Shown here: one piece after another, positions 1 through 64,000 of the stretch | Position numbering within the stretch: position 1 is the first letter of the stretch | How the letters are laid out: each line of letters starts with the position of its first letter | Origin: Mustelus asterias | Taxonomy: Eukaryota | Direction of reading: 5' to 3' | Length of the DNA stretch: 64,000 bases | NCBI RefSeq assembly: GCF_964213995.1 | Contig: NC_135801.1 | Span: 38,626,001 to 38,690,000 of the forward strand | The notes under the pieces: generated by a model | Database searches by the model: none | What the model saw: only the letters and a program-made list of their open reading frames with translations | What the model was told of the DNA's origin: nothing | Program-made: the position numbers and the translations under genes

Positions 1-487
1 GTCATGACAAAGGTAATATTGGATCTTGTCAACATGCATAGGGACTGGAAAAGTCTTGAGAGTTTTGAAAATGAGGATGAGTCTTTTAAAATAAAGGCAT
101 TGTTGGACCGAGAGCTAACGTCAGTAAACCATCAGGTGAGTGACGGATGCATACCCATTTTCTTAGGCTAACTCTTATCCTCCCTGACTAAAGGAGTGTA
201 GATCCAGGATTGGTCTGCTGAGTGGCCTGAGAGAACACGAGCCTGACAGACATCAGCCTCATTTCGAGGGACTGGCGATGATGACGAAAATCATTAAAAT
301 ATCCTGAACATGGAAAAAAAATCAGAAAAGCTAATGGATTGCCGGTCTTTGTATCTAGACGACTGAGATACAAGGGAGAGTAGAGGTCAACAAAGTCACA
401 AACCACATCGAGATTGCTGTAGGCAGTTCTGAGCACCATCCCTTAGGAAAGATGTGTTGGGTGAGATTTTCCAGGCAATATTTTTCT

Positions 488-781
488 CGGTGGCACAGTG
501 GTTAGCACTGCTGCCTCACAGCACCAGGGACCCAGGTTCAATTCCCAGCTTGGGTCACTGTCTGTGTGGAGTCTGCATGTTTTCCCCGTGTCTGCGTTGG
601 ATTTCTCCGGATGCTCCAGCTTCCTCCCACAGTCCAAAAGACATGCTGGTTAGTGCATTGGCCATGCTAAATTCTCCCTCAGTGTACCCGAACAGGCACC
701 GGAGTGTGGTGACTAGGGGATTTTCACGGTAACTTAATTGCAGTGTTAATGTAAGCCTACTTGTGACGCTAATAAATAAAA
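488..781 (+). mobile_element. HE1-like tRNA-derived SINE
   Basis: A box GGTGGCACAGTGG, B box GGTTCAATTCC, conserved core gtctgtgtggagt...ttcctcccacagtccaaa; aataaataaa tail. Confidence 0.88.
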
Positions 782-854
782 CCTTAATTGTCTCAATTTT
801 GATTCTCATAAAACATGACACGTTTACAAGTGATGCATAATATGGAGAGCAGAG

Positions 855-887
855 TTTATTATGAAACAAGATTTGAAGCATTTTATT
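855..887 (-). terminator. Candidate JCHAIN polyadenylation signals
   Basis: AATAAA on the minus strand (plus tttatt) at 882-887 and 855-860, about 100-130 nt after the stop codon. Confidence 0.5.
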
Positions 888-985
888 CTCTGATCGAAGA
901 AGGTAAAAGGCCAGTGTGGCTAACAGGTGAAGCTTAAAAGCCGTAAAGAAACAGGGGCAATTATTTGTATGATCTTTAGAATAAT

Positions 986-1220
986 CTACGGAGCATCTGA
1001 TATTGATGACAAATCTTTTGTTGTTTTAACAGGTGCCAGTGTAGGTTTTAGGTCCACTTGACCATGTACATGGGATAGATGTTGAAGAACAAGCGATCGT
1101 GAACGGTTTTGATAGTCCAGGCACGTTTTGTTGTCGTGGGCGTAACATTCATCCACAGGTGGAGGTTTGGGGTTGCACTGAGGTACTTGTGAAGATGCCT
1201 TTGGGCTGCAATTCTTACAG
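986..1220 (-). CDS. JCHAIN: JCHAIN exon 4 (terminal coding exon)
   Basis: Acceptor tcttgttgcag|; in frame with track ORF 986..1306; CKNC...QC...ECYAHDNKTC; stop TAG at 986-988. Confidence 0.92.
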
Positions 1221-4200
1221 CTGCAACAAGATATATTATCAAAGATATAATTGTCATTGAATACATAGCCCTGATTCCTGAAAGTCATTAGATATTCAGA
1301 AAACAAATTTACATCACATGCAGTTAAATCTCTTTAGAATTAATTTCCTAATTCATTTAGCATGTTCAAAATGACTAGAAACTCTTTTACATGTAACCAA
1401 TACCCATTTGTGGTGAATTCAATAGGATAATATACAATACAGTCAAACTAATGGTACAAGGTAGGAAGTGGGTGATTAATATTTATGTCCTACTGACAGT
1501 CAATCACATTGCTGGCAGGAAGGTGGTTCCAGAGAATCTACCAATATTTTCCCAAGAAGTGGAGTTCTTCAACTAAAAAACAATATAGGTCACCGCTGGG
1601 TAAAGCCTGGCTGAAAATCCTACTCGTAGCACTTTTGACCCTAGTCAAATTCTGAATGACAAAGTTATTGGGTGAGATCTAGTGGCTCCGTTCGCCATGG
1701 GTGCATTATGGCCACTAAATCTTGTGAGAGGGTCAAAACAGGATTTGTGCCAGTGGAGTCTCAGTTTGAGATCTTTCTCTCCCCCCCCCCCCCCCCCCCC
1801 CCCCCCCCACCGTCCCCACCCCCCACCCCCTCCCCATTGGCATGAATCTCATTTTCATTAGTTTGAATAAATTTAAATATACTTAAACAGCTTTCTGTTG
1901 TAGTTCCTGCCCATGCTGGAACCTCCCCCCTTCCCCAGCAGTCTGACGTCACGCCAGTGCAAATTACTACTGATTTTCAAAAGCGTAAATCAGTTGTGCT
2001 GACCACGCCAGGGGTTTAGAGGTGCCTGGAAATCCCGAGGGTTGAGGGTCAAGTCTGGGCATTGCCCCCAGCACCCTGGCAGTGCCATGTGGGCAATGGT
2101 GGGGAGGGTGGGGGGGCTAACCTTCCGCTTTTGGAGGGGGGGGTTCCCTTTTATATGTGGTGGGGGGGTTCCCTTTTATATGTGGTGGGGGGGGAGAGGG
2201 GAGATCCCCAATGACGTGGGGGGGGGGGGGGGAGAGTGCTCCCAGATACTTCTGTGGTTGGGAGGAAGTCGTCCCAAAGCTTGTGGGTGTGGTGCTCTTT
2301 GTCCAGGTGGAGGAGGAGGGCGGGTGAGGTGGGGTGGGGTGGGGTGGGATTTGGGCAAACTTATTTTAAATGCCCTTTACAGTTGACGCTCCAAATCCTT
2401 GGATCTATCAGCCCCCCCATCCCACCAGAGCGACAGGGTAAACCACGCCCCCAGAGTTTCTCTGCACAGAGTGCCATGATGTCTGGTGTGAACACTCAGC
2501 TGTGTTTCTGGAGAGAAGCATGCCTGGTTTCAGTCAAAGTCTGACGCTCCGACAAATTGTGGGAAAATTCCACCCAATGGCCAGAATTCTCCGGCCATTC
2601 ACGCCCCAGCACCGCTACAAGCGAGGACGGAGAATTTGGCGCTCAGCCAAATCTCTGTTTACAGCAGCAGGATTTGAGACACTCACCTGAAGAAGGGGCT
2701 TGGAGCTCCGAAAGCTTGTGTGGCTTTTGCTACCAAATAAACCTGTTGGACTTTAACCTGGCGTTGTTAAACTTCTTACTGCAGCAGGACCAGAGAATCC
2801 CAGCCATTGTGGTTCCCCCTCCCCCCAATCTTTCATTGTTACCCTTCAGTTGATCAATGATTAGCTGAGATAGCCGATAAAAGGGATTGCAATGGGATTG
2901 GGATTGCTACTGGATTGGAAGAGATCACAGAGGGAAAAGTGACGCAGCTGGAAATGACAAATGGAATAACAGAGAAAGGACTATGAGCAATCAGAGAGCA
3001 TAAATAGAGAGAGGGAAAGAATAACAGAGAAAGGGAGAGTAGCCGATACCAAAAGCAAAGAGACACTTATCAACAATAAAAACAACTTATATTTGTACGG
3101 TGGCTTTAAAATACTAAAATGCCCCAAGGTGTGAAGTGGATCAAAGGATATGGGGGGGAAGGCTGGATAAGGCTATTGAGTTGAATGATCAGCCATGATC
3201 ATAATGAATGGTGGAGTGGGCTTGAAGGGCCAAATAGCCTCCTCTTGCTCCAATTTTCAATGTTTATGCTTCACACAAACATTATAAAGCAAAATTTGAC
3301 ACCAGCCATTTAAGGCAAGTAGGGCAGATGGCCAAAAGCTTAACCCATGAGGCGCACCTTAAAGCAGGAAAGATTGGTAGAGGGGAAAGAAGCTTTCAGA
3401 GGGAATTCTGTGGCGGGCGAGGTGGAGTTCCGGCGAATGAGTCAAATGGCCTGCTTCTGCGCTGTAACGTTTATGAATTATGAATCTATATTTGTCAGTA
3501 TCACAGTCTCATAGGGTGTCATTTGTGGCTTTAGTTAGAACCATTAATGTGATGGGTGGAAACCTGTTTGCAGTGATTCAACATGGGCTTTCAGGAAAGA
3601 CGGGAAGGGATTTGAGACATGCTCAGGGACTTTGGGGAGGAAAGAGAGGTTGGAGACAGGGAGGTAGTTTGAATGGCGGAGGAGTAAAGGGGTTGGTTTT
3701 TTTGGTGAGCGTGGTGATGATGGCAATTATCAAGGAGGGAGGCAGAGTACCTGGAAACAGTTAATAATATCAGCTAATACGGAGACCAAGAGACAAATTT
3801 CAGTGAGTGTAGGAACAGGAGATAAATCTAATGGGCAAGATGAGCCTGGAGAGGGCATGAGTGGAGATTGGATAGAAACTTGAGAAAGATGTGAGTTCAA
3901 GTCATTGGTAGGGAGGACCTTTAGAGGATGTTTAGCGTGATGGGCCAGTGGAAGGGAGGGAGGGATGTTTCAAAGACAGCTGATTGGATAGTCTCAATCT
4001 TACTGAAAAAGTCCATGCGATTCTTACACTTATTGGGGATAGGAGGTGATGAGGCCTGGTGCAGTTTATGATTCCTTCATTCCGTGGTAGCCTAGTGCAT
4101 TTGACAATCCAGAGGATGGCTAAGGGTGATCCGATGACCACCAGGCTGATCACTGTGGTGTGCAATGACAGAACAAAGGAACAAAGAACAGTAGTAGGCC

Positions 4201-7200
4201 ATTCAGCCCCTCGAGCCTGCTCCACCATTTAATAAGATCATGGCTGATCTGATAGTGACCTCAAATCTGCACTCCACCTACCCTCAAGAACCTATCACCT
4301 GCTTGTTTACCTCAGCCTTAAAAATATTCAAAGCCTCTGCTTCATCTCTTTTCAGGAAGAGAGTTCCAAAGACTCACGACCCTCAGTGAAAATGTTTAGC
4401 CTCATCTCTTTATTAAATAGGTGACTGCTTACTTTTAAACAGTGCCTCTAGTTCTGGATTCTCTTATAGGAGGAAACATCCACCTTATCAAGACTCCTCA
4501 AGATCTTATATGTTTGAAGTTGCCTCTTATTCTTATAAACTCCAGTGGAGACAAGCCGAGCCTCTCTAACCTTTCCTCAGAGGACAATCCACCCATTCCA
4601 GGAATTAGTCTGGTAAACCTTCCCTGAACTGCTTCCAATGCATTCACATCTTTCCGTAGATGAGGTCACCAATACTGTACACAGTGCTCCAAATGAGGTC
4701 TCACTACTGCCCTGTACAATTTAATGGAAGATGGGAAGATGAAATGAAAGCAATCAAAATTATAAAGTATTTTCTTAGCACAAGAATGAAAGAATTTCCT
4801 TGTCTGGAAGCTGGATTAGTAACTGAGGCAGATGCATTTTGGCTGGGGTAGGTGTAACCAGACATGCAGAAAACATTGAAGAATGGCACAACATAGGAGA
4901 AGCATGGGCTCCAGGGATTTTGCACACTGCACACTACACTTTAGATGGATGTGATGAAAAGGAAGGAAGTTGTCCTGAATCCACAGGATGCCCTCTAGAC
5001 AACTCAGAAAGAAGTGGGAGTAGCCTGGCATGGAGATCAATGCCAGGAATCATGCCCAAGGATCTGGAATCAGCGCTGCAAAAGATTTGATCACTTCACA
5101 TTGATCAAGCCAATGAATGTGTCTTCAAATGACTTATCCTGCCAACTGCACCACTGGCCTCAGACACTGTTCGATTCAGTATACCCCCAATACTAACCTA
5201 TCAATAATCTTTATCACTGCACTCTCACACCTCACATTCATTTTCTCCACTCTGCCCTTATACACTACATTGCTGCAAGCCTCACACACACACCTCACAG
5301 TCATTCAACCATGGCAGAAACATCAACCAAACACACTGCACCACACTCACTGACACACTTTTCTCTCTCTCTCTCGCAAGACAAGATGGCACAGAGCTGG
5401 AGGCATCAGGAGCTAACTGGGTGGAAACAAACCCTTACTCCCATGGAGGAGATAGTACAGGCTGGTTCATTGCTGAGGCTGTGGCCAACGACGGAATGGA
5501 AACCATTGAAGATGAGAGTATCCTCAGAGCTAATCCTCCTTCCCAGATCCCACCAACTCCTCATCCCACAATCTCCTCGGGTTTACAAGTTGCAGATGGT
5601 GGAAGAATGTATCTCTTGCTTTCCTCACACCATAACCTTAACTTTCTGCCTTTCTATCAATCTCAAAAAGTGCAACCTAATCAGACAGTGGAGGAACCGC
5701 GAGAAGACAAGATGCTGAAAGCACATTGTCACTCAACTGCATACTTGCAGCCACCAGCTCACATTCTACTGTGTGCATAAGTTAAAGCATAGCACAGAGG
5801 CAGAAGGATGTCATGTGGTGCAGTGGGTAGTATCCCAGCCTCTGAGACAGAAGCTCTGGGTTCAAATCCTCCTCTGGGTCTCGATGGCCACATTATGAAT
5901 GTACCTTCTGTGGCCAATCAGATTGATTATCAACCTGCAAACCTTTCCAAAGTTACTAAAGCAGACAATAAGAGGGGGAGTGTCTCCTGTTCAGCATTGC
6001 TTACTACAGACTTGCAAGCTGTAGCTTCTGATGACAGGTTAGAAATCTGTTCCAGCAGAAACTAACTGCAGAAACAAACATAAGTTGGCACTTCATCTGT
6101 CTGGTGTGCCTCTGGGCTGGGAAAGGATTCAAGAACAGCATAGATAGAGGCAGATGAGACACCAGAGCTTTGTACAGAACCTGGAGGTACGGTAGCGCAG
6201 TGGTTAGCACTGCTGCTTCACAGCTCCAGGGTCCCGGGTTCGATTCCCGGCTCGGGTCACTGTCTGTGTGGAGTTTGCACATTCTCCTCGTGTCTGCGTG
6301 GGTTTCCTCCGGGTGCTCCGGTTTCCTCCCACAGTCCAAAGATGTGCGGGTTAGGTTGATTGACCAGGTTAAAAATTGCCCCTTAGAATCCTAAAATGCG
6401 TAGGTTAGAGGGATTAGCAGGTAAATATGTGGGGGTAGGGCCTGGGTGGGATTGTGGTCGGTGCAGACTCGATGGGCCGAATGGCCTCCTTCTACACTGT
6501 AGGGTTTCTATGATTCTATGATTCCATACTTCTGGACCCAACTGTGATACAGTGTCTGATGGCCTGTGGGCAGGATCTTGAGCCCACATTCGCTGTCCTC
6601 AAATGTATGCTACATATAACACCTCAAAAGCAGCTATAAACCAGGAAATGAAAGGAGGGAGGAACTTAAGAAAATTACAGTCGCCAGAGAAGTGGTACTG
6701 AGTAAATTGTTGGAGATTTGGGAAGGTCCCATTAGATTGGAAGATAGCAAATGTAATTCCATTATTCAGAAGGGAGAGAGACAGAAAACAGGAAATTACA
6801 ATCTAAAATCTGTCATAGGGAAAATGTTAGAAGCCGTTATTAAAGATATTATAGCAGGACACTTGGAAAAATTCAAGCACTCAGGCAGAGTCAACATGGT
6901 TTTGTGAAAGGGAAATCATTCTTAACTAATTTATTGGAACTCTTTGACAAAGTAACATGTGGGCCGGAATTCTCTGGCCGTTCATGCCGGTGGGATTCTC
7001 CTGTTCCGCCAGTAGTGCATCCCCACCCGTGGGTTTCCCGCCAGAATGGGATGATGTAAATGGGAATTCCCATTGACAGCGGTGGGACCAGAGAATCCCA
7101 TTGCTAGCAAACAAAGTGCCACCTCCTACCGGTGAATCTTGCCCGTGCCGTGGATAAAGGGGAACCAGTGGATGCACTGTGATTAGGTTTCCAGAAGGCA

Positions 7201-10200
7201 TTTGATAAAGTGCCACATCAAAGATTACTGCAGAAAATAAAAGCTCATATTATAGGGGGTAACATATCGACATAGATAGAAAATTGGCTAGCTAACAGGA
7301 AGCAAAGAACAGGCATAGATGGGTCTTTTTCTGGTTGGCAGGATGTGACAAGTGGTGATCTTCAATTAAAACTATCATACTGTTGCTTCTGAATAATCTG
7401 ATCCATTTGAAAGAGGCAACATTTTTACAAGGAACTAATACTGGATAACTGAACTGCTGGTTTATACACCACACACAGAATACATTGCAATCATCATTCC
7501 AATTCAGATTTTACAATTATACATTGCAAAAGTCATAAAAATAATAGTGATCATACAAATCTGAAATCCTGTAGACAAACTTGGTCCGAATCGGGGAGGT
7601 TGGATCTGAAATGTTCTCTCTGGTTCTCAGGGGAACTCTGCAATGAAAGAGCAATTAATAGTCATCCCGAGATTATCAGAGACCCTCAATATATGCTTCT
7701 AGATCATTTTGTGTGTGGAAAGTTTCATTGTGGATGGAATTTTATCATGCTGTTAAATAAAATCAAGCATTTAAAGTTCTTTATGATAAAGCTGAATAGC
7801 AATGCTGAAACTGAGGACAAGCTGGATAATCCATAGAATAAAAGGTTGGTTATATTGCTCCTTTTAAGTAACCTTAAACTTCACAATTAGGCAATGTGTG
7901 TAACATGACTCAAACTGAACCTACGTCCACTTGAGTTTTTCTTTCTGACGTGATCGTGAAAGGTAGTTTCACATCAACTGAAGAACTCATTGCGTAATTG
8001 AAACCGATTGAGTAATTCAATGACTTATTGGAAGAAATATTGTAAAGCTGTACTATGAATAGAATACTGGGGGAAAGAACTCTTGAATTAATTAAGAATT
8101 GATTCTGTGCACAATGGGGTAGGGCTTTTTGGAATGGATAAAACTGAGATGTGATGAAAGGTCTTCCTCATCTTGTGATCAATTGGTATGAGCTTGTTTT
8201 CCATGGTCTGATTTTCCTTCCAGTCGCTACATCTCCCATTAACTGCTCATGTAGCTCCATGCCCAACAACCTGGACAGGTTCATCCAGTGAAGGGGAGTT
8301 CAACCAACTGCAGTAATCTAGTTGGTGGTGCTACTGTTTTCCATTTTTCTTCATAGGATCATAGAACCTCTACAGTGCAGAAACAGGCCATTCAGCCCAT
8401 CGAATCTGCACAAACTCTCCAAAAAAGCATCTTACCCAGGCCTATCCTTGCCCTATCCCGTAATCCCGCACATTTACCATGGCTAATCCAACTAACCTAC
8501 ACATCTTTGGACACTCAGGGGAAATGTAGCATGACCAATCCACCTAACCTGCACATTTTTGGACTGTGGGAGGGAACCAGAGCACCCAAAGGAAACCCAT
8601 GCAGACGCAGGGAGAATGTGCAAACAGACAAGTCAGTCACCCAAGGCTGGAATCGAACCCGGGTCGCTGGCTTTTTGGTTCATTGCAGCAACAGTTTGTC
8701 ATTTCTTTAGGAGAAATCCTACAAGAATAATTAGCATCAAAATTGTGCACATTGCTTTTCCTACCACTGAAACCTTTTAAACTGGTAATAGAATTCCTCA
8801 GAATTCTGATAGTTTTATATGTAGAAATGGAGGAGTGTATTTGACAGATTCTCCAGCCTCCGTGCTCTTCATGGGAATGAAATTGTTTTGTTGGACAGTG
8901 GTGGTGGGATGGTTGTGTCCAAATCCCTATGTTTCTGACAGGAGAGCTATGTTATACCTGGCTTTCAGTCTGAAAGATGACATTTCCACATGATGCCTTT
9001 TCCACATATTTTCTTGTGTTCACAGTGCAAAACTGTCTCTAATCAGTTTCTAGTAATCTGCCTCTCCATTTAATTTAATTTTACTGTACGGTGAATATGA
9101 TCAGAAATCAACTTACATAATTTTTATATCTCTTGCAACATGTTCCACTCTTGCACCGGTCGGGTATTCAGTTACAACCATTCGGGATTTCACTTCTAAC
9201 AGCTTACATTTTGATGAAACTAGAAGGTGGCTGTTGGGGTCAACTGTAAAGATAGACATAGTTACCAGCTCTCTAAATCTGATGCAGTATCATGAAAAAG
9301 AGGAACTAATACTTCCTGTATTGAAGCCCAGATGTAATTTCAGTCAGTGGTATGAGTAATGGTCTGGTATGAATGTTGAGCTCTTGCTTATCAAATGCAC
9401 ACACTGAACCTCTTGTTGTCAAAGTGAATGGCAAAGGACCAGTGCTATTTAACAGGAGTACATTGACGGACTGGGAATCACATCGTCAGGTCACAAACTA
9501 AAGAAAAAGCTGCTGACCAGTATTCTAAGTGGCGATAAGAGCCACTCCTGAATGTCGAGGGTTTGACAGCATCTGTTAATAGGAACTTTGCTTTCACAGA
9601 CATTGCTGTGGTTTCAGAGCATCATTATCGTATGTCTGGAAAAAAAGTAACATACCAAGGGAGATTCTAGATTGTAGAGTGAAATTATAAACTTGTAACT
9701 AACCGATTAATTATTCAATTTATTGTATCCTTCACAACAGTGGAAACTGCAGCGATATTAATCAGAAGGAGGCTAACAGCTTAATAGGAATTCAGTTAGA
9801 TTACTGTACGGTATTGGGCTCTACATTATAGGAAGCATTCTGAGGCTTCAGAATGAAGAAAGAGTAAATTAATTGCCTGGAATGAGGAAATACAAATGTC
9901 ATCCAGAAAATGCTTTGATTTGTCTTCCTCGGATTTAAAGTGGGTGTTATCATGCTTCCCCACATTGGGCTGCATTAGTTTTTCTCTATCATTTAATCCA
10001 TCAACGTCTCATTCAGACTTCCTGCTTCCATCTCCGTAACTTATGGTGTTTTCTAACATTGCGTCATCGGTAAACCTGTTTCGTAACTTCTATTTCTTCA
10101 TCTAAGTCATTGATTACATGTGGAAAAAAACCTATGATCCAGTTCAGATCCTTGGGCAACACCATTTCTTACATCCTGCCAGTCAATTATTTTATCACTA

Positions 10201-12896
10201 TTATATGCATGCAACCTCCCATACTATGACTTTACCTTTGATATAGGGCAACATTTAATGCCTGCCCCAGTGTTGGGTTTGGTGATGTGTGGGGTGTGTA
10301 ATCAGGCAGGAGGATGGTAGAGGGAGACTACACTACCTTCCTACTTCCATCCTGATTAAATCCATAGTGGCAAGTCCCATGGACGACCTAGCTGTCAATG
10401 GAGGTCTTTAAGTCTATTAATGCTGACTTACAGGCCGCATCCCACCACCACTGGTATTCATACTGTGGTGGGTGGGGGGCTCACCATATGGAGAGCATGA
10501 AAAACCAACCTGCGTGGAGTTTCCTCCCAACTCCAAGAGGGGTCCCTTGTTCAAAGGCACTCAGTGCCTGGTCGAGGGACTTGGTAATGGGAAGCTATTC
10601 CTCAGTGAGCACAGCAATTAAAAAACAATGTAAAATTTTTCTTAACAAAAAAGAACAACACGACTTGCATCTATTTTCATAAAACAACGCATACTTTCTT
10701 ATTAAAGCAAAATACTGTGCAGATGCTGGGAATCTGAAATAAAAACTGAAAGTGCTGGAAATACTCAGCAGGTCTGGCAACATCTGTGGAGAGAGAAAGA
10801 GTGTTAATGTTTCGAGTCGAGCGTTACTCTTTCTTATACTTTCTTATCTTTTGGACTTATTGAAATGCATGTTTTTCAAGTTGAGAAGCAGAATTTAGCT
10901 TTCTTTTAAATAGTTTTGTATGTGGTTTGACAATTTTATATTTTAGTTTTGTACAATTTGCTAAAAGGTTTGTTTTTTATATTCCTGTACTTTGAAACTC
11001 TTTTTTCATTATTTTGCTATCATTTCTTAACTTTTGATAAGCTTTGACGTTTTGTTGAAAGCCTTTATTTCTTTAAAAATTGTCTTGAGTTAGCCATGTT
11101 TGTATTAATCTTTCATTTTATTGTAATAATTTTAATTGTGCCAAGTTACAGATCTTGAATTTGAATAGCCTAATAGTTTTCTATTTTATGACTAAATAGT
11201 TTTCTATTTTATGACTAAAATGTTTCATTGAGCATCTGTGTCCAGAATGAGCACTTGGCTCACAACTGACACTGTTTACTTAGTATTAAAACCCTTGTCC
11301 GGATTGTAAAAAAAATTATATTTCAATTATGCTGCCGCATTAATAAAAATGTATAACCATAAAAAGAGAGGCTGAGTAGCCTATATAGCCCCTCAAGACT
11401 GCTCTGCCGCTTAACATGATAAAACTGAGCTTTTGCCTTACTCAGCACAATATCACTAGAATTCCCGAGAGTTCAAAAATCCATTTATCCCAGCCTTGAA
11501 CATAAACAATAATGAAGCATTTACAGCCGTTTAGAGTAGAGAATTCCTAAGATTCACAAACCTCTGTGTGAAAACATTTCTCCTCGTCTCAGACCTCAAT
11601 GATTGACTCATTTTCCTGGGATGTGCCCCTGTTCTATATTACCCATGATGTGGAGATGCCGGCGTTGGACTGGGGTAAACACAGTAAGAAGTTTAACAAC
11701 ACCAGGTTAAAGTCCAACAGGTTTATTTGGTAGCAAAAGCCACACAAGCTTTCGGAGCTCCAAGCCCCTTCTTCAGGTGAGTGGGAATTCCCACTGACCT
11801 GAAGAAGGGACTTGGAGCTCCGAAAGCTTGTGTGGCTTTTGCTACCAAATAAACCTGTTGGACTTTAACCTGGTGTTGTTAAACGTCTTACTATATTACC
11901 CAGCCAAGGGAAACAACCTCTCAATCAAGCTTCCTCAGAAACCTGTATGCTTCAACACGATCCCTTCTCATTCTTCTAAACCCAAGAGAAAATAGGCTCA
12001 GTTTACTCAGTCTCTCATCATTAGAAAGCCTCTCATCCCAGGAGCCAATCCAGTGAACCTTCACTGTACTGCCTCCAAGTATATCCTTCCTGAGATAAGG
12101 AGACCAAAAAATGTGCACAGTACCCCAGGTGATCTCATCAAAGTCCTATACAATTGTAGCAAGAGTTCATTATTCTTGTACTTCAATCACCTTTCAATAA
12201 AGGCCAACGTACCATTTGTTTTCCTAATTGCTTGTTGCACCCACATGCTGACTTTTGTTTCTCATGTACAGGTATCATTTTTTAAAACATGCCTTTTGGT
12301 GTGACTTATAAGATTGTCGAAAGGGACTGGTACTGTCACTTTCTGCAGAACATGACATTGAGCCAAAGCATTATCTGCCCTCACGAGCAGACATAAAGAT
12401 TCTCATGAAAATGATCAAATGCGAGCAGGGGAGTTCTTCCAGTGTTCCGATTACCTTTTTTCTCTCAACCAACATCATTAAAACAGCTCAGCTCATTAAA
12501 AGAACAGTCCTTGAACAAGTGGTCCATTTTGCATTTTGCTTAATCTGTAGCAAACTTGCTGTAAGAAACTAAAAATGTTTTGACATGCTTGTTCAGATGT
12601 GGCAGGATGGACTGACGGATAAGTTAACAACTATCAGAAATGAACATTGAAAATTCAATCTATGGCAACGAGCTTCAGTGCTTATACCACTATCCTCACT
12701 TCAGTTCACCAATGCTGTATCTAATTATCATGGACAATACACTAGTCTTCCTATATCTCTGGGCTAACAAAATAGGAAGTATTTACTCATCATATGCCAT
12801 AATGCAAAACATAATAATTAAAACATTACCTGCTACAAGAGCTGTGAAAAGGAGAACTGTTGCTAGTGGACCTAGCATATGTTTAATCTTCATCAT
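986..12896 (-). CDS. JCHAIN: Immunoglobulin J chain; spliced CDS complement(join(986..1220,7557..7637,9117..9243,12830..12896)), 169 aa
   Basis: Four exons with GT-AG boundaries join in frame (67+127+81+235=510 nt): MMKIKHMLGPLATVLLFTALVA-VDPNSHLLVSSKCKLLEVKSRMVVTEYPTGARVEHVARDIKI-IVPLRTRENISDPTSPIRTKFVYRISD-FCKNCSPKASSQVPQCNPKPPPVDECYAHDNKTCLDYQNRSRS...SDAP*. Matches J chain motifs (IVPL..RENISDPTSP.RT.FVY, CKxC, CY..D...C). Confidence 0.96.
1670..2810. mobile_element. Harbinger-derived non-autonomous elements/MITEs with poly-C and poly-G tracts
   Basis: GGG...-type termini (gggtgagatct / gaaaattccaccc; ggccagaattctc / gagaatcccagcc); related short copies near 22466-22589, 31644-31779 and 50240-50420. 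Confidence 0.55.
2678..2780 (+). mobile_element. Penelope-like terminal fragment with hammerhead core (2687-2713), nested in a MITE
   Basis: Same sequence family as 11646-11892. Confidence 0.75.
4850..5780 (+). mobile_element. Decayed Harbinger Myb/SANT gene remnant in JCHAIN intron 3
   Basis: RIWNQRCKRFDH about 5060-5095 resembles the R.W.QCRKRF.DL motif; downstream acceptor followed by DKMAQ...TG. Confidence 0.5.
6186..6524 (+). mobile_element. HE1 SINE
   Basis: A/B boxes, core, CR1-derived (ATTCTATG)n tail. Confidence 0.92.
6620..7360 (+). mobile_element. CR1 RT fragment with nested MITE (about 6960-7144)
   Basis: SVIGKMLE, QHGF.KGKS.LTNL; MITE termini gggccggaattctc / gaatcttgccc. Confidence 0.75.
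7557..7637 (-). CDS. JCHAIN: JCHAIN exon 3 (81 nt; conserved N-glycosylation block)
   Basis: Acceptor ttcattgcag|, donor TT|gtatga; encodes VPLRTRENISDPTSPIRTKFVYRISD. Confidence 0.97.
8357..8690 (-). mobile_element. HE1 SINE
   Basis: Reverse-complement core and tail. Confidence 0.82.
9117..9243 (-). CDS. JCHAIN: JCHAIN exon 2
   Basis: Acceptor ctttacag|, donor AT|gtaagt; encodes LLVSSKCKLLEVKSR...ARDIKII, aligning to mammalian VLVDNKCKCARITSR...ERNIRII. Confidence 0.93.
11646..11892. mobile_element. Penelope-like palindromic insertion with two hammerhead cores (JCHAIN intron 1)
   Basis: Arms of about 105 bp inverted around GGGAATTCCC near 11787; CTGAAGA-stem-GAAA on both strands. Confidence 0.8.
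11736..11790 (-). ncRNA. Minimal type I hammerhead ribozyme motif (sense to JCHAIN pre-mRNA)
   Basis: CCCACUCAC-CUGAAGA-A-GGGGCU UGG AGCUCC-GAAA-GCUU-GUGUGG: helix I CAC/GUG, helix II, and palindromic AGCU in place of helix III. Confidence 0.65.
12830..12896 (-). CDS. JCHAIN: JCHAIN coding exon 1 (signal peptide)
   Basis: ATG at 12896; hydrophobic MMKIKHMLGPLATVLLFTALVA; phase-1 donor G|gtaatg. Confidence 0.9.
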
Positions 12897-12919
12897 GTCT
12901 ACTTCAGCGATCTTCCTTT

Positions 12920-13020
12920 AGTGGGGCAGCTGTTCACTTGGCCACAACTGTAGCCTAAACAAAATGAAACAGCAAACTGTTTTGCCTGTCTTATGGGTTT
13001 GTTTCTTTTAATAACTCCAG
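12920..13020 (-). promoter_or_regulatory. Probable JCHAIN proximal promoter with MEF2-like A/T element and E-boxes
   Basis: Minus strand GAGTTATTAAAAGAAAC (about 13001-13017), about 110 nt upstream of the ATG; E-box CAGCTG at 12927-12932. Confidence 0.5.
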
Positions 13021-13604
13021 GTTAGTTTCTGTTCCATTTTAAGAAGTCGCTGCAGTGTAGAAAGAAGATGCCAGTTATCCTGTCTTTGATTGTGGGCATT
13101 TAAAAAAAAACAGAAATCGTCCTTAGAAGTCTATTTTGTACCTTCACTCTCCATGACTATTGTATAATATGGAGAACAGGACTGTGCACAGCACTCATTT
13201 GAGTGAGATTTAAACAAGGTTCCCTGAAAGTTTAATAATCAGGACGATTTGTAAAGGGTAAGCTTGCCTAATGAAATTTGTCGAACTTCTTGTTGAACTT
13301 TTTGAGGAGCTGACTAATGTGGTAGATAAGAGAAACTCCATGGACTTTGAGAAGGCATTCATTAAGGCTGTGCATAAAGGATTGCTAACAAAAATGAGAA
13401 TGCATGGAAGTGGAGGCAACTCATTGATATAGGTAGGGAACTAAAGGTTAGGGGTCAGAGACGATAATGGTTACAAAAACAGAAAAATGCTGGAAAATCT
13501 CAGCAGGTTTGACAGAATCTGTGGAGAGAGAATAGTGCCAATGTTTTAAGTCTAGATGATTCTTCGTCAGAGCTGATGGTTAGCCTATCAATAGGATATC
13601 AGCC

Positions 13605-14440
13605 AAGGCTCAATGGGTAGTACTCCTATCTCTGTGTCTGAAAATCCTGGGTTCAAAACTCAATTGAGAGACTTGAGCAAATAATCCAACTGCGGTTCGA
13701 ATGCAGTACTAAAGGTGTGCTGCATTGTGGGAGGTGCCATCCTTCAGAAAGATGTTAAACTGAGGCCCTGTCTGCACTTTCATGTACATGTAAAATATCC
13801 ATCATTATGTTGAAGAAAAGCCGTAGGGTTTCTCTCTGCCCTGGCCAATATTTATTGCTCAACCGAGAGACCGATTATATCAGTGGTTCCCAAACTTTTT
13901 TCTCTAGGCCGCACTTACGGAATAAAAATTTGCTCGTGCCACACCGAATTTTGTATTGATAAGAAATACATTCAAAAACAACTCCTAGCAGTGCTTGATT
14001 CATAACATAGAACACAACTACTTAATAATATGATCATGGGACATCGTCCTCAGCATCACTTGATGCTCTTAGAAAAATCATAGAAACTCTACAGTGCAGA
14101 AGGAGGCCATTCGGCCCATCGAGTCTGCACCGACCACAATGCTTGGTCGGTGCAGACTCTTGCTCTCACTTTGGAAAAATATCTATCCATGTTTAAATGT
14201 TTCTTTGATTGTCCTTGAATCTTCCCGCCACACTTGCCATCCTCTCTCGCTGCACCAGTGTGGCGCGCCGCACCCTTTGGGAACCACTGGATTATATATC
14301 ACAATGTTATTTGTGGGACCTTACTGTGCGTATAATGGCTGCTGTGTTTCCTACATTACAACAGTGACTACACTTCAAAAAGAACATAATTAGCTGCGTG
14401 GTACTTTGGACTATTCAAAGTTCATTAAAGATGCTAAGTC
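13605..14440 (+). mobile_element. Deu-domain SINE (SacSINE1-like) split by the hAT element
   Basis: tRNA-like head, Deu-type core (ggaggtgccatcc...gttaaactgaggccc...cctggccaatattt), tail cctacattacaacagtgactacacttcaaaa. Confidence 0.7.
13881..14289. mobile_element. Non-autonomous hAT (Charlie-like) element
   Basis: TIR CAGTGGTTCCCAAA...TTTGGGAACCACTG; 8-bp TSD GATTATAT (13873-13880, 14290-14297). Confidence 0.92.
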
Positions 14441-14727
14441 AGAATGTGGCCAACGCTATCCCCAAAGATCTGTCCCAGAGTCTTAGTTTTAATTTATTTG
14501 TAAAAGACTTAGTTGAAAGAATAGAGACTCGTATATCAAAGTTTGCCAAGGTCACTAAATTATGCAGCATAGTTAATAGTTCATATAGAAGCAGAAAGTT
14601 GCAAACAGATGTTGATAAATTAAGTGCATAAAAATATGGCAAAAGGAGTTCAATATTGAGGTCTAAGAAAGGCAAGATCAGTGTTTTATTAATTCTTTTA
14701 CCTGATGCGGGTGTCACTGGCTAGTGC

Positions 14728-15922
14728 TGTAAAATGAAAGGTAGATGTACCCTGACTAAATTGACCTGTTTGCAGTAATCCTTTTTAACTTGGGTGCCTT
14801 ACACGGTGAGATAGGTGAAGGTCCAACACAATTGTATTGAACACTTTATCAAAGAAAAACAATATTTATCAGAATCTACTATTGTACTTTAATTAAACTC
14901 TATCAATTTTTTCACAGGAGTCTTCAGTGAACAGTCTTAAATATCTAAATAAACGGTCTCAAATCGCTACACCCTATCCACAGGCCCCTATCACTATATT
15001 TGAACTGTTTGTCCAAAAAGACTAGTAATACCCGTTCAACAATGCTGGGACAGAATGTTCCTCAGTCTTTGAGCGTTGGCTGATGTTTCAGGATCTGCAG
15101 TCATTGATTTGGACTTCCCCTCTCATCTAGGGCTGGTTCTGGACTTCAGATCATCTCATGGGGTGGTCTTCTGGGTCTGGTCAGTCTAATGATGCTCGCC
15201 ATGTGGTACAAGGAGCTGGAGATGCTGTGCTGCTTGGCTGCCAGTCGAAGTTGCTCTCTGGAGATGCTGTTGAAGAAGGTGCAAAAAGCAGAGAGAGCTG
15301 GAGCTCCAGGTTGCTTCTTTCATTCCCTTCTTCATACCCATCTGGAAGATTCTGTGGCCTGTGTCCAATACTAGCATCGGGCAGGGGGAGGAAGATTCAG
15401 TGAGGTGACTACTTTCCATTTTGGCGGTTGCAGAATATGGTTCTGAACCTTCAACTGTCAAGTGCAGTCCTTGTCACATTATGCCTCCAGCCTCCAACTG
15501 AACTGGGTGCCACTAAGTCTGCGTGGCATTCATCTATCAAAGTAGATGTACGAGGCAGATTCTATACACAGAGAGTAGTGGGTGCCTGGAACTCGTTGCC
15601 GGGGGAGGTAGTGGAAGCGAATACGATAGTGACTTTTAAGGGGTGTCTTGACAAGTACATGAATAGGATGGGAATAGAGGGATATGGTCCCTGGAAGGGT
15701 AGGGGGTTTTAGTTAATTCGGGCAGCATGGTCAGTGCAGGCTTGGAGGGCCGAAGGGCCTGTTCCTGTGCCGTAATGTTCTTTGTTCTTTGTTCAGTTTA
15801 CTGGAGGTGGAAACAATGGTCTGTTCTGAAAGAATGTGTGCCTTGGCAGTTTGATTCAAATCTGCCATTTTCTTCTGATTTGGGTCCATGTCTCAAACTC
15901 CTTCTGCAGATATGACAGTTAC
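14728..15922. mobile_element. Possible solo LTR interrupted by a CR1 3' end (about 15541-15795)
   Basis: TGTAA...TTACA termini; LTR-like composition. Confidence 0.4.
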
Positions 15923-17399
15923 AAAAAAATACTTGTGGTGGCTTTTGTTAAAGATAAACATTTAACTTAGGTGTGTGAAAGCAGTAGAGAGGAGGCAGAT
16001 ATCATTCATAGGGAGGAGGACTTCAGTTATGCAGGTTGATTGGAAATGTAGGAGCTGTTCTCCATGGAGATGTGACAAAGAGGAGATTTCATAGAGGTGT
16101 TCAAAATCATGAGGGGTCAGGACAGAGGAGACAGGGAGAAAACATCCCCATTGACGGAAGCATTGACAACCAGGCGACATCGATTCAAGGTGATTGGCAA
16201 AAGAAGAAATGGTAACATGAGGAAAAATGTTTTTAGGCAGCGAGTGGTTAAGATCTGGAAAGCACTGCCCGAGAGTCTGGTGGAGACAGTTTAATTTCAA
16301 AAGAGAATTAACAATTACCTGAACAGAAATTTGAAGTGGTCTGGGAAACAGGTTGGGGAATGGGACTAGGTGAGTTGCTCTTGCAGAGAACGGAAATGGA
16401 CACAGCGGGCCAAATGGCCCCCTATTGGACTATAATCATTCTGTGATCTATCTGGCTGCCCTCTCCCACCAGACTTCTGCACCAGTGATTTTTGTGGAAG
16501 ATGTCCTTTCATTCCATGTAGGTAGCCCTTTATTCATGCACTTCTGGTGTGAATTGCATTATTAATGTGGATAATTGTTAGGATAAGTCAATTCCTCTGC
16601 ACAAACAGTGAGAAAGTCACTGTTTTAAAAACTGCTCATTGCATTGAATTGCCTTTCAGTTGCTGAACTAGTGCAATCATTCCATTGACAAGCCCACTGT
16701 GAGGGCAGGAGCTAGTATAAATAGATGGAAACACCAGAGTAAGGTATCTCTTGATGGAAACTCCCCTAACATCCAGAGTAACCTGCAGGCAATATGGTTA
16801 TTCAGTCAATTATCTCCTCAGATAAGTTCAATAGGTTTTCCAGGTGTTAAATTCCTCTATTAAATCCCTCTTATTAGTCCAAGTTTGTCTGGATACTTCT
16901 CTTTAATATGTCCTCAAAGTCTTTTTCTGGACCATTGCAATGAGCAAAAAATCTTGATGGCTACAAATTTATTAAAAATAAGCTTGGTGTAAATCAGTGA
17001 AAAGAAATTGCTTCAGAAACAGAAAATACTGGAAAATCTCAGCAGGTCTGGCAGCATCTGCAGGAAGAGAAGGGGCCAACATTTCGAGTCTAGATGACCC
17101 TTTGTCAGAAGGAAATTGTTTATTTATTGCTTGAGAACATACTGTATACAGTTAGATATGGCGGGGAGGTAGGATCAGTTGGATGATCAGCCATGATCAA
17201 TGTGAATGGTGGAGGCCGAATGGCTTTCTCTGATCCTACTTATCCTAACGATGTTAGAGGTAGAGGTGAGAAGTGAAATTGTGAGTTAGGGTAGGGTTGA
17301 TGCAGAACTTGTACTTTTCAATTTGGAAAATTAGCAAATATAGTTTCAAAAAAATTAATACAGCTCCCAAAGAACTGAGAACTTGAGATTTTAAAGACT

Positions 17400-18400
17400 C
17401 AATATTGGAAAAGAGATAGCCGCGGAAATGACGGATGCACTAGTTACGATTTACCAAATTTCCCAGATTCCCTAGAAAGGTCCCAGCAGATTGGAGATAG
17501 GCAAATGTAACACTGCCATTTGAGAAAGAAGGGAGAAAGAAACAGGGAACTGTAGGCCAGTTAGCCTGACATCAGTCATTGGGAAAATGCTAGAACCTAT
17601 TGTTAAGGAAGTCTTAACAATGCACTTAGAAAATTATAGCATGATCAGACAGTGGCAAAATGGTTTAAGAACCATTGAATTTCTACAGTGCAGAAGGAGG
17701 CCATTCGGCCCATCAAGTCTGCATCGACCACAATCCCATCCAGGCCCTATTCCCGTAACCCCACATATTCACCCTGCTAATCCCCTGACAACTAGGGTCA
17801 ATTTAGCATGGCCTATCAACCTAACCCGCGCATCTTTGGACTGTGGGAGGAAACCAGAGCACCCAGATGAAACCCATGCAGACACGGGGAGAACGTGCAA
17901 ACTCCACACAGACCGTGACCCAAGGCCGGAATTGAACCCAGGTCCCTGGCGCTGTGAGGCAGCAGTGCTAACCACTGTGCCATCGTACCTTTTCTTGAAG
18001 GTAGATCATATTTGACGACTCATTCGAGTTTTTTGAGGATGTAACTAGTTGGATAGATAAAGGGGAGGTAGAAGTGTAGGATAGTTTCCAAAAGGCATTT
18101 GATAAGTTGGCAGACAAAAGTCGCAAGATAAGAGCTCGGGCAGTTCTGGGGTAATGTATTAGCACGGATGGAGGATTGGTTAACACCAGGTAGCAGACAG
18201 TCAACGGGCATTTTCAAGTTGGTGGGCTGTAAAGAGTGGAGTGCCGCAAAGATCAACAGTGGGCCTCAGCTAGTCACAATCTATATTAATGACTAGGTCA
18301 ACACAGAGGCTGAAAAGAAATAAAGACAGGTGGAGTGAATGGGTAACAAAGTAGCAGATGGAGCATAATGTGGGGAAATGTGAAGTGATCCACTTTTTGG
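17400..18400 (+). mobile_element. CR1 RT fragment with nested HE1 SINE
   Basis: RPVSLTSVIGKMLE, FQKAFDK motifs. Confidence 0.75.
17668..17980 (-). mobile_element. HE1 SINE
   Basis: Reverse-complement full-length copy. Confidence 0.9.
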
Positions 18401-21400
18401 TCACAATGATCCTTGACACCCAGCTTTCACCTGGCGCTCCATGTTGCTGCTTCTGAAAGGCAGTGGCCACATCCCAGTAACTGTGTTGGATTGCAGGGCA
18501 ATTCAGGTGAGGGTAGCAGGCATCTGATGCCCACATGTGAGAGAGAACGCTTACCCCCAACCACCCTTTGTCAAGTGCACAAAATAGCTGCCTTGACAGA
18601 TGTAGCAGATAAAATGGTATTCCCTCATTGGTACTGAAAGCATTGCAGCACAGCTGTGTGGACAGCTGTAAGATTCATTGGTACCGGTGAAGAAAGTGCT
18701 GATGATTATCCACTGCAGCTAACCACATTTCCAGTTGTCTTGACTTGTCACACCATCAGGAACAGGGCAACACAGTGGTTAGCACGGCTGCTTCACAGCG
18801 CCACATCTGCACCCCAGCCCGTTTAGTTATAAAAAGATGAGGAGAGTGGTCTCAGTGAGAGATACATCTTGCAGAGAGGAGGAGGAGTTGGCCAGGGAAA
18901 AGGCCAGTGGAACAGGGGCAGGATGCACTGGAGATACATGAGGGTGACAGAAGCATGTCGGAGTGAGGAGCTGATGAAGGCAACCACGGAAGCACAGAGT
19001 AATTCACCCAACTGAGTTTATAGGCAGAGAATGAGTTACCTTCAAATATCTGAGACACATTGCTGGAGGAGACTATAAATTGGCTATAAATTGACAGGGG
19101 AATGTCCTCCTACACCCACTTACTGAAAGTAAGCATGCAGGTGCAGCAGGCAGTTTAAAAAAAGGCAACTGGTACGTTGGCCTTCGCAGTGAGAGGATTC
19201 GAGTACAGGAGTAGGGATGTCTCGTTGCAATTATATAGGGCCTTGTTGAGACTACACCTGGAAGATTGTCTGCAATTTTGGTCTCCTTATCTGAAGAAGG
19301 ATGTTCCTGCTCCAGAGGGAGTGCAGCAAAGGTTTACCAGACTGATTGCTGGGATGGCAGGACTGATGTATGAGGAGAGATGGAGTCAGTTAGGAATGTA
19401 TTTGCTGGAGTTCAGAAGAATGAGGGGCAATCTCGTAGAAACCTATAAAATTCTAACAGGACCAGACAGGGTAGATGCAGGAAGGATGTTCCTGATGCTG
19501 GGAGAGTCTAGAACCAGGGGTCACAGTCTGAGGATACAAGGTAAATCTTTAAGGACTGAGATGAGGAGAAATTTCTTCACCAGAGAGTGGTCAGCCTGTG
19601 GAATTCTCTACCACAGAAAGTAGATGAGACCAAAACATTGTATGTTTTCAAGAAGCAGTTAGATATTGCTCTTGAGGTGAAGAGGTTCAAAGGACATGGC
19701 GGGGAAGGCGGGATCAGCCTATTGAGTTGGATGATCAGCCATGATCATACTGAATGGCGGAGCAAGCTCGAAGGGCCAAATGGCCTCCTCCTGCTCCTAT
19801 TTTCTCTGTTTAGGTTTCTATGAGACAGGCTCTCTGGAGTTACAGTGACCTCTCTCTGGGAGTTGCTGGCATGGGAGTTAATTTCTAGGTGTGTGGGTGG
19901 TCACCCAATGCCAGTAGCTGTCAAGGTCGCTTTGGCATTGAATTTCTTTGCTACTGGGTCCTTCCAGGCAGCCTGTGGAGACCTCTGTGGCACCTCACAG
20001 CCTGCTGAACCACTGCATTAAGATCTTTACTGATGCAATGTTCTGAAGGGCAGGTCAGTATTTAGCATTTTCCATGGACTGTCACATCAATTTGAACAAG
20101 TCAGATTTTTACAGAGATTGCTGCTTTTTCTAAAGGGCTCAGGGAGCAGTAGACTGCACTTACATCAGCATAAAGGCTCCAGCAGCCTAGCTCTGTACAT
20201 TTAGAAACAGGAAGAACTATCACTCCTTAAATGTCCCTTTGGTATGTGACCACCATCGCAGGTTTGTACTGGATACCCAGGCAGCAAGTGCCAGATGTGT
20301 TTAATGGATCCGCTGCCTGGATGGTTAGATTCTAGATGACAAAAGTTACACTTTGAGGCGATGGCCCATGAAGCCAGTGAGGGTCCTTAGAACAGCTAGA
20401 ATTCAGCTAGAATGACAGCCATGGCACCACAAGGGCCATGATGGAGATAATTGGGCTAAAGATGAGGTGCCGATGCCTGGATAGATCAGGAGGAACATTG
20501 CACTGTGCTCCATCCAGTGTTACTGACAGTCATTGTGTGCTGTGCGCTCCACAACCTCCCATTCAAAGTGGAGATGCCCTGGAGGAAGAGGAACCGCAGG
20601 ATGGTGGGCATTCCTCTCATGAAGAGGTCAAAGGGGGGATGAGGTGGAAGCCCTGTACGGGAGCACATGGATGGCCATGACACACAGGAGGCCTTAATAA
20701 GGCAGAGGTTTCAGTAGGTCAGGCATTCGTTGTCTCTGAGATACGTGTACACCCTGTGTCTCAACGTTATCCAACCTATACAGTGATCTCTTTCAGAGGG
20801 AACATTTTCGGTCTTGATACTTCAGGCATTGTTGCATCTTGACCGATGTTCAATACTGAAAATACATGAAACATTCCTCCTGTCATTTCATAAATCAATT
20901 TTAGATAAACTCAAACTCTGTATATAGGTTAATAAATAAATGGTTTATAAACAAGTAGCCAGTGGCCCCTCTGCAAGATTCATGAACAGGATGCACCCAT
21001 TTGACCCAGTTTGTGATGACGTGTGGGTTTGCTTGATTATTTTCAGTGTTGTGGCGCAGTGCTCCCTTCCAACGCAGAGAGGCTGCTGATCTGCTTGTCT
21101 CTTTGCCCAGAATTACTGTGCAGCTGAGGCCTTGAGGGTGCTGCCACATTAGGAGTCTCTTGTCGAGTGGCAGGAGGACCTTCTGTTGCTGCAGCAACTA
21201 AGGTGAATTGTGCCAATGATGGAGGGCAGAAGAGAGGCTGCTGCCATCAGAAGTGCCCAGAGTGGCATTTCCAGAGAGCATTCAGCTGCCACTCGGCCTC
21301 CACCATGAGGATCGCTTGGACTCCCTATCTTCCTGCGAGATCCCCGGGGTTGGCTCAGTATCTAGGCACAACCCTTATAGAGACTTCCCTATACCTTCCA

Positions 21401-21900
21401 TGTACACTGGTAGACAGAGTACAGACTTACTCATCCTGCTGGGTCTCAGAAGGTCACTTAGCCTCTTCCAGCATTGCCTCCAGCTTTGAGGCACCACATT
21501 AACGCTCTGCAGATACCTCCGTCTAGGCAGCCCGGGTCATCGTGGGAAGTCGTCGCTTCCCATTGTCTGGCATGAGAACCTCACGCTGGTGGTCACTGGC
21601 TGGAAGAGGGCTCGGAGGGGGTCATCATCAAAATGTGGGCAGGTTCGGCACCTTCTTCACTCCCACTCCCCAAACTCCCTTCCCGGTGCTTGTCAATCTT
21701 CCAAAATTCAAAAATATTCCTGCTTTCTTCCAACACCAGAAAATCACAAGTGCACCTCACACTGTCCAATGCCAGGTGCCCTTTTAAGTTAGTGGCCGTG
21801 GCTTTCTGGCCACTGGACACCTTGCCCTCCATCTCTGATTGGGTGGAGGAATGACAATCCAGTGATTTTACGGACTGTCAATCTGCCCTGAGGCCATTCA
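18400..21900 (+). mobile_element. Older, decayed Harbinger element (plus-strand transposase remnant about 18850-20720, split by a CR1)
   Basis: ALNFFATGSFQ about 19935-19970, GAVDCT about 20145, IGLKMRCRCLDRSGGTL at 20438+; many stops. Confidence 0.75.
19110..19822 (+). mobile_element. CR1 LINE 3' fragment
   Basis: LYRALLRLHLE.C.QFWSP, RTRGHSL, and CR1 3' tail. Confidence 0.9.
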
Positions 21901-22729
21901 TTGGATCATTGTCCTTTTAAACACTGGATAATGACAGGGGCAGGAGTCAGGGGGCACCAGTCCCACTCGTCAAAACACAATTTAATATTAACCTGGACTG
22001 CTCCCATTGGTAGAAGAATTGAGAAGCAGAGGGCGCAACTTGAAGATAATTGCCAAAGAATTGATGGCAACATGAGGAAATACCTTTTCACACAGCGAGA
22101 GGCTAATATCCGGAATGCACTAATAGATTGTGGTGGAGGCAGATTCAATTGAGACTTTCCAAAGGGATTTGAATACTTATCTGAAAAGGAAAATTTGCAG
22201 GGCGATTGGGAAAAGGCCAAGGAGTAGCATCAGGGCAATTGCTCCTTCAGAGGGCTAGTATAGACACAATGGGCCAAATGGCCTTCCTCTATGTTGTAAC
22301 TATTCTATGACTGTATGAGTCTATGGTTCTGTGGAATGCAGATCTCCAGTGGGTGCCACAGCCATGTTAAAATGCAAAGTGGATGATTCTACGCGCACAA
22401 AAAATGGCCATCTTTGATAATGAAGAGAAACCAATGATGAGTAAGAACAGAAAGACATATTGGATGGGATTTCACGGTCTTGCTCGTCCCAAAACCATAA
22501 AATCCCGCCTGAGGTCAAGGGACCTTTCCATGGTTCCCTCTTTGTTCGCTCTGATTTCTGTGGCAGGCGGGCTGGTAAAATTGCGGCCATTCTATTTTTA
22601 AATGGTTTGGAATTTGTAATTGATGATGTTCAGATGGTCTTTAGGTATATTTGTGCAAGGAACACAAAGTTAGCATGTAGGTACAGCAAGAAATTAGGAA
22701 CATAAGAACTAAAGAACTATCTCCCTCTG

Positions 22730-23210
22730 AACTTGATGCACTTCTTTCAGGCACAACCTAACATTGTCATCAAAGCTGCTGTTGTCTGGTGGACGGACCT
22801 CGATTCTTTCAGGATTCAAATGCAAACTCTCCAATACTTCTTCCTACCTCCACCTGGACCATGACCCCATTGAACATCAAGTCATCATCTCCAGATCTGT
22901 CACTAATCCTTTCTCCTCTGGTGATCTTCCTTCCCTGACTTGCAACCTCATTATTTTCCAATCCCACTTCCACCTCCTTCCCAAGATTCACACAGCATCA
23001 TTGTTTCAGCCTGGTTCCTGCCCCACTGAACTGATTTATTCCTATCTCCACTTTATTTCTTCCCCCTTTCTCTACGCCCTTAATTCAAGTGATGGCTTCT
23101 GTCACTTTAACAGTTTCCAATTTCCTGGCCCTAACCATCTCTTTTTTATCATGGACAGCCAATCCCTCTTCACTCCAATTGCTCACCAGGGCAATCTGAG
23201 GGCGCTGTGC
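22730..23210 (+). mobile_element. Penelope-like reverse transcriptase remnant
   Basis: FHLLPKIH...SCPTELIYSYL in ORF 22764..23258 resembles the PLE RT motif Y.LPKIHK...PIVS..SCPTE. Confidence 0.6.
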
Positions 23211-23319
23211 TTAGGGTTGCCAACCCTCCAGGATTGGCCAGGAGTCTCCAGGAACTGAAGGTCAATCTCCAGAATATCGCAATGTGCAACCCTGGAGAAA
23301 AATAAAGTTTAAAAGTTTT

Positions 23320-23650
23320 CAAGTTTATTTATTAGTGTCACAAGTAGGCTTACATTAGTTACAGTGAAAATCCCCTAGTCACTCCGGCACCTGTTGGGTA
23401 CACTGAGGGAGAAAAATGTTAACTTGTGTGAAATTGAGATGTATTACAAACTAATTTAAATATAGGGTGAGTGTCCCAGTGGCCGATGCACCTAACCAGC
23501 ACATCTTTCAGATTGTGGGAGGAAACCGGAGCACCTGGAGGAAACCCACACAGACATAAGGAGAACATGCAAGCTCCACACAGACAGTGACCCGAGGCCA
23601 CTTGGGTTCCTGATGCTGTGAGGTGGCAATGCTAGCCACTGTGCCATTGT
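23320..23650 (-). mobile_element. HE1-like SINE
   Basis: Reverse-complement core and aataaa tail. Confidence 0.8.
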
Positions 23651-23693
23651 ACCACCCTCGCAACAAATCCTTGGGACATGCCCAGCTAGCATG

Positions 23694-23893
23694 NNNNNNN
23701 NNNNNNNNNNNNNNNNNNNNNNNNNNNNNNNNNNNNNNNNNNNNNNNNNNNNNNNNNNNNNNNNNNNNNNNNNNNNNNNNNNNNNNNNNNNNNNNNNNNN
23801 NNNNNNNNNNNNNNNNNNNNNNNNNNNNNNNNNNNNNNNNNNNNNNNNNNNNNNNNNNNNNNNNNNNNNNNNNNNNNNNNNNNNNNNNNNNNN
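23694..23893. other. Assembly gap (200 N)
   Basis: Run of N. Confidence 1.
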
Positions 23894-24170
23894 CTCTCAC
23901 TCCCCCCTCCTCTCTCTCCCCTTCTCTCCCCCCTCCTCTCTCCCCCCTCCTCTCTCCCCCCTCCTCTCTCTCCCCCCTCCTCTCTCCCCCCCTTCTCTCC
24001 CCATTCCTCTCTCCCCCCTCCTCTCTCTCCCCCCTCCTCTCTCCCCCTCTTCTCTCCCCCCTTCTCTCTCCCCCCTCCTCTCTCCCCCCCCTCTCCCCCC
24101 CTCCTCTCTCCCCCCCTCCCTTCCCGTCCCTCCTCTCTCCCCCCCCTCATCTCTCACCCCCTCCTCTCCA
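23894..24170. repeat. CT-rich low-complexity tract next to the gap
   Basis: Almost exclusively C and T. Confidence 0.95.
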
Positions 24171-24179
24171 CCTCCTCGG

Positions 24180-26230
24180 TGCCCCTTTGGTCAGTGCCAG
24201 GGCAGTGGACCCCCAGGCCGTGAAGCAGTGCCGAAAAAAACTCAATGACCTCATCCATGCAGCAAGGGTGAGTGCTGAACCCCATTGAACACGTTTCCCC
24301 AGATCTCCCCCAAATCCTCCCATCCCCAGCATCCTGCATGCTTCCAGCTCCTGACCCCCAAGCACCTCCTTCCTTTCCCCCCAATGAGCCCCACTGTGTT
24401 TGCCCTCCAAGGGCCACCACCTGATTCTCTGCAGGAGTCACGCCACCATTTCTTTCATGGCTCCTTCTGTCTCCACAAAAGAAGACCGAGCACAACACCT
24501 GTGAGAGGGCGAAGACAGGGGGTGGTGAGCCAGACCTCCGGCTTTGAGGAGTGGGTGCTGGAGCTCTCCAGGGAAGGGGAGATGCGGGCTGTCAGTGACA
24601 GCATGGTGGAGCTGCCGTCCAGACGTGAGCACCTGTCATTCCTTCAGTCGCTTTGAGGCAACTTCTCACGGGCACGAGTTTCGGGTACGAGGGGCAAGGT
24701 TTAAAGGAGATGTACGAGGCATGTTTATTTGCTCAGAGAGGGTAGTGGGTCCCTGGAACTCTGCTGGGGGAGGCCGTGGATGCAGATACGATAGTGACCT
24801 TTAAGGGGCATCTCTACAGCTATGTGAATGGGATGGGAATAGAGGCATACAGTCCCCGGAAGGGTAGGGGCTGACAAATCAGATGGGAAGCCTGGTCGCT
24901 ACTAGCTTGGAGAGCCGAAGGGCCTGTTCCTGTGATATAATTTTGTTGGTGCTTTGTTCTATGTTCAATGGAGACATGTGAATCATGTGTTTGGCATCCC
25001 GATTCCTCTCCCTCCCCGTGCGCTTAACCTTGTGTCCTGTGTTGAAGGAATGGATCCGGATGCTCTGGGGCCTTCTGGACCACAGGCCCTGGCTACACCT
25101 CCCCGCCCATCCTGATCAAGACAGCTCGGACAGGTCCTTAGAGGATATGGGTAAAGGGACCTCCGAGGGTGGCACCGTTTATCCGTCAGCTTCCACCTCA
25201 CAACTCACCATCCCAGATACTGACACGTCAGTGGATCCAGTTAGTGTTGAGGCTTCTGGGTCTCTCTCTGGTGAGCACGACACATCTCCTGATGTACATC
25301 GGAGGGAACATCGGGGGCTGGTCAGAGGCGAGGACTCAGCTGGCCCCAGGCTGCATGCTGGGCCTCTGAAATCACTTCTCTCTCAGCTGCTGGAGGTGCA
25401 GCAACAGAGCCAGGGAATGCAGGAGGGGCTGACGGCCACACTGGACCTACTGCGTGGCTGTTGGGAGGAGTCCCAAAGGTGGACCAACTATTGTCTGTCT
25501 TGCGTGGTTCCCAGGCCAACACTGCAAGGGTAGCATCCATGGTGGAAAGCCTGGGGCAGGGAATCCTCACCATGAGTGACAGGCTCCAAGCGATGGCCGA
25601 GTCACAGCAGGCCACAGCTGAGGGACTGAACAGGCTTCTCGAGATTCTGCGGCCCACGACTGAGAGGCTCGAGAGCTTGTCGGGACAGCATTGAGACACA
25701 GCGGGGCTATGGCAGCAATCCTTGAGAATGTGGCCCAGTCTCAGAGGGCACTTGCTGCACCATTGAGAGATGGCCCCCAATTCAAGTGGCCATTGCAGAG
25801 GGATCAACCACAATGGGTAGGATGCAGATGGTCCTCCAGGACTGGCAATGCCAGGTGACACCGGAGCTTCTGGACCTCATTGCAGAAGCACCACTGTCCC
25901 CTGGAGTGACCCAGGGGCCAACAGGAACTCCAAGGGAGGAGGAAGGGCTTGAGCTGATGCTGGGGCCTTCCAGCCAGAAGATTGTGGCTGTGGCTACACC
26001 TTCTGACTCTCCCCTTCCCGACACTGGGGCATCTCAGGGGCAGTGGGATGAAGAGGGTGTCATGGAAACATCCCAGACACCTGGAAGCTGGCCAGGGCCC
26101 TCAAGGTCCAGGGCCTCCAGAGATCGCCCGCCACATGCATCACAGGCCATGGGGTGAGGTTGGCAGCTGGCCCCCTCCACCTCCGATGTACATTCTGGGG
26201 AGTCACTGTGACGTAGTGGTCGGCCACTAA
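24180..26230 (+). pseudogene. Harbinger Myb/SANT-like DNA-binding protein gene (spliced, disrupted; CR1 3' fragment inserted about 24660-24960)
   Basis: AVKQCRKKLNDLIHAAR followed by a donor gtgagt; downstream KTEHN..ERAKTGGG; coiled-coil-like ORF pieces at 24985-26157. Confidence 0.75.
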
Positions 26231-26819
26231 GGTTAGGAGGAACTGAGATGGCACAGGTGAAGGGCTGCACTAGTTCGAAAGATATGTAAGCACCTTAACG
26301 TTTTCTGTTCACAAGGTTTTATGTTACAACAGCTTATTTAAACACCTTTTAAAAAAATAAATGTTTTTTTCAACACCCACCTGCGACTAATTTATCTCGA
26401 TTGTGAATCCCGTTCCATTGATGATCACCTGACGGATGCCTCATGCTGATGTCAGTTGGGGAGGTCCCTCAATGCTGTGTCCCTGAGAAAGGAAGCCACT
26501 GGTTTCACAGGCCCCATGAGTGATTCCCTCCCATCCCCCATCCCACTAGCCCCAGGGCCCTGTATGGGGGTTTCAGATCCCTCACCCACTACACAGACAT
26601 GGACCCAGGAGTTAGCGCGCATGCGGAGCTCAGGTAGGAGTCAGGTTAGTTTGCACCAGGGCATCATCATAATGGTGTTTAGCGAGTCGTCATCACCCTC
26701 CTGCCTGCCAAAAAACTCACGATCACAGAATGCCTCGGCCTACCTCTCTGGTGTGACAATGACAAAGGATATATAGAAGGCACTGGGAAGTGGTGGGGGG
26801 GAGAGATGGAACTCACAGA

Positions 26820-28050
26820 CTCCTAGCGAGTGAACCACCTGGTTATCAGGGCCTCCCTTGCTGCCCTCGTATGCCTCATTTGAGTCAGCCCTCCATCGCT
26901 GGCTGGTGTAACAAGGCGTGCTCTTCCTCCTCCTCCTGCTAGTCATTCTTCAGAGTGACGGCCGGCTGATCATTCTCCTCCAAGAGGTATCTCGCTGCAG
27001 AGCCAGATTGTGCAGGGCACAGCACACCACCACAATGCGGGAGGAGATCAGGGGGCTGTACTGGAGGGCCCCTCCGGATCGGTCCAGGCATCGGAATCGC
27101 ATCTTGAGGAGCCCAATGCACCTCTCCACTGTCGCGTGGGTGGCTACATGGGCCTCATTATGGCGGGTCTCTGCCTCAGACACAGGCCTCCGCACAGGCA
27201 TCATCAGCCATGTCCGAAGCGGGTAACCCATATCACCCAGGAGCCACCCCCGCAGCCTGGGCTCCTCCTCGAATGCCTCCGCGATGTCTGAGCTCCTGAC
27301 AATGAAGCTGTCATGCACGCTGCCTGGATGTCTGGCGCAGACGTGCATGATGGTCATGTTATGGTCGCACACTAGCTGAACATTCAGGGAGTGGAACGCC
27401 TTCCTATTTACAAATCTTCGCAGATTCTGTAGGGGGGCCTTGAGGGCGATGTGTGTGCAGTCGATCGCCCCCTGCACGTTAGGCATCCCCACAATGGCTG
27501 CGAACCCTACAGCCCGGGCTTCCTGCTGCGCCTGGTCCAGGTTGAAATTGATGAACTGGCCAGCCCGGGCTTACAGGGCTTCAGTGACCTGCCTCACACA
27601 GGTGAAGGGCAGATTGGGAGATGCCACAGACATCTCCGCTCGGGGTCTGGAAAGAACCAGTCGCGTGGAAGTTTAGAGTGGCCGTCAATTTGACGGCCAC
27701 CGAGAGTGGGTGCCCACCCCCACCCCCACCCGCCTCCTCCTCTAGCTGCCAGGTCCTGCAACAGGTTGCACAGGTGTTGCATGGTCTGCTTTCGGAGACA
27801 AAGATGACAGTGGCACATGGTGTCCGACATCTGCTTGAAGGACATTCAAGCATGGAATTTCCGGGGTCTCTGCTCCCTCCTTCTCCTACGCCTCCCCTAT
27901 GGCCACCTCCTGCCTCTGGTGCTTGTCTCCCTCTGTTCCTGCAAGTGGTAAGGCCCGGGCCTCCTGTGCCCGCAATTCTTCCTCCTGCTCCTCCTCCTCA
28001 GCTCCAGCAGCAACCAAAAGAACAGCAAGATCAATTGGTTCCATCGCAAA
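26820..28050 (-). pseudogene. Harbinger transposase (frameshifted)
   Basis: LNFHATGSFQ..GD.CGISQS (27581..27853) and VQGAIDCTH, NRK.FHSLNVQ, PGSVHDS, LLGD.GY, VERCIGLLKMRFRCLD, CCALHN (26950..27492) lie in different frames. Confidence 0.9.
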
Positions 28051-28134
28051 AGCCATCTCGTCCCTCTGAAGGGGATGGGGGGAGATGGAGAGGAACAAAT
28101 GTGGAGGTTATGTAATGCTGCTTGCCCTTGCGCA

Positions 28135-28390
28135 TCCACAATCACAGCCCCCACCGCCCCCCCAATTCTCCCAGCCACATGCTTCCCACAATCACAACCC
28201 CCCCTCCCCCCAATTCCCCCAGCCACATGCTCCCCACAATCACAGCCACCCCCCCCAATTCCCTCAGCCACATGCTCCCCACAATCACAGCCCCCCTGTG
28301 CCCCAAATCCCCCAACCACATGATCCCCACAATCACAGCCCCCCTCCTCCCCCCACTTCCCCCAGCCGCATGCTCCCCACAATCACAGCT
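28135..28390. repeat. Minisatellite, about 40-43-bp unit, about 6 copies
   Basis: Repeated cacaatcacagcccc...aattcccccagccacatgctcc. Confidence 0.9.
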
Positions 28391-29249
28391 CCTTGCCAAG
28401 TTGAGAGGCTGCAGCAGTGCCATTTGCAAAGGCTTTGTGCACATCCTTCAGTTGGAAGTGAGCTGAGTGCGCTGGGACACAGCAGCACGGCAAGACCTGA
28501 GGTCAGTGCTGAGACCCGGGTCCGTGCTGCAAGACAAACATCGGAGACCCTACAGAGCAACAGCACCCCCACCCTCCCACGCACTCGCAGAGCCGCCACC
28601 GACCCGAGACAGAAAATGGCCGCAACAACAGGACACCGGTGAGTAGCAGAGAGCTGTCGGACGCCACGCACTTACCCCCTCACTAACCCTCACTGACAAA
28701 GCACCCGAGTCGGATTTTTATTGAGCATGTCTGTTTCGTGCCGATTCAGGATTGGCGAATGCGGTGGTAAAGGGGGAAGTGCTGGTGAAGTTGGGTGGGC
28801 AGTCCATTAAGTCAATTTAAGTGCATGCAAATGCATTTAGATTGCTGTTACACCTGTTTTGGGCGCGGTCCCGATCGCGTCCATTTTCGGGCCTTGGTAA
28901 AGGGGGAATCGGCGCGGACATGGGCGCGGATCGCGCTATTCGCTTCACACCCGACTTTATCAAGTTTTCGCACCCTAAAACAGGCGCAACACAATGGTAA
29001 AATCGGGCCCTGTGCTCCCTTTCCTCAAAGTGTCCAGCAATTTTCTTGTAGTCAGTTTTCATCTTTTTGCTTTGATTTTCCCCCTTTGTTTCCTTTCTTT
29101 CCTTGTTTATATATTTTTTTTGTTGATCTGATCATAGAACCATGGAATCACTACAGTGCTGAAGGAGGCCATTCGGCCCATCGAGTCTGCACTGATTCTC
29201 TGAAGAGCTTCCTTTCCATCCTCTCCCTATCCCCATAACCTTGCATATT

Positions 29250-29550
29250 TACCATGGCTAATCCACATAATCCACCCTAACCTACACATTTTTGGGCACT
29301 AAGGGGTAATTTAGTATGGCCAATTTACCTAACCCTCACATCTTTGGGACATGAAGGGGCAATTTAGCATGGCCAATCCACCTAATTTACTCACCTTTGG
29401 ACACCAAGGGGCAATTTAGCATGGCTGAACCACCGAACGTATACATCTTCGGACACGAAGGGACAATTTAGCATGACTAACCCACCTAACCTACACATCT
29501 TTTGACAATAAGGGGCAATTTTAGCATGGCCAATCCACCAAACCTACACA
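29250..29550 (-). repeat. Tandem array of an approximately 49-bp HE1-internal unit (second array about 30268-30470)
   Basis: Repeated aggggcaatttagcatggccaatccacctaacctacacatctttggacac. Confidence 0.85.
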
Positions 29551-30549
29551 TATAAAATCTTACATTCTCTTTGATCCTTTCTGGACCTTTGTCTTCCATT
29601 TTTGACTTGTGGACATCCTTCCCTTCAATTTTCCTTTCCTTATTTATTTGGTCCTATTTTCGTCGCCTATTCTCACTGTCTTCAGTTTGTGTATTTTAAT
29701 TTTTAATCCACAAGTGTTCCTCCTCTTTGTCTCCCTATTCATATTTCATTAGTTTCTCTCTCTTACATTTAACATTCTATGTGATGAAAAAAATTAGAGG
29801 CCTCTTTGATTTATCCTCTGTGCTACCTGGATTTGGTGTGTTCACAACTACTTGTTAAAAGTTTGAAAATAATTCCATAGAAAACAAAATGAACTGTGAA
29901 GAAATCACTGCATTGTGCTTAAATACACATGAAGAGGATCATTTATCCATTGAGATCTTTCATAGCTTATCAATACCTTAAGTGTAATCATTAATTGCAT
30001 AAATAATGAGTACATCAATGACTATTATCCATAGGATAGAATACCTACAGTGCAGAGGGAGGCTATTTGGTCCATTGAGCCTTCACCAACTCTCTGAAAG
30101 AGCATTTTACCCAGGTGTACAACCATGGCCTATCCCCATAACCCTGCACATTTACCCATGGCTAATCCACTTAACCCACACGAGCGAGGCTCACAGAATG
30201 GAGATCTCCATTGGCCTCGGGCGGGATTTTGCGATCTCGCCCGAGCGAGGTCATAACATCCCGCCCTAAGGGTCAATTTAGCATGGCCAGTCCACCTAAC
30301 CTGCACATCTTTGGACACTAAGGGGCAATCTAGCATGACTGATCCACCTAACTTATACATCTTTAGACATTAAGGGACAATTTAGCGTGGCCAGTCCACC
30401 TAATTTATACACCTCACGACGCTAAGGGACAATTTAGCATGGCTAATCCACCTAACCTGCACATCTTTGAACTGCGCTTTGCCACATAATACACTTTCTC
30501 TGTATTATTGTTGAAATTCTGTTGTAATTGAGTAAACTATTGACACCCA

Positions 30550-30790
30550 TTACGCAAAATAGATATTTCATGAGATTTGATTATTCTGCAGAATGAACGA
30601 AAAACCACGTGCTAGAATTTTGACTATGCGCTAGTTGTCAGCTGTTCCTCAGTGAGTGTGCCTGTCAGTTGTACCACAATGTTTCCTGTTTCGCTAGCCA
30701 CAGGATGTGTCTAATCGTGCGGACCCGCTGAACAAAGAAACCTGACATTACTTCATATATCATTGACACACAGTGGGGATTTTCCTCTTA
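30550..30790. promoter_or_regulatory. Candidate immune enhancer (motif cluster in apparently unique DNA)
   Basis: GGGATTTTCC (30776-30785), TTTCCTGTTTC IRF/ETS composite (30682-30692), ACCACA (30673-30678), CAGCTG (30639-30644), CACGTG (30606-30611), TTCTGCAGAA (30584-30593). Confidence 0.4.
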
Positions 30791-32186
30791 CTCGTCATCA
30801 AGTCTGCAGTTTATGATAAAATATATCATGATAATGTCTAGGAAAAATGTTAATTTGACAATATTGGTCAGGATTTAGGTTTTTTACTGAGTTATAGGTT
30901 TAAATATTATTGACTGCAGTGCCTCCATTTTCTGTGCAGGAGGTACGCCACACTTCACAAACAAAACATACGTGTTCTTTACCCCCACCTAAAGCAGTTA
31001 TTAATCCTTTGGCATGTGGAAAATGAGGAACCTGATGCTTGTTTGAGGACTGTATTGCAAGGTCAGTTTGTCGGTGAAGCTGCACTCAGGGTAACTGGGC
31101 CTGGAGAACGTCTGCTGGACTCAACCAAGAAACAAAACAACTGAATCGACTGTGATGCAGAGAGGAGTGCTCTTCCTGACTCTAGTTCAAATGAATTAAT
31201 TGCCATCTCTTCTCTCCCCATCACATCAGCTCCTGTTCCCAGCTGCTATGTGCAGCCTTAAACCCTGATCTCCCCCAACCTTGTCTTCCAATTCCCCTGA
31301 CTGACCCTGCCTTGAAGCACCCATCTCCTGCAATCCCCAATCCCCAACTCTGTGATTTCCCAACCCAACCCCTTGTATCTTGATCTCTAAACCCATCCCA
31401 TCCACCCCGACCTCCCCCAGTTCTGACCCCAAGCTTGATCGCCAGGTCTACCAGCATGACCATGATTTCCTATCCAACCAGAGACCTCATTACTTGAGGC
31501 CAGTTGCACTACTAGCAACACTTTGATCTTGCACTGCTCCATTGCAATGGGATGCATATCCCAATATCCAGGGACCTGACCATTCAGGCATAGGAACATA
31601 CCTAGCGTCTCCTGTTCACCCATTTTTCTGGACCATTGATTTTGGCCAGAATCTTACCATCGTTCACGCCAGTGGGAATTTCCCATCTTGCCGCAGTGAA
31701 TGGAGATTTGGCTATCTGTCAAATTCTCCGACCTCGCTGCAGCAGGAGTATGGCGTGAACAGCTGGTAAGATCGCGCCCTTCGACCTCCACAAATGGGCC
31801 TCTTGTTTGTAAAAACACCTGATTGATTTTCAGTCAAAGTTGATTTTAGTTTTACTTTCTTTGGCGTGGATCTTAGTAATGTAGAAAGATGTTAACCGCT
31901 AATAATGCCATGCCATCGTGGGCTATATGGCTATGTTAATTTGTTGATTGTTATTTATATGTATTTTTAGAACTTTTAGACCTTTTTCTCAAATCTCTAA
32001 AGCTCCTCAGTCATGTTTCAGAAAATTAGGAGCTGAAATTGCTTCTGTGTCAAGGTAGCTACACTTTTAATTGTGCTGCTGTCTCCGTGCACTGTGGGTG
32101 TGTATGTATGTGTGCGCGTGTGTGAAATACCCCCTATCTCCACTCTTCCCACCAACCTCCAGCAAAAATAGTGTCTTTGGGGGTAG

Positions 32187-35100
32187 TGTTGTAGGATATG
32201 GATACAGTTTGGTGGGTCTGGAAAAGACTTTGTAGTTATACTAGGATAACTGTAAGCCTTCATTGACTCTTGGAACTCTTTGCAAATATACAGTAGGGTT
32301 CAAGCTAGGAGCTGTATCCATGCTTGCTACTACACACAGCTCTGTCCAACACTAGACTGAACCTGGGTGTAGGTACTCTCTTGTATCACCATGTGGGCGG
32401 TACCTTATTCAGTCCCATATTAACCCTATATGTGCCAGATCCCTATACGATACCATCTCAAAGTCTTTATCCAATGTATTTTAAGTGATTATACTTTGCC
32501 TTGCATCTTTCTTGTTATTACTATCATACATTTACATTGTCATTATCACTACCCCATCTCTCCCTTCAAGTCCTTGAATTCAAAGGTTAAGGCGGTTTAG
32601 AGGCCTTATAACCCTTCCATATCTCGTTTGCTTCACTGTCGGAGGAGTGATATGCTGATGGTTCTTTCTATAGGTTTGGAGGTTATTCTGGCATCAGGTA
32701 TATTTTCATCCCTTTCTTTCATGTTGAATTGCATTTAGTTGTTTTGACCGATTGGTGCTTGTTACTCTAACTCATTTCCTGTGGGATAAATGAACATTTT
32801 GGTAATCTCCTTGTTGCTTTCTTTTGCTTCTTCCATCGTCATGTGGCTTGTGGCATGGTATGTGAAAGATTACTATTCAGAAATGGAACCCTTGTTCCTG
32901 CTTGTTTCACAATTTTACGCATATTTCTGAGTGATTTCTTCCATTCCACATGTTTTTCAAGCGTATGCATCTTCTCAGTCAGCTCTGCAACTATTCAGGT
33001 AATTTGAGATTTATTTGCGGTAATCCGATAGAAGTTTGACAACCTCACCTGGATGTTCAGTTTTGTTTGAAATCTTTCAATCTGCTCGTCAGATTGTCAG
33101 TCAGTTTATTAGAATTTCTCTTATCCGCTGGATTTGCTTTTCCATACTGTATATCTCAATCTGCATCTTGTTCAGATTGGACCAAAGTTCAAGAAGTTCA
33201 TGAAGTTGTTGATTCTGCTTCCAAACAACTGTTGTGTTTCATGAGCAATGCCTTCTGTTCTAGACATTTTCCATGATATTTAATAGAGACTTCTGATGCT
33301 TGTAGTTCATCAGATTTTAACTGAAGATCTGTCTTTGCTGATTGTGCTCCTATAAATTTGACATTTAAGCATTTCAGGTCCTCTTTTCAAGCGGTCTACT
33401 GTCTTTGAGCAACATTCCAGTATTCATAGAATCCCTACAGTGCAGAAGGAGGCCATTCAGCCCATCGGGTCTGTACCAACTCTCCAACAGAGCACCTTAC
33501 CCAGGCCGTAGCCCGTAACCTCACATATTTACCCCACTAATCTAAGGGGCAATGTAGCATAGCCAATCCAACTAACCTGCACATCTTTGGACTGTGGGAG
33601 GAAACCAGAGCACCCAGAGGAAACCTATGCAGACACGGGGAGAACGTGCAGACTCCGCACAGACAATGACCCAAGGCTGGAGTTGAATCTGGGTCCCTTA
33701 CACTGTGAGGTGGCAGTGCTAACCAATGTGCCACTGCACTCTTCCTCTACAAACTCATCTTGCATTCGTGAGAGTTGGCTCTCTACTCTGATGAGTTTTT
33801 CTTTAGCAGGGTATAATTTCTCTGTGCTACTCTTCAAGTTCTCATTCTCTAACTACGCTTCCACCAAGACTCTTCCCATTGTTTTGTGAGAGCTTTTACT
33901 TGCTTTTGCCATTCTAGGTCTTAATTTTCATCTTTTCACTTATCTCTTTGGAAAGGTAATTGTTTACAAAGTTTTCCTCCAAATGGCAAACCATTTTCTT
34001 CAGCTCTGTTGTCCCTTTCTTGTACCTCTTAGCTTCCTCCTGGAATATCAAACATTCCTAAGTCTTCTGTGTCAACTGCTTTAACAGTTCTTTCAAGGCC
34101 ACAACTTCTCCGAGAATATTTTCCCCCTGCTGTTGTTCCTGGCTCTATTCAGAGTTGGGTTTTCCCACCTCACGCTTCGATTTGCCAACAACACAATTCA
34201 CAATTGTTCTTTCCTCTGGTATCTTTGTGAAGCCTCAGAAACTTGTTATTTTAGAACTCAAACAGTTTGGTTCCTTGACGACTTTATTGTGCATTTTCAA
34301 AAGTATATGCTGAGTTTGAATTTTGTGTTTCAAATCTTTCAGTTCATCTTTGATGCAAACATTTTCCAATCTTATTTCATTTTCCTTTTTATGGGGTTGT
34401 TTATTTTGGATTCCGTCAAATATCTTTCCATCATTCACAGTCAACTGCTCACTCTCCACATTCTGTTGCGTTAGGTAACGGGTTGGGGTTTCAGGATATA
34501 ATTTCAGTATTTCTGGAAGGTTCTGTAGCTCTCTGTGTAGTTTGCTCAGGTAATATCTTTTGCACTTTTTCAGTTTCATTAGGGATTTGCTCTCCCTCTC
34601 CTTGTGCCCCACTGCTTGACAATTCAAATATTCGCCAAGGCTTTGGAGTTGTTTGATGATTCAACAATACCTTGCAGTAGGATTACTCCATCCATAGGTT
34701 CATCAAACCAGTATAAAGAGGTATTAATCTGGACTTTTTCTGACTTTCTACTTAGACCTGATGTACTCTGATAGTTTAGAAATTCTCTCCTCAAGAACAC
34801 CAATTTTCCATTCAGTTTGGACTTTGGATAAGATGTTCTAGAGGACTGGAACTCTGATTGTAGATAAAAAATTTTGAAAGCATAGGTTCTGCTTTAAGAG
34901 TGTTCTGAATTGTCAGATGCCGTTGCTGTTCACTTGGAGAGAAAGGGCTCTCCCATGCTTGTCTATTTTTGCAAATTCCGCTACATTGGGTTTGCGCTCA
35001 TCTTGAAAAACAACTTCGACAGTGCCAGCCTGGAGTGACTGACTACAGAGCTCCTTTATTCAGCGTTTTAATGAAAGTTGCAAATTCGTCAAATCCTGGC

Positions 35101-36245
35101 TTTTGCTTTCTCTTAGCTGAGTTTAAAGGTTGTAATTCTCCTGGCTTATTTAATTTATTTTTCTTTTCTTGGGGTGAACTCGGCACCACATGTTCAAGTG
35201 GTGACTTGGGGATTGGGTTATAGCAATGGGTTTTTCCAAACTAAACTTCTAACTCTTGTGGAAGGGGGATTCTGGGTCAGCTAACAGAAGCATCAAAGGT
35301 CAAAGTGAAAGACTCTATGTCGGGGCATGGAATTGTATTTGTCCAAGGGCCCTGGATTGATACAATTGATTGTCTTGGCAAAGTGCTGCTAGGCTATGCC
35401 AGGAGATAGATATCTGTTTTTTGGGGGTAACAAATGAAAGATCATTAAGTCAAGCAATGACTCATAATTGGCTGAGGTAATCTGTCATAATGTTAATTGA
35501 CATATTAACATGGAATGAAATGAAGTAAGGTAATTAGTGGATGTTTTAGAGATAAGCAAAAACTACAATTGAATTGTATTTTGGCTCAATGCCTTAGATC
35601 TTCAGAGAGGGTTTCCACATCAGGAAATGCTGTTTGACCCTTCGGAAAGCTCCCACAGCCAAAGTTAATGTCTTGTTTGTTCTGTGTATCTTTCATGTTT
35701 ACTTTAACTTAAATTCTGAATATGCCTTCTAAATCAAAATATTGCCTTTGTGAAATTAATTATAGCTGTCTTTAAGTTCTTTTTAAGAGCATTTGTCCAT
35801 CATTAAGAAATTTCTTATGACAGACTGTACTGCTTAAACATTTTTCAGGACTTGCTGTATCCTGGAGTTCTAAAAGATTTAGCTCACCCTTGCATTTTTC
35901 TGGCAATTTTCCCTCTGTGTCTCTGCTTCTGGAGCTTATGTTGAGGTCAGAATTGTTTGATAATTTTTTCTGAGTCTTTCAGTATTTTAGCTTATCTCAG
36001 AATTTTCTGTGAGGTTTTGGGTTTTTCATACGCTGCTGCCATGTTATAGGGTACAGTAGATCTGAAGTAGCCTTTGTAGTTATACATAAGGTAACTGTAA
36101 GTCTTTATTGACTTTTAGAACTATTTATAAATATACAGTAAAGCATTCAAGCGAGGAGCTGTCTCCGCACTGGCTGATACACACAGCTCTGTCTAATACT
36201 AGACTGACCCTGGGTATGGGTCATGGGTTCTCTTGCATCATTGGA
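32187..36245 (-). mobile_element. Old, decayed LTR retroelement
   Basis: Diverged direct repeats about 32187-32450 and about 36041-36245 (shared aaatatacagta...aggagctg...acacacagctctgtc...ctagactga); PBS-like TGGCAGCAGCG adjoining the 5' LTR on the minus strand; broken internal frames. Confidence 0.65.
33423..33733 (-). mobile_element. HE1 SINE
   Basis: Reverse-complement full-length copy. Confidence 0.9.
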
Positions 36246-36624
36246 TGTGTTGAACTGCTAGATCTGTTCGGAATCTTTCTCATTTAGCACAGTGGTAGTG
36301 CCACACAAAATGATGGACAGAATCATCAGTGTAAATAAGGAACTTTATTGCCAAAGGACTGTGTATTGGTCATTGCTTCCAGTGCTATCTTGGACAGATG
36401 CATCTCCGATTGGATTGCTGAAGACAAGGCAAAGTAAGCTTTTCCCTCTTGTTGGTTCGCTCAGTTCCTGCCACAAGCCCAATTTGGCTGTAGTGTCCTT
36501 CTGGATTTGATCAACTTGATTAGTAATGGGACTACCAAACCAATGATGTACATTGAAATCCCCCACACAGAGTACATTCTGTACCCTTATTTCCCTCAGA
36601 CCTTCTTCCAAATGGCATTCAGTT

Positions 36625-37430
36625 GGATCAAACAGATCTCAAACAGTGATGAGACCGAGTACAGGAAAGCGATAGCGAATCTGGTGAACTGGTGCAATGA
36701 CAATAATCTCTCCCTCAATGTCAACAAAACGAAGGAGACAGTCATCGACTTCAGGAAGTGTAGTGGAGGGCATACCCCTGTCCACATCAATGGGATGAAG
36801 TATAAATAGTCGAGAACTTCAAGTTTTTAAGTGTCCAGATCACCAACAACCTGTCTCCATGAGGACACTATAGTTAAGAAAGCCCACCAACGCCTCTACT
36901 TTCTCAGGCGATTAAGGAAATTTGGCATGTTCGCTACAACTCTCACCAATTTCTACAGATGCACCATAGAAAGCATTCTTTCTGGTTTTATCTCAGCTTG
37001 GTATGGCTCCTGCTCTTCCAAGACCGCAAGAAACTACAAAGGGTCTTGAATGACGCCCAGTCCATCACTCAAACCAATCTCCCACCATTGATACTGCCTG
37101 CATTTCCCGCTGTCTCAGAAAAGTAACCAGCATAATCAAGGACCTCACGCATCCCAGACATACTCTCTTCCACCTTCTTCCATTGGGAATAAGATACAAA
37201 AGTCCGATATCACATACCAACCGACTCAAGAGCAGCTTCTTCCCTGCTGCCATCAGAGTTTTGAATGGACCTACCTCGCATTAAGTTGATTTTTCTCTAC
37301 ACCTTAGCTATGACTGTAACACTACATTCTGCACTCTCTCCTTTCCTTCTCTATGTACAGTATGCTTTCTATAGTGTGCAATAAACAATACTTTTCACTG
37401 TATACTAATACATGTGACAAATCAAATCAA
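36625..37430 (+). mobile_element. Rex1/Babar-type LINE 3' portion
   Basis: WCNDNNLSLNVNKTKE.VIDFRK, KKAHQRLYFLRRLRKF, FYRCTIESIL; aaatcaaatc tail. Confidence 0.8.
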
Positions 37431-39229
37431 CCAAACGGGCATACTAATTCTTCAGTTGAGGGAGGGTAATAAGTGATAATCAGCAGGAGGTTTTCTTGTC
37501 TATGGGGACCGCCTGCCATTAGACTTCAGTAGGCCCAGAGTCGATGTTCAAGACTCCTTGGGCCACTCCCTCCTGAATGTGTACCCCTGTTCTGCCACCG
37601 CTGGTAGTTCTGTCCTTGGGAGAGGTCATACCCAGGAAAGACAATGGAGGAGTCTGGAACATTGGGTGAAAGATATGATTCTCTGAATATGATTATGTCA
37701 GGCTATCGCTTAAGTAGTTTGTGGAGCAAGTCTCCAGATGTTAGTGAGGAAGATTTTGCAGAGTTGACTGAACTGGGTCACACCTGGTGCCAAGGTTGAT
37801 GTTGGGTGATCCTTCTAATTTTAGTCTTATTAGACTTTTTTTGTCATGATTCAACCCAGCTGAAGCTTGCTAGATCAGTTAGAGGAGTGTGAAGAATCAA
37901 GCACATTGTTATGGTTTTGGAGTCACATATTGAGCAGGCTGCATAAGAGAGCTGGATTTCATTCCTTAAAGGACATAAGTGAACCAGATGGTTAAGTTGA
38001 CATTTTTAAGGACGTAACCAAAGTGACAGACAAGGGAGAGTCTATGAACTTTAACTGTATTTTCTCCTGGAAGGCATTTGATAAAAATCCACTTTATCAA
38101 TCTCTTATTGAGGTTATCAATAATTATGTCAGCACATGGAATTGGAAGTAATCTATTGACTTGGTTAAATTCATTGGTTATGACTTAGAAGTCAGAAAGT
38201 ATGGATAATAGTTTAACTCTAACCATCAGAATTTTAGTTTCCTGGTAAATACTATGCCTGAGAATGGGTTGGCACTTCCTCACAGCGCAATGCAAAATAC
38301 AATTCCTTTATTTTTCATTGTCTGCATTTTAATAACAGTACCAGGAACTATTTATTCATATTCCAACATTGTTGGAAAAAGTTACTTATTGTTCAAACAG
38401 GATCTCCACAAATGTTCATAGAATATCACATTTCTGGTAATCTATTGTTGCATGCATGATAAACAAGGAAAGATGTCTGAAAATAGTCCCAGAATATTTA
38501 GTGCCTCACATTGTGGTTAAGCACAAGCAGATGTCCAAGTTATATCACAAAGCCTTTACTTCCCATTGGCAAAGTCAGCCAAGAAATATGAGGAAAGAGA
38601 AGGAATGACTGTTACATGTTGGGCATAATCCTTCTGCCTAGAACAGTCATACTAAAAATGAGAATTATGATTAACACACAATGCATCGTGAAAGAGGCAG
38701 AACCTTAAAGTGACAGCACTACATAAACCCAAGTGTTGAATAGTCATCTCAAGTTCAGAATTTTTATTCAATGTCGGTAACCAGACTAATACTGTAAATG
38801 TGAAATAAGCAAATTTAAAGACCAAGTTCATTTTTTGTGGTGATGTGTGGTTTACAGAATCATTTTTACTCATTCATGACTTACGCATATGTAAAATTCA
38901 CCCATTTTGGTGAACTTCAACTAATTTGCAATTTTTCTAATTGCCCAGGATTGGTTCAGTTAAAACTCTAAAAACAAGGAATTTAGATCATTTGTGATTG
39001 GACTAGTCAAATATAATATCACTATTAATACTAAAACCATAAATATCAAAGGATATATAAAATAAGAGCTGTGACCTTGTGAAACGAGCCCTAAGATTAA
39101 TCATTTCAATTCTAACTCAGGTGAATTTTGGTAAGGTGAATCCCCCATTTAGCCTAAACTTTAAAAGCAGTGAAGTGAAAACTGCAACAATCAGAACTTT
39201 ATGCTCAGGGGGTCAGGCACGCACATCCA

Positions 39230-39520
39230 CGAGGGCTGGAGAGGAGGGGACCATCAATAGTTGGCGGCGATCCAACTACCTCCAAAAGTCCAACATCCAA
39301 TGCCATAGGAGGCTCTAGGGACACAATGATAGTGATATGCCAGCAATATGCCAGGAGCTTGTCCAGGAATCACCTCCAATTGCATGGGTGGACACCCCAT
39401 TCCAGTGTCTTTGAAGGTCACTTTGGCCCTCAGCTTCCACTCTTCTGGTTCTTTCCATGGGTCAGTGAGAGATCTGTGTGGTGTGTCTCAATCAGCTGTA
39501 CACAGTTGCATCAAATGTTT
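39230..39520 (+). mobile_element. Harbinger transposase fragment
   Basis: GHPIPVSLKVTLALSFHSSGSFHGSVRDLCGVSQSAVHSCIK in ORF 39348..39653. Confidence 0.75.
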
Positions 39521-39544
39521 AATTCATCTCTGGCCATGGGGGAG

Positions 39545-40970
39545 GTGTCAGATAACAGGAGAACAGCTATTTAAGAAGGGATATAGTGATAAACCAGGGA
39601 ACTACAGACCAGTGAGTCTCACAGGTAGGGAAACTATTGGAGAAATGTCTTAAGGAGAGCATCTATCTCCAATTGAAGAGGCAAAGCTTGATCAGGGATA
39701 GTCAGCATGGCTTTGTCAGAGGGAAGTCATGCCTAACAAATTTCATTGAATTCTTTGAGGAGGTGACTAGGTGTATAGATGAGAGCAATGCAATTTATGT
39801 AGTTTATATGGATTTCAGCAAAGCCTTTGGCAAGGTCCCACATGGGAGTCTTGTAAAGAAGGTAAACACACATGGATTACAGGCTAATTTGATAAAAGTC
39901 GATTTAAAATTGGCTCAGTTGTAGGAGATGCCGGCGTTGGACTGGGGTGAACACAGTAAGAAGTCTCACAACACCAGGTTAAAGTCCAACAGGTTTATTT
40001 GGTAGCAAATACCATAAGCTTTCGGAGCACTGCTCCTTCAATAAACCTGTTGGACTTTAACCTGGTGTTGTGAGACTTCTTACTCAGTTGTAGGAGACAG
40101 AGGGTGATGACAGAAGCATGTTTTAGAGACTGGAAGCCAGTGTCCAGTGGAATCCTATTATTCATTATTTATATAAATGACATAGAAGACTATGTGGGGG
40201 GGTTAGGATTAGTAAATTTGTGATGACACAAAGATTGGCTGGGTGGTTAACAGTGTGGTTGAGTGTCTTGGGTTACAAGAAGATATAGATGAAATGGTCA
40301 GATGTGTAGATAAGTTGCAGATGGAATTTAACCCTGAAAAGTGTGAGGTGATACACTTTAGAAGGAGTAATTTGACAAGGAAGTAGTCAATGGACGGCAT
40401 GACACTAGGAAGTTCTGTGGAACAAAGGGACCTTGGCGTGTTTGTCCATAGATCTCTGAAAACAAAAGGGCATGTTGGTAGTGTGGTGAAAAAGGCATAT
40501 GGGACACTTGCCTTTATCAATCGAGGAATAGATTACAAAAGCAGGAAAGGCATGTTGGAGTTGTGTAGAACTTTGGTGAGGCCACAACTAGAGTGCTGTG
40601 TGCAGTTCTGGTCGCCACATTATTGGAAGGATGTGATTGCATTGGAGGTGGTGCAGAGGAGATTCACCAGGATGCTGCCTGGGATGGAACATTCAAGTTA
40701 TGAAGAGAGGTTGGACAGGCTTGGGTTGTTTTCATTGGAACAGAGAAGACTGAGCAAGACAAATCGAGGTGAACAAGATAATGAGAGGCATGGACAGGGT
40801 TGATAGAGAGCAGCTATTCCCCTTAGTTAAAGAGTTAGTCACGAGGCGACATAGGTTCAAGGTAAGGGGCTGGAAGTTTGGGGGAATGTGAGGAAAAACG
40901 TTTTAACCCAAAGGATGGTGATGGTCTGGAATGCAATGCCTGGGAGGAAGGTAGAGGCGAGTTGCCTCTA
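39545..40970 (+). mobile_element. CR1 LINE RT and 3' part
   Basis: PGNYRPVSLT, SQHGF..GKSCLTN, YMDFSKAF, LVRPQLE.CVQFWSP. Confidence 0.9.
39923..40084. mobile_element. Penelope-like inverted-terminal insertion inside a CR1
   Basis: Same family; flanked by duplicated ctcagttgtaggaga. Confidence 0.75.
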
Positions 40971-42259
40971 GGTTTAGAATCATAGAATTCCCTATAGTGC
41001 AGAAGGAGGCCATTTGGCCCATCGAGTCTGCACCGACCACAATCCCACCCAGGCTCTATCCCCGTTACCCCACGTATTTACCCTTCAAATCCCCTGACCT
41101 TGAAGGCAATTTAGCATAGCCAATCCACCTAACATGGGGATTGCATTGTGTTTAAATCTTCTATTTGATAAAAGTTATGCTAATTCTTGCAATTACATTT
41201 TAACTGTTCTTAAATAAACTTTGATTGATAAAAGCTTTCTAGTGGGTCACTTGAATCATACCTTATGCTCATCAATGCCAAAATTAAAGTGCAAAACTTA
41301 GAGTCTAGGCTAACTTCATAAAACACCTTGGAGTTTTTCAACTGGGTTATAACAGTAGCAGCAGTGATTAGCATCTATAAGATACATCACAGCAAGTCAC
41401 CAAGGCTCCTTCGACAATAGCAGCTGATGCATGGAAACACCACCACCTTTAAGTTCTTCTCCAATCATATACCATTCCGAGCTGGAATTATTTTTTTGTT
41501 CCTTCTCTGTCACTGGATCAAAATCCTGGAACTCCTCCCACCCCTAACAGCACCGTGAGATTATCTTCACCACAGGCACTGCAGTATTTCAAAGGGGCAG
41601 CTCACCACCACCTTCTCAAAGCTGATTAGGATTAGGCAATAAATGTTGACCTTGTCAGCAACACCAACATCCCAAGAATGAATTAAAAACAACAATGTTG
41701 TTAATGGTAAGATTTTCAATACAGGAGTTCCAGACCTGTTGAGAGGGCCCTGCATTGCTCACTTGTGTTGGTGACAAATAAGTGATTTTATTTTGTCTTC
41801 ATTTAACTTTTCTAGTTTTCCTTTTGCATAAGCATTAAAAATTTACACAAATACTTGCCCTTTAATCACTTTATCTGTATGTACCTGGTTGATACAAAAA
41901 GGACACACTGTGCTGGAGTTGAGATCCTTGGACTGTATAGCCCTTTCTTCCATATGTCTTAATTTACAATTCTGTTCCCTTCACTCGTGAGTCATGTTCT
42001 ATCTTTAACTGGCTTTCCAGTTGTGCATCAGCACAATTCTGTCACTTTGAAGAATATTGCTGCTTTAAAATGAAATGTTTTTGCAGTGAACCATTCAGCC
42101 CTGGATTAGTGGTGGCGCCTCTGTCTCAAAGTTGGCAGATTGTGGATTTGAACTGCACCCGAGAGATCTAAATGCATTAACTCGGTTGACACTTTAGGGC
42201 AGTACTGCAGCTGTTCTGCCTCAGTGGAGCTGCCTTTTACATAAAAGCTGTGCAAGGTC

Positions 42260-42555
42260 TGTGGTGAACCATCGTTGGTTACCACTGGGGGTTGTTCTTA
42301 TGTTACTGTTGGGTTAGGGTGTTGTCACTGTGGGGGTTGTATAATGTTGTTGGGTTAGGGTGTTTACCTGTGGTAAATGTTATTATGGCACATCCCGGTG
42401 GGGCCCCGCCTCCGGAGGAGAGGTATAAGACCCTCTGCTCCGGCAGGACCCCTCCAGTCTGAACTGGTGTACTCGTGTTAGTTAGTTCCATTGTTTGATA
42501 ATAAAAGCCTTCAATAACTGAAACCTTGTTCCACGTGCTTGATTGTCGCGCATCA
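42260..42555 (+). repeat. Gypsy 5' LTR
   Basis: Direct repeat of 46638-46933; TATAA at 42424-42428; AATAAA at 42500-42505. Confidence 0.97.
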
Positions 42556-42598
42556 ATTTTATTATCAAACAGAAAACTCTCAACAGTAAAAAGGGAGT

Positions 42599-45500
42599 AT
42601 GGAACAGATATTAAAACCAGATCGTCTGGCGTTGGACCCACGTGCGGTCGGTGCCGCTAACACCTTCGACCACTGGTGGAAGTGTTTCGAAGACTACCTG
42701 GCAGCCTCTGTAGCTATTACTACAGACAGCGACAAACTCCAGGTCCTCCACGCAAGGGTAAGCGACACGATTTATCTTGCGATTCGTGCGGCCACCACTT
42801 ACCCGAGGGCCGTCGAGCTCTTGAAGAAATGATACACGAGACCACCCAACGAGATACACGCTCGTTACCTCCTCGCTACACGACGTCGGCAGTCGGGCGA
42901 AACCATGGAGGACTACGCCAATGAGCTCCTGCAGCTTGCCAGGGGTTGCGATTGTAAAGACGTATCAGCCGAACAATATATGTACGACCTCGCCCGAGAC
43001 GCGTTCGTAGCAGGGGTAGGGTCCTCGTACATCCGGCTTAAGTTACTGGAGAAAGGGAACCTCAACTTGACCCAAGCGATGGAGATGGCTGAGATGCTGG
43101 AAGCGGCGTCAAAAAGCTTGGCTCTGTACCCCGAGGACCACGTGGAGACAACGTGGCAAGAGCAAGCTCAAATCTCTCCTCGCCCCGCGGGCTCGCGCTC
43201 CCATATCGATCCGGCGACGGCGGCAGCTCCAGGCGGCCAGCGATGCTATTTTTGCGGTGGGGCCAAGCATCCACGGCAACAGTGTCCTGCAAAAACGGCA
43301 ATCTGCAGCCAGTGTGGTAAAAAGGGCCACTATGCTAAAGTTTGCAGGTCGAAGTCCAAAAACAGCAGTGCAGCTTGTAACCCTCCAGAGCGGAGACAAT
43401 CTCCTTTGGCGTCGCAGTACCCACGAGGTCCGACCACGTGCGAATCCAGGACGGCGCCATCGTGGCTGATGGAGGAGGAGGAAGACCACCAGGAGTCGCT
43501 ACGTTTGGCGCCCTCACCCACGTGCGATTCATGGGGGCGGCCATCATGGTCCACGACGACTAGGAGCGACCAGCAGGGGTCCTCAGCATCAACATCGGCT
43601 GCATGCAGTGACGCCCAGGGGCCAACGGTGGCGTCGATCTCCCTGGACCAGACAAAGCACCACAGGCTTGAGAATTCAATGATGAATATCAAGGTAAATG
43701 GTCGTACTGTGTATTGTCTGTTTGACAGTGGGAGCACCGAGAGTTTCATACACCCTGACACTGCAAAAAGGTGTGGACTCCGGGTTCTACCTGCCAAACA
43801 GACAATTTCCATGGCATCACGGTCCCGGTCTGTACCGATCCAAGGACGGTGTATGGTAACCCTAGAGGTACAGGGCACAATTTACGAGCAATACAGGCTC
43901 CTTGTGTTACCTCACCTTTGTGCGCCAATTCTCCTCGGACTAAATTTTATGGTCCACATGAAGAGTGTGATCCTACAGTACGGTGGGCCACTCCCTTCAC
44001 TGGCAGTAGGGAATCAGCCGCAGCCTCCAAATTGCCCAAAGCGCCCCGCATGCAATCTTTCCACTCTGAAAATCACCACACCTTCTTTATTTAAGAATCT
44101 GGTACCAGGCTGCAAGCCCATCGCTACTAAGAGTAGGCGTTACAGCGCTGAAGACCGGATCTTTATTAGATCTGAGGTTCAGCGGCTCCTCAAGGAAGGG
44201 ATCATACAGGCCAGTGCTAGTCCGTGGAGAGCGCAGGTCGTGGTAGTCAAAAGCGGGAACAAACCTCGGATGGTCATCGACTACAGTCAGACCATTAACC
44301 GTTATACGCAGCTGGATGCGTATCCTCTCCCGCGCATTTCTGATATGCTCAATCAGATTGCGCAGTACCGAGTGTTCTCTACCATAGACCTTAAGTCCGC
44401 CTACCATCAACTCCCCATCCACCCAGAGGACCGACAATATACGGCTTTTGAGGCGGATGGTCGTCTATACCATTTTCTCAGGGTTCCATTTGGTGTCACC
44501 AATGGGGTCTCGGTCTTCCAGCGTGCTATGGACCGAATGGTGGACCAGAACGGGTTGCGGGCTACCTTCCCGTACCTGGATAACGTCACCATCTGCGGCC
44601 ATATCCAGCAGGACCATGACACAAATCTCCAACACTTTCTGCGCACTGCATCTCGCCTGAATCTGACCTATAACAGGGAGAAGTGCGTATTCCGTACGCG
44701 CAGGTTAGCCATCCTTGGATACGTGGTGGAAAAAGGTGTCATTGACCCTGATCCAGACCGTATGCGCCCCCTTACTGAACTTCCCTTGCCCGCTAGCACG
44801 AAAGCACTGAGGAGATGCCTCGGGTTCTTTTCGTATTATGCGCAGTGGGTCCCCAACTACGCGGACAAAGCCCGTCCGCTCATCAAGTCCACGACCTTCC
44901 CACTCACGCCGGAGGCCCAATTGGCCTTCAAGGCTTTGAAAAGCGACATTTCGAAAGCCACGATGCACGCGGTGGATGAATCCATCCCTTTCCAGGTGGA
45001 GAGTGATGCATCTGATTTCGCCCTAGCCGCCACACTAAACCAGGCAGGCAGGCCCGTCGCGTTCTTTTCCCGCACCCTTCAAGGCCCCGAAATTCGGCAC
45101 TCAGCGGTGGAGAAGGAGGCTCAGGCCATTGTGGAGGCAGTCAGACACTGGCGCCATTACCTGGTGGGGAAGCGGTTCACTCTGATCACGGATCAACGAT
45201 CCGTGGCGTTTATGTTCAGTAACACGCAGAGGGGCAAGATCAAGAATGATAAGATCTTGCGGTGGAGAATTGAGCTCTCCACCTATAATTACGATATTAT
45301 GTATCGTCCAGGGAAGCTCAATGAGCCCTCGGATGCCCTCTCGCGCGGAACATGCGCCATCATGCAGGAGGACCGCTTGAAGGCCCTCCACAATGATCTG
45401 TGTCATCCTGGAGTCACCCGACTCTACCACTTCGTCAAAGCCCGCAACCTGCCCTACTCGGTGGAGGATGTCAGGTCAGTGACGAGAAGCTGTCGGATTT

Positions 45501-46573
45501 GCGCGGAATGCAAACCGCACTTTTATCGACCGGACCGGGCACAATTGGTCAAGGCCACTCGCCCTTTCGAGAGGCTGAGTGTGGATTTTAAGGGCCCCCT
45601 TCCCTCAACGGACCGGAACGTCTATTTCCTCAATATAATAGATGAGTACTCCCGGTTCCCGTTTGTTGTCCCCTGTGCGGACACGTCGACTGCCACCGTG
45701 ATTAAGGCATTCAGTGAGCTTTTTACCCTGTTCAGGTACCCCTGCTACATTCATAGCGACAGGGGCTCGTCGTTCATGAGCAACGACTTGAGGCAATTCC
45801 TGCTCTCATTCGGGATTGCCTCTAGTAGAACCACGAGCTACAACCCTAGGGGTAACGGACAGGTGGAAAGGGAGAATGCTACAGTCTGGAAGGCTGTCCT
45901 ACTGGCGCTGAAATCCAGGGGCCTTCCAGTCTCCCGTTGGCAGGAGGTCCTTCCAAATGCGCTCCATTCTATCCGCTCCCTCCTGTGTACGGCAACCAAT
46001 GCTACTCCCCACGAGAGGATGTTCTCATTCCCTCGGAAGTCGTCCTCGGGGATCTCATTACCAGCCTGGTTGACGTACCCAGGACCCGTCCTTCTGCGGC
46101 GACATGTGAGGGCTCGCAGGTCCGACCCCTTGGTCGAACCGGTCCAACTCCTCCACGACAACCCTCAGTATGCCTATGTGGCATATCCTGACGGGCGAGA
46201 GGACACAGTCTCCATTCGAGACCTGGCGCCCGCAGGGGACGTAGCAACTCCTGTCGCTCCCATACCCCCTGTCACGAATCCCCTACTACTTATTTCTTCC
46301 CCAGACGTGGCGCGGTCAGCACCGGGACCAGTGCATAACAGTTATACTCCCATGTACAGCTTGCCTGAGACTCGGAGATCGGCGCCACCACAGAAGGTTC
46401 CAGGACCCCCTGCACCATCGCCTCACCAGGGTCAACCGGCCCGGGAGTCCTTGAGGGGACAGCCGGACGCTGTTTTGGAGAGAACGCCACCGCAAGCACC
46501 TGCTCCGGTTTCGCAACCGGTGTTGAGGAGATCACAGCGACGGTGCGGTCCTCCAGACCGTCTGGACTTGTGA
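42599..46573 (+). CDS. Gypsy gag-pol polyprotein, single frame, one premature TGA at 42830-42832 (1222-aa ORF open from 42905)
   Basis: ORFs 42599..42832 and 42905..46573 share a frame; two CCHC knuckles; protease LFDSGS; RT (PFGVTNG, YLDN); RNase H (ESDAS, EKE, TDQ); integrase HHCC plus DDE (VDFKG, HSDRG, QVERE). Confidence 0.93.
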
Positions 46574-46637
46574 ATTTTGTATATATATGATCTGTTTTTT
46601 GCACCCCGCCGGCCTTTGTTTTTAAAGGAGGGGTGAA

Positions 46638-46933
46638 TGTGGTGAACCATCGTTGGTTACCACTGGGGGTTGTTCTTATGTTACTGTTGGGTTAGGGTGT
46701 TGTCACTGTGGGGGTTGTATAATGTTGTTGGGTTAGGGTGTTTACCTGTGGTAAATGTTATTATGGCACATCCCGGTGGGGCCCCGCCTCCGGAGGAGAG
46801 GTATAAGACCCTCTGCTCCGGCAGGACCCCTCCAGTCTGAACTGGTGTACTCGTGTTAGTTAGTTCCATTGTTTGATAATAAAAGCCTTCAATAACTGAA
46901 GCCTTGTTCCACGTGCTTGATTGTCGCGCATCA
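46638..46933 (+). repeat. Gypsy 3' LTR
   Basis: Direct repeat of 42260-42555; preceded by a polypurine tract. Confidence 0.97.
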
Positions 46934-47339
46934 AGGTCCCATGGCGCTATTTAAAGAACAGTTGGGGAGTTCTCACGTTCTAGTCAATGGTTATCCCACA
47001 ACTAATGCCACATTCTCCCCTTGTCTGCGTGGGTTTCCTCCAGAGAGTGCGGGTCAGGTTGGTTGGCCATGCTAAATTGCCCCTTAGTGTCAGGGGGACA
47101 AGCAGGGTAAATACCTGTGGTTACAGGGATAGGGTTTGGTGGGATTGTTGTTGGTGCAGGCTCGATGGGTCGAATGCCTCCTTCTGTACTGAAGGGATTC
47201 TATGATACAATGATTCTAAAATGGATCTAATTCTGATAGTAGTACAAATGCAAAACGGCACATCAGTAGCTTGCTTTACACCCCAGCTGTTTTACTCTTC
47301 CATTGAAATCAATAGAACTGGGGTAAAACGTACAATATA

Positions 47340-49690
47340 AGAACATAAGAATTTTTTACCGTTTAAATAATAGCCCATTTTGCTGTTATTCCTACCAAAA
47401 TGGATGACCTCACATTTACCAACATTATACTCCATCTGCCAGACCCTTGCCCACTCACTTAGACTATCTATGTCCCTTTGCAGACTTTCAGCGTCCTCTG
47501 CACACTTTGCTCTGCCACTCATCTTGGTGTCATCTGTAAATTTTGACACATTACACTTGGTCCCCAACTTCAAATTATCTGTGTAAATTGTAAACAATTG
47601 CAGTCTCAACGCTGATCCCTGAGGCACACCACTAGTCACTGATCGCCAACCAGAAAAACCCTTCTTTATTTCCTTAGATATCCAACCCATTTACCCCCAC
47701 TATTTGCTCTCTGTTAGTTAACCAATCCTCCATCCATGCTAATACATTACCCGTAACACCGTGCACCTTTATCTTATGCAGCAGCCTTTGGTGCAGCACC
47801 TTGTCAAATGCCTTCTGGAAATCCAGATACACCACATCCACAGGTTCCCCATTGTCCACCGCGCGTGTAATGTTCTCAAAGAATTCCACCAAATTAGTCA
47901 ACATGACTTACCCTTCATGAACCTATGCTGCATCTTACCAATGGGACAATTTATATCCAGATTTCTCGCTATTTCTTCCTTGATGATAGATTCAAGCATT
48001 TTCCCAACTACAGAAGTTAAGTTAATTGGCCTATTGTTACCGATCTTTTGTCTACCTCCTTTTTTAAACAGTGGCGTCACATTTGCTGTTTTCCAATCTG
48101 CAGGACCCACCCCAGAGTCCAGCAAAGTTTGGTAAATTACCACTAGTGCATTTGCTATTTCCCCCCGCCATCTCTTTCAGTACTCTGGGATGCATCCTAT
48201 CCCAGGAGATTTGTCTACCTTTAGCCCCATTAGCTTGTCCAACACTACCTCTTTCATGATAATGATAGTTTCTAGGTTCTCACCTGCCATAGCCTTCTTG
48301 TCATCAGTTTTTGGCATGTTATTTGTGTCTTCCATTGTGAAAACCGACACAAAATACCTGTTCAATGCCTCAGCCATTTTCTCATTTCCAGTTATTACAT
48401 CCCCCTTCTCATCCTCTAAGGGACCAATGTTTATTTTAGCCACTCTTTTTCATTTAATATATTTGTAGAAACCTTTGGTATCTGTTTTTATATTCTGAGT
48501 CAATCTATTCTCATAATCCATCTTATTTTTCTTTATAGCTTTTTTCATGGCTTTCTGTTGACCTTGAAAGATTTCCCAATCCTCTAGTTTCCCACTAATC
48601 TTTGCCACTTTGTATGCATTTTCTTTCAATTTGATTCCCTCCTTTATTTCCTTAGATATCCTTGGCTGATTATCTCTCTTTCTACAGTCCTTCCTTATCA
48701 CTGGTATATACTTTTGCTGAGCACTGTGAAAGATCACTTTGAAAGTTCTCCACTGTTTCTCAATTGTCCCACCATAAAGTTTTTGTTCCCAGTCTATCTT
48801 AGCCAACACCTCCCTCATCCCTTTGTAGTCTCCTTTGTTTAAGACAAGACACTGGTATTGGATTTTACCTTCTCGCGCTTCATCTGTATTTTAAATTCAA
48901 CCATACTGTGATCGCATCTTCCGAGAGGATCACTAACTGTAAGATCATTAATTATTCCCGTCTCATTACACAGGACCAGATCTAGGATAGCTTGTTCCCT
49001 CTTAGGTTCCATTACATACTGTTCAAGGAAACTATCGCGAATACATTCTATGAACTCCTCCTCAAGGCTGCCTTGGCCGACCTGGTTTGACCAATCGACA
49101 TGTAGATTAAAATCCCCCATGATAATTGCTGTATTATTTTTGCATGCATCAGTTATTTCTTTGTTTCGCCCCCCACTGTGATGTTATTATTTCGGGCCAC
49201 AGACTACGCCTATCAGTGATTTTTTCTCCTTACTATTTCTAATTTCCACCCGAATGGATTCAACCTTTTTTTTCCATAGAACCTATATCATCTCTCACTA
49301 CCACCCTGATGTCATCCTTAAATATCAGAGCTACACCGCCTCCCTTACCTTCCTGTCTGTCCTTCCGAACAGTTTGATACCCCTGGATATTTAACTCCCA
49401 GTCGTGACCATCCTGCAACCATGTCTCTGTAATGACCACTAAATCATACTCGTTCGCAATGATTTGTGCCGTCAACTCATTTACCTTGTTTCGAATGCTA
49501 CGAGCATTCAGATAAATTGCCCGTATGCTAGTTTTTGTATCTTCTTTTTGAATCCTAACACCTCCATTAATAACATCTCCTGAGTTCACCTTCCTTTTAA
49601 CTTTTTTCCTGATTTTCGATGCAGTTGAAACCTTCTCCCCACATGCTAACCTGCTGCTTTGCTTTCCATTAATCCTTATCCTTACACTAC
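47340..49690 (-). mobile_element. CR1/HER1 LINE ORF2 (APE endonuclease plus RT), disrupted
   Basis: YLNARSIRNK, ITETW, MGDFN, LDLVL, KSPG, VYLDFQKAFDKV, SGVPQGS, FTDDTK in successive ORFs. Confidence 0.93.
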
Positions 49691-51234
49691 CTCGATTCAG
49701 GATGGGATGATCTGTCAGGGCTGAAATATTATTTAAAAGGTTGTCTGGCAACTGAGGTTTGTGTTTGAATGTGCTGCTCAGACACTCTGCATAGTTTTGT
49801 CGCTAAGTATTTTTCACAGGTCTGTAGCTCCCTGAGACAGCTCCACAGTGACTGGGACCTGAGGGAACACAATAGAAGCACCAACCAGCACCCTCCCTTT
49901 CTTCCACACCTATTTCCCACCCTCTCTATCAGGGCTGTGCCTTTTTGAGCGAGTGTTTCGTGCTGGTTGGCGGTTAACTGGCTCCAGGACTGACCATGGC
50001 TGGCAATGCGCTTCCTGTCCATTTCCGGGCTTGCTGAGTGCACATGCCGGATGGGTGAAAAATTCAGACCCCTATTACAGCAGTAGCTGTGAAACACTTT
50101 GTGATGTCCTGAGATTTGTAAAGGTGTAACGCAAATCCAATTACTTTCTTGGCTGTTAAAATGCTTAACAGAAATGTATAGTGTTTCATTCAAAAAGTTG
50201 AAGCAATTGATACTCTTTTGGAATGGTTATTAAACTTCACTTGCCAGTGGGACCATCTGGTTCTGCCCACCGACAGCGTGTCCCTGCTGTGGGTTTCCTG
50301 CTGGCGAGAGGTGCATTCAACAATAAACCCCGTTGACAATGGTGGGACCAGCAGAACCGGCCAATGGTGGGCCGCCTCCGCTACCGCAAAGCATGCCGCG
50401 GGCGACATGGGAAATTCCACTCAGTGTTATGGTAAATAGAGCAGGGCGTTGGAAATTATTGGATAGCTCTTTCAAAGAGTCTTTCATAAGCACCATGGTG
50501 TAAACATCCTCCTTATTTGTTGATGAATGATTCAATTCTTCCCCGAAATTTGGTATTTAACATAAATATTTAATGATATAAGCAATTCACGCATGCAAAA
50601 AATATAATTTACACAGCTCCACAGTACAAAGTAGTTCTGAAGCAGTTACAAACTGGTTTTCACTCCAATTCTTTGCTGCTCTCTATATATAAAACAATGT
50701 TTATAGTAATAGAAAATACATAAATAGAAAATAACAGCATAAATATTAAAAATAGATAGCAGCATAGAATGGAATTATAACACGGCAAACCTAGCACATT
50801 TAAACCATTAAACTCTGGGGCTAATCCCCCATTCTCTGTTGAAAGTGAGGATTTTGTATTGCCACCATTAGAATTAATACAGGAAATTGATAAAAAGCCA
50901 ATGAGGTTTCAGGACCTAAGAAACTAATGCGTATCAGAACATAACATGGCAGCAACGAGTGAAATGTGATATTCTCATTGGATAATACAATCTAAGGTAC
51001 TTCATTAAACAATCACGAATATAGGACCAGCCTTCATTCTATCACTCAGCTTCCGCCAATTATGTTTCCATGGATACTTCAAATATAATATAAATACACT
51101 TCAAAGTGTGGCAAACGATTTTGATGCTCACATGAAAATATTTTAAAATGAATGAAGAGATCTAAACATGGCAGTACTTTGTGAACGATTCATGGGTTGC
51201 AGAAAGGCACACAAAGCCTGGATAGACTTTTGTC

Positions 51235-51307
51235 TCAAGAGTGCCCCAGCCCCTTGAATATTCCGACTTTGACCTTCTCTTCACTGAATTTTAATTTTTT
51301 CTGGCGG
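51235..51307 (-). CDS. CXCL8: CXCL8-like probable exon 4
   Basis: Strong acceptor ttcttctttgaattctctgcag|; phase-2 compatible; basic tail RQKKLKF...GHS*; followed by AT-rich unique sequence. Confidence 0.68.
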
Positions 51308-54300
51308 CTGCAGAGAATTCAAAGAAGAATAAAAATTATACTGTGAATTTCTCAGGCTACTGTGTGTTGATATTTCTATCAATAAAACTCAGATTTTGAA
51401 AACTTGTTAGATTCACATTACAATTCCTCAGAGAATAAATGGCATCACAGTATGACAGAATATTATCATTTTCCCTGTGCAATCACTGGGCCAGAGTAAC
51501 TCGAAAAGAGAATGTTTTTTAAGGTAATCAATTATCAGACATATGCTCAGCACTTAGCATCTTTCCAATTGAAGCGAACTGCTAGGATTTTATTCTATTT
51601 CACTCAAGGAGGCAGTGAAATGGCAGGAGCATTTTTCTGGCATCATCCTATAGGATATCAGCAAAGCAGATGGGAAGGGTTAGTGCTGCATTCTCATCCC
51701 TATGGTTTGCCATGAACACCACGTGTCATTCTTTCCCATCGTACTGTATGATAATGCAGGTCGGAGGTCAGGCCCAGCTCCCAGCTTCTTCTGTTCACGT
51801 CCCATCTGATGAAAAGTGGCAGTGCATCTGAAGTAGGGCTGATTATGCCCCCATAATTGTGGAAAGTGGGAGCCATGGTAAACCTCCCCTCTTCCCACGA
51901 GTTCAGCTTATTTTAAGTGCTTCAGTTCTAGCCAAGCACTTAACTAGGAAGATGAGGTGAGAGGGGATGCAGTTTGGGTAGGATTGGAGAGGCATCAGTA
52001 AATTCTGTCTCACAACGCTTCTCCAATCAGACTTTTGAATCGTCCTATCACACATTAAGCTGATCTTTCTCTTCACCCTATCTGTAATTGCAACACTATA
52101 TTCTGCACCCTCCTTTACTTCTCCCCATGTGCTCTAAGAACGGTATGTTTTGTCTGTAACATTTGTCAGAAACAATACTTTCCACCATATCCCAATACAT
52201 GTGACAATAATAAATCAATCAATCAATCAAAGAGCAAAGATTCATCCTATCATTCCAAAATTATTCCAAGGTTGTGGGAAAACACACTGTCGACAGGGTG
52301 GCTCAACTGCACAGATAGGGAGGCAAAATAGGGGTAGGGCTATAGCGAGTGGGGATTCAATTGTGAGGGAAACACAAAGACATTTCTGCGGCCACAAGAG
52401 TGACTCCAGGTTGTTGTGTTGCCTCCCGGGTGCTAGAATCCAGGATGTCACAAAGCAGCTGCAGAACACTTTGGCTGGGGATTGGGTGAAGAGTTTTAAC
52501 AACACCAGGTTAAAGTCCAACAGGTTTATTTGGTAGCAAACACCATTAGCTTTCGGAGCGCTGGAAGAGCCAGTGGTTGTGGGGCATGTTGGTACCAATG
52601 ACACAGGTAAGTAAAGGGACGAGGTCCTGAAAGCTGAATACAGGAAGTTAGTTGGTAAATTCAGAAGCAGGTCCTCCAAGTGCCATGCACTAGCGACAGT
52701 GGAAATACGAGGATTGGTAGGATGAATGCATGGCGAGGGAGGTGGTGTAGGAGGAGCCACTGGGACAGGTTCTGCGGAAGGTGAGACTTGTACAAATTTG
52801 ATGGGTTATGACCCAACAGGATTGGGACCAATATCCGTGCAGGGTTGTTTGCTAGTGCTGTTGGGGAGGCTTTAAACTAATATGGCAGGGGGATGGGTAG
52901 CTGAGCAGTGAGTTTGAGGAGATAGAAACTAGGTTAGAAACAAAAGGCAGAAGAAGTGAAAGCAAGGGAAGAAGACATGGGAATAAAAGGCAAAAAACAA
53001 ACAGTGGCTCTTTGTCCCTAGAGAAAGGCTTAGGTTAAGGAAAAGTGGTAGGAAAACAAAATATGTCTTCACGTATGTGACAGCACAAATAGAGTTGAAT
53101 TGATATGATCTGATTGCCACTACTGAGACATAGATGCAAGGAGATAAAAGGTGGGAAATCAATATTCAGGATTATTTGATTTTTAGGAAAAACAGGCAGG
53201 AAGGAAAAGGTGGTGCGGTAGCTCTGTTAACAATCTGAGGTGGAGATGCCGGCGTTGGACTGGGGTAAACACAGTAAGAAGTTTAACAACACCAGGTTAA
53301 AGTCCAACAGGTTTATTTGGTAGCAAAAGAAAAAGCTTGTGGCTTTTGCTACCAAATAAACCAGTTGGACTTTAACCTGGTGTTGTTAAACTTCTTACCA
53401 TCTGAGGGCACAGCTTCAGAGTAAAGGGATGAATGGCCAACTCCTGTTCCTATTTCTTATGGTCTTATGGTATATTTCAGCTAAAGCTGTGGCTAACTTG
53501 ACTAAAATTGATGCTGTAACTGAACAGCATTAGGAAACTGAAGCAGGAGCTGGATGACCTCCGGATCATTCGGGAGAATGAGGAGTTTATAGATAGTAGC
53601 TTCAGGGAGGCAGTTACGCCAAAGGCACAGAGCACAGGTAATTGGGTTACCGTCAAGCGAGGGAAAGGGAAAGGACAGGCAGAGCAGGGTTCCCCTGTGG
53701 CCATTCCCCTCCACAACAGGTATACCGATTTGGATACTGTTGTGGGGGATGCCTTACCTGGGGCAAGCTGCGGCAGCCGGATCTCTGGCACTGAGTCTGG
53801 TTCTGCAGCGCAGAAGGGAGGGTGGAAGAAGAGGAGAGCGGTAGTGATAGGGGACTCGATAGTCAGAGGTGCTATGGAACATTTCCTGGGGCTGATGAAA
53901 ATCCACGAAAATCGATGGTGTTTGAATGAATTAAAATCTTGCCCAAACTCTCATATCCAACATTATTGTTGCTCAGATTAAATAACATAAAATACTTACA
54001 GAAACTCCTTCACCCAGGGTTGATTTGGATTCAGGCAGACTTTCTTATCTTGGACAGTGACACTGAGGAAAGAATAGAACAAGGACAATTAGCTCAAATG
54101 TTCTACTCTTAATAGTACAAATTAAAAATCCTTATTGCAAGAAATAGAGGTGTTTAAAGACCTTGCTTTAGTAATACTTACATGATCTGTCTCTTAGGAC
54201 AGTGGGGACTACTTTCTAAAATTTGAGTATCCTTCAAGTGCTTTGGATGGATGATCTTCGAATGTGTTTTGATACATTGACATCGCAAGTTCATTCCTGT

Positions 54301-57300
54301 TCTTCCAACTGATGCAGCTGTGAAATGGACAAATAGCGGAACTTTACTCTTTCTAGATTTTTAAAAGTGACTCTCTCTATTTCACATCTATATATAGCTC
54401 TGTGTGTTTATATTTGAACAAGTTCAAAACAATTTTTATACTCTAAATCACAATCTCTAAATCTCCCCCAATCTCTTCAAATAGGCAAGTTAGAGACAGC
54501 CTGTTATCAAGAGATGTAGAAAGAGGTATTACAGCTTGAAAGCAGAAATGACTAGTGTTGAAGAGAATCTTGCTTCTTGGAAGTAAAAACTGCACTTGCT
54601 GGGGTCACATTTGTAGGCTGAATTTTCTGGTTAATTTGAATTCTCTGCTACAATACACCTTAGAACATTACCCTATATCGATGGATGGGATTTCATTCAG
54701 TGGTCAGTTCCATCTACAATGCATATTTGTGGTTGAAAAACATACTTAGCACCAGACTTGTCGAATACACCCCTGACCAATCCTCAGCTTTGTATTTGGA
54801 AGGTGCTTATTCAGATCATCCATTGCTAATGTTAATGGGCGGCACATAGAACAGAACATTACAGCACAGTACAGGCCCTTCGGCACTCGATGTTGCGCTG
54901 ACCAGTTAAACCAATCTAAAGCCCATCTAACCTACACTATTCCAATATCATCCATATGTTTATCCAATGACCATTTAAATGCCCTTAATGTTGAGAATGA
55001 ACTCTAGCAACTTCCTCAGTACTGGTGTTAGGATCACTGGCCTATAGTTCCCTGTTTTCTCTCTACTTCCCTTTTAGAGTAGCGAGCTCACATTAGCTAC
55101 CCTCCAATCTGTAAGAACCAATCCAGCGTCCAAATAATTTTGGAAAATGACCACCAATGGATTTACTATTTCCAGGACCACTTCCTTAAATACTCTGGGA
55201 TGAAGATTATCAGGCCTTGGCAATTTATACACCTTCAATCCCATTAACTGCCCCAAAACCATTTCTCTACTAATGCTGATTTCCCCCATCTCCTCACTAA
55301 AACTTGTTTCTCTCAGAACTTCTGGTATATTACTTCTGTCTTCACAAAGGAAGATATGAATAAAGTATGAATTTTAGTTCCTCGGCCATTTCTTTGTTCT
55401 CTGTTATGAAATCTCCCGTTTCTGACTGTAAGGGGCCTACATTCATTTTTGTCAATCCTTTTCTCCTTACATATTTATGCTTTTACAGTCAGTTTTTATG
55501 TTTCCCACTTGCTTGCTTTCATACTCTATTCCCCTTCTTAATTAATCCTTTTCGGGGCCTAAATGCACAACCACTCCTGGTGTGGTAAAGAGAATAGAGG
55601 ATGCACAAGGGGCCAGAATTGGTCGAACACAGTACTAGGAGGCACATAGGGCAAGATATGGTTATAATTTCCAATGTACATACTTGGCTATCTTTCGCTA
55701 ACTATACTTAGCAACTCTTCCGATTCCATAACTGCTACTCTTGATCTAACCTATTCATTTGTCTTTCTGTCTGTTCAGCTGTCACTTCAGAAAGTTGAAG
55801 CCAAATTGAAGGAGATGTTATAACATGTGACTAAAAGGTCAGTCAATACGATAGGTTTTAAGAAGGGTAGATATTCAGTGGGATCTGAAAGGAGAAAGAT
55901 GGCGAGGCAATGAGATTTAAGGGGGGACTCCCAGAGTTTAGAAATGCATGAACACGCCTGGTGTGGTAGAGTGGAGGATGCACGAGGGGCCAGAATTGGT
56001 GGAACACAGTTCTAGAAGGCACATAGGGCAGGAAGTGGTTATTCGGATAGAGTGGGCAGAGAGAAGATGGGAGTTATGAAGACAAGGAATTGAAGGGATA
56101 GGAATGAGGATGAAAATTTTAAAGTTGAGCCATAGGTGGTGTTGTACTTTTTTTTAAATCCCAGGAACTCGCCAGTGATCTTAATTGACAAGAGAAGGTG
56201 TTTTGCTATGGGAGCTAGTTGAAAGAGGTCCTTGGTTTTTGGGTGTTTAGTGAAAGACCCATTTTCTCATATGCTTTAGAGAAGTCATTCATAATGACCT
56301 AGAGCTCAGTTTGAGTGAGCGTGCACACAAGGACCATCTGCATGCTGAAGCTGATGATTTGAGGTTGCAGTGGTTTTGGATTGAAGGTGGCATCAGTTTG
56401 AACAGTTTCCCATCTGTTCTGTAGATTATCCTCATGCCTGTGGGTAACATGCTGGAGGTGAGGTACAGTATTGCAATGAGAAAAATGGAGAAGAGGATTG
56501 GCACAATGACACAACCTTGTTTGATCCCATTTTTCAGTAAGATCGGGTTTGTAGTTCCATTGGAGAGGACCATCTTCCATATCTTGGGAGCCTCCTCTCA
56601 ACAAAGATAGAGATAGATAATGAAATATATCATCACCTCCAATGGACCAGCTCAGCTTTTGGATGACTGAGAAATCCGTATGTTCCTTCTCAGGCTTTAA
56701 CTTGCAGTGAAGGGTTAGGATGAGACAAGACTGGAGAACACTCTGTGCTGAAAGATGTTGCTAAACAACAGATAGTGATGCAAGAATAAAATTAATTCTA
56801 ATTTTGGTGGGATCCTCTCATTAGTTTCCCATTTTTGCCAATATTTCCTTTCGTTTCTTGCCCCCTTAGTGTCAGGGGAATTAGCAGGGTAAATATGTGG
56901 GGTTACGGGGATAGGACCCAGGTGGGATTGCTGTCAGTGCAGGTGCGATGGGCCAAATGGCCTCCTTCTGCACTGCAGGGATTCTATGAAAAGGGTATTT
57001 GAGAACTGAACCTCAAACCCAAGACTAAGATTCTCGCTTACAGACAGCAGTGATCCCTATGCGCCTATGTTCTTTGGGGTTTTGGACAATCTATGCAAAA
57101 GTACCTCAAGCACTGAAGTACCACCAACCATGCTTTCTTAAGATCCTCCAAATCTAGCGGTGAGAAAGGCAGTCCAACAGCAGAATCGTTTCAAGCCAAC
57201 TTTTCCAGCATCAAAGCACTAATTGCTCAAAACCAGATCTACTGAACCAAACTTATCATCCGTGTGCTTGATACCAGACTTGCATTGCAACTGCTGTACT

Positions 57301-58982
57301 GGAAACTCAATCACAGCAAGAGACTCCCAGGAAGACAGTGGCAATGCCTTTTGAGATGTCTTCAAAGTATCATGAAGAGGTTAAACATGCCCACTAATCC
57401 TTAGGAGACCCTGGCTTGTAACCGATCAAAATGAAGATGGCTCATTTCGGAAAGGCACTGAACACATCAAGAGACTCAAGGAATGTACACAGGCAAAGTC
57501 ACCAAAGAATCGCACAAACCTCCAAATAATGCATCTAACTCTTCAAGCAGAAGCTGCCCTGTACACGGCAGAGGTTGCAGAGTGTGCATTGTATTACCAG
57601 TCATCACGGAGCCCATAGAATCAGAGTGGAAGTAAGGTATCCTCAATTCCAAGAGACTGCCCAAAAAGACTCTTCTTCCTCAGCTCCATGCTGACCTTGG
57701 TAACATTGTTCTCAGAGATGTAAGAAGTCTCACAACACCAGGTTAAAGTCCAACAGGTTTATTTGGTAGCAAATTCGGAGCACTGCTCCTTCGTCAGATG
57801 GAGTGGAAATGATCTGACGAAGGAGCAGTGCTCCGAAAGCTTATGGTATTTGCTACCAAATAAACCTGTTGGACTTTAACCTGGTGTTGTGAGACTTCTT
57901 ACTGTGTTCACCCCAGTCCAACGCCGGCATCTCCACATCAGAGGTGTGGCTAGCTTCCTTAGGCACACAACTAATTATCATCTCAATGTCCCAACAATAT
58001 TAACCCATCCAGAAGCATTAACTATCTCTGTGCTGTCACACTGCTTATCTGACATTCAATCTTGGGACAAATCTCAATTCAGTTCAATTTAACAAAGACT
58101 GGAGTCACCACTTCTGGGCCCTGCCACAATTTCTGTGTTCCCATTGTTATCTTCTTTCCCTACCAATTAGGCTGAGCCATATTGCTTGCAACCTCAGGTG
58201 TTCTACTGAAGCTGAGTTTCTGATCCCCTCTCATCTCTATCATAACAAAGTTAGAATTTACGTGATAATTAATTATTTGATCAGAAAAAACAGACAGCAA
58301 TATTTCCAAACAGTTGCAATAGGGGTTAAAATTCTCCAAAAACATCTTCATTTTACCATCACTAACTGGATAAGCTTTCTTTCCTTTTCAAAATACTCCA
58401 TTTTAAAAAATCTTGATTTCTCAAAATCACAGGCACGGTGGCACAGTTGTTGGCACGGCTGCCTCACAGCACCAGAGACGCAGATTCAATTCCCCGCTTG
58501 GTTCACTGTGAGGAATCTGCATGTTCTCCCCAAGTCTGCGTGAGTTTTCTCCGGGTGCTCCGGTTTCCTCCCACAGTCTGAAAGACATGCTGGTTAGGTG
58601 GATTGTCCATGCTAAATTCTCCCTCAGTGTACCCGAACAGGCGCTGGAGTGTGGCGACTAGGGGATTTTCACAGTAACTTCATTGCAGTGTTAATGTAAG
58701 CCTACTTGTGACACTAATAAATAAACTTTCTATGACAGTAGACAGTACTGTCAGTATTTTTATGAGTATTTATGACTATGGGATGAAATAAATGAAAATC
58801 GGTTTATTGTTAGTAGTGAGCACTTTTATTTAAACAATATACGGCATGTGAAGAATGCATATATATGAGCATGCCTTTAGATTCTTTACTGCTGCCATGG
58901 AGTTAGATCATTCCTTACCTTGTGTGGAAGCCATGTAAAGTGCCAAGAGAATGAGGATGATGAGAGTAACTTTTCTGTTCAT
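51235..58982 (-). CDS. CXCL8: CXCL8/IL-8-like CXC chemokine; complement(join(51235..51307,54000..54062,54182..54317,58919..58982)), 111 aa
   Basis: MNRKVTLIILILLALYMASTQ-AASVGRTGMNLRCQCIKTHSKIIHPKHLKDTQILESSPHCPKRQI-IVTVQDKKVCLNPNQPWVKEFL-RQKKLKFSEEKVKVGIFKGLGHS*. Four canonical Cys, RCQCIKTHSK..HPK and CLNP...WV motifs, intron phases 1-2-2. Exact paralogue identity within the CXCL8 group is not established. Confidence 0.88.
52290..53875 (+). mobile_element. CR1 ORF1 (SGNH esterase-like) remnants in chemokine intron 3
   Basis: AIASGDSIVR, CCLPGARI.DV, HVGTND, PLHNRY, VVIGDSIVRG. Confidence 0.8.
53240..53398. mobile_element. Penelope-like inverted-terminal insertion (a further fragment at about 52485-52560)
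   Basis: ggagatgccggcgttggactgggg...ccaggttaaagtccaacagg with an inverted copy. Confidence 0.75.
54000..54062 (-). CDS. CXCL8: CXCL8-like exon 3 (63 nt)
   Basis: Acceptor tttcctcag|, donor CT|gtaagt; VTVQDKKVCLNPNQPWVKEFL. Confidence 0.94.
54182..54317 (-). CDS. CXCL8: CXCL8-like exon 2 (136 nt; CXC motif)
   Basis: Acceptor catttcacag|, donor AT|gtaagt; NLRCQCIKTHSK...PHC. Confidence 0.96.
56230..57665. mobile_element. RTE-clade LINE remnants (minus part about 56230-56600, plus part about 56990-57665)
   Basis: NGIKQGCVIVPILFSIF, IIYRTDGKLF. Confidence 0.6.
57720..57940. mobile_element. Penelope-like palindromic insertion with hammerhead core CTGACGA-AGGAGCAGTGCTCC-GAAA (about 57814-57838), chemokine intron 1
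   Basis: Inverted arms; canonical CUGACGA and GAAA around a GGAGC/GCUCC stem. Confidence 0.78.
58432..58727 (+). mobile_element. HE1-like SINE
   Basis: Same subfamily as 488-781. Confidence 0.88.
58919..58982 (-). CDS. CXCL8: CXCL8-like exon 1 (signal peptide, 64 nt coding)
   Basis: ATG at 58982; hydrophobic core; donor G|gtaagg. Confidence 0.9.
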
Positions 58983-59054
58983 TGTCCTTCACTGTACGGT
59001 GTTCCTTATCTTCTTGCTGCTGCGCTGCTGTCTCTCTGATCCCACCGCTCTGCT

Positions 59055-59320
59055 GCTGCTTTTATCGACCAAATTCTGTGAATCAAGATTGGGTGACGAC
59101 ACTGTCTGGAGTTTCCCCAGAGAACTAATGTTCACATTAACAAAATAACTGATGGGATAAACACCATAAATGATTGGAATCATCCAGATGTGGATTACGG
59201 AGAGGGGGTAGTTTCCCAAATGCAATTTTCTGTGAGTATTCCTGTTTCCTTTCCAGAACCCACTGATCTGAAACAGCTGTGAATTTCTGCTGAATTGGAG
59301 CAATCACTTACGTCACAGAG
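59055..59320 (-). promoter_or_regulatory. Chemokine promoter: consensus NF-kB site, TATA-like GATAAAA, CRE-like element
   Basis: GGGAAACTCC at 59108-59117 (fits GGGRNWYYCC); GATAAAAG about 59059-59066; second kB-like GGGAAACTACC about 59207-59217; TTACGTCA about 59308-59315. Confidence 0.65.
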
Positions 59321-60219
59321 GCTGGAATCTTAGCATCATTCAAGATAAGATCATGCCCCATGTCATTCGACCCATTGGGTCAATGCCAACTTTCCTCGGG
59401 GCAGCCCAGTCAGTCCCACTCCTCCACTTGGTCGCTAAAGTCCTCCAAGTTTATTTCCTTCAAGTGCCCGTGCAATTTCCTTTTGATGTCACTGATTGTT
59501 TCCGCTTCCACCTTTCTCATGGTCTGTGAGTTCCAGGTCATTGCCAAGCACTGAGTAAAGAAGTTTCCTGCGCATTCCTCTCTTACCCAAAACCTTAAAT
59601 TTGTGTCCCCGAGTCCTTGTACCATCAGCTGATGAAGAGAGTTTTCCTTGTCTGTCTTATCTAAGCCTGCCATAATCTTGTACACCTCTATCAAATCTCC
59701 CCTCAATCCCCTTTGCTCCAAGTAGAACAAACCCAGCTTTACCAACCTAACCTTGTAAGCAAAATCTTTCCTCCAGGCAAGTATAGTGGTAACTCTCTAC
59801 TGCACCCTCTCAAGGACCTATTTCTGAAAGTGTGGTTGTTATGAACCACACTGATACTGACTGCGAGGGAATCCCAAAAACCAGAAGGGTAACTTGGAAC
59901 ATTGGTTGGTAGCAGTGTATGTATTTATTTTTGTATTATGTGAGGAACAATATACAGCCCAGTGAAAAAACAGTCCAGTCTTTGTGTAAGCTATTAATAA
60001 AGAATATTTATTAACTTAAAGAAAAACAAGAACACACACAAAAAGGACTATAATATTTTACGACATTGAGGGAGACTGATGGCTCTGCATGCACAACTTC
60101 GCACAAAACTAATCCTTGGTACCCAAAACTATCTACGTTCAGCTGAACTCTGAGATGCCCCTTTCCCCAAAACAACATCCAATACTAAGTAACTCTACCA
60201 TTGACGCATGTAGAAAGGA

Positions 60220-60775
60220 TGGAGAGCTTCAAGTTTTTAAGTGTCCAGATCACCAATAACCTGTCCTGGTCCCCCCATGCTGACACTATAGATAACAAAG
60301 CCCACCAACGCCTCTAATTTCTCAGAAGACTAAGGAAATTTGACATGTCAGCTATGACTCTCACCAACTTTTACAGATGCACCATAGAAAGCATTCTTTC
60401 TGGTTGTATCACAGCTTGGTATGGCTCCTGCTCTACCCAAGACCGCAAGGAACTACAAAAGGCTGTGAATGTAGCCCAGCCATCACTCAAACTATCCTCT
60501 CACCATTGACACTGTCTACATTTCCCGCTCCCTCAGAAAAGCAGCCAGCATAATCAAGGACCTCACACATCCTGGACATACTCTCTTCCACCTTCTTCCG
60601 TCGGGAAGAAGATACAAAAGTCTGAGGTCACGTACCAACCGATTCAAGAACAACTTCTTCCCTGCTGCTGTCAGACTTTTGAATGGACTTACCTTGCATT
60701 AAGTTGATCTTTTTCTACACTCTAGCTATGACTGTAACACTACATTCTGCACTCTGTCGTTTCCTTCTCTATGCA
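60220..60775 (+). mobile_element. Rex1/Babar-type LINE 3' portion
   Basis: Homologous to about 36810-37350. Confidence 0.8.
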
Positions 60776-61260
60776 TACAGAGTGGCCAAAAATAGTGGAG
60801 AATTGGAAGATTGGGAAAACTTTAAGAAACAACAAAGAACGACTAAGAAGGTGATAAAGAAAGGAAAGATAGGTTATGAAGCTAGGCTAGCTCTAAATAT
60901 AAAAAATGATAGTAAAAGGTTTTACAAATATATAAAAAGGAATAGAGTGGCAAGAGTGAATGTTGGACCCTTGGAGGACGAGAGGGGGGATTTAATAGTG
61001 GGAAATGAGGAAATGGCTGAAACTTTAAATAAGTTTTTTGTGTCGGTCTTCACGGTGGAAGACACAAATAGTTTACCGAATATTAACGATAGAGGGTTGG
61101 TAGGAGGAGAGGTACTCAATACAATTAATGTTACCAGGGAGGCAGTGCTTGGTAGACTAACGGGACTGAAGGTGGACAAGTCCCCGGGCCCGGATGGAAT
61201 GCATCCCAGGATACTGAAAGAAATGCGTTAGTGGTTATTTATCAAAATTCGTTGGATTCT
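60775..61260 (+). mobile_element. CR1 ORF2 fragment (near-identical to 62755-63058)
   Basis: KRFYKYIK, LNKFFVSVFT, KSPGPDGMHPRILKE. Confidence 0.88.
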
Positions 61261-61493
61261 AATGGCACTGTGGGTGTACCTACACCACATGGACTGCAGT
61301 GGTTCAAGAAGGCAACTCACCACTACCTTCTCAAGAGGCAATTAGGAATGGGCAATAAACCCTAGGTTATTCAACGATACCCACATCCCATGAACAGATG
61401 TTTTAAAAAATGGGACAGAAAGGTTGTGCAAACAGCAGCAGTGGTCTCAGCTTTTAGGACCCTTTAGCTCATTATTATGGAAAAAGTGAGTCA

Positions 61494-62444
61494 TGGTAAG
61501 TAGTCTGACGCATACATTTTGCTCATATAAATTAGCCTGTGTTCATTTGTTGTTAATGATTCCTAAAATAAGCAAAGTCAAGTGGGAGCTGATTTTCCTT
61601 CTGGATGTGGGTAACAGTCACTTTTTGGAATTTTCACAGAGGCATCCGCTTACTCAATTGGTCTATTGGACCCATATCCAAGATGAATATCTCGGAGATC
61701 CCCCGACCACACTAGCCAGCATGAACCTTCCAATCCCTCTCTCTTTACCACATCTGATATGGCGGCACGGTAGCACAGTGGTTAGCACTGCTGCTTCACA
61801 GCTCCAGGGTCCCGGGTTCGATTCCCGGCTCGGGTCACTGTCTGTGTGGAGTTTGCACATTCTCCTCGTGTCTGCGTGGGTTTCCTCCGGGTGCTCCGGT
61901 TTCCTCCCACAGTCCAAAGATGTGCGGGTTAGGTTGATTGGCCAGGTTAAACAAAAAAAAAAAAAATTGCCCCTTAGAGTCCTGGGATGCGTAGGTTAGA
62001 GGGATGAGCGGGTAAAAATATGTGGGGGTAGGGCTTGGGTGGGATTGTGGTCGGTGCAGACTCGATGGGTCGAATGGCCTCCTTCTGCACTGTAGGGTTT
62101 CTATGATTCTATGTATTTACTTGGCAGTCTATCCTCTGGCCTGTTCAAGTTAACAGCAACTGCAAGGGTTGGAGCCAATATCAGATGTGGTAAAGAGAGA
62201 GGGATTGGAAGGTTCATGCTGGCTAGTGTGGTCGGGGGATCTCAGAGATATTCATCTTGGATATGGGTCCAATAGACCAATTGAGTAAACGGATGCCTCT
62301 GTGAAAATTCCAAAAAGTGACTGTTACCCACATCCAGAAGGAAAATCAGCTCCCACTTGACTTTGCTTATTTTAGGAATCATTAACAACAAATGAGCACA
62401 GGCTAATTTATATGAGCAAAATGTATGCATCAGACTACTTACCA
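61494..62444. repeat. 267-bp inverted repeat (61494-61760 / 62178-62444)
   Basis: Arms are reverse complements with about 4 substitutions; ORFs 61493+ and 62242..62445- give nearly the same peptide. Confidence 0.95.
61764..62112 (+). mobile_element. HE1 SINE (young; nearly identical to 6186-6524)
   Basis: Intact A/B boxes and tail. Confidence 0.92.
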
Positions 62445-62529
62445 ACCAGTCAAGAAATGAAGCTCAATGAGTATAGTGGAAAAACCCTTCTGAGCCAAAA
62501 TTCTAAGTAATTGTATACTCGATACTGTT

Positions 62530-63058
62530 TGAACAGAGGGAAGTACGATAGGATGAGGGCTGAATTGGCTAAGGTGGTCTGGGAGAGCAGACTGGTAGGT
62601 AGGACAGCTGAGGAACAGTGGAGGATTTTTAAGGAGATCCTTTTCAGTACTCAGCAACAATATATTCCGGTGATAAAGAAGGACTGTAAGAAAAGGGACA
62701 ACCAGCCGTGGATAACGAAATAAATTAAGGAGAGTATTAAATTAAAGACCGATGCGTACAGAGTGGCCAAAAATAGTGGAAAATCGGAAGATTGGGAAAA
62801 CTTTAAGAAACAACAAAGAACGACTAAGAAGGCGATAAAGAAAGGAAAGATAGGTTATGAAGCTAGGCTAGCTCTAAATATAAAAAAATGATAGTAAAAG
62901 GTTTTACAAATATATAAAAAGGAATAGAGTGGCAAGAGTGAATGTTGGACACTTGGAGGACGAGAGGGAGGATTTAATAGTGGGAAATGAGGAAATGGCT
63001 GAAACTTTAAATAAGTTTTTTGTGTCGGTCTTCATGGTGGAAGACACAAATAGTTTAC
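62530..63058 (+). mobile_element. CR1 ORF2 fragment truncated by the LTR
   Basis: YDRMRAELAKVVWE...QPWIT, LNKFFVSVF. Confidence 0.88.
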
Positions 63059-64000
63059 TGTTGTACCTGTTAATTCTCAGATACTTTCAACCAGTTTACT
63101 TACTCCAAGGTTTTACCCCGGTGCCCTTATTTGCAAGGTGGACAAAGGACAAACACAAGTAAAGGTTCAACAAGTTTATTAATAATAACACTATTAACCC
63201 TTAAATTACCCACATAAAACAAGAGGATACCCCAGCAGATTCAAGTATACTACCCGTAAAGATGGCTTGGTTAAACTGCAGGCCCGATTCTCTGAGTCCC
63301 CCTGGTCTGTCGTCACGAAGGTGAGTCTCGATGGCCGCTTCTTCCTTCCTTCCTTCTCTGGTCAGTCTTCCGAATGGTCACGGCCGTCTCCCCTGTTGAG
63401 TCTTCGCTCCTTGTGCCTCTGAGTGTGTCCCTTTATCCCCAGCCTGCTTGCCTTTCCAGAAACTTCTCTGGCTTCTGGCCAATGAGGTCCCAGGAGGGGG
63501 TTCCAATACCCAGTGGGTTTCTTGATGTCTGCCTGACAGGACACCAGGGTCCGCCCCCCAGGCGTCCATCTCCATGTTGTTAAACTTGTTATCAGGTAAG
63601 GTTTCTACAGGATCTCTTGGTGACAGAAAGTCTGGCCCGATCTGGGCTTCTAACAATAGACCGATGCATTTCAATGAGGTGCCATGATCTCCTGCTAAGT
63701 CTCAAGTAGAGTGTAACGACCTTTGATGGGTGGTTGATGGGTCAGGCCCAGACACATTTGTGTATTGTACAATTGGCCTGCCTGCGGTTTGACTGTGTTT
63801 GATTTCAATGTGCCCAATTCTTTAATTTAGGATATCCAATTTTATCAGCCTTAAAGCTAGGCCCTGTTTATATCACCACATTCCCTCCTCTTGATCCAAT
63901 GAGCGTCAGCGAACCGGATCACACAATTCTCACCAAACCATCTGAACAAGCAAGTACCCCGAATCTGGAGTTGACAGTATCATCCCTAACCCACAATAGT
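63059..64000 (-). mobile_element. 3' LTR (63059-63880) and adjacent internal sequence of an ERV/LTR element running off the window
   Basis: Minus strand PPT AAGAGGAGGGAA followed by TGTGG...CAACA; interrupts a CR1 at atagtttac (compare the uninterrupted copy near 61070). Confidence 0.7.

What the first reader, a model, noticed from the sequence alone, without database searches (positions are those of the whole stretch)
42492..42571. Gypsy element with no tRNA PBS: the PBS position is a perfect 15-nt complement of its own LTR poly(A)-signal region (candidate self-priming system)
Seen: one nt after the 5' LTR end (42555) there is no TGG (the complement of tRNA CCA). Instead TTTTATTATCAAACA (42557-42571) is the exact reverse complement of TGTTTGATAATAAAA in the LTR (42492-42506), which contains AATAAA (42500-42505). 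In this duplex the LTR strand's 3' side points into U5, the geometry of a minus-strand primer. Known: Tf1/sushi-group elements self-prime using the first nucleotides of their transcript, released by RNase H. Inference: the only obvious TATA (42424) puts the start near 42455, so the complementary segment would be internal to R rather than at the 5' end, and I see no chromodomain in this integrase. This may be a distinct self-priming variant, and the same hairpin could mask the 5' LTR poly(A) signal, since it can form locally only at the 5' LTR. I cannot say whether this lineage is already catalogued.
Basis: partly seen in the sequence, partly recalled or inferred. Interest (0 to 1): 0.85.

Follow-up and report, generated by a model that had tools for sequence, protein, structure and literature searches.

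The report
Retrotransposon clade primed by own polyA-signal
This shark-genome jumping gene and its relatives in many marine animals carry, where a host tRNA normally binds, an exact mirror copy of their own poly(A)-signal region that changes in step with it, so they likely start copying themselves with an internal piece of their own RNA, a variant of the self-priming known from fission yeast.

Summary
Confirmed. A young 4.67-kb Gypsy element (296-nt LTRs, 5-bp TSD) has no TGG after its 5' LTR; 42557-42571 is the exact complement of 42492-42506. The pairing covaries. Among 432 family copies, two alleles of one pair disagree in only 5. In 27 representatives from this genome and marine metagenomes, 11.85 of 12 positions pair with their own LTR against 7.56 across elements. 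Two other Gypsy lineages here have TGG sites and at most 7 nt of complement. The LTR segment nearly always ends at the AAA of a poly(A)-like hexamer before RCC, and the site starts 1 nt after the LTR. A TATA box and an initiator-like motif at fixed spacing (71 of 79 loci) predict a start 36 nt upstream, so the primer is likely internal to R, unlike Tf1. No chromodomain in 40 of 40 proteins. Best reading: self-priming by a cut at AAA^RCC, with the same helix masking the 5' poly(A) signal. Start site, cut and primer are untested: no RNA data, and no tree against Tf1/sushi. The scan noted this clade twice before in other genomes. I found no paper on it, but key older papers and Repbase could not be read.

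The parts
42255..42259 (+). left target-site duplication (5 bp)
   Evidence: same 5 nt at 46934-46938; 5-bp TSDs visible in most full copies
42260..42555 (+). 5' LTR, TG...CA, 296 nt
   Evidence: direct repeat with 46638-46933, one difference at 42523
42424..42430 (+). TATA box
   Evidence: sequence; GTATAAA present upstream in 79 of 90 loci of sister families
42454..42460 (+). initiator-like motif; predicted start at A 42456 (32 nt after the TATA T)
   Evidence: YYAGT with its A at +31..34 from TATA in 71 of 79 loci; initiator consensus recalled; start not mapped
42482..42488 (+). second initiator-like motif 8 nt upstream of the arm (rival start site)
   Evidence: sequence; a similar match at +65/+67/+80/+81 in 17 of 63 loci
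42492..42506 (+). LTR arm (candidate self-primer), containing AATAAA at 42500-42505; followed by conserved RCC at 42507-42509, the predicted cut edge
   Evidence: exact complement of 42557-42571; ends AAA before RCC in 26 of 27 representatives
42556..42556 (+). single spacer base between LTR end and PBS
   Evidence: 1-nt register in all 27 representatives; the base varies A/G/C/T
42557..42571 (+). PBS position: complement of the LTR arm, no TGG
   Evidence: covarying pair 42498/42565
42599..46573 (+). single gag-pol frame (two CCHC knuckles, PR, RT with YLDN, RNase H, IN; no chromodomain), interrupted in this copy by a stop at 42830-42832
46624..46637 (+). polypurine tract
   Evidence: sequence; conserved in full copies
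46638..46933 (+). 3' LTR; its copy of the arm is 46870-46884 with AATAAA at 46878-46883 and has no PBS partner downstream
46934..46938 (+). right target-site duplication

Best explanation
This is a young Gypsy LTR retrotransposon whose primer-binding site is an exact, covarying complement of its own LTR poly(A)-signal segment, and it likely primes reverse transcription with that segment instead of a tRNA. Shown: the complement, its covariation, its 1-nt register to the LTR end, its fixed 3' edge at AAA before RCC, and its restriction to this clade among the Gypsy lineages examined. Predicted: transcription starts near 42456; the R segment folds onto the PBS (pair probability 0.94); a second helix stacks from the RCC onward in most families. 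Inferred by analogy with Tf1: the element's RT/RNase H cuts at AAA^RCC and leaves a roughly 50-nt 5' fragment whose last 12-19 nt stay paired and give the 3'-OH. The remaining 10-25 nt of R would serve first-strand transfer. The same helix would hide AATAAA at the 5' LTR only, which would prevent premature polyadenylation.
For: Exact 15-nt match, 0 of 200 shuffles. Within the family, 315 copies carry the variant PBS base and 30 of 30 fetched carry the compensating LTR base; only 5 of 432 copies with an A or C arm base are discordant. Sister families in G000: 83 of 85 loci pair at 10 or more of 12 positions, against at most 8 in an upstream control window. Metagenome relatives: 17 of 18 loci with defined LTR pairs have an 11-19 nt exact complement, each with 0 of 200 shuffles. 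27 representatives: 26 distinct PBS 12-mers, self 11.85 versus cross 7.56 of 12, 2 of 702 cross pairs perfect. Controls: two other Gypsy lineages in G000 show TGG sites and at most 7 nt of LTR complement. In several relatives gag starts within 10 nt of the site, leaving no room for a second PBS. TATA to YYAGT spacing is fixed at +31..34 in 71 of 79 loci, while TATA to arm end is 82-89 nt in 54 of 63 loci and 106-108 nt in 7. RNase H motifs are retained, E-[STC]-DAS in 148 of 154 proteins. Tf1 precedent for RNase H cleavage of a self-primer: PMC7175516 passages.
Against: No RNA evidence: no RNA run was listed and the four contig sets gave no molecule ends. A second initiator-like motif lies a few nt before the arm in the window and in 17 of 63 loci. 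Invertebrate relatives show no consistent TATA box. A long primer has no obvious stop for plus-strand copying, and no copy with a PBS extended into the pre-arm complement was found (0 matches). The second helix is weak in the window copy and in L101, L129 and L136. Tests meant to separate cis from trans priming were inconclusive.
Confidence: 0.55

Rival explanations
1. The primer is the same sequence but comes from a 3' copy of R: either the 3' end of genomic RNA or a short R-only transcript from solo, 5' or 3' LTRs, trimmed or cut back to the AAA edge and annealed to the PBS in cis or in trans.
For: The segment ends at the poly(A) hexamer and lies 35-55 nt from the LTR end, so it is present near the 3' end of every transcript. 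Two copies (L264, L268) carry the other subfamily's PBS base while both LTR arms and the body keep their own type, as copying from a trans primer would give.
Against: Two events match the point-mutation background: three other discordant copies differ only in the 5' arm. The local hairpin is strongly favoured, pair probability 0.72-1.00 in 25 representatives, and would occupy the PBS first. The poly(A) tail and 15-25 nt would have to be removed.
Confidence: 0.2
2. Ordinary Tf1-type self-priming: the packaged RNA starts at or a few nt before the arm from a second start site, so the primer is only the 12-19 nt arm.
For: Initiator-like motif 5-8 nt before the arm in the window and in 17 of 63 loci. 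The related Tf2 uses alternative start sites (PMC5341516 passages). The PBS never extends beyond the arm.
Against: The strong TATA box is 60-90 nt upstream of this position and has its own initiator-like motif at +31..34 in 71 of 79 loci. The near-arm motif is absent in 46 of 63 loci.
Confidence: 0.15
3. The hairpin only masks the 5' LTR poly(A) signal, and priming uses something else (protein, an unknown RNA, or a distant site).
For: The arm always covers a poly(A)-like hexamer, and the helix can form locally only at the 5' LTR.
Against: Masking does not require the helix to begin exactly 1 nt past the LTR end in every family, which is where a primer's 3' end must sit to define that end. No TGG or other PBS is present in any of the 18 metagenome LTR pairs or 27 representatives.
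Confidence: 0.06
4. A host tRNA or tRNA fragment primes, and the LTR match is incidental.
For: None found. Half-tRNA priming exists in Copia lineages (PMC6317226 passages).
Against: 26 distinct PBS 12-mers, each tracking its own LTR. Longest match to 26 distinct host tRNA genes of 7 anticodons is 5 nt (a small part of the tRNA set).
Confidence: 0.02

Closest known systems
Tf1/Tf2 (S. pombe), Tj1 (S. japonicus) and the Tf1/sushi group, including Tcn1
   Same: Gypsy elements without a tRNA PBS; the PBS is complementary to a segment of the 5' LTR; RNase H cleavage releases the primer in Tf1 (passages of PMC7175516, PMC4600332, PMC6317226, PMC5341516). An added U5-IR-like stem is named in the title of Lin and Levin 1998 (reference list only).
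   Different: In Tf1 the primer is the first 11 nt of the RNA. Here the segment is 12-19 nt, predicted 35-60 nt inside R, and ends in the poly(A) hexamer. No chromodomain (0 of 40), no GP[YF] in the last 300 residues (0 of 154), two CCHC knuckles (92 of 120), and mostly YxDN.
TAR lineage of plant Ty1/copia (Houba, Osr-1)
   Same: Predicted self-priming from an LTR-complementary PBS outside the chromoviruses, so self-priming has arisen more than once (PMC6317226 passages).
   Different: Copia domain order and plant hosts; position of the primer relative to the poly(A) signal not examined here.
Cigr-1 clade (Ciona; also molluscs) and the Mag lineage
   Same: Recalled, not from a call: Cigr-1 has 245-bp LTRs, one 3.6-kb ORF and an echinoderm-type gag, like this clade. 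A Styela clava relative is 62% identical. Cigr-1 is a small clade in tunicates and molluscs (PMC6238403 passages) and is listed beside 'Mag' in its supplement. Gag has weak similarity to a TGG-primed element in G000 (E 6e-6) that I class as Mag-type from recalled motifs.
   Different: No Cigr-1 sequence was available, so identity is untested. RT-RNase H is only 26-35% identical to the Mag-type and the other TGG-primed lineage of G000, against 57-85% within the clade.
Fungal GalEa conserved hairpin site and Dictyostelium Skipper polypyrimidine tract
   Same: LTR elements lacking a tRNA PBS with unexplained priming (PMC5445492 and PMC5006619 passages).
   Different: Both papers state that no complement exists in the LTR; here it does.

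Membership tests
Ty3/Gypsy LTR retrotransposon | LTRs TG...CA, TSD, PPT, domain order PR-RT-RH-IN | tested here: met
tRNA-primed LTR element | TGG-led PBS complementary to a tRNA 3' end | tested here: not met
   no TGG in window, 18 metagenome LTR pairs or 27 representatives; controls have it
Self-priming LTR elements (sequence criterion of PMC6317226) | at least 10 nt starting 0-5 nt after the 5' LTR, complementary to the 5' LTR | tested here: met
   15 nt at +1; 17 of 18 metagenome loci; criterion read
Tf1-type self-priming mechanism | the complementary segment is the first nucleotides of the transcript | tested here: inconclusive
   promoter motifs predict a start 36 nt upstream; no RNA ends available
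Tf1-type self-priming mechanism | RNase H cleavage at the 3' edge of the duplex releases the primer | not testable with these tools
   only the fixed AAA/RCC edge and retained RNase H motifs
Tf1/sushi chromoviruses | chromodomain at the integrase C-terminus | tested here: not met
   0 of 40 proteins. Some chromoviruses are recalled to have lost it, so this lowers but does not exclude membership
Tf1/sushi chromoviruses | RT phylogeny within Chromovirus | not tested
   no chromoviral reference obtained: G000 scans for DUF4939 and Chromo gave no such element
Cigr-1 clade / Mag lineage | RT phylogeny with Cigr-1 or Mag references | not tested
   no named reference among 154 homologs; motif search in the supplements of PMC6238403 empty, one file unreadable
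Mag lineage | Gag with two CCHC knuckles (recalled as a Mag feature) | tested here: met
   92 of 120 homologs have two; 24 have none, many of them partial proteins

The most novel reading that the evidence does not exclude
A widespread animal Gypsy clade uses its poly(A) signal itself as the reverse-transcription primer, taken from the 3' end of its RNA or from short LTR-only transcripts trimmed to AAA. Solo LTRs could then supply primers in trans, and 3'-end processing would be wired directly to initiation of reverse transcription. This would be a priming mode distinct from tRNA, half-tRNA and Tf1 5'-end priming.
Probability: 0.2. Interest if true: 0.85.

Novelty: new variant of a known kind. 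Interest (0 to 1): 0.6.

Why it matters
Self-priming has been shown experimentally only for Tf1 and inferred for its relatives and one plant Copia lineage. This clade, with homologs in sharks, rays, a tunicate, a sea anemone, a sea cucumber and nematodes, would be a further and probably independent case, abundant in a vertebrate genome. Its primer appears to be the poly(A) signal, so one 12-19 bp helix could solve two general LTR problems: obtaining a primer and silencing the 5' poly(A) site. It would be independent of host tRNAs and of tRNA-fragment silencing aimed at the PBS. The prediction of RNA ends at one exact junction (AAA^RCC) is directly testable with end-mapping data.

Tried and rejected
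RNA evidence: no RNA holder listed; four contig sets covered the element but gave no start or end sites. PBS-copied-from-primer test: 5 discordant copies of 432; 2 are PBS-only swaps and 3 are changes in the 5' arm only, so no signal above point mutation. Recombinant-LTR test for where strong-stop DNA ends: 10 LTRs found; most fit stepwise intermediates or single changes, 2 have a junction between 42464 and 42530, one of them in a tandem array; inconclusive. Search for copies with a PBS extended into the pre-arm complement: 0. A loose genome-wide pattern was swamped by other repeats and unused. Viral contigs: no relative. Outgroup hunt for a chromovirus in G000: DUF4939 0 matches; of 17 Chromo matches the 4 opened were not LTR elements, so no tree was built. 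A second homolog search from the Styela protein gave no named Cigr-1. The tRNA comparison covers only 7 anticodons. Metagenome rows set aside: of 80 loci 46 were examined for LTR pairs, 18 entered and 17 entered; the rest lacked the 5' end or repeated a family. In one search, 6 of 17 had an exact hairpin of at least 11 nt at the LTR end, 4 had an imperfect one (L124, L125, L128 as one family, and L129; one search scored L124 and L129), and 7 had no recognisable LTR end or no such match. Papers not held: PMC164487, a DOI tried for the Cigr-1 paper, PMC1369541, PMC1563812, PMC6388632, PMC11337404.

Full report
Observation. The window holds a 4,674-bp Gypsy element at 42260-46933. It has 296-nt TG...CA LTRs differing at one site, a 5-bp TSD, a PPT, and one gag-pol frame with PR, RT, RNase H and IN, interrupted in this copy by a stop at 42830-42832. 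One base after the 5' LTR, 42557-42571 is the exact reverse complement of 42492-42506, which contains AATAAA; there is no TGG. The match has probability about 1e-6 from LTR composition, and 0 of 200 LTR shuffles reach it.

The family. The host genome G000 (3.68 Gb; the closest named homologs are from sharks and rays) has at least 432 copies with an intact LTR-PBS junction. The pair 42498/42565 occurs as A-U or C-G. 315 copies carry the variant PBS base, and 30 of 30 fetched carry the compensating LTR base. Among copies with an A or C arm base only 5 are discordant; arms with G or T were not counted separately. These two alleles are one inherited event, so the weight of evidence lies in the many families below.

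The clade. Homologs at 58-85% RT-RNase H identity come from sharks, rays, Styela, Actinostola, Apostichopus, Trichuris, Trichinella and many unnamed metagenome contigs. Three searches with divergent Gag N-termini gave 90 loci from several other families in G000. Of 86 distinct loci, 85 had a recognisable LTR end, and 83 of these pair at 10 or more of 12 positions with their own LTR, against at most 8 in an upstream control window. The two failures have foreign sequence in place of the LTR arm. In metagenome contigs, 17 of 18 loci with a defined LTR pair have an 11-19 nt exact complement starting 0-3 nt after the LTR; these include several copies of the same families. Among 27 hand-picked representatives there are 26 distinct PBS 12-mers; self-pairing averages 11.85 of 12 and cross-pairing 7.56, with A-U, U-A, G-C and C-G exchanges at positions 4-12. 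As in-genome controls, two other Gypsy lineages have TGG-led sites and at most 7 nt of LTR complement.

Geometry. Three things are fixed across hosts: the PBS starts 1 nt past the LTR end; the LTR arm ends in AAA of a poly(A)-like hexamer (AATAAA, ATTAAA, GTTAAA, TTTAAA); and RCC follows it (26 of 27), 30-65 nt before the LTR end. Folding gives arm:PBS pair probabilities of 0.72-1.00 in 25 representatives, and in most a second helix starts at the RCC, so the predicted cut lies at a junction between two stacked helices. That helix is weak in the window copy. In G000 families a TATA box is followed by YYAGT with its A at +31..34 in 71 of 79 loci, while the arm ends 82-89 nt after TATA in 54 of 63 loci and 106-108 nt in 7. 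The predicted start is therefore tied to TATA and not to the arm: 42456 in the window, 36 nt before the arm. A second initiator-like match lies a few bases before the arm in the window and in 17 of 63 loci, and invertebrate members show no consistent TATA box, so the start site is a prediction.

Mechanism. A primer's 3' end defines the U5 end of the cDNA, and this helix ends exactly there in every family, with no other PBS and often no room for one before gag. I therefore put self-supplied priming at about 0.9. How the 3'-OH arises is open. Most likely (0.55) is a Tf1-like cut at AAA^RCC that frees a roughly 50-nt 5' fragment, with the helix also masking the 5' poly(A) signal. Rivals are a primer from a 3' or solo-LTR copy of R (0.2), a start at the arm as in Tf1 (0.15), masking only (0.06) and a tRNA fragment (0.02). 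Genomic tests meant to separate these were inconclusive: two PBS-only swaps against three arm-only changes, ten candidate recombinant LTRs mostly explained as intermediates, and no copy with an extended PBS. No RNA run was listed, and the contig sets gave no molecule ends.

Comparison with known systems. Tf1 uses the first 11 nt of its RNA, cut by RNase H (PMC7175516, passages); Tj1 is proposed to do the same (PMC4600332, passages); Tf1 cDNA often keeps a PBS copy (PMC11042837, passages); Tf2 has alternative starts (PMC5341516, passages). Self-priming is predicted for Tcn1 and for the TAR Copia lineage (PMC6317226, passages). GalEa and Skipper lack both a tRNA site and an LTR complement (PMC5445492 and PMC5006619, passages). 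Passages of PMC3601003, PMC3670739, PMC6934838, PMC5443660 and PMC2864245 name self-priming only for the Tf1 group or do not name it. This element works like a self-primer by the published sequence criterion but is not shown to be a Tf1/sushi member: no chromodomain in 40 of 40 proteins, no GP[YF] motif in 154 of 154, two CCHC knuckles in 92 of 120. No tree against chromoviruses could be built. Its size and gag type resemble Cigr-1 as I recall it; PMC6238403 (passages and five supplement files searched, one file unreadable) confirms only that such a clade exists in tunicates and molluscs.

Novelty. Ten full-text searches returned no paper describing an LTR-complementary PBS in this clade or a primer overlapping the poly(A) signal. 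The library lacks most subscription papers, and the Cigr-1 paper, Butler et al. 2001, the Levin papers and Repbase could not be read, so the feature may be recorded there. The scan itself noted the same kind of element twice in other genomes; these are unchecked AI notes and not independent support. Verdict: real, clade-wide and covarying; a new variant of self-priming whose distinctive steps still need RNA end mapping. Interest 0.6.

Noticed in passing
window RT region within 42833-46573; proteins P0001-P0154: The RT catalytic motif reads YxDN instead of YxDD in the window element and in 114 of 154 motif occurrences among homologs (93 of 120 proteins). The family is young and abundant, so the variant appears functional. 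One paper search for YLDN found nothing.
   Followed up: partly
G000, loci L371-L382: A second young Gypsy family with frames up to 1994 aa has a run of 4-5 T between the LTR end and its TGG-led PBS.
   Followed up: no
L061, L062, L063, L065, L068, L081, L086, L110, L124 just after the arm: A local hairpin RCC(T)...(A)GGY starts at the first base after the arm in these metagenome members; in most shark families the same RCC pairs with sequence near the LTR end instead.
   Followed up: partly
window 39950-40089 and 53274-53398: Two copies of a short element with long internal inverted repeats (50-56 nt arms, 96-98% complementary), with a third partial copy at 52489-52553.
   Followed up: no
L266 (G000:C8:138428300-138433900): A tandem array of the element: the 5' LTR is preceded by a PPT and the 3' LTR is followed by another LTR start; its two LTRs are of different subtypes.
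   Followed up: partly
proteins P0012, P0030: Two members of this animal retrotransposon clade are labelled as bacterial MAG proteins in NCBI, likely host contamination of bins.
   Followed up: no
G000:C16 about 97.2-98.7 Mb: A large tandem cluster of tRNA genes, mostly Thr, at about 1.8-kb spacing.
   Followed up: no
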